A stretch of DNA of 64,000 bases. Source: Styela clava. Taxonomy: Eukaryota. Where the stretch lies: positions 21,266,001 through 21,330,000 of the forward strand of contig NC_135256.1 of assembly GCF_964204865.1 (NCBI RefSeq). The letters run 5' to 3'. The notes beneath the pieces are model-generated. The model was not told where the DNA came from. It did not search any database and worked only from the letters and a program-made list of their open reading frames with translations. Shown one piece after another: positions 1 through 64,000 of the stretch; the first letter of the stretch is position 1, and each line of letters begins with the position of its first letter. The translations under genes were made by a program, and so were the position numbers.

Positions 1-497
1 CCTTGTTTTAGCGGTCTAAGTTTCAAATATATTCAGCTATAATTATAATAGCAGCAGTTCTCTGGAAAATTCTGTCCAGACAGTTCCTGTGGCTTTGTAT
101 AATGTTATTGATTTATTATAAAAGAAGCAGCTCATAATGAATATTGATTGAATAGAAAATAACTCAGCTGTTGCTGAATATCCAATTGTTTCATGTGTTT
201 GTGCATTGTTAGTTATCTTGCGCCTACTTTGAATACCATTATTTTTTAGCTTATATCTACTAGAAATTGTATGTACAACTACAAATTTGATCATTCTAGC
301 AACTGATTCTGTTTTTGAAAATTTGTTTCAAACCAACATAAATAAATAAATCCTTGATTGGATTTTATGTTTTGTGTTTTATCAGGAATATATTTGATGT
401 GCCAATTTCAAGTATAAGTTATTATCCAACTCTGAGAAGTAGAAAATAGTCATTAACTACAACATAGTTTGTAAATCATTATCTATATTTGTTTTAG

Positions 498-697
498 GTC
501 CCGAAGAGAAACCAACTCCTTCCTCTGATCCACCAGATGTTCAGGCTGGAAGTGCAAGAACTAACGAGCTCAAGTTATTATATGGAAGTAACGCACTACA
601 AATTCAATCTCTTGAGACGCAATTACAAGCTAAATTTGATGAAAACCGAACCAGACTTCAGCCTAAATTGTGGCCTGTGATTCCCCTCAATTTGTGA
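498..697 (+). CDS. GEMIN8: Gem-associated protein 8, terminal coding exon (rest of gene upstream of window)
   Basis: Acceptor ttttag at 492-497. Exon translates ...PEEKPTPSSDPPDVQAGSARTNELKLLYGSNALQIQSLETQLQAKFDENRTRLQPKLWPVIPLNL*, matching the characteristic Gemin8 C-terminus (LYG..A.I...E..Q..FD....QPK.WPVIPL). Missing from the ORF track because the exon has no start codon. Confidence 0.85.
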
Positions 698-1573
698 TGG
701 TTTAGTAAATGGCTAGTTATGTTTTAGCCACATTGCAAATGAATGGAAAGAGATTTGTGTTGAGCTACAGCTGCACAAAAGTTGAGCTGTTTTGGGAAAA
801 GGATGGTGTCAAATATGAAATGGATATTATGCAGAATTCTTTACCAAATGATGGAATGTATACAAACAACATGATATAGCCGCTCACAATTTTATATCGT
901 TAGGGGATGAGGAACTCATTGATTATGATAATTCTGTAGCATTAGACTTATTTCTCGTTGTACTGAGCAATTAGACGTTTGCAAATCAGGAAGCAAAAGT
1001 ATATTCTTATAAATTAGGATAATAATATTATTCCTTTTATAGAATTGCAAACGTGCACTGTGCAGCATTTCATCACGAAACTAAATGTTCATGTTATATC
1101 TGGTGCTGTAATATGATTCCGCATTGTTTATTGATTCTTTCTGAAAATTGTTGGGACAGGAAATAGACTACATTAGTGTATGTGTTCGCTAATATTATGT
1201 GTCAATTGACTCTAGATTTAATATGCTCGGAGATGTAGGCCTAATGTATTGGCAAGTCATTCACGAGCCATGCTTCAGTAATTCACTCCAACGATACTTC
1301 ATATTCGGTTGATAAACAAATCTGTCCCTGTTTATAAAATAGATTAACAATATTGCTTTCAGTTTATGTGCAATCTAAAGGGTCACTTTGAATTTCACAT
1401 TTTTTCAAAAATAGGTGCTATTATATTCCTTTGAAATTTGAAGCTTTTGATACCAATAACAATTCCTATATGTAATCTTTTATTTTTTCAGTATCCTGGA
1501 AACACGTGTATGAGTAGTTTTTAATTTATAGTTTCTTGTTACGCAAAGCAGTTTAGTTTTATTATACAGATCA

Positions 1574-2209
1574 ATGAAGATTCCAACACCCTTATATAGT
1601 CATGTTTATAAATATGATGATGTTTATGAACCTGCAGAAGATACTTTTTTGTTTTTGGATGCCCTGGAAGATCAAGCTGACAAGATACAATCCATTGCTC
1701 CCAAAATAGTGCTTGAAATTGGTTCAGGTTCAGGTATAGTGAGTACCTTCATTGCGAAAATTATTGGAAGCTTGGCTTCTTATTTTTGTACCGATAAAAA
1801 TCCATCTGCAAACGTATGTACGAGAGAAACGGGAAAGATCAATTCTGTAGAACTGTTGACCGTTACCACAAATTTTGTTGAAGGACTTCTACCAAGATTG
1901 AAAAATAATGTTGATGTTCTTTTATTTAATCCTCCGTATGTTGTTACACCAAGTAAAGAGATTGCAGATGGTGGAATTACGTTTGCATGGGCTGGTGGAA
2001 CAAATGGCAGAGAGGTTATGGACCAATTTTTTCCACTTATTCCTGAACTTCTTTCACCCAAGGGTTTATTCTTTCTTGTTGTTATTGAAGAAAACAATCC
2101 ACAGGATATTATCAAAACTTTGGATGGTTTGGGACTCAAAGGAGAAATTATTAAAACCAGAAAAGCTGGCTTAGAAGTTTTATCAATACTTAAATTCAGC
2201 AGAAGCTGA
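1574..2209 (+). CDS. N6AMT1: HemK2/N6AMT1 methyltransferase (eRF1 Gln / H4K12 methyltransferase), CDS without introns, 211 aa
   Basis: VYEPAEDTFLFLDALE, SAM-binding LEIGSGSG, catalytic FNPPYV, AWAGG..GREV and LLSPKG.F motifs; full length for the family. Confidence 0.96.
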   Translation: MKIPTPLYSHVYKYDDVYEPAEDTFLFLDALEDQADKIQSIAPKIVLEIGSGSGIVSTFIAKIIGSLASYFCTDKNPSANVCTRETGKINSVELLTVTTNFVEGLLPRLKNNVDVLLFNPPYVVTPSKEIADGGITFAWAGGTNGREVMDQFFPLIPELLSPKGLFFLVVIEENNPQDIIKTLDGLGLKGEIIKTRKAGLEVLSILKFSRS

Positions 2210-2820
2210 CATACAAAAATGTTTCCAAGTGCTGTGCTCTGTTTAAATTTTGTACAAGTAACTTCTCTATTACAATCCAATTTGCCTTCTGCTTGTAAAG
2301 AAATATATACACTATTTAAAAAAAAATTTTATCTTGTTGAGGAAATAAGAAATATATTTAGGTAATTTTCAATCTGGAAGTTGATATTTTATAACACAAT
2401 TGACACCTGTTTCATAGGTCATTCCTGATGGTTTTTAATTAAATTTTCAACAATTTCCCTTGGATAATTGTTTTTGATCCTTCCATTTAGTTCATATGTA
2501 CTGTAACAACTTCACACAGAAGTGTCCACAAATATCAAGCACAACTTTACTGTGGTGAAATCTTTTTTTTTTTGTCGAAATTGTTAAATTTTGGTCCCCA
2601 CATGGGTTGTATTTGATGTGCTAAAATTCCATTAATATTTGCTGTAATTTATCATTTTTTTTCTTATCAATTTGTCTTATTTACTGTTTGAAACTCATTA
2701 AAACCATTTTTGATTTTCAAATACATTGCTGTCATTTTTCTAAGTTTTTCAACAAATTCTACAGATATCTAATTAAGCTGTGTAATTTTACCCTGATATC
2801 CTCTTGCAAGCAAACTACGG

Positions 2821-4886
2821 ATGACTACCTCAAGACTGGTTCCAACAATAAGGTAATAATATACGATAAGTCGATAACTGCCCATTTTGTATTAAATATG
2901 ATATAATTATATTATATGCCTGAATCATATATTAATACTTTTTTTGGAGTTTTTTTTTAATTTTAGCTCGTATCTATCAATCTTCATACCACTGTTCAAA
3001 TTTTATATTGGTCTGCAATGCGATGAGGTTGTAATATTTTTTACAATCTCTGAATGTCTCAAACTGTTGGTGATTAGATGGACACCACAGGTAGTTAGAG
3101 CATATGCACCATAAAACAGATTTAGCCAGTCTATTCAGTTATTTGTCTTTTGTGCCTGTCTTCGTTTGAAAGGTGTTATTATTTGTATAATGTTTTTTTA
3201 ATCAGGTTAGGATTGAAGGTTGGCCTGATTGGAGGAGCAGTTTATTTGTCAACAGCATCTGGAATATGGTCGAAAGATACAACACAGAATGTAGCTGCTT
3301 TGAAAGGGTTCACAGAATCTGTTGATCAGAAGCTTGGTGGACAATATTTAGCTAAAGTAAGTACCGTAATATTTTTTTCAATTCTTAAAAGCCTTTGATG
3401 AAATACTGGAAATTAATAAAAATACATTATGTCTGTTATAAATAATAAAAAGTTCATGAAATTGTTGGGGGAATAAAATTTACCAAATATGAAGTGTTAT
3501 ATTATTCAAATCGCCCACTAACACCACTGTATTCCTGTAACGTTGCGTCTAACCAATATAACACTTCTTCAGACAAACAAAATTCAACAATGACATGAAA
3601 ATGCATGCATATAAAAACAATTACTATCAAATCGTTGTGAAGGAAACTAAGTCACTGGTTTCTTTGTTTGCTTTCGGGAACTAAGACAAAAGTTGTTACA
3701 TCACTGTTCATATCATCATGTTTATATTGACTAACTGAAGTTCAAGTTAAAACATGATATTTGTTATCAAGTAAATGATTAGTTCAAGACTGATCAGAAC
3801 ACTTGAAATAATTTGCAGTCCCTTTATTTAAGAGTATTGCAAAAGAATAATACATTTTTATCAAAAATTGCTAGCCTTTAGACGAGACAGAATTTGAATA
3901 TTTATCTTGAAAAAGAGGAAAGCCAATAAGACAGCTTGATCATGTGGCAAACCATGGCTTCCCGTTCGGTCACCAGTCCGTATCAGGTATGAGATTATTT
4001 GGCCAGTTATTTGTTTCAGATGCATGAACTCTGTGGTGGAGTGACCAGCGGATACGTGAGCCACCCTACGGCGGCCAGGAGTTCATCAATCCTCTGGCAC
4101 ATGATTATCCATCATGAGATTCGAACCCATGCTGGGTAGTCAGAGGTGCGGTGGCGAGCATGGCCATTGAGCCAGCAATTGGGTCCAATATGATGGTGGT
4201 ATACTGTATTAATCAGGGCTGTGGAACACTTTGTACCCAACTCCACAGTTGAGCCGTTCAAATAGGACTCGACCTGGATGCTTATTGGGTTTCGATCGAA
4301 AATTTTGACTTAGATTATCACTTTTGGAAGCGGGCTCGGAGGTGTGGCACGTCGTGCTAAGCTTCAGGAATATGATCGCCACCTCAACTCTGCTTGGTTT
4401 CTCATTTCATGTAACTGCTGGTCAGTTACGGCTACCTCCACCATCAAGTCTATGCATCTGAAACAAATAACTGGGCAACAATCCCATACCTGACATGAAC
4501 TGGTAACTGGGCGAGTGGCCGTGGTTGGCCATGTGATTAATCCGTCTTATCCGATTTCATCTCCTCCGGAATGAATAATTATGTAAATCTCCTTCTAAAC
4601 AATCCTAAAGTCTCTAATTCCAACTGCCTGAAATTCAAAATTCGACTCCTAGTCTCGCTCCCTATTCCATTGCGCCGCGATGTTGCCATATGACTCTCTC
4701 ATTATGAATGACAATATTTATTTATATATGATTTAATTTAAGATTGGCCTGCCGACAACAGATTCATTCTTGAGATCGTGGAATAATGGCGTGTCTTATA
4801 GTATTAATGCTGCCGCTCAATTGCCAGGCACTGTGACAAAACAAGCATCGAATCTTCGGAAATACTTCATGAACGATGAAAAATAA
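2821..4886 (+). CDS. MICOS13: MICOS complex subunit MIC13/QIL1, 3 exons (2821-2852, 3206-3356, 4743-4886), ~108 aa
   Basis: GT-AG junctions in compatible phases (2, 0) give MTTSRLVPTIRLGLKVGLIGGAVYLSTASGIWS...LAK/IGLPTTDSFLRSWNNGVSYSI...MNDEK*. The N-terminal GxxxG (GGAVY) segment and the SWN.GV motif are typical of QIL1. AATAAA at 5067. Confidence 0.85.
3905..4175 (-). mobile_element. Diverged copy of the same SINE in MICOS13 intron 2
   Basis: Reverse complement aligns by eye with 8956-9302 (gaggtgcggtggcgagc, attcgaacc, ccagttatttgtttcagatgcat). Confidence 0.75.
4337..4595 (+). mobile_element. Diverged, internally deleted copy of the same SINE in MICOS13 intron 2
   Basis: ggtgtggc...gctaagc...aggaata...gccacc; ggtcagttacggctacctccaccatcaagtc; ccgtcttatc; tatgtaaatc all match the 8956 copy. 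Confidence 0.75.
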
Positions 4887-5712
4887 CTTCCAACTATTTT
4901 TTGTCTTTTTTATTCAATTCCACTTTCATGAACTTTCTCATATTAAAGAGTTTATGCACTTCGTACTTCCGTTTTCAAAAACGAGCATTCAGAGTAAGCA
5001 AATGCGGAAGGGAAATAAGTATAGCAGATAGTTAACAGATTTCCGCAGTTTGATATTTTTCAATCCAATAAAAACAATACGTTGCAATAGTGCAAGTTGA
5101 CCGTAATTTCTTGTTATATGTTATGAAAGCCCCAAATCACAGTTTTTGTTTTGTACTGGCATACAATTTGAATTGTTCCATCAATCTATCCCGGGTGGAC
5201 ACAGAGGTGAATAGCTTTTTGAACTGGTAACAGGACAGATGTTACTGTTTCCGATAGTCTCCTTTCTTGCACCGAAATGCAGTTAGGTTAGGTATGCATA
5301 TATAATTCTAACAGTAATCAGAATAATGGTTGAATGAACAAAATCTCGACTATTCATCTGGCTGACAGATGTTGATTGTTTCGAAAATGTGAGACTGTTG
5401 ATCTTGTTAGAGTGGCTACGGACTATTCGCAGAATGGTCAGTGTTGTGAAATATATCAGACATCTACTACTAAATGTGAGTTCTTTCCTTTGATAAGTTT
5501 CGAACTTATATTTTAGGGTTTGAGCTGATTACAATCCCCGTAGAGTCGCTTCTGATTCTGGTCATTGAAAAGAAACCTCATTCATAATGATAGGTTCTCT
5601 TGATACATTTACAGGTCTAGGAAATTATAAGATCTATATTTTGCATAGTGAATGTTATCGCATACCGGTCAGCGCCCTGGCAGGTACTTGCGGGATACAC
5701 GTCGCGAGTAAT

Positions 5713-8700
5713 TTACCATTCCAAAGTTATATTAAGGAGTTTAAGTCTTTTGTTAAAAGGTAAATAAAAGTCTTCTAAAGCATTTCGAATTTTAGGAGTC
5801 ATCTGCGCATCAGAAGTCTTCACTTTATCAGTAAGTGAACGCGTCCTACCTTTGCCTCGGCCAAGGCAACGACCAATGCAATAGAAGCCTTTCTTTGTAT
5901 CGAATTTGAATGATTCTTTCGTCAGTAATCTTTCGATTCCCAGAAAAGTTTGAATATGTTTCATGACCGTCCAAGGCTCTTTTATCAAGTCCTCCCCATT
6001 TACAACTAAAATTTGGTCAGAAGAAAAGTATCTCAACCATCTTTGCATGTGGAATGCGTATATCCCGTTGGTTATAAATGATACTTCGTAATTATCTTGA
6101 ATAAACTTTTCGAAAGTTGGGTTTTTTTGAGGGCCTGTGATATCTCCGATTTCTCTCAACTTTGACGAGACTTTATGAAGAAGATTTTCTGCAAGATGAG
6201 ACACCGATTCGTACTTTCCAATCTGAAAACACGAAAATCTGATTACAACGCATTTACTGAATGATACCGTTTAAAAAAGTAAATGATAGGGCCAGTGTCA
6301 TGAAAAATTGAATACAAAATTAGCGTTTATCCACCTTGACATTCACTATAGTCGTGATTTGGCCAATATTAAATATCCAACTAAATTCATATGGTCATTT
6401 CATGATAAAAATTTCGAAAGCAAAATTAATACGCACATATAAATATATATATAAGTCTGTTGCGTGATAATAAGAGTCCACTCTGAAATCTCAGGATCTC
6501 GTTTTGAGGCCCTATGATTTAAATCAGGGGTTCTCACACTTTTTTCTGTCAAGTACCCCCCGAGCCATGAAACCATCAACGCGAACACCCGATAATCAGA
6601 CACCAAACAAAGTTGTTATACTTTGACTAACGATTTGTGAATTCGCGAACCCCAGGTTGAGAACCCTTGATTTAAATAATGAAATTGAATTACCATCACA
6701 TACCGCCCGTTATTGGACATGAAATGGATCGCTTTGTTATCATGTTGTTATTAGAATTTTTCTTTTTATCGAACACGAGAAAATCGCTTTTCTCTATAAA
6801 TCCTGGTCGAATTACTTTTTAGTGGGTAAAGATTTACTTTTCGCTAGAAGGCTATTAGGCTACTTTAATTTATTCCTGAATTTTCTGCGAGATCTGATAT
6901 TTCATCTAAAATGCGCTGTATAATTTTAAATTATGGGAACACGTTTCTTGATGACATCGTGACGGCTGGTACCGCCAGTCTATTGTGACAGATTGCATAC
7001 ACATACCACGGCGTTTTGGACGTCCTGTCCATATAGGGGAAGGTGGGGTACGTTGGGACATGGGGCACAGTGGAAAATCAGCTATCACACTGATACTATA
7101 TCCGCAATCCTGTCCGCGGCTCGATGTTCCAATCCGCCCTTCGGTGAGTTACAACGTCCCCGCGAACGGACAACGGGCGGGTAGAGCGGCGCAAGCTATG
7201 GGGTGAAATTGGTTTTGGGAGGTTGAAAAAGAAATTTCACCGTTCCAGTTTTTTCTTTTTTTAGTTTAGCCTTTCCAACGAGACAAACCATCGTCTGATA
7301 TTCTTTAGCGCCAGTCCACTGTAAAATATTCTTAACGTTAGCGATTGGCTGTGCCTTCCGAATTTTGCCCTGGGATGGTCTGAAAGTATTTGTTTCCTAT
7401 GGGGAACAATGGACCGGGGTTCAGTGGGACATGCTCTACAGGGCACAATTCGACAGTGTTCGATACAATAAGTGCTTAGAGACTTAGAGATGCGTTATAT
7501 TTTGTGTAATATAATGGTTTCTTTCGACCCATGGCCCAATATGGAATATATTCGAGAATCAATAATATTTCCAGATTTAGATTCGAGGAAGGAAATAATC
7601 AAATTTTTTTGCAAAATGTTTTGTCAAAATATCTGAACTATTTCAGTTGAACATTGATTTTAAAAATATTAAATCTTCAAATTCGAAGTCTCCCCGTACT
7701 TTAGACGATTATGCTGATTAATTACTTATTTTTAAGGGCATACTCCGTTGAATTTTGACAGACTGACCCATTGTGCCCCAGGGTCTGTCCGATTGTGCCC
7801 CACAAGTGGGGTACAGTGGGACACTTGACAGACGTTTTTCAAAGCATTTTGGTAGTAAGATGTGTGTCGCAAGGGAATTTCTTTGTTGCTGAATAAAAAC
7901 TACATTTACCCCTCTATGCATTAGTCCCGCAAACTTGAGAGAATATGCAGAATTACCGGCTCAAAATATGCAAAAGAAAAAAAGTGTCCCAACCTTCCCC
8001 ACTTTTCCCTATTAGAGCATCGCTCTCTTGTATTAAATACTCTTGTAGAGATGGATAGATATCGCATTGGTATTTCAGTGATTTATGGTCTCAAATTTGA
8101 AACACTTTTTAGTCTTATATGAGCGTGTTAGGACTAGGTCATTTTCACCTGAAGCCGATAAGCTATTGCTCTTTTCGTTTTTACATTTGAATGCAAAGCT
8201 TGGTTAGTGTAGCCTACCCATGCATTAGTTTACTGGATAGTTTAGTTCCGAAATATCTGAAAATTTCATTTAATTTACCACTAAAAATTAATAACGAAAT
8301 AAGTGTCCCATGATTCAAATGAACTTAAAAACCACTGGTCCAGAACACAACGCCTGCGTTGTTCATGGGGCGAAACTACCAATCTATATCAAATAATTCT
8401 TTACGACTAACCTACATACGACAATTTTGATAAATGTTATTTTCTTGTTTTGAGCAGACCACAAACTTGCTCGCTTTGCACATTCAACAATCAGATAGAT
8501 ATCGTCTATTCTAACATTTTGTCCAATTAAGTTCATTAAACAATATCAAAATTGGAAAATATTTTGAATATATATGCTAGTACCATCATCTATACCCGTC
8601 GTCAGCGAAGACTTGACAATTCGATTCAACAGTTATTCTTACCTGCGATTCAAGATAGTATTTTTGGCTTGCGACTTGACTCGCTGCTTTCGTATGTACG

Positions 8701-10698
8701 TATTCCGAATAAAGTCTGTCAATTGGATTGCATAATATAACTATAAATTTCAGAGTCTTATAATTTTCTTCGTATAACTTCCGGATTCTACCAGGAACCC
8801 ATTCTGTGACGTAATATTTTGGTGTTATTTCCATAGTTGTTTCGTTTTCGTTGGTAATGGGCATCATCGATCTGTAGGGTTAAAGTATTACTGAATATCA
8901 TCTATTTTGCATGTTTCGCAATCACAGGTAATATGAGAGGGAAACAGTACATTTTGGCGCGGCGGTGTGGCTCAACGGGCTAAGCGTTAGGAATACGCTC
9001 GCCACCGCACCTCTAATTACTCTGCGTGGGTTCGCAGGTTCGAATCCCATGTAGGGATGGTTATGTGCGAGAGGATTGCTGGACTCCTCGCCGTCGTTGG
9101 GTGGTTCACGTAACCGCTGGTCGGTTACGGCTTCCTCCACCACCAAGTCCATGCTTCCGAAAACAAATAATACAGTAAAACTAATCCCATACCCGACTTG
9201 GAATGGTAACCGGACGAGAGGCCGTGGTTCGCCATATGGATAAGCCGTCTTATCGGCATTCCTCTCCCCCGGGGTAAATATGTAAATCCTATCCTATCCT
9301 ATTACGTCTTTGACGCCGTATATGCACACAATCGATAATCTTTGACCATACCTGTAGAACTCTCGGCCTTTATTGAAAGCGGAATTATTGTCGAAAAAAT
9401 GTGGTTCGATCATCTTTGGTAATTTTATGCTTGGATGATGTCGAAGAAATGATCTGAGAGCTCCAGTTCCGCACTTTTTTACTCCAATTCCAATTACCTA
9501 GAGTAGAGGAACTTTTCATATATATATATTGTGCAAGTTTACATCATATCCAATGTATCGGCTATATTACTAATACAGTAATGTCTAAATTTTAATTATT
9601 TATATTGTTTCTGCTGGAAAACCGGATATTTACGGGTACTTAACACCATATTATTTATGCAAAATATGTAAGATTGTTTTGGCTAATGTAAACTGTGTTT
9701 TATCTCCGTACACACCTGACCTCAATCATCGGCCGATTTGACATGCAGTGGATTGGCAGGGCCACTGATATATTTTCCACATTCTGATAATATATGTATT
9801 GTTTTTGCAGTTAACCTGAGCATATTTGCTCAGGAGGCGTATGGTTTTTATTTTTTTTATCAAAGACTGCAAGTCATAGAATGATCTAACCTGAGGTAAA
9901 CGTTTTTGAAGTTGCTTTTGTTGCAGTTGTTTCTGAAATAAATTTACAAAAATTAATATTTTAGAAAATTTGGTGAAAGAATTATGACCTTTTTCGTTAT
10001 ATATGTTACCATGAGTTCGCCTTTATTTTAGTCCCAGGTGGCCTAATAATACTATAGCTGCGATAGCATGCTCCATGAATAATTCATGCTCTGTTGTGTC
10101 TAAAGCGGGAGTTATTACCGCATGGTTCTAACTTATTTTACCGTTCGTCTTTACCTCATTTATATATATGAGTATGGCGAAATGAAATGCAATCCCTTGT
10201 GATTAACCGCAATTAAATGACTCTCTAACAAACCACACGATTTTCTCATATTGATCAAATGAGACCGACAGGCCTGTTCTATACTACCAACAAATAGGAT
10301 CGCATTCTATGTAATCTCATTGTGCAGTTATTGCCTCTAATTAAGACAAATTGTTAACCACAGCCTCTGGAACGCACGAATTCTCAGTTCACTTTTGCTC
10401 GTATTTATTATTCTTTAGATATCAGCACTAAGACATGCAGCTGAGGCAACCACTGAAGCTCAAGAAAATTAGCTTGATGCTTTCAGAGGTTGTCAGATAT
10501 CTTTTTTGAAATCATCTTAGTTTCGAATGACTGCTCTAAAGTTAAACAAAAGTTAATTTTTACCTCAAGATTCTTTTGAATATTGCCCCTCACTTTAACA
10601 TCTTTTTTCCATTCATCAGTTTTGAATACATTTGTGATATACATAAACAAAATTAGAAGGCACGTTGAAGTTATCAAAGCTGCTTTAGTTAACCTCAT
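5713..10698 (-). CDS. Heparan sulfate 3-O-sulfotransferase-like protein A (type II Golgi sulfotransferase), 5 exons: 10698-10564, 9932-9891, 9497-9352, 8871-8643, 6222-5713; ~353 aa
   Basis: N-terminal signal anchor; KRLPQVIGIGVKKCGTGAL (5'-PSB); IEPHFFD; EITPKYY; LCNPIDRLYSEY (3'-PB); WLRYF..QILVVNGEDLI..P; KGFYC..CL..GKGR; FY.PFN..L. All junctions are GT-AG and in phase. The exon-1 donor could alternatively be the in-frame AAA|gtgagg site. Confidence 0.9.
6525..6669. mobile_element. hAT-family MITE (145 bp)
   Basis: Ends caggggttctca...tgagaacccttg, flanked by a perfect 8-bp TSD atttaaat (6517-6524, 6670-6677). Confidence 0.85.
7036..8009. mobile_element. Non-autonomous Tc1/mariner (pogo-like) DNA transposon, ~975 bp
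   Basis: Imperfect ~25-bp TIRs (ggggaaggtggggtacgttgggaca / tgtcccaaccttccccacttttccc) flanked by TA on both sides; internal gtgggaca/tggggcaca subterminal repeats; no transposase ORF. Confidence 0.8.
8956..9302 (+). mobile_element. tRNA-derived SINE, apparently full length, in intron 3 of sulfotransferase A
   Basis: Pol III A box (TGGCTCAACGG), B box (GGTTCGAATCC), internal hairpin gtaaccg-ctggt-cggttac and 3' (CCTAT)n tail. Homologous copies occur elsewhere in the window. Confidence 0.85.
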
Positions 10699-12689
10699 TC
10701 TTTACGTGTTAGAATGTATTCATGCAGCGCAGCCTGGTCCATACGGTAGTTTCTTTGGTCTAGCGTTCGTTTGATGTTCCTGCGCTGACAACTTTCTAAT
10801 GCGGAAAACAAAAATGCGTCATCCACTCATCGCATTGAAGAAAGCATAGCATCTATTGCACATACGATACACAAATCTGATTTAAAAAATATGCTCCACA
10901 TTCAACTCCAACGTTCTCTAAATATTTAGAAGACTATATCCATCGGTTTAGTGGATCAATTTTTCCTGTCCTTTAAAGTCTCATTTGGTCGCGCGTCCGC
11001 TTAAAACTATATAACCTGATTGACTACTGGCTGACTAACCGAGGAATTAAAACCTGCTTGAACAATGAGCTTGCTTTTCCGGTATGAATAAGCAATGTCG
11101 CTGAATTTAAATATGAATGAATATAGTTCATAGCCAATTTCCTTAATTCACGACCATCCAGCGTAGGAATAGTTTAGTTTAGAATCAGTTTCGGAAGTTG
11201 TCACATTAATATGATAAGGTATTGTAAACGCAAATAAGTAAATTCATCACTATTACGATATATTTTCCGCATTAGAAACAAATGTCAACATGCGTCACTG
11301 ATGTGAGATATGTATACTGTTAAAAGTGCAGTATTTCCTGATATGATTTTACCGAATTGCACTAAAATATTTTGACCGAAGAGGCCGCCTATTGAATTGA
11401 TGCAACCTGTCCTACACTCACTCGTGCTCAATAATGCCAATATACCTGTTTTTACACGATCATCTAAGCATAACTCTACTCAGTAGAAAGAGGATATTGC
11501 TTTTCGGAATCGTCGGCGTTTTGATATGGATCATTGGGAATTATAAATATATTCTTATCTCTGTCAATTTTTGCTGACTTTTGACATTCTAGTATCATTC
11601 AAAAATAACGGTAAATATGGCAGTGTTTTCACCAATGAACAGTTGCACCCACAGTCAGCCTGGATATTTGCACCCATGAATATCCGCACCCATGGACATT
11701 TACACCCGAATTCATTTTCTTCCAGGAATGTTTGTGTTTTCAGACAAAGTTTCATTTCTTTATTATATCCATGTTTGGCCCGGAGTTGGTTTTGAGGCTA
11801 TGTGTCATTTATCACAGGCATATTGAAGTAGACGAGAATTCAATGCCATTGTGGCCGAGTGATTTTCATTTTAAATTTTGCTTAGATATGGAGACTAAAC
11901 TGGTGGATTGCTTAAATGCGATATCAGACACAATCCAACCTTTAGGACCGATAGTTCATGCGTCTGTTTTAGGAGAATTTGGAAAAATTGCTTTGAAACT
12001 ATTGGACCAATCGTTTAAATACTTTTTATGAAATACGAAAACACGCTTTCTGTGACGCCTATATTTCCAAAAAACTTTGTTGTTAGGACTTATCGTAACA
12101 ATACCGATGTGCCACCCTCGTAACCAAAGGTTTGAGCATTGCTCTAGAAGTGTATTCTATCCTGAAAATGTTTAGCTTTGAAATTTATTAATTCGTACAA
12201 ATTATTGGACACAGAGTGTATATATATTGATAGATTTAATAAATCTTATTTGTGAAGAATCTCGTTGTTGTTGTTGCGCTTTTAACCGCAACCAATGGCC
12301 CGATCGATTTCAAATTATCAGTCCTTAAAAATGACATATGTCGCTGAGGGTTCTTATGTATATTTTTAATTTCCAATTGTTCCCTATGTCTCTATGGTGC
12401 TCGATTTGACTTGTGATTTTACTTACCTTTATAGGCTGTTGATGTTCAGGAACTCCACGCTACGAACAATATCTTGCTGCTACTGATGTCCGGTGAAAAT
12501 TCGGCGCTTCAGAAGTATGTGCACCAAGATGACGCACAAACTGATAACCCTAACCTGGTACACACCAGAGTTGGATCAATTACAGTAATTCAATTCAATT
12601 ACACTTACCATTACAATTACTCCCCTGAATTTTTCAATTACATTACAATTACTCCGTGCAAAAAATATCAAATAACAAAATACATTTAA

Positions 12690-13083
12690 AACAAGAGAGC
12701 TACGCCCAAATATATGGACACGTCTGTTTGCAGTACAGTACGGTTTACCGTACCGTCAGATCACAGTCTACAAATATATTCACACCAAGCGAAGCAGTAC
12801 AGTAGGACACAAAATGGCGTCCAATGTCCGCAGAACGTTCGGTGACGTCATAGCAAACAAAAACAAATCTTACAGAGCTAACAGAAATATTTGAAATAAA
12901 TAGTAATAGCCTTCTGGAGCAAAATTTTATCTTTAACCACTAAAAATTTCAAAGCAATTGGTCCAGTGATCAAAGAGAAAAGCGGTTTTTTAATATGTCC
13001 ACTAGGTGTCAAAAAAGTGTCAAATAACAACAAGAACAACATAAAAACAAAACGATCGTTATGTCCACTAAACGTGTCCAATT
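12690..13083. mobile_element. Helentron/DINE-1-like (HINE) non-autonomous element
   Basis: Begins AACAAG; subterminal inverted repeat ggacacgt...acgtgtcc; (AAC)-rich tract near the end. Its head aacaagagag..gc.caaatatatggacac recurs at ~13087 and ~40304. Confidence 0.6.
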
Positions 13084-13413
13084 ACAACAAAGCAATGCTC
13101 AAATATATGGACACATTACACAGAGCGAAGCAGTTTTTACCCTTGACGCTACCGCTACCCTCAAAACATTAACGGATGCGAAAAGGCATATTGTTACGTC
13201 ACTTTTTCGCATCTTGCTGATTGGCTAATGTTACGAAATAAAAAAAGAAGACCGTTCATGGAAAACGCTGCGGGAGCACCGTCTGCGCAAAACAATAGCC
13301 TGCGGCAATATACGCAAACCATAGTCGTGTTAAAAAATTATCAATATTTTAGAATGTACGGCATATCTTATCATGATAACGATATGCTGCGGTTAAAAAT
13401 CGTAAGACAGAAC

Positions 13414-16400
13414 ATGACTCGTCGTAAGAGAATTTACTTGGTTGGACTGTTTGTGATAGTCTCTGCATTAACAACTATTCAGTTCTTGAAAGGGGATTAC
13501 GAAACATTCAAAGGTGATAAAATTATAACTTCTTAAGAGTCTGTTTGAAAATTTTTGAATTGATTTAGTATTGAAATATTTCAATACTGTATTTTCAGAA
13601 TGCATATGTATATATTAAAAAAGGAGGGTAAAATATTAAATATCATATTATCAGCGGTAGAATGCTTGACATTTTTTTTTACCTTGACAGCACGCAGAAA
13701 TAGACTGAAGATATTGGATGACTATTTGACAAGTGTAGGAGCAAATCGGACTCAGGTGATGCAAATTTTCATCATCAATAATTGGAATGAGTAGACTACT
13801 AAACAAGGAGTTGCATGCGACTCATGACGCTGTAGGAGCTATACACGGGTTTATCCTTAAGAAATGAACTCCAGTGTAATGCGATAAACACTAGACCTGA
13901 AATAGTTCAAGCTTACATTGCCCTCTTGGTAAAAAACTTTCGGTATTGAAATTTCAACCTATTAACAAAACCGCTGGAACGGGGGTCGGTTTCTTTACCT
14001 TATCTGCTGCTTTTTTGGAGATACTGTTTCTAATAATAGACCGATCCGGAATCTTGGTCCTGATCTAGAAAAGGAGGTTTTGGTTCAAAGTGCAGCGTTG
14101 GGTGCTCCCGAGTTATGTGTACCAGGTTAGGGTTAGGCCATAATTTCAGTTACAAATACTACGGGAGTCACTTGGCTATTCCCCGAACTCGTAATAGAAC
14201 TAAATAGGAAAAATTGAAATAAAATTATGGCCTAACCCATAGCCTGATACACAAACTACGTTCCGGTGTCCGCCATCTTAGTTTCACATACTTCGGGAGC
14301 ACCCAACGCTGCACTTTGAACTAAAACTTTTTCAGTTCGCATGATCTCATGAGTATGAGATTCATATCTTGCAAAAGATATTCTTTACTTCTTCAAATTC
14401 TTCCAGAGTTGCTTCAAGAAATTCTCCACTTTTTGCGTTTTTCTCAAAACTGCTAAAAATGACTTACGCAATTCGGTTATTAGCGTGACGATTCGATAAT
14501 CTTGGCAAAATATTACTATTAGTTGTAAATCGGGTTCAACTCGGATTCCATGAATTAGGTCAGAACGAGTTTATCATAATTCATAACAAATCATTTTCTG
14601 TCTAGTAGATTATGCGTGTCATCCAAGTCTGTAGCACGAGGACTAAATAGTACATCTTCTTTGCAGTTTTTAATAAAATGCTTTTTATTAATCGTACACT
14701 AACTTCACACTTGAGGCAAATTTTTTTCCATCAATAAACACATGTTTGTCATGTAAATATGTAATTATTTCCATGATTCATTCCGTTACGTTTTGGCTAC
14801 GTTTAAGTCAAACGTTTCACTGATCTAATCGTTGATTTGAGATGTGCTGCGATAATATCAACGTAATATTATTTATTTTCAATCTCACTCCAATGGTAAT
14901 AATGAAATCTAAATTTTTGCTAACTCCAAAGAATCCCGAACAAGCAAGTCGCTTTCTACATAATTTACTTGAGGCAAACAGACTCGAGTTAGGGATTGAA
15001 AAGTTCACCTATAGCGGTAAATTTACCCATAAGAAAACGTCGATCTACGTCTAATAGGGCATTACGTTATAATATTTATAAAATATCCGGCAAAACGGCC
15101 AAATGTCCTTGGCGGCAACGATTTTGCAAATCCGAAATACCCAAAGTTCCATTCATTTCGATGCAGCGTATTCATAGCCATCCATTTAGAAGTTGACTAT
15201 TTGTATGAAATAAAGTGCTAACTTAACAGAGGAGTTCAAAAATCGCAAGCACAGGTACGCCAAGATTAACAGTTCGCGAGAGAAACTGCTGTAATTGTTT
15301 CAAATATATATACGCTGCCTGTGTGTGAAAAGGTTTTGCATTTTTGCCAATTCGAGAGATGTAAAGCTGCTGAAAACATTTGAATGTCTTAATAAGAAGG
15401 AATTGTTCATCGAATTTATTAAATTCTCTTTTTATTTATTATCAATTTTCTAACTTTATTTTCAAATCAGACTAGCATAAAAAGACTTCCCAATGCAATT
15501 ATCATTGGGGCTGAAAAATGTGGAACTGGGGCATTGACTCGGTTTCTCGCTCAACATCCGTTGATAAAAGCACCAATAAATTTGGAAAGATTTTTTTTCA
15601 ACAACGAGCATTATCAAGATAGCATGGAAAAATACATGTAAAATTTATATTTTATATAATTATCAACTTCTATGTTTTATTTTATATATTGTTGAATTAG
15701 TTGTTTAGTGATTGACAATAGTATAATAAAAGTATATAGCTGTGCCTTTCTGACGTTTCTTTTTGCGATAGAAACCTAAAAAATCCAAGCTGCGTTAGTC
15801 AAATATATAATGTATGTATGATCCATAGTCAGAAGAGTCCATTTTTTTCACAAGAAATCAGTCGGTCATGCTCTCATTATTGAAAGTCAATTTTGAGCTG
15901 TAAATAGGTAAAACGCATCTCCGCTAGCGACGGCAAGAATATTTCATTGGTATCTGGTCGACCAGTTGCAATATATGCATATATAAATGTACATGACGAT
16001 GTACATTCTTTTGTACATTCTTTTATTACAGAAAATCATTACCGGCTGCTAAAGATTACGAAATTGTTATTGAAAAGACTCCCGCATATTTAAAGGCCCT
16101 CGGAACATCTGAAAGAATACATAGAACGATTCCGGATGCAAAAATCATTTTACTTTTATGCGATCCAGTCAATAGAACATACTCGGATTTTTTACAGCAC
16201 GTATGTAAACTTTTAATTTTCCGGTTAAAATCTTAGTGAGTTATAATCAGATTTATACTTAGGGGTATAATTTTGCCTCGTACTAAAAAAGTATTATACT
16301 ATTTTCGATACTCCCGAAGTATGTGGACCAAGATGGCGGACATCGGAACGTAGTTGTGTACCAGGTTAGGGTTAGGCAATAATTTCATGTACAAATACTA

Positions 16401-17422
16401 CGAGAGTCACTTGGCTAGTCCCCGAACTCATAATAGAACTAAAATAAGGAAATTGGAATAAAATTATGGCCTAACCTGGTACTGGTTATGGCCGCATCAT
16501 TAAACTTCAGCGTGGAGAGCCAACCTGAAACAATAGCCGAACTATAGTTGAAGTTAATGAAATATTACAACTTCTCTTTGTGCATATGATTTATTATAAT
16601 AATTATATATAAGATTATAAATTCGTTTGCTGTTTGCTTATTATATGGGACAAAAATGAAGATATCCAGTGAGAGATATCCAAATAGTTTGATATCCCAC
16701 ATTAGAATCATGTCTTGCAATTTACTCTGTGTAATTTTATGTAAGTCATGACGTCTAGGAAAAATAGTAAATTTGCTAGGAAGTAATACTATATCGGAAT
16801 TAGGTGAAAAACATTTTGTCAAAATAACATCACTTTCGAAACGTTGTTAGAAAAAATCTTTAGACACTGCTAGATATAATGATGTGATCATATATTTCCT
16901 TTCCAGAAAAATATTGGAGATATCAACGAAGCAGCGAATTTCGATACATTTGTTGGAATGGAAATCGAGAAGTTGTACGAGAAGTATGCGACATTTCATG
17001 AGAAAGTGTTTGAAAACTATGTATTATCTGGAGAAGCTAATTTTCAATTGAGTCACATCGTTTCGAGTGGAATGTATTATTATTATGTCAAATACTGGCT
17101 CAAAACATGGAAATTGAACGAAAACTTTCTTATTTTAAACGGCGAGACATTTCTTCGAACACCATGGAAGACTCTTGACAAAGTACAACAATTTTTAGGC
17201 ATTCCTAAAATAATCAATGAAAACGATTTTAAACAACAATCTACAGGATTCTACTGTATCCATCAACTATACAACAAAGAATTCCTGTGTTTTTCAAAGG
17301 ATAATAAAGGAAGGTCGAGACTCCAAAATCATGAGTGGGCACCTGAAATACTTCGCAAATTTTTCGCCAAGAGTAACGAAAAATTATATTCATTAATTGG
17401 GGAAACATTCGACTGGCAATGA
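13414..17422 (+). CDS. Heparan sulfate 3-O-sulfotransferase-like protein B, 5 exons: 13414-13513, 13691-13755, 15471-15637, 16032-16200, 16907-17422; ~338 aa
   Basis: MTRRKRIYLVGLFVIVSAL signal anchor; KRLPNAIIIGAEKCGTGAL; EKTPAYL; LCDPVNRTYSDF; GMYY..VKYWL; GFYC...C...KGR; FF...NEKL...IGETFDW. Junctions GT-AG and in phase; AATAAA at 17447. Confidence 0.9.
14083..14321. mobile_element. Foldback MITE with GGTTAGGGTTAGG inner repeats (family also at 12503-12563, 16309-16482, 36323-36534)
   Basis: Perfect 29-bp terminal inverted repeat gttcaaagtgcagcgttgggtgctcccga, plus inner IR ggttaggccataattt/aaattatggcctaacc. Confidence 0.8.
16309..16482. mobile_element. MITE of the same family, 3'-truncated
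   Basis: ctcccgaagtatgtg...caagatggcggac...accaggttagggttagg...ccgaactcataatagaactaaa...aattatggcctaacctggtac. Confidence 0.75.
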
Positions 17423-17622
17423 GAATGAGTATTATTCAGAAATTTCAATAAACGTTATCAAAAAGTCGCTTGTTTTAATAATTTTCAATTGTTAGATGTG
17501 TTATGAAGCGCATTGTTAATCGGGTTAATTTCGCCTACAAATACTTCCATAAAAATATAGATGCGTATTGTAAATGCCTGTAAAGAGAAATTTTTCGTTA
17601 CTCCGTGCTTCAAGTATTGCTG

Positions 17623-17835
17623 AGGCGTGTCCGGAAAATTCACTGCAGGAAATTTTGCCCCGTAGGGGGAATCGCAAGAGCATTTTGCTGTAAAACAAGT
17701 ATTTGTGAAAAAAAAACAGTTAGGTTTATAGGGTGATGCTCTTAAATAACGAATCCTTTTTAAATAAGGCGATTTTTCATTCGGCGATGAATTTTCCTAT
17801 GCGACGAAATTCCCTGCGGCGAATTTTCCTACAAC
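17623..17835. mobile_element. Small foldback/MITE-like repeat
   Basis: Repeated ggaaaattc/ggaaattt motifs at the left mirror gaattttcc/aaattccc motifs at the right. Confidence 0.5.
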
Positions 17836-18899
17836 CTTATACTGGGTCTGGTTAACAGACCGTAAATTATATTTGTCAAATACCTAATCGCTACATTTTA
17901 AATAAAAATGAAGGCTGAAACAAACAAATGTTTACAATTCGAATTGGTGAGGATATTTCAGTACCAGACGTTGAAGCCTAATTCATCCTGCACGTGTGCA
18001 TTCAAATGAAAAAAATTACTATTTTTGATTCGTCCGTCCTATGCAATTACTTGGCCACATGCCAATTTTTGTAATGTTCCGCTGCATTTCCGAAAACTTG
18101 ATGATTTCAGAATCGAATATTTTTTCAAATTGAATCTCGAATACTTAGACGATATGTAATTGTATTTGACTTTCTTATTCTGGTGGGTTCTCCAGGCACA
18201 TAAATTACTGAAATTATAGAATCCATCACCTAAACAGTTTGCTGAGCGTTCACATACAATAAGAAACATGTTTAATCAACAACTCATCAAAAAGATAAGA
18301 GTCATATGTCAGAATTGCACAGTAAAAACAAATAAAATTGAGGAATTCACCTGATATTTGGCGGGCCAAAGAAACAAGATGGCGGTCAACTCTCTGAACC
18401 AATTTGCATATTTACTATTTGAGTCGAAATGTTCAGCTAACTTACACTTAATCCTAACTTAAACTGACTTTTCATATTTGTCTCATTGACTACCGTGATT
18501 GCAATTTTCAATATCACGGTTCTGCTTTATGTACGCCATGCTTTTCAATACACCTTGGGGCACCGGCTGAAAACCCTTGCTATAGGTTTTGCTGTGAAAT
18601 TGTATCAATCAGGCAAATGAAAAATCATATACGATCTCGTGTGCAAAGTTTGTACCCAAAATTTAGAGCTTGAGTTTTGAAGGAGGTCACTTCCCTTATA
18701 AGAAAACCTTGGTTAACACTCCTGATACCCGGCAATTAGCGAGAAATTTGAATTTATATCTTGTGTAACCGCCCATACATTTCGACCAATAAATTATAAG
18801 AAGGAAAAATTGAATGTCCTGTCCAATATATTCGTAGATTTTCTTCCTAACAATCTTGTACACCGCACAAATTATTAGCCTTGGCATTCTATTTCTTCC

Positions 18900-20935
18900 T
18901 AATTATTTATTAGGGTAATACGAGTTCAACTGTGGTCACCAGGGGTCAAAAGGTCACAAAAACCTGGGAGGAAATCGTAGTACCTCTTTGATAGATACCA
19001 AAATTACCTCCTTACCTCACTCTCAACTCATCTAGTCAAAAAGGGAAAAAGTTCACAACCACAATGGCGCACACCTATTGTTGTGTTTTTGGCAGCTGTC
19101 CCGTGTAGGCTGGGCAATGGCTACGGCCAGTAGAGGAAATTCCCTGCGTTTATATATATTTCGCGACTGTTAGACATATCTGGTACATTTACTATGCTAG
19201 AGGAGGTAGCGAAAAACTTACATTGATTCTTCTTTATCGTTTTTCTTACCCATTTCCAACACAATTCAATTTAACTTTGCACATTTTTCTGGCAACTGTT
19301 TCCCGACTGCAGTTTAAAAAAACATGCCGACCAGCAGGAACCTCGTGCATCTGTCGATGGGAGTTGTTGACCAGGCCCGTCGTAGTAGATGATTCAAAAT
19401 GTACAATCTGCCAAGAGACTTCTACTGAGAAAACGGTAGGAACTGAAAATGGACGTAAACGGGTACATTCACCCCCCCCCCCCCCCCCCCATTCAATCAA
19501 TCCTGAATGTCGTCCAGAAAAACGAAATTTCTTTTGAAATGCCCCCTAAACATCCGCAGTAACGAAGTTATGCCCATCGACGCCAGAGAATAACTGCTCA
19601 ATGTGACGCTTACTGATGAGACATACAAGAAACTTCGAACTGCAAGATTTTCATGAATGAAACGTTTCGACTTTCTGACGCCATTCATCGTACTATTTTA
19701 CTTCCATTACATTTACTTCAATTCGCTCCGAAAAAGGTGTGCAGAAATTGAAGGCAAAATTGGCAATTAAGAAAGAAGATGCTCACAGCTCACATGAGAC
19801 GAAGCTTGAAATCGCACATGAGAGAGGTATTACTATAGACGAGCTACTTCAGTATATATATGATATGTGTACAAAGTCTCCTCTGTTTGAAGGGGTTTAT
19901 GACTAAACCAATAAAAAGTTCTATCGTCCGCCAACTGGTACGGTATTCGGCCCCAGGTGACCCAAGTAATCGGGCGTTTGATGTTTCAAGTGATGTTTGC
20001 TATATCACCGACGTTGTGGCGAACGTTTGCAAAATTCCATCTAACAATTCCACATGATTTAAACATTTCTCAAATGCATTTTTGAGTTTTATCGCCTCCT
20101 CAACGAAGGGTGCTGAAGAATTGCCTTTGTATTTGACTCGTACATGGAGAGATCGTTGAAAGATTCTGAGCGCCAAAGAAGAGCGACTGTGGCACCCATA
20201 TAACTTTATGTTATACAGTTACCGCTACCACGTGAAATCGACAAGTTCTGGGCGTCTAGTGAGTAGTGACAACAAATTCATGCTTGGATGTCAGATTTAC
20301 ATAGGGGCCATTGAAAAGATTTGGTTTTAATCTTCGTTGCATACCATTGTGAGCCATTCAGTTCAACAAGGTTTATTCCCGTTCACATTCTTGCCAGAAA
20401 AATTGTATATGTGATATTTTTCTTCTATGCTTCCTTCATGCATTATCCGGCTGCGATTATACCAGCAAGATTGGGACAAATCATGCAGCCATGTCTGCTG
20501 ATACAGAGACATATTTAAGAGATTTTCACGTGCTGAGAAATGTTCTTGATAAAGTGATAGATAGGGAAGAAGCCAATTTAACCCAAGTTTTAAAGAAAGC
20601 AACCAGCTTGGAAACAATGTCAAGCTCCATAGCTACAAATATCATCATTCAAAGCAAGCATCGTTGGAAACCCTACCCCCCAACAAGTCACGCAATTAGA
20701 ATGCTCATCAGCAGAGCTCATATTGCAACGCATGAAATGGTGTCCTAACGTCATCTCAGGTTACTCTTAACCCAAGAGAGTTTACGTTGAACTCGATGAA
20801 GATCTTTTGAGAGGCAGCAATCCGATTCCTGAATACATATCCATCTCAAGTACATGCAAGGCGTGTGGGACAAAACAATGCCCTTGTCCCAACTTAGGAA
20901 AGTACTGCTGTTGATTCTGCAATTGTCATAGTAGC
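18900..20935 (+). mobile_element. Degenerate, internally deleted Academ-type (XPG nuclease + Cys cluster) DNA transposon
   Basis: Frameshifted remnants in order: CTICQ..STE..GTENGRKRV (~19400); ERGITIDELLQY..D...SPLF..FMTKP.KS (~19820-19920); PIN/XPG-like RIAFVFDSYMERSLKDSERQRR (20117); RFIPVHILA; H3TH LHALSGCDYTSKIG (20434); PPTSHAI...I.RA; terminal CKACGTKQCPC...CC.FCNC (~20855-20930). TIRs were not located, so ends are approximate. Confidence 0.7.
19472..19490. repeat. C19 homopolymer (G-quadruplex-forming on the minus strand)
   Basis: 19 consecutive C inside the Academ relic. Confidence 0.9.
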
Positions 20936-20957
20936 ATCTCGAGTGGTTATTACGAAT

Positions 20958-21058
20958 AACACATAACCATCCCCGCATAGGATTCGAATCTGCGAACCCA
21001 CGCAGAGGTGCGGTGGCGAGCGTATTCCTAAAGCTAGCACGATGAGCCACACCGCCTC
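20958..21058 (-). mobile_element. 5' (tRNA-head) fragment of the same SINE, abutting the Academ relic
   Basis: cacataaccatcccc..ggattcgaa..tgcgaacccacgcagaggtgcggtggcgagcgtattcct...gagccacaccgcc is the reverse complement of the SINE head. Confidence 0.8.
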
Positions 21059-21479
21059 GTACATTGGCTGTAAATGGGCGAGGGTTCACCGCCACCCGAG
21101 TTTGACACATTGCAGTATCTGTAATATCTCAAATAAGCAAAACGACGCAACATTTCGTCGATGAGATATAGTTTGCAATTCTGACTCCATTTGTAAGCCA
21201 ATCGTATTTGATAATCTTTTTTTTAATTCGGTCTAGGTTTCTAGGAGGTTTAGTTTTAACCAAATAATGTCTTCATCATTTCCACTATCAGCAACGAAGA
21301 CGGTAAGTTAAGTTCATATAGTTGTTTCGAGTCAGCCGTAATAGTAATTTCCGAAAATTTAAATTCATAAATCCAGTTGAATTGTTAAAATTATTTTTAT
21401 GAGAGTTTGGAACACGAAATTTGTGCATTTCATCATTTGGTAAACAGTAATTCTGTTATTTTCAACACACAGGACACTT

Positions 21480-22150
21480 CGATATAGAATATATATAATG
21501 CAAATGAGTATAGGGATTAATTGCATACCAGAATGTTGAAAGGAATATATTGAGAATTCATTGATTTCAATTGTTTACAATATAAACATGTTTGATTTTG
21601 ATTAATTTTTATCTGGTACATTGTCTGAAAATACGTGTAGATTATGCGATGTAGTATTGAAAAGAAATTCATTTTCCCAGAAAAACAACAGCAGTTTGAA
21701 AGAAACTAATTGTACTCAATGACTTTATTTGGCTGTCATATTTTTTAAACAGTTATAATTCAACTATTGACACTAGACTAAAATCCTTCCAGAGAAATTT
21801 TTTCTGAAAACCACTGTGCTAAATAACTTGGTAAATTCAAATCTTTGTGGATTTTGTGAAAATGCGATTGAAGACCTATTTTATTTATTGTTTGATTGTC
21901 CAATCACGCAAAATTTTTGGCCACAAGTTAATATTTTGTTACTGACAATCCGTAATTTTCTGTGGACAAAAAGAGTGCTTTCCAGTTTATTTTAAACTTT
22001 CGAATGACATGTTATTAAATCGTTAACTGCAAGGTATTGTTCCAATATTCGTTGTTTTCGTCGTTCGTTCAAAGTGTAAGAGAAATCGAAAAAACTATGC
22101 AATTAATCGGGGCAAATTAGCTGTACAAAATGAAAAAAATATTTTACATC
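21480..22150 (+). mobile_element. L1/Tx1-type LINE ORF2 3' remnant (zf-RVT), degenerate
   Basis: STIDTRLKSFQ...NLCGFCENAIEDLFYLLFDCPITQNFW (RT-associated zinc finger, His lost), followed by an EIEK..A...GKL-like tail; many stops and frameshifts. Confidence 0.7.
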
Positions 22151-25100
22151 ATAGTTAAAATAGTGAAATAAAGTTATACAGTTGATGGAGGAAAATAATC
22201 AGTTTAAAATGGTGTCAGTCACAGTTAGTTTAGAACCCAGTTAGTTCTAATTATAAAACTGGTCGGCAAAATATATGATATATATATATATCGTTTAATT
22301 GTGTCTTCGATCGACCTCGCAAGCGTACATAAAAGGGGTAATTGCTTATTTCACTAATCCGCAAAACAAAGGACCAATCAAAATCGATCGTTGGATTGCA
22401 AAGGAAAATGTATGGCGTTTTATAAATCTTGCCTACCTAGTAATATTTAGCCATATATCAAGCATGGGTGACCGTGTTTAAAAATGAAAAAGGGTAGATA
22501 ATTTATCGCTTTTTGTCAATTTCCTTACCATCGATTTTATTTGACGTGCGTCTGAACTTTAACACGCCTTCCAGCCAAGAAGAAGTACCATGTGGCTTGA
22601 CGGCCTGCCAGTACATAAGATGCTACTTAATGCATAGCTCACTTTTAATCCAATTTCAATTGAACGATTGATGCAAATTCAGGAAATTGAGATGTATTTT
22701 GAATATCTTATTTGTAGCTAGAACTCATACTGCAAACAGACTCTAGAAACCTTTATAAAAAGTGACTTTAACTTTTCTTGTTCTTTTAACATCAAAAGAT
22801 CGTTGCTGTCTTCCTTCTTCGTATATCGGACTATCATTCTATACATGGCGTCTAATCTAAATTCATGACACTCAGGTGTACGATGATAAAATTACCCACC
22901 ATTTTGCGGCTCTAAATCGAGTTAAATTTGGTCAATGTTACGCTCTTTACTTTGATTTAGAAACGATGTCGTTTCCAACAACTTGAGAGAATAAATACCT
23001 CAAGTATTAACTTACTTTGGGAAGTAAATAATTGAGGTCATATGCCAGAAAAAAAATCGTTGTTACATTGCGTATATGGTATTTTTTTTTAAATTCTGGT
23101 GAACGTAGTTTCATTTACGAATTCGTGATTCAGTCATTACAAGGGGAAGGGTGCTGCATTGCCAATACAAGTTGGAATGTAGTAAAAGCTATGTAATTTA
23201 TAAAGTGAGATCTTAATTAAGAGCAGATTCATTACGACACAGTTTGAATTTGAATTAGTCATAGAACTCTGAAATCGGAAATTATCAAACGAATCTATAA
23301 TTTATTTCCCTGAATTAAAAACATGTATAACCAAATAAATGTTGCAGAAACAGTTGGTACATACATACAGTAATATAATAGAATAAAGATTTAGAATGTG
23401 AAATATAGAAATTGGTTTGATGGTATAACTGTACCGTCTACTGAACCGCTAACAGCTACATAGTTAGTTTTACTCCAAGGTTTTTAAGTGTTTGTAGACC
23501 AGCACGGAACTTGAGCAATTTAAGCTTACACGATTTGCAAATTTCTCAATCTAATTTTCACTTAGCTGTTTGAAGCAATGTCCAAAGGCAGTGTAGTAAT
23601 GGCATATGATCTACAAGATAGAAAATGAATCGATGCACAACCAACAACTTTCTTGGTAATGTGTTGAAATAGTGAGAATGCTGCTCACAGGTATATTATG
23701 GTAAGCAACATTTTTTTTATGTGTAGAGTCATGCACAATCTTTACTAACAACCGTCCCGATGAAGTTCCAAATATTTCGAACAAATAAGTGAACGTTTTC
23801 GTGGTTAAATACGTGACAGCAACAGCGTAAGTCTTCTTGTAACTCTTCAAATATGGTTCACACCTGAGTTGGAATACAAGAGGTACGTGATTTTTAAAAT
23901 ATTTTTGGAAAGCTTTGGTTGCAAACAATGGATCATTATCTCGCTATGGTACATTTAAAACTCCAATTACGGCCATCTGGTATATAAAAAAGCTATCTTC
24001 AAATTCTTCTTTTTATGGGCTTACTAACCACGTTTTATCGTTTACACGCACTACTAAATTATCACCATGAAATTGGAATCTCCATGACAAATTTTAATAG
24101 ACTTATCCGTGGACAATTTTTACATACCATTTATCCTTGTCCGTAGTTTTGTCGTTTACCATTTTCTATCAATATCAAGAAATGAATCGAATTTGAATGT
24201 CTCAATACTGGTCATTAATAAAGTTGCTGGTGATTCGAGCAATGTTAGTTTGGTATTCTTAATGCGCTTTCTTTCTATTTTAATGGCATTCAATGTTGTA
24301 GGTTTGGAATTTCCTCACACAAATTGCATTTATGTATATTTATTAGTAGGATCGATGGCAACATTTTTATTGTTTCCACTATTCAAGGCCACATGTTAAA
24401 AAAATGATGCATTCACTCCACCCGAATGACCAATGAACGAGACTTGAGTTAGATTATAAATAAATTATAGCAAATAGCTTGCCACCAATTGATGGCATTT
24501 ACTGTCTAATCGGGAATTAAATGAGGTTTTGTATCACTCGTAATTGTCCTTGGATGAATCGCTTTTAAGCCTCAATTGTCAAAGATGTTTTCTAGTTTGC
24601 CCCAAGCAAGGAATTTTGCTCATAAATAAGCTTGCACAATGCACGCTTGAACGTGTCTAAAGATAAAGGATGATTAATGCATTTTTTTTTTGATGAACCT
24701 AACGGTATTTAACGAAATTATATTAGTTATTCTAACATTGAAGATCTAATCTTGAATAATTTTTGGATAAATAAACATTCCAGAGGTGGGAACGGACTTA
24801 CCAACTGTAGACCAAGTTTGGGTCAAGCATGAATACCTGGTCTTGTTCTGAACAGGAGGGAATTTTACTTGGCAATTATTTGTAAACCGTCCATGGCATT
24901 TCTGCAAAATTATACCCTCACAGGCACATTTTTAATGAATGGGTCAAAATCTATATTTTTATTATGGAAATGGACTTTTCTTTTATTATGGACTGTGATT
25001 AAGATATTATTTAATCAATTAAAAATGGCTTTTCTTTCTCATAATCCTTGGTTCTTGGTCTATAGTCCTTAAACTTTACTCATGCGACTTTTTTTTTTAT

Positions 25101-25559
25101 CTTGATTTAAGCCATTATACGTGCTCGATTTTATAAAAATTACGTGTGAAAACACGAATTCGCATCCATATGAATTACCTACTAATAAACCCTTATGACG
25201 ATAGAATCTCTTATTGGTTCCAAAAGAGTTCGAAAGGAAATTTCACTCGGCTTTCAACCGCATTAAAGTCACTACCATCCTGCTCCATTGTTATTTTAGA
25301 TTTCTGTAGTCGGTAATTTGATAAGTTTATAAAACTTTGTTTACCAACGGCATTGTATGAAGAAAAAGAATAAACTGCGAAGTACCATTTACTTCTCGCA
25401 TACGCCCCAAAACATTCTACTTCCCCCTTTGGTTCAGACGAAAGCGAACCGCTGTAACAAAACCGGGAAATGAACGGAACAATTGTCCGTTGGTATGCTA
25501 TGGTAGTTAATTATTGAATTAATGCAATTTTTATTATCAATTTAATCACCGAAATGTTA

Positions 25560-25660
25560 GTATGTCAGTGGTCAGTGGTTCGACATCCCCGATCTAGAGC
25601 TTTGCGAGCGACAAAACTCTGCATGCGGCGACGTACTCTAATTTAAAGTTGAAATTCCAA
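25560..25660 (+). other. Probable non-coding 5' exon of the M13 peptidase gene (start approximate)
   Basis: Relatively GC-rich stretch ending in a strong donor (aa|gtaagt, 25661). It would pair with the acceptor ttttccag at 28186-28193, just upstream of the ATG at 28222. Confidence 0.35.
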
Positions 25661-28221
25661 GTAAGTAAGTTTTTTGGTCATTTTAGATATTTTTGTTTTT
25701 CAAAAAACTCCACAATAAATTTGTTGTTTTGAAAAGTTTAATTATTTATCGATCGCCTGACAAAAACGATATATATAGGTCTATTTTTCTTGTATGCTAC
25801 AATATACCAAAGATTGACTGGCGACAATTTTATAATGATTTTATTGTTCTGTGCGATGCTCGCCATATGAATCAATATTATTTTTACGAGAGAAATAGAC
25901 CGAAGTCAGTTTCGTCGGAGGGTAAAGTCGCTGAGCTACAGACGGTTTTTCCAGAAATCAGCATAATTAATGTTTAGATAGAGTTTTTGTTTTTTGCGAA
26001 AGATTGTTGTATTTAAGTAGAGAATTCAACTTTATTAGGGTAAGAACAAGACGTTGCAGATATTCATTGAAAAAGTGTGTTGGTTTCAGTATATGGTGTA
26101 GTTTTTAACGGGATCTGCTCTTAGCTAACATTGCACAAAATTCGCCCCAAAGGCAATCTTTGCTTCATATATATATAAGAAGTTTGCTAATAATACTTAA
26201 AAATTAATACTGTAGAAATTTCAAAAAATCTTGTCTTGTAAACAGGATAAGTACTCTTTAATAAGATTATGCTGTATTACAACGCTAAATACCCCAGGCC
26301 TTGCAGGGAAACAATCATTTTATATGCACTGAATAGAAAGAAAGCATAAGCTGATTTTGAGGTTCTTAAATTCACCCTTTCGAATTGTTCCTACCAGGTA
26401 TGTAACAGCAATATAGTTCGGGCGCGGTTATTATGTAGTTGTGATTGGCTGGAGCAATTTCATACTTGTATCAATCGATCGGGCGAGAAATGGGTTAGGA
26501 ATAGGGTTTACTGAATTGTAAAATAAGATTACATGCATAGCAATAAAGATTTGCAAAATTTAATTTTGTCTCTCTTATTTAATCTATCTCAAGATGATCT
26601 GCGTAGTAGATAAAATTGAAAATTAGTTATTTTCAGCTGGGATTTGTTATTTGCAGATTGAGAGGCACTGTGCAACGCAGTATTGCGCAGAAAAATTATC
26701 ATTTTTTCTCATATATATCGGTATGAATTATCAAAATTGAGATAGCTATTGGTGTCCGCAATTAAAACTGTCAGCCTAATGTTTAACTTAGTTAGTTCAA
26801 AGTTATGATATCTATGATTTGATAGAAAGCGGCGAATCCGAAATGCTTGAATTTGTAGACGATGTTTTGCAATATTCCTCGAGTTATTACAATTTACTCA
26901 AATAGCGAATAATCTTTGCCGCGTACGCACACTTTGTTGATTTTTGTGGTGATTAAATTATTTGTGTTTTTATTTGTTTGGTATTATAATGATTCTGAAA
27001 TGTAGGTTATCCAACTTATTATTTTCATTGTATAAAAATGGGTCACTGAAAATATATGGAGTGTGCCTGTTTATGGTCATTTTTTTGTTTGCACAAGTGG
27101 GAAAATCGTTCCGCCTTCGTTTTGCTATGCCCTGGGTATATTTTTGCTTGGTTCGTAGTGAAATATCATTGGTAGAATAGCAGGACAATGACGAATTGCC
27201 AAACAACGTTCGTGCGAGCAATGAGCCAGAATTCGGATACTGATCAGTACTTTTCATAATCATTTCATTGAATTATACCGATGACAAAATTCACCAATGC
27301 TAATGAGAATAGCTCTTCGAGTATGCTAGTCCCAGTTTGTAATATTTAGAATCACTGTTTCTCGGAAGAATCATCATAATGGGACTATTTGGTGATATTG
27401 AATAAGTCGTACAATGTTCGCCATAATTGGTATTTTCCAGCATCAAATCTTACCTAGATAGGAAAATGTAGGCTATTACATTTTTGTAGAATTGTATTAC
27501 AGCGAAATATCGTGTTTGTAAGCGTATTTTCAGTGCGGCCTGTTGGTCTCATTAATTGACAGATGCTATTTCATATTGTGCATGTCGAACAATAGTTAAA
27601 ATTCGGGACTATCATTAGACTAAGTCTATTTCAAGCAATCCCAAGGCTCGTGGCGGATCGATAATAAATCGTGATCGACGCGTGACATAAAGTTAGCGAA
27701 CTAATTTGTAACGTTTGTACCCAATCTGTCAGTCGGAAAAGTGCAATTTATTTTTTCCCAGGTGTGTTTTCAATTTTCCCTAGAGGCACCGTGGTTTCTG
27801 AATCTCTAAAGAAAAAATAAAGTTCGACTGAGAAAAACATATCAGCTATCTAGTTAATTATGAGATTGTTTCAACGCCGTGCATAGTCTAATGCGTGTTT
27901 TGCGGGAGAAATTATTCATTCATAAAATGCATGCACGAAATGAATTTCGTAGTCAGTATATAGATTACTATTTTGATATGATTTCGAAGATCATCTAGCA
28001 GAGATATATTCGAAATACAACATTTGTAGTATCAATTTGAAAGCTTCTAGTAAAGCTCATAAAGGAGGCATGTTGAGCATGCAGTTGGAATAAAATTATA
28101 GTTTGTATTATGCCTTAACTTAGAGTTAATTAATCGGTCAAGATAGTGGCCCAGCAAATTATTTTGTTTATATATATAATAAATATTTTCCAGATTTTGT
28201 CAAAATAAAAAAATCTTTAAA

Positions 28222-31200
28222 ATGTCGAGCGGAGCGGTGAATATGCGAACTTTTAATGCCGGAAACGCTCGTATGTATTCAGATCCCAGAGTTTTGAGCA
28301 ATGTTTCGCGGATATCTGATGATCACTCGAAATATCATCAAGAATCAACTTCATTTGCTGCACAATCCAAGGGTGGTATATCGAATAATCGTATGGCGAT
28401 GAATAACGTCAATTACGAACAATCTTATCCGATTCAGTCATCGTTTAAAAGTCCTGAAAAATCAAATGCCAAACGTAAAGTCTCCGGTGAGAACATACCC
28501 TCGACCCAGCCTAAACAAACTTGCAGCACATTTCGACCTTCGACTACAAGAAAATCAGGTGTCATTAGAATAGATGCTCGCGGATATTCAGATGGTACTG
28601 ATTCAGAAGTGCCAGTAACAGCCATGACACTGCCGAGAGCAATGAATCCAATAACCAGCTATTCAAACACTACGAGCACTATGACCCAAAAGCAGTCAAC
28701 AGCACCCGGATATATTCAGCGAAATGCGAGCAAGACTTCACTTTACGCTCCATCGTCCATTTGTCACATGATCGCGACAACAACTCCGCCTCCGACTACT
28801 TCAATAGCTTTGAATGATCTTCCGTCTCCGCCTCCGACAGCATGCACCAATGGAATGAGCAGTCCGGCTTTACGAAGGCAGCATTCAACAAACAGTTTCG
28901 GAGTTCAGGGAACCTATGAATATACATCTGCAGGGAATACCGGTACAATGCGGAGATCACAGCCAACCTCTTCCGACGATCCTGCATATGCATCTAGTTA
29001 TTCTGACAGGCCAACATTACTTTACCCTGGACACGCTAAACAGCAGAATACAGCATCGATTGAGGGTTCAACAAGAAGTCAAGAAGACTGCAAGCGCGAA
29101 AACGATTTTAATACTAATATAACAGCCGGTGAAAAAGAGATCAACCTTACGAACGGAGCTTCACAACATGTAACTTTTGCCCCAGCGCAGTATTCGGACC
29201 CGAAAAAACTAAAAAAGTCATCTAGTTCTGAAGGAAAACCGGTCAGATCTAATTCTGGCACGAAAATCAAAGACGCCGCAACATACAAATATTTATCAAA
29301 GTCTAGTAAGAATGCGGGTCAACGAGATGAAAAACGAAAAAGCAGACGATTAGACCGAAAGTCACTTTGGTGCATGATAATAATGCTTTTAATTCTTCTG
29401 TTCGCTGCCATTGTGTTTTTGATATATTTCGCATCAAATTACAGCAAATTAAGAGCTGTCTCTGTAACATATACCAGCGGGAATGAATTTGCACAGGTAT
29501 CAACAACTACCGAATTTCCAACATTCTCTGTCCAAACTCGACGAACAAAATCGACGACAACACCTTCTCCAACGCTGGCATCTGTGAACGATAAATTTTG
29601 CTTTACTGAGGAATGCATCCAGTCGGCAAGCACTGTTTTAATTAAGATGAATAAATCTGCAGATCCGTGTGTAGGTGGGTCTAACACAAAACTTAGTTGA
29701 CTTCGAAATTATGAACAGAATTTTATGTAACCATGTATTAATTAAATAGACATAAAATAAATTTAATGTATAGATATATACTACAATGTTCAATAATGAA
29801 TCCGATGATCATGCGATAGAAACATTTTTCTTTGTAATACTTCTCAGACGAACTATTATATAAATCAAGTTTTTATCATTTTGATAATGACTGTTTCTTT
29901 TTACCAGATTTTTACGAGTACTCGTGCGGAGGTTGGATAAGCAATAACTACATGCCCGCCGACAAGAGCAATTATGGTGTGGTGTCCGAGATCACTACAT
30001 CAAACGAAAGACAGTTGTATGAAGCGTTAGTAAAGTCTGACGAAAACAATGAACTTGAGACAGACCTTCGTGGGCGAAATCCCCGGCAGAACATCACCAA
30101 GGCGGAAATGAAGGTGGGACAACATACTACTTACTATACGTATACTAATTTATATTACATTACATATATTTAACTTAGTTACTGAAAATCTGGCTTTCTG
30201 TCCATTCGAAAATGTTGTCAAAACTTAAATGTAAAGAGTGGTATTAAACGAAATGAGCAATTGAAACACATTGTCAAAGCATGACTTTGACCCTCTCCAG
30301 ATTTTGTAGCTTATGTGCTAACGCGATTTTTGCCTTTTTATGCTTTGCTGCTTAATTCGAGCTTGCTTGACGTACAGAAAATTTTACAAAAATGATAGGC
30401 CGTTAAAAGCAGTATCTAAGAAAATAAAGTTTTGAAAGATCGGGCCAATTCTTTCAATTACAAACGTGCTTGTCGAGGAAATCTACAATTTAATTAGCAG
30501 AGAATATAACAATGCCAGACGTTTAGTATTCGGCACTTTTAGTTATGTATATATATACTGTGGGTAAGATTCCTTGATAATGATAACTGTATTAAAAATC
30601 TGTTATGGTACCCGCTTCACAGCCACACGCGCTCCTGTGAAAACGAAATCAGAAGGAAAAACATTTTCCGACATTGAGACAAATAAGTTTGTTTACGCGT
30701 TGGTGTAATTATCCACTGACGCGTTTACTTCCAGTGGAATATATTCTTATAACTTGATCACGTTCTTTCCTAACCACGACCACACGTACAAGATCAGATG
30801 ACTCCATCATTGGCGCCGCTCAATTACATCAATCGTATCATGATTTAAGATGTTGGGAAGTTTCCATCAAACAAAAAGTATTGTTTTTAAGCATTTCCTA
30901 ACAAACTTGTGGTTTTAATTCACGCAACTCGTGAACCCGAATTATTTATCCGAAACCTGTCTTCAAAACCTTTGACATATATGCCCAATACAATCGAGCC
31001 CTCTGCGCTGACAGTGACCGCGACGAAAAGCAAACAAGTTTAATATATTTCCTCGATTACGTCTTTAAGCCAACTTAGGTATTTAATCTCAAAAGAAATT
31101 GTTTTCTCACCATGTTCAATGTTGATATTTCCTGAAAGCAACGTTTCTGACTAGAACGTGAACTTTTTACATCAATAATCAATATTTTCTAAAAGTTTAT

Positions 31201-34200
31201 TATAAGCTGATTTTATGTCTAGCATGGACTATATGTATATGTCGCGCTCTAATAATTATTGTACAAAATATGGGTAATACGTAACTTGTAGTTAATTTCA
31301 TATCTTGTGAGTTTGTGCGATGCCTAACTTCATGTTGTGACGATCTCAAGATCTTACGCAACGCAGTTTTTAATCGAAATTTTATCGGTTTTAAAATAAC
31401 ATATAACATGAAAATAAGAGACTCAATTCACTTATAAATATACCTATTCATCTATGATGAAAACGTGGTCAAAATATATGGAATTCAGAAATCCCCAAAC
31501 TAGTTTAAAACACATCGAAAAGCCGTGCTGTAGAAACTATTGATTTCGATCAGTGGGAGTCTGTCTCTCTCTTACTTAGTTTATCGGCATTTAATTTTTT
31601 TTTTTTTTCAGGAGTAAATGTGTAATCGAGATGACGGAAAGCAAAAATAACCAAAAATCAAATTCTGATATAGTTTTTTATTTCTGTCAAATATGTAAAT
31701 AGTTCCTACTGCAAGTCATTTTTTGCAAATTCTTATTTGAGTCGCCTACCTTGTCATGATGCTAAACGCATTATGGAAATATGAAAATGTATACAACAAT
31801 TTTTATGTTGTTTTTATTTCTTTTGCTGTCGAACGTTCTGAATAAATTGATTGGGTTCCATTACATTTGAACCCACGACAATTGCACCTATAGAAAAAAA
31901 AATTGTTTTACGGATATTTGAACCCATACTAACCCTAACCCATGGATTTTAGCATTCGCATATAGATTGAACCCGCGGATATACACATGGGTTCAAATGT
32001 ACGGTCACCATTTTATTGAATAGAATATCAAAGAAGATGTACAATTTAGATCTCATTTTATCACTTGTTATATATCTTCTGTAGTACAGAAACTGGAATT
32101 CCACCCATTTTCACAAAAAAATATCTAGCACGTCTTGGCTAAACTGGGCAGTTCATTTAAAGCCAAAGAGCAGTATTCCTATTTGTGAGGTTCTGTAACT
32201 AATGGTGAACACAATTGGGAATTAATATTAGGCTGCATATATCGTTGAAGGTGGATTCAGGGATACTCAGGCTCAGATATTAGTGCTTTTATTTGTACTT
32301 TCATTTCGACGTAACTCTTTCTCAGGAACTACTGCCGCATGGAGATATTTCGACTGTCTTATATTCTTACCGTATTGCGAGAGTTTTCAATTTATTTTCC
32401 GCATGCATGTTGCGTCAAAGTTGAAACGTCATTCTCAATTGATTAAAATATGCATCAAGGTCATCCGAGCGTGAAATCGGGGGTAGAATTATGATGTTAT
32501 TAACTTTTCTGCTTGGAAATATCATTACACGGACTTAGGGAAATGTTTATACGTCTGCACGTACGAGGTTCCCTAATCCTGACGCGAGCTGTTTTTTTTT
32601 GCTGGAATGACAGAGAAAAACAATGACTCATAACTTGTTGCGAGTGATTTTAATATGCCTATCCAACTAAGAATAAATATCAGATTATTTTTGAGTCAAA
32701 AAATAACTTGAGTGTGTATGAACATTCTAGTATATACTAATATGCTTTACGAAAATTTTCCACGTTCGCTACAGACTATGTCTAGTAGATAAGATATTGG
32801 ATGAACCAATGAAATTTGAATAATGTTGCGTCATCTTGAAAAAGCAGATTTACTGGAAACAAATTTGCGAAAAAAATTGTTATATTTTGAACAGCTGCTA
32901 ATCTCGAAATTAGGCATTTTGCAACATTTTAAAACCGCTGTTTTGTGGCATTTTGCTATCTGCTATTATCTACAAATAGGGCATCTGAATAGGGCATTGC
33001 AACCATTGTTTCTGAGTATATATAGCGATCGGACTAATTGGGAAATGATTAAAAACTACTTCATGATTAAAAACGTTTCGAATGGATTGTTTTCAAGTAT
33101 ACAGAGGATCGAAAACTTGTCCCCCCGATCGGTATTTTAAGAATTTAATTTAATTTCTTATTTTTTAGGCAAAAGCCTTTTTCAAGTCTTGTCTCAACCT
33201 TGCATTTATCAATGCCTTGGGAGCTCAACCGATGCTAGACATGATATCAAAAATGGGAGGATGGGATGCACTCGGAACCTGGGACGCGACGACGTGGAAT
33301 TTGGACGAATTATTGTACGTCATACAAGGCGAACAAAGCATCAGCGTCTTCTTTTCAATGAGCATTCAACCGGATGATGCAAATGAGACGAGAAATATTC
33401 TGAGGGTATTTCTATGTAGCCACTTTATGTGTTGCATTACTTACTTTCCAATGTATTGAAAAGATGAATCATCGGAATGGAATCGAACTTTTGGCGATTA
33501 ATTAGTTTTGGTCACACGCATAAAAAGAACAACCCTATTATTCCCGAGGCTATGGAGCATTATACCACTTGGCCATCGAGCCATAGTCTGATGGCAGGCT
33601 TATGAAGCCACGAAAATGCCAGACCTATGCTAATCCATACCCCCCACATTAATTGGACTTTATATGAACAAATAAGGCAACTGCTTGCCCCAATAAATCA
33701 AGTTTACATGTTAATATAGCTTAGTTTGAATTCAGCAGATTTGAATAATTTAGATTATTGTATGAACCAAAAGTTCTTTGAAATTTGACGAACAAAAAGA
33801 AAGTAGAAAAAATTCGTTTGGTTACAATTCTGCCAAGACAGTAAACTTGCTTAAATAACTTTACTTATATGCTTTCACTAAAGGTTTTCACGTACACGAT
33901 TTTTATCCATTCATCATTTAAACTCACGGCACAATACTCCAGATGTTTCTTCCGAGTTTGGTTATGAGTGAACTCCCGCAATTCACAAAATACTAACAGA
34001 TAAATATATAATTTCAGCTGGACGCAGATGGCATAACGATACCAGACGCAGATTTCTACGTATACGATGAAATTCAAACGGTAAGCTTGTATTTTATAAA
34101 AAGCATTTTAATTCAGCTTCATATTAGCAAGTGTACTTATGATCTTAGGTATATGTCTTGATATATAATTTATCATTTTCTGCACAAATGAGGGAAGTGA

Positions 34201-37200
34201 AATCTACATTGCAAACGTGATGCTATCCCTCCCTAACACAAAGAAAACATTTGACCGTCAATGCCGAATTCGTTTACTATACTCACTTAGTTCCGCGTTA
34301 CAAGATTGTTCAAAATCCGTAAACGAATTAATTTCATCAAGCCATCGACATACAAATCAATCCCCCAGCATGCAGTTGTTCACATAACCGCATGGTTCAG
34401 TCCTTTAATTTCTTTAATATTTTAATATTATATACACATATCAATTATCATAGTAGTAATAACGGCTGATGCTTTCTTACATATGTTTATAGGGTGTTCA
34501 TGAGGTGGTTCCTGCTTACAAACAACTGATACGACGTCTTCTTACACTGCTGGGTGCAACTGATGTAGAAAAAATTGTCAATGACATATATACATTCGAG
34601 AAAAAATTGGCAAAGGTATACGAGACTGCCAAATTCGACATTTTGTTTTACAGAAAGGAAGTTGACGGATGATTACAATTAATTTATTTCAACTTGCAAG
34701 TATTGCATCACCTAGTTATTTCGTTTCGACCTCTCTAGCGAACAAAAATAATATTTTATAAATCATATTTGCAATATTAAGCTGGTCAACAAGAAATGTT
34801 CTCCGACATGTTTAATGCCTTTTTTATGCTAAATATTCTTTGAAATATATTATTGTATTCGATTTTCTTATTCAAGATAATAGCAGTTGAAACAATATCG
34901 TCTCAACTTGATGGATCTGTCAATCTTGTTACCATCAGAGAACTCAGGGAATTGTGTCCAGAGGTATATATTGATTTAATTTTTTTATTTTTTTACGACT
35001 CGTAAACCGCAAAATACGAAAAGAAAAATCGCTTGAAAAATTTCTCAAAATCTAGTGAATTTATTGAAAAATCATGCTTTATCGGTATCGGTTACATTAT
35101 TTTTAATTGCAATAACATCATCAAACTCTTTTTAGTTATTCACGAAATCAAAATTATTTTGGAAAAATTGCTTGAAAACGGAAACATTTGATACAAAATG
35201 TCGTATGTATTTGAATGTTCTAATCATTAGAATTCTTGCGACATGAATTTATTGAGGTAGTTTATGAACGGCTGGACTATATTTATACGTTTTGTATGAT
35301 AGGGTGGCAATGTCATACTTAATAAGTTTAGTATTGAGTTCTAGTTTAAGTTTGAATGAAATATTTTAAATTTAAGTCAGCTCTGATACCACATCGATTT
35401 CAAAAATGCAATTGCTTCGCTTCAGAAATTTAAACAGACATTTAAAATATTACATGCATATGGTCTGATAAATATCGTTAGACAAAAATTATTTCTTCTT
35501 CCTTTCTAAAATTACAATTTATTTCTGTTCATTCGATTACAAGAATATACTGGGTGCTTTGTTCGGACTGCGTGTATTATTGACCTTACCCAAAATAGAA
35601 AGTAGAATTTTTGTCGAATAAATAACCTTTCAATCAGGATTTTTAATATTAACTAGAATCCTGGATTATGGATCAGATTCAATCAATAGCCAATTTGATT
35701 TACGTAGCGCTGTTAGCTGTCAGAAGATGACACTTGGATGGTTACGTCGAACGTGATCAAACTTTATGTCAATCTCAAGGCTACAAGAAATATTACAGCT
35801 AGGCGGGTGTCCGTATACGTCTTTACATGACCTGCTTCCTGTCTTCTGATATAGGATTGCAACGTTGATAAATTTATGATATTTTTGTTGCGTTTCACAC
35901 GCCAGTGGTCATTCTGAAATTTGACTATGAGTTGTTTCACTTCGGACTGATTCTTGTGTCTTCAATTCAAATGAACATTATTGATAATTATCATCGAAAA
36001 ATGTGTGTGTACTATGTGGTGTGGTAAAATAAAAATCATAATTGGCCAACTGCGGTTATGACCAACATTTTTGTGTCCGTCATTCGGATAATACCACAAC
36101 AGACAACGGATCAGTCGATACGCAGAATATAAGATCATAATTTTTTGGAAGCAAGATGAAATTTCAATTTGTTCAACCAAACCAAAACAACGTGCAACGC
36201 GCTGCGAATCGCACATTGTACTAAGCATATGTGGTATATATCGTAATGTATATATGATAGTATAATGTGGTCTTAGATGCTGTAAATTACATGCACTGTG
36301 TGCTGTACGGCATACAATCAACGGCGCTCCAGAAGTATGTGTACCAATATAAAGGTGACTAACTTTGTTCGCTTATTTTACATCAAAATGTGTAAACAGA
36401 CTGAAACCTATGGGCAGAGGGATATTCACTTAGCTAACACAGACAGTCTCCGAACTCGTAATAGAACTAAAATAAGGAAAATCGGAATACAATTATGGCC
36501 TAACCCTAACCTGGTACACATACTTCGGGAGTACTTAATCGACAATATTGGGTTGTCAAAGGCGACGGTAGCCTAACAATATGACCTTAAAATGATTCAT
36601 GCTGGCCAACGGGAAATTATGCAGGCGGTGCGCTTTAGATGCGTGTGTAGCCGATTGTACTCCCGGGACTTGAATAGAATACCTTCGACTCACTTAAAAA
36701 CTGATTAGTGATAAATCGGCTAATTTCAGAACACCCATCTGCACCGATTATCCCACTGTTCTCCCTGAAGTGCCATAATTGATCATAAATCAAGTTAGTG
36801 TTGTAATATGACAATATCATCTTGTTTGCGTGGTGCTTGTTTACTCTAAAAGCTTCCCATCACCATTTTAATAGTAAAAACAGAGGCTAAGTATTCTACT
36901 TACACAAAAGTGTAATATTTATTTTTTCTACGGGCTATTGATGATCGTCCATAGTTTAATATGCAAATCAATTTATCGTACTGGCTGAAAATAATTCATA
37001 GTGTCTCAATGTTTTTGTTACAGTTTGTGACAGCCGTACGATTGCAATCTTGTGCTTGTTGTAACATTATATCCAGTTATTCAAACATAAGAAATGAACT
37101 TTGCCTTCCCAATTGTTTTGTTTAAAACAGGTAACATGCCACAAAATTTATGCGCTGATGAGTCGTACCTAAATACTGCATACACACGTAAATTATGGTG

Positions 37201-40200
37201 TTTCTATTTCAAGATCCAATTTAAACAACACTCGCATATTTACTTCAGCGTTTTTTCTATATTAGCTTTAAAAAGACAAGGTAGGCGATAGCTTGCAACT
37301 GTTTATCAATTTATTTATTTATTTCTGGCGTGTAAATTTACATATGTAATGTCAGAAACTTAGAGGTAATGTGACAAGTGCCTCCGAGTAGATTTTTAAA
37401 AAATAACAGTTTGTCAATTCTGGAATTAGAAACAAATTGAGTCGTTATTATTACAATCTTAAAACATAAATAACGCTAATAAAGTCATTTACCATAATTT
37501 TGCTCATATGACATTACAGCCCGATAGTCGTCGATTCCAACATATTTATTAACGCCATTTTAGGTGAATTTTATGCGTTGCATATCACTTTAAACACCTC
37601 AATTCAGTTCAATTTTCTCAATTGTAATGTCGATTTAATACCTAATATTTCTAAATAATATGGAATATTTTTAAAATAGTATTCATCACAGCGAAATATT
37701 TTTCTACGTCAAAAAAATAAAAAATCGCCAAATAAAATTGAAATGAGCGAAGAGTATATGAACATATGATAGATACGTGTAAAAATACTTCTAAACGCCA
37801 ATATATTTTATTCAATATATATCCTCTGTCTTTTTCTTATTCAATAAAATCATAATATAAATTATGAAGTTCCAAAGGGCAACCTGTCAATTTCTTTAAA
37901 AGCAGCGAAAGGAGATGCGATAAATAATACAAAAATTAACAAATTTCTCTGACAAGAAGCAAATGGCAAAAGAGAAAGAGGAAAGCTAAATAAATGATAT
38001 CACCTACAATTAAGCCTTTAATCCATATCGACGAAAAATAATTGACGTCCGTTGGTCTCATTAGTATCGACTCGCGCCGTGAGGCCAACAGATTTTGAGT
38101 GACTAACTCAATTTTGTAATCAAATAAACTGTTGTGGATAATGTGGCTCGATGTTTTGCAAAGAGATAAAAACTTTTACTGAAAAAAAAAAGTTGGGTTG
38201 AAGTTTTAAAAAATGTTTTTTCTAGACTTTACAGAATAATGGATCAAAAAAAAAAATTTACTTTTGTTGATCTAGCAAACATCCAAATTTATATATGCGT
38301 GTTTTGAGGTATTTTTAAGCAGACTACACATATATATATATATATGAATTGAGATAGGATAGGTATATGGGACGTGCTTTGAGACAATTTACAAATAATG
38401 CGCTTTAAAAATATGATTCTTTTTGCAGTTTTAGGTGGAGGTTGCGTCTTTTAATTTCGTTTAAATTTAAAATGGATTTTCTAATTTTCCATTGGTGTTA
38501 TTGATTGAACTGTATTTATTTCTTTTTCAGTTAATCCAAAAACTGATTGAAAATCCGAATTTTTAAAGTTTTTTTTTCTTCATCTATCAATAGTTGCAAA
38601 AAGAACAAATCCGATTATCGACTTTTGTGCATTGCAGATTGTGAATATTACATTGTGTCAACTTTGTTTTTAATATCACTCTATAATGTCATCGGTCGTT
38701 TCTTGGCATTGCCGTAATGCCAAGAAGGGAAGGTCAAAAAGTAGTTATGTGCAACGAATATAGTTCTGTATTTCATTATTTATATATATAGCGATTTTAG
38801 TACCACTGGGTAAAATTTGTTAACAATGCTTGTTGCGAGGTTTTTATTTGAACTAGAAACAAATGCCTTCCAGAATCCGCGGTTACACTAATTTACTCGT
38901 TTTCATACTAAAATAGCTTTAAAATGCTAGTTCGTGCTAATAAAGACGTGGGCAAGAAAAAGACCACTTAATTATAGAATACACATTCGGGATTCAAAAA
39001 TATAAAGTATAGCATATTTTCCTTGCGTGATAATGTCAGTGTAGAAACGAATAGAACAAAACAGGAAACGAAAGTTGTGAAATGAAACATCACTATTATT
39101 TCCGTGCTATGCATAAAAGAATAACTATAACCAATTAAACAAAAATAAATTACATTACATACTCGTCGAAATCCATCTGCTGCGAAAGTCGCTGTCATCT
39201 GACGGACATCTTGACATCTGAATGAAACGATCCGCACGATACTGCACAACATTGTTGATTAGTAATTTGCCATCATGTACGTAATTGTCTAATAATGCGC
39301 CCTTCGATTGATAATGATTATAATTTGATTATGATTATAGTAAAACAAATATAGGCTTTATTTACTCAAATGGAATTCAAATACTGAATTATACTTCGAC
39401 TCACTTATACATTATTACGCAACCACTACTCAACGAAAGTTGGAGATTAGGTTAGACTTAACAAGTGACAAAGTGATCAGTCGAAACATTGCCTCTACGC
39501 TTGAGATACGCAAGGTCAAACAGGTCGAGGAGCAAAATCTTGGTTTGTATGTATACGCTTATATGCTTTGTCTCAGGTTGGGGCAACTATTTGAAAAATA
39601 TTTAGCCGTTTCAAATCACGTAAGAATCTTGTAAGCTGTCAAATCGAAGCGTTTCCAGTATTCTTCCAAATTCTTGTGGTTGCATATTGATTTGTGTAAT
39701 TTATATGATAATGCACAAACCTTTATTCAGTGTAAATCAATATCTTTGAAATATTGAAATTTGCATTCAAATAACGGCATGTCTGTTGTATTTACATAAT
39801 GTTAAAGCAATGTCTATAATTTTGATTTAGATTGACTGGTATCGTTTACTACAGAGGATAATTACTAAGAAATCATTGACTTATGATACACAAGTTTTGG
39901 TGGATTCGAAAAACTATATGTCTAACTTGTCTACATTGATGTCGGCGACAAAGCCCAAGTAAGTGAATATCGATATTATACCAATGGCATTAAAGCAGAT
40001 TTTATTTTTCCTGTCAAATTTCACGATATATATCTGTTAACTTCATTCATCAGAATGGACGTTAAATTTATTTTGATGCTTATATTTCCAGGTTTGTCCA
40101 TGGGACATATTTTTCTGTCCCATCCCATAGAAATTCAAACCTTTCCCATCCCATGGGATTCCCATTGGAAATAATTTCCAATAAAAAATGCTAAATTTAG

Positions 40201-43200
40201 GTTTAGCGTCTACTGAATAGGACTACATGTACAAAGGGGCGTACAAAACAAAGAAATTTATTGACTTTGTTAACTTTAAAAATTGGGAAATATCATATAA
40301 CTAACAAGAGAGATATGCTCAAATATATGGACACGGGGTCCATAACGAAATTTTTGGCCACCAATTTCGCAAAAAACATACGATATTCGGAACGAACCTG
40401 AACAGCCACGGTAACTTACCAGTACCTGTATCAGGGCACCAGTAACAGTGCGCGGACTTCCTAGCTTTTCTATGTCCTGTGAAAATGATCTATTCTACAT
40501 GATCTAGATTTTAAAACCGTGTTTCCATGAGTAAAAAATAATAAAGCAAAATTTCGGATGAAATATCAGATCTCATAGCATTCATAGAAAATTTAGGAAT
40601 AAATGAAAGTAATAGTTTAGGAGAAAGGCGATTTTTTCATGTCGATAAAAAAATTCGGGTCCCACGTGTCCCATGAGAAATACAAATGTGTGCTGTCCCA
40701 TCCCATTTCCCATGGACAGCCTGTATATTTCACAAAATACAAAGTAATGGTGTTTTAACAATAAACTAGTATAAGAAACATGATTGACTATATCAACGAT
40801 AAACTAGTAGGGATGGGAGGAGTCCGGATTGGGCGAATCTGAGTAAAAGTCCAATAACTCGATTCGGATTCGTTAATTTGGCCCGCCTGGCGTTAATGAG
40901 AAATTTTTAGATGTCAATATTGGTTTTAGCTACGGTACTGTACGTCGTAGTGATTGCTAAAAATTGTGTTGCACTACCCATGCGATTGGTAGAACAGTTG
41001 CTCCTAATCTGCTGTTCTCATAGTAACCTATTTCTGGTAGTAATCGAGATCTTCAGTAACTAACAAAAATTCTTATTCTGGGAGGTATTTAAATAAATTT
41101 CTACTTAAAGAAGGAATGATTTTATTAACCGCAATATTTTGGTATATTAGTTTTAGGGCGTTCTAAATTTTCTCTTGGCCTGTGTGTAAAATTAGAGAGC
41201 GTTTTGTATACGCTGCGTTTTTTAACACGATTTAAAGAAAAACTTACTGTTAATAAGGTGAGAGTAAATTAAATGATTTCGTAGACGAATAATGATATTT
41301 TTCGATTCTGGATAGAGTGATACTGACTCCCATCTGCTTGACATAAAATCACGCAATCGCGGAACTTAAATTTCCTATTCGAGATTCCGCGTGATATAAA
41401 ATCCTTGGTTATAACAGTTACAGTATTCAGTCACAAAATTAATATTTGTATTACACTAAACAATATTGTTGTTTGGGTTTTGAGAGAAGTTGCATAATGT
41501 TTGTTCTATTGAATCCAACGGTACACGGTATTCAAAAAGCAATGGGATTGCAATTCCTATATTTGATACACCATGTTGTTTCGGAATATTCAATGAAAGC
41601 TCTAATCAGCATTCACTAAAATGCTGTTGAACCAACACACTGAATAATATTGTTGGTTTATTGTTGGCTATGGTTCGTGTTTATTTTAGTGAATTTGCAT
41701 ATATATTTTCCTATTGGATTCAGTCGAACGTGTGTATATAACAGAAATAGGTAGTGTGATACGCGTCACGCAAGAGGTTGAGAAAATCTTCATTCTGATT
41801 GACGGGCGATAGCGTCGAAAGAAGTGAACAATACCTGACCAAATATTGTTACGCACTACAGATGTAAACGTACACAGTGAAGGCGTCAATTACTAAACAA
41901 TAGAATTGAATCCTTGAACTCGTTTAAAAGATACAGGCTTGATATCAAATCCAAGTTCTCGAAATATAAGAATTCGTCTGGAATCCAAATCTCGGCTAAT
42001 CCCTGGAAAATCATAGCTGAGCCCCGTCTCTCTCTCTCTCTCTCTCTTTCTTTAAATTTCAATGCTGATTTTTACGTTTAATTTTTGTGAAAACCAAAGA
42101 TCAACTTTAACAAAGAATTCCCCACTTAACGAAATGTCGCGGATAACTTATATTTATTAATAAACTTATATTTATTTCTAACATAGAACACTTCATAACT
42201 ACATGATGTGGAGATCTGTTGTGACAAAGGCGAACTTCTTGTCAACGCCATTTCGAAAGGCGATGTTGGAATTTTCAACTGCTCTGCTTGGACCCAGGGT
42301 AAGTTGGTCAAAATATCAGTACTGTATCAATAATGGTCAAGAGCCAGTTCTAAGTGGCGAGACATGTCAAAAAATACAAGTTTTATTTGTAGTACTGCCA
42401 AACAAAATATTAAAGAAAATGGTTTGTTTGAAGCTTGGCTGAAATGATACGATACATTAAAATTGAACTTTTGTAGGACTGCGTAAATAAAAATATTTTA
42501 TATGGTTTTCTAAAAATCAGTTGAAATAGTGAACTAGATACTGGATGGCGTGGGTACATAGTCCACCAACAAATTTAATAATCTGGTTTTAAACGTTATG
42601 GCGGACCTAAAATACCCCTTTTATTATACCGCGCACTCATTAATTCACATGTCACAGATAAAAAGGGATTGCACTATTAATACAATCTTAAGAGTAAAAT
42701 ACTTCTATATGCATTACGAACATAAATCACATATGATCTGTTCATATTTCACAGTTCATTTCAGATTGTATATGAAAAAATCAATTTTGTACTTGTGAAA
42801 AATCCAGACTGTGTGCACAGTTATGACATTCGATACTCTTAATCTTTTCTGTAAACACATATTCGTGATATTTTTTGCAAGTTTGTGGTTTTTAGAAATT
42901 ACACGAAATATTTAAAAGTTTGCGTTTGTTTGCGTTTTGTCTTTTACGCTTGTCCGCTTAAAGAGCAATCCAATTATCTGATATGCAACGTAACCTAAAA
43001 CGAGGAAATATTGAAAAAGTTGTCTATGATGTACAGTCGTAAACAAAATATCGGGTTGTGATGCATATGTGTATATATATATACATAGTGGGTTTTTTAT
43101 TACGTTAGTTCAAAAATCATTGATGTGTGATGATGTACAAATTGGTTATATTGTTATAGACTTCGACAGAAAAGATAAAAATGCGATATTGTCATCTGCA

Positions 43201-46200
43201 TATGTAGATTATTGTGCTACAAGTATAATAATATAGCAATAGCCACTGACATGATTTTTATATTGTAGCAAGAGCGCCCTCTGTGGCGGGAATGTCTAGG
43301 AAAAGTAAACAAGCACTTTGGAGCAGCAACAGGTGCCATGTTTGTTAGAGAAGCTTTTCCTGTTGAATCAAAACGAAATGTAAGAATATTTTTACTGATA
43401 TCGTTTTAATGCAATCGTAAGTGAGGAGAAACATAATTCTTTAACCCTAAATTAATTATTTCTAGTTTGTCTTGATTCGTATTCTACTCTACTATCTACT
43501 GCAATACCATGTTAGAATGCACATCTTTTTACTTGCTTGCTAACATGGTGTATGGCTTAGATATTTTTTTTATCCACTCATATAAGGGCGGTAATTATTT
43601 CATTTTGTTATAACTCATATTCTAAATGTCTTGGGTTAACTTTCTACCAAATGCGCCCGACACAATTATATATTATTACCATTGATGGCACTTTTGATTT
43701 TTGATATTTTTATTACATTTGGTTTAATTAACGTACCGATTTCTTTTGATTCAGATTGAAGGAATGGTGAAAAACATAAAAGATGCTTTCAGAAGAAACT
43801 TAGGAAATGTAAAATGGATGGACGACAATACCAGGAGAGTTGCAGTTGGCAAGGTCAGTTTAAACTTTTGTTTTGCCGAACTATTTACATGAAACTTTTC
43901 ATAAATTCCTATCATAAACCTTTTGTATGTATGAGTATTTGGGGTTCTGGATTCTAAAATTATACTCTGAGATTTATAAAGAACTACCGAATTAAATATC
44001 GATTGTGTCCACCGTATTACAACCCTATATCTTTGGTAGTGTTTCCGAATTGTGAACGTTTACATAAAAAATAACTTGTTGATGTGCATCATTCTATTCG
44101 TTTTATTATTTTAATATAATTCACTCCAGCTCAATGATATGTCTGTTGAAGTTGGTTATCAAGAAGAATTATTGAATGATCCGCAATCGCTGAATAAAGA
44201 ATATATGGTAAGGCTAGATTTCTTCGGTGTATATATGCTTCCTCTGTAAAAGATGTTGATTGTTTCCATTGAAAATAATAAGGTATTTCGCTCAGAAAGA
44301 GAGCCGTGGAGGCGGTCAACTGATAGTACATTTATCACACATTTTATGTGTCTTGTTGTCTTTTTATAATCGCCTATTTTTTATAACCTCAATTATTGGG
44401 TGATGTGATGGCTAGTAGATTATTTTTGTATTTATTTCTTTTTAATTCTGTCCTAAATAAATATGCTGGCAATTTTTGCGCGGAGTATAAAAATAGAAAT
44501 CGAAATTTAGATGTGGGCAAATCTTCAAGTCGTTTCAATGAAACGATTCCGGTATACAATTTAACTATTTGTGTACGAACCACCCCTATATAGGCAACAG
44601 AATGAATGCTGTTCTACATGCCGATTGCCATAAATACTCGTTAGAATGCTGTAATTCTAATTTACTTATTACTTTACAGTTTGATGTTGACGAAAATTCA
44701 TTCTACAAGAATATTCTCAATAGCGTCAGATTTAAAATTTCACAAAGAGTCGACACATTGTTCGCTTCACCAGATGTGAAAGAGTAAGATACATGAATGA
44801 TAATATCTTTTCGTGATTTTTCCACAATATTATCAATATATTAGTTGTTTTTCTTTTAAAGCAATTCACGAAAAGAGACTATGCAGCCTTCTATTTAGAT
44901 AAAACAGAAGGGCCTTGAATTTTTTCGAAAATGCAATTCTGAAGCAGCAGTGAAGTAAAAACAAACTTTTCAATAAAACCCGCTCACATATTTTACACAA
45001 TCCATTAAACCACAACTGTGAAAAAGTTTTTGCTGCTGAGAATTAGTAAACCTTGATCAGAAAACCTAAACTATATTCAATCATTTTCCACAGGTGGAAT
45101 TTGTCTCCGCAAACAATGAACGCCTATTATTCTCCTGCAATAAATCAAGTATTCTTTCCTGCTGGATTACTACAATCTCCTTTATACAACCCGAAATTTA
45201 CAGCGTGAGTATATGTATTTTATTCCTTTAAAATTACTTAAGCTATGTTTCGAGCACAAATGCTGACGGGAATATCGAACATTCAATCTAGTTGCAAATA
45301 AACTTCCAGTATGCCAAATATACCAAGAAATTATACACATAAAGATTGAGAAAACAGTGTATTAGCAATAAATTCCTTAGAGCAGAGGAAGAGAGCTTTT
45401 GCGATAACTGCATTGTTTATTATTGTAATATTTTTGCCGACTAATCGTATAGAACAGGGGTGTGCAACAAGCGGCATGCGGGCCAAACCCGGCCCGCCGA
45501 GCCATTTAGTGAGGCCCACTCTGATTTTTCCCCATCAGGCATAAAATCCTGATCCGACAGATTGGGTTTAAAACGGTGCTGGCTTGGGTAAAAATACACA
45601 ATTAGTCAGTTAAAGGTAGATGCAACTTCTGTCAAAGCTGATGTTAACAATCAATGCAAGAACTCGAAACTTCAAGTGTCCTACCAAAATGATAAATAAA
45701 TGGAATTTTTCGAAAATTTAATTTTTCGTGGGGTCCAGCTACATGTCTAAAGTTGGTTAGAAGGTATTATCAAATCCAACTTTTCTTATTTTCACCTTCG
45801 GCTCCATTCATTCGTATATCAAGATATTGTAACATATATTTTTCATTTAGGGCGTTGAATTATGGGGGAATTGGATCAATGATTGGTCACGAAGTTACAC
45901 ACGGATATGATTCTTTAGGTATGATGATTTCTGTTTTTGATTTAGATAATTATAAATTCTTCAAGACGGATATATATATATATAAAGCCCATACAAACAG
46001 AAAATTTGCAATGATTGATTTCGTGTTAGCGTTTCGCATTCCTTTAAATATGCCTTCAGTAATCACAATTAAACTGTTTTGTGATGTCTATACACATAAC
46101 CATAGTCTGTTTTTATTTGAATGTCAGATTATTGCACAAAAAACTAATTTAGAATATTAGCGTTTTCAGAATCATTTTACAAGCCCCACCAATCTGTGAG

Positions 46201-48921
46201 CTGTACACTTCCTTTCAAATTGATTCCAAAATGTTATCTTTACTCATACTCCAACTCCAACCCTTGAACACGAAATGAATTTGACACCGCAATGCAACTT
46301 TCCACAAACAATCTACTTTTAGGACATTCATACCAGGTTAACTGTGTGTCGAGGAACCCTTTCACGTACACAAATTTCCGGAACCCTAAATTTTAAAATT
46401 TATCGAAACAATAGAATTTGTAAATCATACTGAAATTTGTCCAAATAAATTTTTTCTACCTTTGGATGCAAGTTTTACTGCATACCAAGGCGACCAAATT
46501 AAAAGACTTGTTATTATAGTGTATGCCCCATACACTCAAACAGGCGAGAAATACGACAGAGGTGGCAAATACAACCCTTGGTGGTCAAAGCCCTCATCAA
46601 TCCGATACAAACAACGATCTCAATGTCTCATCAACCAATATTCCAAATTTTCGATTGGGGATCTTTACGTGAGTATTGAAGATAAAAGGATGGTGCTTTA
46701 CTTAATCAGTAGACAGAGTATAGATACTTGATTAGAAATTTTATTATCAGACTACACAATTAAATAAATAATATCTGACATCAAATAGAGCGGGATATTA
46801 TTCTCATACGTTTGTAAGTCGTAACGCGGGCTGCATTTTTGAAATTAAAATGTGTCTTCAGTTAATTAAGTCAATATTATTGAACGGCAACAGCAGTAAA
46901 GATCGAGAAACGCAAAAAAATGATTAAGTAACTAATAGTTTTTGATATAATAAAGTAAATGTGCATTTCTGTGACGTTTTAGCTGACAGAGGTCAGAATA
47001 ATAATAATAACATGATAAAGGGCTGGATATGTATATTTGAAGTTGACGTCGGTTCGTCATATTTATAGATAAACTTGACCAATCGTTAGTAATAATCGCA
47101 CGTAGAATATATATGATTTGAACAAATAACCAGCTTTGTCTGGTGTAAGCTTGCACGAACATTAGTGTAGAAAATGCGATTACATGGCTAGTTGAAGAAG
47201 CCATTAGTTGATATGAAGCCACGTGGAAACAAGACGTTTAAAAAGTTGCAGTTGAATGTGATGTTTGTCATATCATATTAAGCTTTCAACGACACAACAC
47301 CGTCATTCCATTCGCGATTTACTTCAGGCGAAAAACGAGTCAAGATTTCCAAAATTTAATATAATTGACGTAGATTTCTCCAACTTATACTAATTCCACC
47401 TCTATTATTTAAAACCGTTTTTTTAATTGGATTTTACAACAACACATGAAATATTTGTGCTGTGATTATACGATTTTGACTAATTTCATATAAGCAGTGA
47501 AGGTCAAAGGTGAACACCATGAGTGACACTAAAATTCATGTACACAAGAATAATAATTAGATAAATATTGTTGTTGCAAGTTCGTAATCGCACCATACGT
47601 TGGAATTGCCCCTAAAAATAACAGAAAATTTCACTACTTTTTACGACAAGCAGAACTATAGTTACATAATGGACTTTCAAGCTTTTTGAATGAGGAACGA
47701 TGGCACTTGATGACCATTACCGCGCTGATCTGATCACTTAAGTGTTTCTCATCAATAATTTGGTCACTCAAGTTATCATCAACAATAGCCATTTTGCTAC
47801 AAGTCCATTTTTCTCACTAACAATTTACTTTACTCGTTATGTTATTCCCATCTTGGAAAAGCATTATTGTTCCTGTACTCTCGTTGGATAATGTGATATT
47901 TCTTCAACAATTTCATACAGGTCAATGGAGCAAATACACTCAACGAGAATATAGCAGATATCGCTGGGTTGAAAGTCGCGTACATGGTAACTATCGAAAC
48001 AACTAGTGCGAGAATCCTGATATGTATAAGAACATTTTTCACTTTAAAACTATCTCGATGGTTTCTGACATTTTTATAGAATCGAACTGTTGCCAGCCCA
48101 TTTTATTGCCAGTGGTGTCTTTGAAAGCCATAAACAAGATAGATGTCATAAAAAAAATATTTTCAACGGTCCCGGTATTAAGCTTAATGGGATATGTACC
48201 CTTGCTTTCAAGCAACTTTTGAAATTATCCAAAACCTTTGTGGTATTTTTAGTATAAAAATTACAGCGCTTTTTAAAAACTAAATTTACATTTTTTCACG
48301 TGTTGTACAAAACCTTAAAACCCCCAGATTCGTTTCTTTTTTTCATATCACATTTGTAACGTCACATTCAGGCTTACAAGTATTGGTCAGAGACAAATGT
48401 AAACAATGAAGAGAACAAAAAGCAATTGCCAGGTCTGGGGCTCACGAACCAACAACTATTTTTTGTTGGATTTGCACAAACTTGGTGTATGAAACGGCTA
48501 CCTTCTTCTTACCGATTACAATTTTTGCAAGACCAACATGCTCCTGAAAGATTTAGGTAAAGTAGCTCATAACGAAACGTTTTATCCAACCCTATTTATA
48601 ATCAATAATTTTTTAAATGGGTTGCAATTCTACCATTGATTGCTGCCTCATTCATAATGATTTATTGGGAAACTACAAAACCAGAATTTAGCCTGTTTAA
48701 CACTCAATATCTGAATTGGATTATGCCTTATTATATATCTACATTTAAAATCTAAAAAAAGTGTTTAAGTGCATTTCAAATATACGATATTTTCTTCTAA
48801 ACGCGACATATTTCTTTTTAGAGTACTCGGCGGAGTCAGCCAATACAAAGAATTTGCAAAAGCTTTTAATTGTCCAACAAGAACACCAATGAACCCAGAT
48901 AAAAGATGTCTCGTGTGGTGA
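28222..48921 (+). CDS. M13 family (neprilysin/endothelin-converting enzyme-like) zinc metallopeptidase, type II membrane, 18 coding exons, ~1151 aa
   Basis: Exons 28222-29674, 29908-30113, 33169-33405, 34018-34080, 34493-34615, 34877-34963, 39831-39958, 42187-42298, 43269-43379, 43755-43853, 44130-44207, 44680-44783, 45094-45204, 45851-45918, 46544-46668, 47921-47986, 48372-48556, 48822-48921. All GT-AG; total 3456 nt in frame. Motifs: [87 protein letters not shown]. Confidence 0.95.
31853..32009. mobile_element. MITE with ttgaaccc repeats and a ctaaccctaaccc motif (related motifs at ~11620-11710)
   Basis: TIR acatttgaaccca / tgggttcaaatgt; repeated tgaaccc/tgcaccc units. Confidence 0.6.
36323..36534. 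mobile_element. MITE of the same family in an M13 peptidase intron
   Basis: TIRs ctccagaagtatgtgtacca / tggtacacatacttcgggag; shares ccgaactcgtaatagaactaaaataaggaa...tggcctaaccctaacc. Confidence 0.75.
40089..40723. mobile_element. hAT-family non-autonomous element with a nested HINE-like insertion (from ~40304)
   Basis: TIRs caggtttgtccatggga / tcccatggacagcctg; perfect 8-bp TSD tatatttc (40081-40088, 40724-40731); subterminal cccatcccat repeats. Confidence 0.85.
42027..42050. repeat. (CT)n microsatellite
   Basis: tctctctctctctctctctc run in an M13 peptidase intron. Confidence 0.9.
45455..45520 (+). mobile_element. hAT/Charlie-like left-end fragment
   Basis: caggggtgtgcaac...gcgggcc...cggcccgccgagcc, the typical Charlie-type GC-rich subterminal pattern. 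Confidence 0.5.
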
Positions 48922-49725
48922 TCGATAACAATGATGCAATTTCATAACGTTAAATTACTGATTACAACTGAAAATTTGTTGTGATTCACTTTATTACGAT
49001 ATGGAACATGCGTTTCAATTATCAAAATTAAGAGGCATAAAAATCCATCTTATTTGTATTATAGATCCATCCATGCATGATTGTTATTTCCATTTTCCCA
49101 TTTGCCTTAGCAACTGTACATTCAATGTATGTCCAGAATCTATATACTTTTTAACTGAAAATATTTTTCAATATTAAAGTTATATTTAATTTTGAATATT
49201 TCGCCAGTAACAACACAGGTCGTTTTAATACAAATAATAAAAAATTTCAATACATTCGTCATACTAATAACCCTTGGGATATGTGTGAAAGTGAGAAACT
49301 CCTAAAAAAATATATGCTCGATTTTAATTCGGTATATCAAAACAGATGACAAATTTAAATTTTTTTTGTTATTGATATTAACCATACATCTTTGACTGAA
49401 CCTTTTACTGTACTTTGTGTAATTTTATTTTAAATGTTTTATATAATGATCATGTCACAAAGTAAAATTTATTACAAATATATTGTCACAACAGACATGC
49501 GATGTCTAAGGTTCGGACTTCTTTGCTTCAGACATGGCAGGCTCACATTTGCGCAATCTATAAACCACACTACGAAGATACACTTTCCAAATATAACAGG
49601 TTTATATCACTAACATTCACTACTATAAAATAAATATTTTTGTACTAATGATTAAAAAGGGAATATTTGGGAAATACTCGATCATAAAAAATATTTACAA
49701 TAACATTTTATCACGTTATACATCC

Positions 49726-50097
49726 CGTGTTTCCCCGAAAATAAGATCTAGCCTGAATTTTAAAAATTAAAAAAATCCCTCCCTTTAAAATAAGACCTAG
49801 TCGATAGCGCAAATTTTTTTTTGGCCTAGTTGATAGCAAGAAAAACCTCTCCTACACGTTTTAAATGAATAATAATCTATGTTTATCAGTTATTTCAAAT
49901 GAAAACGTGTTATTTATAAGTAAATCGATATCGGTTTTCAAATTTTGTATATAACCGAAAATCTCGTAATTCTCTACTTTGTAATTTTGTTTTTCAAAAA
50001 TGAAAATAAAAAATACATCCTCCGAAAAAAGCCCTAGTGTTTTTATTTTCGAAAGAAAATTGAAATGAAACCCAATTTTATTTTAGAGGAAACACGG
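49726..50097. mobile_element. Tc1/pogo (Tigger-like) MITE
   Basis: TIRs ccgtgtttccccgaaaataa / ttattttagaggaaacacgg followed by TA; duplicated aaaataaga.ctag subterminal motif. Confidence 0.7.
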
Positions 50098-50339
50098 TAT
50101 AATATACTTCCAAAAGGATAATAAACTAAAAAAATGACTTTAAACGAAACCCGCACTCTATGAACAAGAATGCACACGTGGTATAAGGAAATGAAGGGAA
50201 GAAATAGGCATTAATAAAATGTTCCTACTTGTCCTCGACTAATAAAAGAAAACTCTTACGCTATATATTAATATAACTGGTTACCATGAAATGTAAATTT
50301 TAAAATATACAGCAATGTAAACATTTTGACATCCTGGAC

Positions 50340-50945
50340 CAGTGGTTCCCAACGTTGATTGACCGGGGGCCAAAATTAGAAGCGAATATTTGCCGGCGGG
50401 ATTCAGGTCGCGCTCAAGCGCCATGACAAAATTGACAAAAAAAAGAGGCTGCAAGTATGATTTTAGATACACCTAGCATCGCAGTTTGTCACGTAATAAA
50501 ATTAATAATAAATATATTAGTTGTTAGGTGATAGAATCTCTGACCAATTACAATCCCGACTTTCCACAAGGAAATTGCAAGTGATAGTGATGGCGATTAT
50601 TGTTATGTTCCTTCAGAACTGGAATAGTTAGCTGGGAAAGAAGACGAATCGAAATTTTGATTATTTTTAATTAGGAAATAAGAACGCTGTCATTTATCCA
50701 ACCACCGTTTTTAGATTCTAGTTTTCGTTTTTTTATTGACTGCGTATGTAATCCTAATACCGGTATAATTGAATTGATACAAATATACACGTGCTTAAAC
50801 TGTGATGACGTAACCAATGGCGGTACCTAGAACGCAGAAAGATAAAAACATAAAGTGTTAAACTATTTCACTCAAGTTCGGCGAGTCATATTAAATTGTT
50901 ACGCGGGCCGTAATTGGCCCGCGGGTCGCGCTTCAGGAACCACTG
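50340..50945. mobile_element. hAT/Charlie-like MITE
   Basis: Ends cagtggttcc...ggaaccactg; near-TSD tcctggac/ttctagac (NTCTAGAN-type target); gcgggcc...ggcccgcggg subterminal palindromes. Confidence 0.8.
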
Positions 50946-51119
50946 TTCTAGACAATCTTTAGAAAACTTCATATAATGTTCATGGCAAAATTTACTGTTT
51001 TGAAAATGCAATATTTTCATTACAGTTAATTACTCACGATATTATTTATGGTGAAAAATCCTGAGTTATTGATATTCACAGATAAAAAGTATAGTTAAGT
51101 ATAGTTACTGTTGAAATCA

Positions 51120-52950
51120 TCAGTTTACATCATTAATTGCTCCGCAACCACCATCTTCTATGCGATTAGTAGTTTTCCTGTTATGTTGTTCTTCCTCGCT
51201 CTGCTCTTTCGCATTTTGCTGACTTTGCAATTTATGCAATTTGTTGGCATTTTGAGACTTGCCCATTGTCCGCGCTGCAGTGCGATCCTCATGTGGTCGA
51301 ACAGCGTTTATTCTATGTTTTATACAATAAACTATGGTTCCCACGACGTAGATTAGCATAGATGTCACGAATACCAAGAAGGCAATAACCAGTGGATCAC
51401 TGTTGAAAAATTTATTTATTAAATATTTTTCGGGATAATTATTATTAACTTGAATAAAAGGATCTTCTGTAGAAATCATCCGCGACCAATACAAATTTGA
51501 ATGTCCAGCGCAATCTGTATTCCGTGCCCTAACTATAACTAAATAATAACTAATTTTTTACTTTGAGCGATGGCGGGGGTGGTTTTTTTCGGGTTGCTTT
51601 CTACAAAGGAAGCGAACATAAATAAAACAAATATCAGCTTCATGAAATTTAAACCGGTTATATTCCGAAACGATCCTTTAAAAATCGAATTGAATGTCGA
51701 GGCCTCTAAATCCGGCCCTGACCACCAGTTTGAAGATGTATGTGCCAGATACCTTGTATTAGAATGTATTACATACCTGAATCGATTTCTACTTTCTGTA
51801 TCTTTTGGCTCTTCTGAAATGCTCGTAGACTCTGAGAAGGAAAATCTTGTTGAAACTTAACAAAGAATTTTAACTGCTATATATTTATTTGTACGTGTGT
51901 AGGTATAAATTTCGTCGGTTATCTGTCTCATCTTCGCCAGGTTTAAATTCCAAGTAAAAATATTGTTATTATATATATAATTTTAATGATATACAATTGA
52001 ACATCTATTAAAACGTTTGCAGCGAAGTAAATAGGTTCAATTTGGATCAAGAAAATCTTGTCACTGTGAGAATCTAAATCATCATTCTCATTCACTTTTC
52101 AACATAGAGTATTCAGTTTGTTACGGAGTGGATATCACAGTTATGAAAATTACATTCATTAATATTTTCCAATCTCGAACTTGGAATATCGTGGCCAGTG
52201 GTCAATAGCACAAATATATATATATATATATATATTCTCATGTTACAGGAACGGAGTAGGCTTCGTCTTTTTATAACTATAAAGCAGAATAAAAATACTG
52301 AACCTGTGATCGGAGTTGTTCCCATTGGTGAGACAGTTGTATACCCGCAAATAGAATTTATTTCGTCCGATTGGTCCTCACAGCTGACAATGTCGTTGCA
52401 GAGATTTTTCTCTTTAAAACAGTAAGATCTATCTCTGCAAGCGTATTGCCTAAAATAATTAAAAACGGAAGTGTGTTTTATAAGTAGAAAATCGTTTTTG
52501 TCCAATAATGTCATATTTTAATAAAAATTAATACGCACTGTGGCGGGCAACCTCTGTCACTTATTATTGGCGTCCACCCGTACAAATTTTCATCAATGTT
52601 ATTGAAGTCCACTGATCCTTCTTCTCGTTTGCTAGCTCGACTGTTCTGCCGCTTGACACGATTCAATGATAAGCCTTGAATAACACGAAATGAGAGTGTA
52701 TTTACATGCAAACAGTATAGTAATTACGATTTAATATACACTCATCTACGAGAGTTAGCTATTCAGACTACATTACTAAAAACACGATTAAGAGCACTAA
52801 CCATATCTAATATACAACATAAGTACTTATTTGTTATAAGTACTAAATTGATAAATATATATTACCTGAAGTAACGAGCATCAAATCCGAGATAACAAAA
52901 TACAAAAGCGTAAACGCTATAAATGTTGTTGTCTTTGCTTCTTGACTCAT
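51120..52950 (-). CDS. Type I membrane protein with one LDL-receptor class A module, 5 exons: 52950-52866, 52674-52539, 52449-52304, 51855-51777, 51528-51120; ~284 aa
   Basis: Signal peptide (MSQEAKTTTFIAFTLLYFVISDLMLVTSG), RVKR, six-Cys LDLa module CPPQQYACRDRSYCFKEKNLCNDIVSCEDQSDEINSIC with acidic SDE motif, Ser/Thr stalk, TM (PLVIAFLVFVTSMLIYVVGTIVYCI) and polar tail. Phases 1,2,1,2 are all compatible; 855 nt. Confidence 0.85.
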
Positions 52951-55702
52951 CGTAGTGAAGATGCAATACGTTGTTTTAAATAAGATCCAGCTGTATTGAA
53001 ATTACTGTTTTGCTACTCCGTATTTACACAAGTTCTTTTGGTGCTTTGTGTTTGGATTGAGTGTTTATCAGACTTGGATAAGAATTTAACTCTTAAGTGA
53101 AACGAATAAACAATCAAGAGCAATTAGACATTCGTTCGAATTTTTGTTTACTCGACTATTATGTACAATACCGGTCATTATGACAAGAAGATTTCAGCTA
53201 AAGGATTTGGTACATAAAATTTCAAAATACTTCCTTTACGAATATTTTTTCAAACTTTTCATGAATTTGACAAAATCTGTATTATCACACATACCTTCAA
53301 GATTGTTACTTTAGCGACGCTGGTGATAGTGATTAAAAGGTATTTCATGTAGGTGTACAAAACCAAAAATTATAAGCACTTCCATGGTATGATTTTTGAG
53401 TAATGCTTTCCGTGATTTAATAATATTTCATTCTAGCTCCGTATGTAACTTCATATTGAACACTACCCTAACAGATAAGAAAACACTTCTGTTGATTGAA
53501 ATGACATTCCTTAATTTTTTTATTGAAGTTAAGTATACTAAATGCATATTTGCTGGGTGATTTGTTTTTTTATTGTTATTACAATTTCATTTTTAGCTAC
53601 CTTGATGTGTACAAACCTTAATGTTGTAAATGTTTCAACTCAAGGGTAATTGACTCGTCATTTTTCTCGTTCGCGTGTGAATCAAAGTTAATATTTCTCT
53701 ATTAAAATTGTCCACCCAAAGTAGAATTTAAACCTGAAATCAGCCACAAAGTGACATGCAATACGATCATTGGTATAGCCTCAAATATTTCCAGTGCATC
53801 TATTCTAACACGTTGATGACTTGATATAATTTTATTTGTTCGCTCAATTCAAACGTATGCACAAAGCCGAGTAATATGCAATAACAAAACTAACTATCCC
53901 AGACAAAAATGTTTTGTTATGGTGATAAGTTGGCGCTTTTGTAATATAATCTACAAAAATCAATCCATATGATTGACAAATATTCGAATACATTAATTGA
54001 AATTGATCGCCAATTTTCTGCACCAAATCGGTAGCAGTAGACAGGGACAAAAACAATGCGTAACATTTGTTATAAACATTCTATCTATTGCATACGTGAA
54101 TATACTAAAATGCTATTCCTGAGCGACAAGGCTTTGGTATTTATGGATAAATACTATCGAATCTAAATCAAATTGCTTATCTATTATCGAAACGCAAATA
54201 TTTATAACTCGTATAAAAACATTAATAGTCTCATCTCGATTATTCATATCGTTCATTTTAAACACTAACATGTGTGACATTTCGATTTCTTATTTTAAGC
54301 GCGCGGGAAAAAAGTCATATTTATTTTTATAATAAAAGCAGAAACATTTATTTCTTTATTGAGATAAAAAAAACTAAGTGAAAAAGAAGGTAGATCAACA
54401 ATTTGCGGTGGACTACCATTCATCTTCCAATGTTTTTCTAATTTATCAAAAATATTCATAAAGATAATACACTTGTGATTTATGAGAAAACAGTATGGAG
54501 TGAATAAACCCTCATTGTTGAAAACGGAAGCGGTTTCCACTTGACTAACGATTTCTATTCCTTCTGAAGTGCCATAGTAAGCAAGGAGAACAATGCTACC
54601 TGGGTGTAATCTTATTATTTGTATATTATATTATTTATATATTAGTTTTTATACGGCAAATGTACAATATTCTTGGAGTGCCATTATTATACTTCGATTG
54701 GGACAAGTTGTGGCTAGACCGGTTTTACTGACCCCATTCATTATTCAAGTAGGTTTATTATTGCGAATATTATTTTTGTTATTTTTCGCGTTGGAGGAGT
54801 TTGAAAATTTTAAATGGAAAAATCTCCTCTTAACGATGAGTAATTGTCGTGAAAAGTCTTCACGCTTTTCAGACAATTAGATAACTAACAAGCCGTGAAA
54901 TAAATCCTTTTGAATACCCTCAAATTAAGACGTTGTCGACACAATGTGTAAATAACGTCAACGACGATATTCTTAATTTTGAAGTATCTGAGAAAAACGG
55001 AGAAATTTATTTCCGATAATCTTTGTGACGTACGATCAATCGTAAAGGTTCTACCAGCAGTTTGCGAATCACCTTACATTAGATAAGTTGGATAGTGACT
55101 GTATCTTGAATTGAATTGAGTTTTGATTTGCGATTTCTTCTGAAAATGCCTTTTCACAAAACCATTTTATGGATAGAACATTTCGCTCATATCGAAACGT
55201 ATCCACGGTAATAACAATTTTCTTGAGATTATTTCCCTCATGGTAATTGCAATGTATAATCAATAATATTAATTAAATTTTTTGGAAGTATCATAATGGA
55301 TCGTTATCCACGATTCCGCGCATGAGGACGCACGGAGTGCATATTCCAAGCAGATAACCGTATTAGTTTGCACATATATACTAAATATACTATCATTGAA
55401 TCGTATACATATGAGTAAATTAACAGAAAAGATATATTGAAAAAATGAAAGCTGTATGCATTATAGTTTCAACTACAAAAAAGATACATTATTTGATTCA
55501 TTTTTTGATATGGATTAGATTTCCTTAATTTGGCTGAATTCAGAAGCGGTATCCGACATATAAGCCATCATGACTTCTTGCAACATAGCACAATTCAAGT
55601 GATGTTGAAAGACAAAAATTTTTAAAGTTTATTTCAATATTTTTACGTTATTGCGGGATTCGTCAATGTCAAGCTGGATTTATTGATCGAGTACGTTAGA
55701 GT

Positions 55703-57467
55703 TCAACTCATATATCCGTAGTTTCCATATTTCGATAAGAAACCGACTGGAGCGGCGATGAAAGATATGATGCAAGCTGCCCATGCCATCCATAGTGAGT
55801 AACCAAACTCTTCGCCAACTAATAAATTTTCTCTCGTCTTTGCTGTGTATACGGAACATCCAACCAGAAAGAATACACCTTAAATATGAAAAATGCATTA
55901 TTACAGCATTATGTTGGCTATTTAAAAAGATCTTTCAATTTTAGGGAGAGGGGGGGGGGGGATAGAAAAACCTCGTTTTTGTTCACATTACGTCAACATC
56001 AGCAAGCGTTGCTTCTGTCTTGTCGCGTCAGTGGCCGATTTATACCTTTAGGTTGAATCTTTCCAAGTTTAGCTTTGGGTTTTATAACCTTGCAAAAAAA
56101 TACACTTACAAAAAAAAAATGCCGAAAAACTTACATGATAAAAGTAATACGATTCCAAGGACAACATGTCCTTTCTTTTTCATTTTACCCAAAGCATGAA
56201 TGAGAGACAAAAAGACTCCAAAGACGATTCCAACAACGCCAAGAATTACAAACGCTCTTGTTGCGTTTATGTAGTCCGGAACTGGAAAAAATATATACAA
56301 TTCGATAAATAAAGTAATAAGAGGTCAAATTTTTCAGATCTATATCTTAAAATACACGTTATTATCATACCGTCTGTCATACTCGTTTAGTTCATTTTAG
56401 CAATCAAATATGGACGTTTTTAATCTTGTATGAAAAACTAGACGGAAATTTCGCATCATATAGTTGCATAGCCAATTTACCACAATTTCGGAGAATAAAA
56501 CACATTAATTTTAGTTGCATATATAAATTTGTGTTATATTTCTGCATATTGTAGAATTTTACATCTTTCACATTAAACTCCGCTTTTTTCTAGCTGGAAA
56601 TGATTTTGTACTTTAGTTTGAATATCAATGGTTTTCTAACTGATTCTGGTGACAATAAAGCGTTTTAGAGCACAAAAATCGTGAACCATAACGATTTGTA
56701 AATAGAACATCGCGTGTTCTTGAGCGTGCATATATGCAAAGACGCTGCATGTTTTTATTCCAATAACAACTAAGGTCACTGATGCTATTCATTGCTTGAA
56801 ACAGAAGATACATAAATGGGTGATGCGGATAAATAGGAGAAATGGGTAAGTTGGATACATGGCATTCTGCATGAGAATGGCTGTAATAACTACTGCAATA
56901 TAATCTGATTTCAAGCCGTGAAGCACACGACATCAAGTGAATCCAATATGCAATGGGAAATGTATTATACAGTCTGGTGTTTCAGTGAACCGACGTCAAT
57001 TAAAATTGTACCGATAGCAAAATAGTATAGTATAACAAAAATATACTGCAATTTTAGTCTGGAGTTGTTTTACCCTTCTACAACGTCAAAAGCGCCTTAT
57101 ACTTCTATATCGCACACGCACATCCGTCTACAACATTAATCAATTGTTTCTGTTTTGATACAATTATTCAATAATACCTAATGCAATTTTTTTTAGAGAT
57201 ATGCAGGGTGTCTCGAAAGTAGGTTGTTAACCCTTTCACCATCATTATATGTCAGAATAGAAACTTGCCATTCGTGTATAGCTGACAATCTTCTTTACTT
57301 GATCGAATTTTGCAACTTTCAAAGATACCGTACTCTGTACCGGCAGACATTGAAAGTTTCCATGACGGGGTTGCTAGAGAAATAGCGCTTAGAAGTGTTG
57401 CAGCGACGCATAGTAGGAACGTTATACATTGTAATAAGTGATAACTCTCAAAGTCCACAGCGAACAT
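55703..57467 (-). CDS. PMP22/EMP/LIM2/claudin-superfamily tetraspan protein, isoform a (exons 57467-57269, 56281-56135, 55878-55703), ~173 aa
   Basis: TM1 + SLATPSW...YGIFESC..C (claudin-family W-GLW-C-C-like loop); YINATRAFVILG (TM2); TM3 ..GCSVYT; FGYSLWMAW (TM4). First intron has a GC donor (G|gcaagt), phase 1. Confidence 0.85.
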
Positions 57468-58500
57468 TTTGACAGGTAAAATATGACTCAATCTACATTC
57501 TCACACCCTCTACGATAATTTCCGCATGCCTGAACAATGAACAGGAATCTGAATAAGTGGTAAACAATTTTCTTGCAAGATGCTTTTCTCGGTGATCAAT
57601 CAACCATTCCAGAAGGAAGGCATGTTAATTTGACTTAGAGGACTTGTTAATCTCTGGCGCCATAGTGCGAAATCAAATGTGAGGGTGTTGTTTAATTTTC
57701 CTGATCGTATTTAACGGACTCTCTCATTGCAGTATTACGTATGCGTAGGTAATGGTTAATTAAGTTGGAAAGTCAATATGACAAGGAAGACATCAAACAA
57801 ATAATTAAAAAATAAAAATCTTGAGAAGCAGAGAGTCATGTTACGGTTCAGTGATGCAATGTCTTTGTTGTCGGAAGGTTATCAATGATTATCAAAGCTT
57901 TAAGCGTATTCAATTTAATTGCTTTCAGCAGTGTGATGTCCAAGTTAGTAGATGATTAAAGTGTTATATCTTTGTAAATTTTATCCGTACCATTCAAACT
58001 ATAGTAGTTCTTTACCTAGACCTGGCTGCGTATACAATGCCCTTTCCAGAGCAAAAGACGTACAAATACGTCATATAAAAATCAGTTTTGAAGCTATGTT
58101 GAGTGCAGTAGCTCTCTCTAATGGCGGCTTAAAATGCAAATCCTATACAATGAGTAATTCTGATAATACTAGGGATTTGAGGTGTTGTTCCAAACAGTGC
58201 TATAACAAAACAGTAACTCTTGAACTTTGATACCTGTTTACCTTTTGGACTTAATTTTCTCAATAAATATATTAATAATAATAATTAATATCAAATGAAA
58301 AACTTGCCTTCTGATCGACTCGCGCAAGTTGTTACACTAAGCACTGTGATGCATCCCCGGAACAGTCCTAACTCTGTTCCAGAAGATGATAAAATAATAG
58401 TTCTACGCCAGGCGACCGTAATGGTTGCTGTGATGGATAAAACAGCAGCTGCACAAGCTAGAATTCCTGCCGCCAGTGCCAGAATTGCAAATGTCTTCAT
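55703..58500 (-). CDS. Same tetraspan gene, isoform b with alternative first coding exon 58500-58308 spliced to the shared exons 56281-56135 and 55878-55703, ~171 aa
   Basis: MKTFAILALAAGILACAAAVLSITATITVAW...GTELGLFRGC......TC = TM1+ECL1. Ends AAG|gcaagt (GC donor) in phase 1, the same phase as exon 1a. TATA-like tatata on the minus strand at ~58678-58683. Confidence 0.75.
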
Positions 58501-61002
58501 GCTTGCGGTGATCAAATAGAGGTAGAAGATTAGTCAGCTGATATGTTACAAGAAAGAAATCATTTAAATGCAAGAATAGTTGCTGGTTAGTAATGTCGTG
58601 AAACGTAAAATTAGAGGTGCTTATAAAGTTTGATGGCATATACAATCGTTTAATTGCTTCAGTCAAGAATCGGCTCATATATAAAAATATAAAATTCGAT
58701 AAAACTCCTCGTTATGTTAAATTAGGAGAATAAAAAATTTCAAACAAACGTAATTTAGTTGATGTAAAATGTAATAAATTTCTCTTGTAAAAAAACAACA
58801 ATAGAAGCTGAATTCTGATTAATTTCCTTTTTATTGAGGTATCACATACATACTAGCAAACATGCAAAAGATAATAAATACAAAGATTCTGACTTCATCA
58901 GCATCAGTGACGTAATCAGCATCCTATATAATTTGTAAATATCAATCCAGAATAAGCTATTGGAATTCCATAAATAAAACTTAAATTCATGCGGTCAAAT
59001 ATATTTAGATATCTTGCAACTATAACTCTCATATTCCACAAATAAATATTTATACTAGTTATGTACAGTTTGGCCGAAGCATTCGAACGAATATCGCAAT
59101 GCAACGCAACTTTATAGTGAAGAAAAAACATAGTTATGTTCAAACGACGACACTTCAAAAATTGTCCTGGAATAGATGAGAGAAAAAACTAAATACAATA
59201 AAAAATATCCATGAGTGCTCCAAATTGCAACATCTGAATATTATTTTTAAAATAAACATAAAGCACTCCGCCAAGTTAAAATTACCGAATTTAAATCTAG
59301 CGGGGCCATTGGCAGGAATTTCGAAAAGGGTCTCTAGAAAGACCTCCCAATTTGTCAATATCTTAAGAAAAGCATACACATAACAGAATAGAACATAGTT
59401 TTACTGTTGACTAAAACCTTCCTGATTTGTCTCAATATGGTCACATCAATTCTGTCACTGTTATGCCATGCAATTTCAAGATTTTCTGTCATTTTGACTT
59501 AACTGAGCTTTTGTATCGTTCTATTTTATACACTCAACCAATTCTCTTTGAGAAGCAGTCGCCAACTGTATATTATAAATACCTAATTCTAATCAATACC
59601 GGTATGATGTATTTCACATGACTTGAACATTTTGTGAAATGAAGTTAGTAATATTTTAAGCGCTTATGAATTTCTCGTTGTCTTAACAATCAACGCTATC
59701 CGTGTTACGCCGTAAAATACTCGAGTGAATATTGTGATAAAAATTTTGAAGAACTTTAGAAGACATCAATTTGTATACAATAACGAAGGCGCAATATATC
59801 ACACATTTGAGTGCTCAAACAGAATTTACTCATTTTAACTCCTCAGATATCTTTCTATGCCTATTAGATTAGCATTTGAGTTAACATTTCCCTCAACATT
59901 TGGTTAGTTTCGGGTCGCTGGAAATGAATTAAAGACTTATTTTTTGTTTTATTATGTTCACCACACAGAAAATTAACTGACTCAATTTCTTTAATAATAT
60001 CTGGTCTTCCAATAAAAGCATAAAGAATATAGCTATCTTTTCATCATCTCTTACGGCTCACCGAACACAACCAATAGAGTCATACCCTATAATTGTTTCT
60101 GCCTGAGCATTTAGAGGTAAATTATCTGAGATAGCCAATGATGCGCATCATCCCTCTTTTATGTCTTTGTAGACCATGTCATCGCAGTAATTCTAAGCAT
60201 CTAAATGTAGTCCTAACAACTGAAAAAATAAACGCTTTCATGATTCATTTGCGTAACCGCAGTCTTCATGCTTTTGGATAAATTGGATATCAGAAGCAAC
60301 GCCACGTATTGTTCGGATTGCCTTATAAAATCACACATATATATCGATGAAAAGCTTACCACGTTATGCATTCTTATCCGATCTACATCGTCAATTGGTC
60401 TTGTGATATCTTAGTCAGATATCTAAATCATGTGACGAGAAAAATGTCTTTTGCCAGCAAAAATTAGTCAGATGCGCAATGCACACACACTATTGATCAG
60501 ACACGGGCGAGGTATACAAGCGAATGCGCATTTCAGCTGTGTTGCAAAAAATTGTTGACGTCTTTAATTCGTGGTAAAAACAACTCCCAGTATCGCTTTG
60601 CATAACGCTTTTTGACCCTACACCAGTGCTGTATGCTTTTTAGTGATTTAACGTCGCCTAGCCATCTCGCGAATTCCATATTTTTGAACAAGATGGCTTC
60701 ATGCTGCCAAACCGAAGGTTTCATTCCCAATTGTTGTGGGACATAATGACAACGAATATGATATTTCTGGGGAGTATATATAAATAATACATAAATACCA
60801 AAATATATTGTACAGGTAATAGTCTCATTACCGGAAACTTAGTCATTGCGGGTATTCAATTAATTGCACTCTCACCAAGTTTCTAAGTGATTTCGGTTTC
60901 GATTCATCCGCTCTTACCCCAAAGCGACCGACGACTTATCGATCTTTTTTTAGTTTCTAATACACCGATATTAAAACGTTTAATACATTTAAAACAGGTA
61001 TC

Positions 61003-61868
61003 TTTTTTTTTATTCAGGTTTTTATAGAATAAAACTATTGCAATAAATAATATTCATCAATAACAGTGATTCATCATAATAAATATACACATTGCATTAG
61101 TACAATGATTGTATTGCAAGAATTCTCAAATTTTTGTTATGTTGAGCAATTTTTCTCTTTTTCAATGCTAATTCTTTTTCGTTCTCTCAATTAATTTCAA
61201 AAAGTGTATAAACAATGGCCTTCTTTTACCAATTTTACAATTATAAAAATAAAATAGCCCTGCAAGTAGGACGCAATTATAAATCTGGTCAAAAAAATTT
61301 CTACAATAGCCTATTAAACATTCCATCTTGGTGAAGGAGAAATTAATACCACTTTTCGTAAACACCCACTGGTTCAACTGTTCTCAGAATATTGATGAAT
61401 AATAACATTCAAAAAAAGATGATTGTTGTTCTCAACAGATACATTTCAAAAATCACATAAATTTGAAGGCACTTTAAAGCCATATAAAACATAATTTAGG
61501 ACAATTGCCCTGTGAAATAGTTTAATGTGGAAGGACCGAAGTTTTGTCTCAATGGTGCAAAAATAAACATTAGAATAGCATTTATTCCAATTAATATTGG
61601 AATGTGCATTTAAATCAATAGTTCATTTTTTTTTCTACTTTTATTGGTGGGATAAACTGTTTTTCGTTCAACTGACGATATATTTCTTTGTTTCTATTTG
61701 CACAATATCACCTTTAAAAGAGTCTACCTCCAAATAATGAAAAGTCACATTACATATATTTTCTAACCAATCATCTGGAATACAACCTATAAGTTTATAG
61801 TATTCGGTGTATTCAGATGCACTGTATTCAATGTCATATTTTTCACACAATTCAAAATAAGTGAACAA
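61003..61868 (-). mobile_element. L1/Tx1-type LINE ORF2 3' remnant, related to 21480-22150
   Basis: Minus strand reads FTYFELCEKYDI...YYKLIGCIPDDW, then NWNKCYSNVYFCTIETKLRSFHIKLFHRAI...NLCDF*..ENNNHLFFEC (zf-RVT). A-rich 3' end near 61003; cut off at its 5' side by a HINE. Confidence 0.75.
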
Positions 61869-62169
61869 ACGAGAATATCGGTCGAAGACTTATCGATCGA
61901 AGGTTGGGAGATCCCCCAAAACAGCGCTATTACTCCATAGTGACACCGTGTGTCCCATCACCACTTAATTAATAACTCGCTAATTATACGGCATAATTCA
62001 TCGAAAATCAATAGGCTTCTGATCCGAGCTATGATGAACGCACATGCGAAATTTGGAGCAGATTCAACCTCGCTTTCGTGAGATATCGCGTGCATCTAAC
62101 AGACAGACAGGCAAACAAACAAACAGACAAATACCTATCAACATACTTACCGATCTCTCGATAAGTAAT
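61865..62169. mobile_element. Helentron/DINE-1-like element, copy 1
   Basis: Subterminal IR acttatcga...tcgataagt, terminal stem-loop acttaccga-tctc-tcgataagt and (CAGA/CAAA)n microsatellite. Confidence 0.7.
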
Positions 62170-62289
62170 CATTGCCATTAACTAAATGTTTAAACAGTTC
62201 AACACCTTCATTATACCATGACTGTATAAAGAATGTCTTCCTTATGATTTATGACTTATAGATCTAGCGGCGTGTATCCTTCGCTCTGA

Positions 62290-62493
62290 CAACAGCGACA
62301 CCGCGTGTCTCATCATTAATTAATTAATAACTCGCTAGTTATACGACATAATTCATCCAAAATCAATAGGCTTCTGGTCCGAGATATGATGAATGCAGAT
62401 TCAACCTCGCTTTCGTGAGATATCGCGTAACGTACGAAAGTGTCTAACAGACAAACAAAACAGACGAACAAAAAAATCAAGATCGATAAGTAA
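62290..62493. mobile_element. Helentron/DINE-1-like element, copy 2 (5'-truncated direct repeat of copy 1)
   Basis: Shares ttaattaataactcgcta..tatacg.cataattcatc.aaaatcaataggcttctg.tccgag and gcagattcaacctcgctttcgtgagatatcgcgt...ctaacagaca...tcgataagtaat with 61865-62169. Confidence 0.7.
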
Positions 62494-64000
62494 TAAGTTA
62501 TAGGTGACGTAACAATTGAAATTTGTGCAGCCATCTATCACTTTATCACGCAGACAAATTTTAAGGAATGACTGTAAACATCGGCGCATTTCCATACCAT
62601 TTTTTGTCAGGTTGCAATAGACTAGCTTATACTTAGCTATCGATGTTGTTAATGGCAAAATGATGGTTGTGAACAATGAACATACGCGCCAGTTTGTAAA
62701 AACTGGGGTCAAGGTGGGACAGAATTTGCTGGACTATGTCTAAAAGTATAAGGTTATTTTGGCCATAATCAGCATGGCAGGTGATGAACTAAAAGGATAC
62801 AAATACAATGGGTAAAATGTGATTATAGAATTTATTGATCCAATAAAACAACGGAGATATTTTGATGTTCTTGGGGAGGAAATGTGACTTTGCATTTGGT
62901 GTAGTTTCAGCAATATCGTTATTTAGTATTATTTATAGTACTAATTAATCAATACTAGTACTATTAGTATAATATTACTCACTTGAAAATATTTGGGAAA
63001 TATTCAATTCATCCCAGCCGTTTAAGGATTGTCGAAATATAATCCACATTTCCAAAGTAGGAAACAGAAGTGAGCAATGTAAAAAGTCTATTGATGCCAA
63101 ATGGAAATTTTTTTGAACATCGACTTCTTCTTAGCTATTAGTATTTTTGCGCGGCACCTTGCTAAATGTTTAGAATGAAAATGGGAGTTTTGAACATGTA
63201 AACCAGTTTGTAAGCGCCAAACGCAACACCCATAAGATATTACGCAATTGTATATTTCCCATGTCCATTTTGAAGTAGCCTAATCCCGTGAAATTAGAAC
63301 TCTTATTCCTTGTCTGAACTCAATGTCTATAAATGAAAAAAAAAAATTTCGTGCTCACACCTTTGATAATCAATATATTACAATATCTACCCCTAAGTAC
63401 CATACTGCCCTAATTTAATTATATTTTACTTTTAATACATTCAATAATAAATGTAATCTGGACTATAACTTGACTTTTATTTGATGGATGAAGTGGTCTA
63501 CAACCTTCCTGCCGGTCCGCCAAATATATTCCAATACTAAACCCCATTGCTAAATGCAAAGCATTAATGGCCTGCCCATTTATTTTGTGAATTTTAACTT
63601 CTATTGATGCGTAAACCAAACTTCGCCACCAGAGGTCCTACGCCCATTTAAAAGAATATCCTGAGCTCATTGACTAGCCATTAAATTACTGCTGTTTTTG
63701 TAAAACTTGCCTATGGGATAAAAGCTTTTCGTCGTTATCTTGCATCGAAACCAAACATAGGTTCGCACCGGTCCATAAACTAAAAACCGTTTTCACTACT
63801 GGTGTCTAGATAAATAAACGTAAAAAAAACTAAAGAGCACACATACTAGGGGACAATCCAGTCAATGCTGAAATTGTAAACCCGTGTAGCCTATAAACTA
63901 ACAAATTAAATTGCCAACTATTATTCTGCTATATTCTGTCAAATAATTTTTTTTAATATGTGATTTATCTGAAGTATCTCGCGTTTTCCTACTTTAATAT

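What the first reader, a model, noticed from the sequence alone, without database searches (positions are those of the whole stretch)
55703..58700. Tetraspan junction-type gene with duplicated 'variable' first exons (TM1+ECL1), both spliced through GC donors to shared constant exons
Seen: two paralogous exons (57467-57269 and 58500-58308) each carry an ATG, TM1 and the whole first extracellular loop (shared W...GTE.G.F..C...C). Each ends in phase 1 at a non-canonical G|GCAAGT donor. Only one set of downstream exons (TM2-TM4) is present. Splicing 1b into 1a via the two nearby AGs gives a stop or a frameshift, so serial inclusion looks excluded. The two loops differ sharply: charged ESCKIRSSKEDC versus uncharged RGCITVLSVTTC. 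Known: in claudin/PMP22-family proteins ECL1 governs trans-adhesion and paracellular charge selectivity; variable-first-exon/constant-region layouts occur in clustered protocadherins and UGT1A; GC-AG introns are rare and enriched at alternatively spliced sites. Inference: promoter choice swaps the recognition loop of one protein, giving a miniature variable/constant system. Retention of the GC donor in both strongly diverged exons suggests selection.
Basis: partly seen in the sequence, partly recalled or inferred. Interest (0 to 1): 0.8.

Follow-up and report, generated by a model that had tools for sequence, protein, structure and literature searches.

The report
Claudin-like gene with two first exons
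A sea-squirt membrane-protein gene of the claudin/PMP22 family makes two proteins that differ only in their first membrane helix and outer loop, by joining either of two first exons to the same later exons, much as vertebrate claudin-10 and claudin-18 do.

Summary
On the minus strand lies a three-exon gene of the PMP22/EMP/MP20/claudin superfamily. It has two diverged coding first exons, 1b (58500-58308) and 1a (57467-57269), and both end in phase 1 at G|GCAAGT. Assembled contigs of public runs join 1a to exon 2 in 3 of 4 runs, with a loose end in the fourth. They join 1b to exon 2 in one full contig, with loose ends in two more runs. Both joints have GC..AG ends. A lariat-like back-joint starts exactly at the 1b GC donor. 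Both products are already in NCBI's annotation of Styela clava, as LOC120328377 isoforms X1 (1a, 173 aa) and X2 (1b, 171 aa). Exons 2 and 3 are unique in the genome. Synonymous sites between 1a and 1b are saturated, yet the donor 9-mer is the longest identical run. Three of four paralogues use GT at that intron. Separate promoters, a junction function and selection on the GC donors remain inferred. The layout matches vertebrate CLDN10a/b and CLDN18.1/18.2, so this is a new member of a known kind.

The parts
58308..58500 (-). Alternative first exon 1b, coding part: Met1 to the first base of codon 65 (TM1 and most of ECL1; W31, G45-L-F47, C50, C59)
   Evidence: Translation. Identical to residues 1-64 of P0001, NCBI isoform X2. 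Joined to exon 2 in the X9 contig and in loose ends of X2 and X6.
58501..58580 (-). Minimum 5' leader of exon 1b. The true start probably lies between 58580 and about 58640. A TATAA motif sits at 58625-58621.
   Evidence: X9 record 22 runs to 58580. The X6 depth bin 58643-58839 is near zero. The motif was read. The start site is inferred.
58302..58307 (-). GC donor of exon 1b (GCAAGT), first bases of a 2,026-nt intron that contains exon 1a
   Evidence: Joint 56281>58308 with ends GC..AG on the gene strand. Back-joint 58307>56310 begins exactly at this G.
57269..57467 (-). Alternative first exon 1a, coding part: Met1 to the first base of codon 67 (TM1 and most of ECL1; W36, G47-I-F49, C52, C61)
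   Evidence: Translation. Identical to residues 1-66 of P0005, NCBI isoform X1. Joint to exon 2 in X1, X2 and X6, and a loose end in X9.
57468..57680 (-). Probable 5' leader of exon 1a, with five short upstream ORFs. A TAAATA motif sits at 57713-57708.
   Evidence: X6 record 18 covers 57269-57680 at depth 59.9. The next contig, 57695-57998, has depth 4.43. Motif and uORFs were read. The start site is inferred.
57263..57268 (-). GC donor of exon 1a (GCAAGT), start of a 987-nt intron
   Evidence: Joint 56281>57269 with ends GC..AG in 3 of 4 runs.
56282..56310 (-). Shared 3' splice region: T-rich tract, CAG acceptor (AG at 56283-56282), and a likely branch site near 56310
   Evidence: Both joints land at 56281. 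The back-joint in X9 lands at 56310.
56135..56281 (-). Constant exon 2: end of ECL1 with an N-A-T sequon, TM2, intracellular loop, start of TM3
   Evidence: Translation. Unique in the genome. Present in P0001 and P0005.
55879..56134 (-). Intron 2, canonical GT-AG, 256 nt
   Evidence: Joint 55876>56133 (cut +2) in 4 of 4 runs.
55703..55878 (-). Constant exon 3, coding part: rest of TM3, ECL2, TM4, short tail ending ...GYMS, stop TGA at 55705-55703
   Evidence: Translation. PF00822 hit for this exon alone at E 3.3e-5. 100% match to P0001 residues 115-171.
54379..55702 (-). 3' UTR, minimum extent. X1 and X2 contigs continue to about 53871-53875.
   Evidence: Records 1, 8 and 22 run 1029, 1025 and 521 letters beyond 54900. 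The end is not defined by contigs.

Best explanation
This is LOC120328377 of the ascidian Styela clava, a three-exon gene for a 171-173-aa four-helix membrane protein of the PMP22/EMP/MP20/claudin superfamily.

It has two alternative coding first exons, each with its own start codon. Exon 1a or exon 1b is joined through a non-canonical GC-AG intron to the same exon 2. The two proteins share TM2-TM4, ECL2 and the tail. They differ in the N-terminus, TM1 and about 34 residues of the first extracellular loop.

Shown here:
- Both splice joints.
- The GC register of both donors.
- The common acceptor.
- The uniqueness of the constant exons in the genome.
- The claudin fold of both products.

Inferred:
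- Each first exon has its own transcription start, and the cap-proximal donor is used.
- The swap changes what the outer face of the protein binds or lets pass, as in claudin-10a/10b.
- The duplication is old and both copies are kept by selection.
For: Splicing (runs X1, X2, X6, X9 from 3 studies):
- Intron 2 joint in 4 of 4 runs.
- 1a>2 joint (GC..AG) as contig joints in 3 of 4 runs, plus an 11-letter loose end in X9.
- 1b>2 joint (GC..AG) in X9 inside one 1,911-letter contig running 3'UTR-exon 3-exon 2-exon 1b.
- Matching loose ends on both sides of the 1b>2 joint in X2 and X6.
- A back-joint 58307>56310 in X9, as expected of a lariat from the 1b donor.

Public proteins:
- P0001 (171 aa) equals 1b+2+3 and P0005 (173 aa) equals 1a+2+3.
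- NCBI names them isoforms X2 and X1 of LOC120328377 [Styela clava], XP_039250776.1 and XP_039250775.1.

Family:
- PF00822 scores 56.9 bits (P0001) and 63.6 bits (P0005) against a cut-off of 26.7.
- The AF2 models have pTM 0.64 and 0.69.
- They match claudin-3, claudin-4, claudin-19, claudin-15 and MP20 at TM-score 0.72-0.80.

Both first exons look functional:
- All 6 invariant columns of the first-exon part of an 8-sequence alignment (T, W, G, G, F, C) are kept in both.
- pN 0.555 is below pS 0.80.
- The two polymorphisms listed inside 1a and 1b (57324, 58435) are synonymous by my reading.

Single set of constant exons.

Separate starts: contig edges and depth steps in X6 and X9, with TATA-like motifs about 30 nt upstream.
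Against: - The runs are labelled only 'RNA? (a guess)' and are assembled contigs. They cannot show starts, strand or abundance.
- The 1a>2 joints have short sides (19-29 letters).
- 1b>2 was not seen in X1.
- In X1 and X2, contigs run unspliced from 57269 through the interval and exon 1b to 58957 and 58330. Low-depth contigs reach about 60314 in all four runs. Some transcripts may therefore start upstream and use the 1a donor. That would make the choice one of donor site, not only of promoter.
- An X2 contig carries a 7-letter insertion 8 nt before the end of exon 1b. It would shift the 1b frame. It lies 15 letters from the contig end and is seen in one run.
- The 1b loop is modelled with low confidence (pLDDT under 50 at residues 30-42 and 51-57).
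- No functional or localisation data exist.
- The protein lacks the long tail and the C-terminal YV of classical claudins.
Confidence: 0.82

Rival explanations
1. There is one upstream promoter and a choice of donor. All transcripts start at or upstream of exon 1b. Use of the 1b donor gives isoform X2. Skipping it and using the 1a donor gives a long-leader mRNA in which the 1b frame is a 74-codon upstream ORF and 1a is the main ORF. The two weak GC donors compete for one acceptor.
For: Unspliced contigs run 57269-58957 (X1) and 57269-58330 plus 58316-59107 (X2), alongside 1a>2 joints in the same runs. Low-depth contigs reach about 60314 in 4 of 4 runs. Both donors are the same weak type.
Against: In X6 the 1a contig stops at 57680 at depth 59.9, and the next contig upstream has depth 4.43. 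The 1b region is high again (contig depth 70.3 at 58435) and near zero above 58643. The intron between 1a and exon 2 is also covered by contigs in X1 and X2 (records 2 and 9), so the interval contigs may be plain pre-mRNA. My back-calculation from contig means leaves the interval near intron level in X1. The tool warns that contig depth cannot rank parts of a gene.
Confidence: 0.2
2. Exon 1b is a decaying or non-functional duplicate that is still transcribed and spliced. Only isoform 1a matters.
For: - 1b is further from the outgroup N-termini than 1a: 23.9-32.3 bits against 5 of 6 relatives and no hit to P0006, versus 33.9-39.3 bits against 6 of 6 for 1a.
- The 1b loop has lower model confidence (versus 55).
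- There is a possible frameshifting 7-letter insertion allele in X2.
- 1b>2 was not seen in X1.
Against: The frame is open with an ATG. All 6 family-invariant first-exon residues are kept, including the first loop cysteine, and the second loop cysteine is kept too, despite saturated synonymous divergence. The splice to exon 2 is in frame in a full-length contig, with signs in 3 of 4 runs. The listed polymorphism at 58435 is synonymous.
Confidence: 0.1
3. The protein is not a cell-junction protein. It could be a PMP22/EMP/MP20-type or TARP/LHFPL-type partner of other membrane proteins, so the swapped loop would tune a cis partner rather than trans-adhesion or paracellular selectivity.
For: - Size is 171-173 aa with a tail of about 10 residues and no YV end.
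- The best PDB sequence match is LIM2/MP20 at E 9.7e-6, just ahead of claudin-3 at 2.1e-5.
- The fold search gives TARPs and GARLH4 at TM-scores equal to those of claudins.
- NCBI names the Ciona relative 'lens fiber membrane intrinsic protein'.
Against: NCBI names isoform X1 'claudin-4-like' and UniProt names the Ciona savignyi relative 'Claudin'. The Ciona relatives end in YV. MP20 itself is called a lens fibre membrane junction protein, which I recall and did not check. Nothing here discriminates between the options.
Confidence: 0.35

Closest known systems
Vertebrate CLDN10 (claudin-10a / claudin-10b)
   Same: One gene has two alternative first coding exons (1a, 1b), so the isoforms differ in TM1 and the first extracellular loop and share the rest. 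In CLDN10 the swap turns an anion channel into a cation channel (passages of PMC5521874).
   Different: Orthology is not shown. The Styela protein is shorter, lacks the claudin tail, and has G-[LI]-F instead of GLW. Its donors are GC. No function has been measured. The annotated Ciona relative shows only an N-terminal extension, not a second loop. The duplication is therefore probably independent.
Vertebrate CLDN18 (CLDN18.1 lung / CLDN18.2 stomach)
   Same: Alternative first exon with separate promoters in a claudin gene (passages of PMC10036590).
   Different: The CLDN18 isoforms are described there as highly homologous. Here the two first exons share only 17 of 61 aligned residues.
PMP22 exons 1A / 1B
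   Same: Same superfamily, with two alternative first exons driven by two promoters (passages of PMC2714311).
   Different: The PMP22 first exons are untranslated, so the protein does not change. Here both are coding.
Clustered protocadherins and UGT1A (variable first exons, constant exons)
   Same: Layout of variable first exons, each with its own ATG, spliced to shared downstream exons. An internal variable exon lacks a usable acceptor.
   Different: There are only two variable exons. Stochastic or combinatorial choice is not shown, and promoters were not mapped.
LIM2 / MP20 and claudin-3/-4 solved structures
   Same: Four-helix bundle with a beta-sheet first loop. TM-scores 0.73-0.80. Best sequence matches in the PDB.
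   Different: 19-24% identity over the alignment. The subfamily cannot be assigned.

Membership tests
PMP22/EMP/MP20/Claudin superfamily (Pfam PF00822) | Profile match above Pfam's gathering score over the whole four-helix domain | tested here: met
   P0001 scores 56.9 bits and P0005 63.6 bits against a cut-off of 26.7, covering profile positions 5-157 of 161. Exon 3 alone scores 24.3 bits, below the cut-off.
PMP22/EMP/MP20/Claudin superfamily (Pfam PF00822) | Four transmembrane helices with a beta-sheet first extracellular loop | tested here: met
   AF2 models give H3-27, strands 41-58, H67-94, H102-132, H140-163 for the 1b isoform and the equivalent for 1a. Foldseek matches claudin-3/4/15/19 and MP20 at TM 0.72-0.80. 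Loop confidence is low in the 1b model.
Classical claudins | ECL1 signature W-GLW-C-C (wording of the motif from PMC5521874) | tested here: inconclusive
   W, G-[L/I]-F and two cysteines (C-x8-C) are present in both first exons. The second W is replaced by F in all 8 aligned relatives.
Classical claudins | Cytoplasmic tail ending in a PDZ-binding YV (feature recalled, not taken from a call) | tested here: not met
   The Styela protein ends ...NYGYMS with about 10 residues after TM4. The Ciona relatives end in DYV, EYV and AYV.
Classical claudins | Forms tight-junction strands or a paracellular barrier or pore | not testable with these tools
   Needs expression and freeze-fracture or electrophysiology.
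CLDN10/CLDN18-type isoform switch | Two alternative first coding exons that encode TM1 and ECL1 and splice to common exons | tested here: met
   Joints 56281>57269 and 56281>58308. Products P0005 and P0001.
CLDN10/CLDN18-type isoform switch | Separate promoters with tissue-specific use | tested here: inconclusive
   Contig edges at 57680 and at 58580 or beyond, with depth steps in X6 and X9, against read-through contigs in X1 and X2. Run metadata are coded, so tissues are unknown.
Variable/constant first-exon clusters (protocadherin, UGT1A) | An array of many variable first exons | tested here: not met
   Only two first-exon copies lie in the window and at this locus. Four paralogue loci of 10 kb each have one N-terminal exon each.
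GC-AG (U2-type) introns | GC at intron positions +1 and +2 with otherwise consensus donor, an AG acceptor, and use shown by transcripts | tested here: met
   Both donors read G|GCAAGT and the acceptor reads CAG|. Joint ends are GC..AG on the gene strand, and the lariat-like back-joint starts at 58307.

The most novel reading that the evidence does not exclude
Swapping of TM1 and ECL1 arose independently in a tunicate PMP22/MP20-like gene and in vertebrate claudin-10 and claudin-18. In the tunicate, the paired weak GC donors are themselves selected. Keeping both first-exon donors equally weak would let transcription start (cap proximity) or a regulated factor decide which one reaches the single acceptor. 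It would stop the acceptor-proximal 1a donor from always winning in transcripts that begin at 1b.
Probability: 0.25. Interest if true: 0.55.

Novelty: new member of a known kind. Interest (0 to 1): 0.35.

Why it matters
If the two isoforms differ in adhesion or permeability, a non-vertebrate chordate would use the same device as vertebrate claudin-10 and claudin-18: one gene with two outer loops. The case would be easy to test, because the gene is small, has two clean exons and comes from a culturable ascidian. It would show whether loop-swapping is a recurrent solution in this fold. The twin GC donors, kept across saturated divergence while paralogues use GT, offer a compact natural test of whether weak donors are maintained for regulated first-exon choice. 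As it stands, the gene structure is ordinary biology. NCBI's automatic annotation already captures it.

Tried and rejected
- Exon-by-exon Pfam search was weak. Only exon 3 came near the cut-off, so family placement waited for the full-length database proteins.
- A third first exon was sought with tblastn in the window. The best extra hit, 48432-48301 at E 0.49, was read and rejected: it has no W/G-L-F/C motif.
- Relics of a second set of exons 2 and 3 between 1b and 1a: none.
- The alternative GT four bases after each GC was rejected. It gives phase 2, runs into a stop in exon 2 (my reading), and is contradicted by the contigs.
- Spliced-leader trans-splicing as the source of the 5' ends was rejected for now. 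No loose ends appear at the 5' contig edges, and no AG precedes 57680 or 58580. Contigs are poor evidence for this.
- The bacterial-type promoter and terminator scan is irrelevant for an animal gene and was disregarded.
- Cross-species genomic test of exon number, donor type and dN/dS could not be run.
- The third homologous-protein search, the protein-atlas search, the search for related loci and the VIA-align searches were not used.
- Paper search for 'claudin-18' with 'alternative promoter' and 'exon 1' gave 0 papers. Reworded.
- Searches for print on this gene:
  - 'Styela clava' with 'claudin' found 6 papers, none on this gene by title or abstract start.
  - 'ascidian' with 'claudin' and 'first exon' found 1 paper, on medaka pmp22.
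- Supplementary files were not opened.
- Earlier scan notes: one unrelated note on this window and nothing by words.

Papers and what I saw of each:
- PMC5521874, PMC10036590, PMC11178514, PMC2714311, PMC11203038: passages found with 'find' only.
- PMC2490688: start of the abstract in the search listing only.
- Van Itallie 2006 and Gunzel 2009: seen only in the reference list of PMC5521874.
- Gould 2005: seen only in the reference list of PMC2714311.
- The enhanced consensus of GC donors and the cap-proximal donor rule are recalled, not read.

Full report
**What is in the sequence.** The window is AT-rich animal DNA.
- On the minus strand between 58500 and 55703 lie four coding pieces.
- Exon 1b runs from the ATG at 58500 to 58308. 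Exon 1a runs from the ATG at 57467 to 57269. Exon 2 is 56281-56135. Exon 3 is 55878-55703 and ends in TGA.
- Both first exons end in phase 1 and are followed by GCAAGT.
- Exon 2 follows a T-rich tract and CAG, and ends in phase 1 before GTAAGT. Exon 3 follows AG.
- Each first exon encodes a hydrophobic helix and a loop with W, G-T-E, G-[L/I]-F and two cysteines eight residues apart.
- The stretch between the cysteines is KIRSSKED in 1a and ITVLSVTT in 1b.
- From the W to the exon end, 1a has 4 basic and 4 acidic residues. 1b has 4 basic and 2 acidic residues.

**Is the resemblance more than chance, and is there only one constant part?**
- BLASTP of the two exon peptides gives 15 of 50 identities, E 4e-7.
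- tblastn of each exon peptide against the window finds the other first exon (E 5.9e-4 and 0.024) and nothing else credible. The next hit was read and rejected.
- In the whole 376.8-Mb assembly, exon 2 has one match. Exon 3 has itself and one weak paralogue on another contig.
- Exon 1b matches only itself and 1a.
- Exon 1a also hits weak paralogues on four other contigs.
- So 1b has no downstream exons of its own.

**Transcript evidence.** One search found 15 runs, 13 of which hold the stretch, from 4 studies. All have coded names and are kept as assembled contigs, with the kind given only as a guess. I laid four of them (X1, X2, X6, X9; three studies) on 54900-60800.
- *Intron 2.* The joint is present in 4 of 4 runs, so these libraries contain spliced RNA.
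- *Joint 56281>57269.* Its ends read GC..AG on the gene strand. It is a contig joint in 3 of 4 runs, with the shorter side 19-29 letters. In X9 an 11-letter loose end at 57269 reads the start of exon 2.
- *Joint 56281>58308.* Its ends also read GC..AG. It is a contig joint in 1 of 4 runs (X9), with 149 letters on the shorter side. It lies inside one 1,911-letter contig that runs 3' UTR, exon 3, exon 2, exon 1b up to 58580.
- *Loose ends for 1b>2.* In X2 and X6, loose ends on both sides read the end of exon 1b at exon 2 and the start of exon 2 at 58308.
- *Run X1.* X1 shows no sign of the 1b>2 joint.
- *Serial inclusion.* No joint from 58308 into the neighbourhood of exon 1a was seen in any run.
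- *Lariat-like back-joint.* X9 has a low-depth back-joint from 58307, the first intron base after exon 1b, to 56310, 28 nt before the acceptor, with four odd letters between. This is the form expected from reverse transcription across a lariat branch, and it fixes the GC register independently.
- *Caveats.* 30 further pieces and 67 further differences were not shown. Contigs cannot show ends, strand or level.

- Exon 3 was searched against the 1.84-billion-protein library. It found 4 proteins at E up to 0.001, the best being 171 aa and 100% identical.
- That record, P0001, reads exon 1b, exon 2, exon 3 with the junction codons predicted from the GC donor.
- A search with P0001 returned a second record, P0005 (173 aa), which reads exon 1a, exon 2, exon 3.
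- NCBI names them 'uncharacterized protein LOC120328377 isoform X2' and 'claudin-4-like isoform X1' of Styela clava, XP_039250776.1 and XP_039250775.1.
- The organism is therefore the ascidian Styela clava, and the two-isoform structure is already in its automatic annotation.
- I found no paper on it. 'Styela clava' with 'claudin' found 6 papers, none about this gene by title or abstract start. 'ascidian' with 'claudin' and 'first exon' found 1 paper, on medaka pmp22.

**Family.**
- Full-length P0001 and P0005 pass Pfam PF00822 (PMP-22/EMP/MP20/Claudin) at 56.9 and 63.6 bits against a cut-off of 26.7. P0005 also passes Claudin_2.
- The best PDB sequence matches to P0005 are LIM2/MP20 (E 9.7e-6), claudin-3 (2.1e-5) and claudin-4 (about 1e-3).
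- AlphaFold2 models were built on an 8-sequence alignment. They give mean pLDDT 69.5 and pTM 0.64 for 1b, and 74.2 and 0.69 for 1a. Each has four helices and a beta-stranded first loop.
- Foldseek matches them to claudin-3, -4, -9, -15 and -19, MP20, TARPs and GARLH4 at TM-scores of about 0.7-0.8.
- The protein is short. It has a tail of about ten residues ending YMS, and F where classical claudins have the second W.
- It belongs to the superfamily. I cannot place it among classical claudins rather than the PMP22/EMP/MP20 group.

**Relatives and age of the duplication.** A profile search found 8 proteins:
- the two Styela isoforms;
- Ciona intestinalis 'lens fiber membrane intrinsic protein';
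- Ciona savignyi 'Claudin';
- four unnamed marine sequences.

Further points on the duplication:
- The older Ciona 'isoform X1' differs only by a 12-residue N-terminal extension, not by another loop.
- Exon 1a is closer to all six outgroup N-termini (33.9-39.3 bits) than 1b is. 1b scores 23.9-32.3 bits against five of them and has no hit to P0006.
- Between 1a and 1b, 17 of 61 aligned residues are identical. Nucleotide identity is 38% and third-position identity 28%.
- pS is 0.80, which is saturated, and pN is 0.555.
- All six columns that are invariant in the first-exon part of the 8-sequence alignment are kept in both exons.
- The duplication is therefore old, and both copies look constrained.
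- I cannot tell whether it predates the Ciona-Styela split or is lineage-specific with a fast-evolving 1b.

**The GC donors.**
- In a 318-column DNA alignment of the two exons with flanks, the longest identical run is the 9-mer GGCAAGTTT across the donor. The next longest runs are 7 and 5.
- At the homologous phase-1 intron, three of four paralogues in this genome have plain GT donors (CAAG|GTACGT, ATTG|GTAAGT, GAAA|GTAAGC). The fourth could not be resolved.
- None of the four paralogue loci (10 kb each) has a second N-terminal exon.
- The simplest reading is this. The ancestral first exon already had GC, and both copies have kept it through saturating divergence, although a single C-to-T change would give the usual donor.
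- That pattern fits selection but does not prove it.

**How the choice is made.**
- In X6 the high-depth 1a contig ends at 57680, and the adjoining upstream contig is about 13 times shallower.
- The 1b region is high again and close to zero above 58643. X9's full-length 1b contig ends at 58580.
- TATA-like motifs lie about 30 nt upstream of these edges: TAAATA at 57713-57708 and TATAA at 58625-58621 (read).
- This fits two starts, with the cap-proximal donor used.
- Against a purely promoter-based choice, X1 and X2 have contigs that run unspliced from 57269 through the interval and exon 1b. Low-depth contigs reach about 60314 in all four runs.
- These may be nascent RNA, because the 1a-exon 2 intron is covered too. 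They may instead be long-leader transcripts that use the 1a donor.
- Contig depth is one figure per contig, so I do not rank them.

**Comparison with what is known.** The same device is established inside this superfamily.
- CLDN10 encodes two isoforms that differ in the first helix and first extracellular loop through exons 1a and 1b. One is anion-selective and the other cation-selective (PMC5521874 passages).
- CLDN18.1 and 18.2 arise from an alternative first exon with separate promoters (PMC10036590 passages).
- PMP22 has two alternative but untranslated first exons (PMC2714311 passages).
- The Styela gene is a further case, probably independent, with the added feature of twin GC donors.
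- It is not a protocadherin-like array.

**Verdict.** Novelty is modest, because the isoforms are already annotated and the design is known from CLDN10 and CLDN18. The open points are the start sites, tissue use, function of the two loops, and whether the GC donors are selected.

Noticed in passing
window 58315 (exon 1b, 8 nt before its end): The X2 unspliced contig (record 10) has 7 extra letters here that would shift the 1b reading frame. They lie 15 letters from the contig end and appear in one run only. This may be a segregating null allele of isoform 1b or an assembly artefact.
   Followed up: no
window 58640-60314: Low-depth contigs cover the region upstream of exon 1b in all four runs and stop before 60416. 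This could be an upstream start, nascent RNA or a separate RNA; it is unexplained.
   Followed up: no
window 58307 to 56310: A back-joint in X9 links the first intron base after exon 1b to a point 28 nt before the exon 2 acceptor, with four odd letters between. It looks like a lariat read and suggests a branch site near 56310.
   Followed up: partly
window 58172; 57993-58029; 58106: All four runs carry 8 extra letters behind 58172 relative to the window. X2 also has a 10-letter insertion at 58106 and long loose ends (205 and 255 letters) at 57993 and 58029. These are indel or structural variation in the 1b-1a interval.
   Followed up: no
window 57468-57680 and 58501-58580: The presumed 1a leader holds five short upstream ORFs. 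The presumed 1b leader holds one. I read these.
   Followed up: no
window 56176 (exon 2): Run X1 has T>C on the plus strand, which by my reading turns a Lys codon of the intracellular loop into Arg. The listed variants inside 1a (57324) and 1b (58435) are synonymous.
   Followed up: partly
window 53871-54900: The mRNA contigs of X1 and X2 run about 1,025-1,029 letters beyond 54900, giving a 3' UTR of about 1.8 kb. An AATAAA lies at 53836-53831, just beyond the contig ends.
   Followed up: partly
window 51120-52514, minus strand: ORFs here carry an LDL-receptor class A-like cysteine/acidic motif (52113-52514) and a single hydrophobic segment (51120-51494). This is a separate downstream gene and was not analysed.
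   Followed up: no
L014 (G000:C2:10981600-10991599), about 5087-5200: The first exon of this claudin-like paralogue has no obvious GT or GC donor at the expected phase-1 position. Its open frame runs on through a Cys-rich stretch.
   Followed up: no
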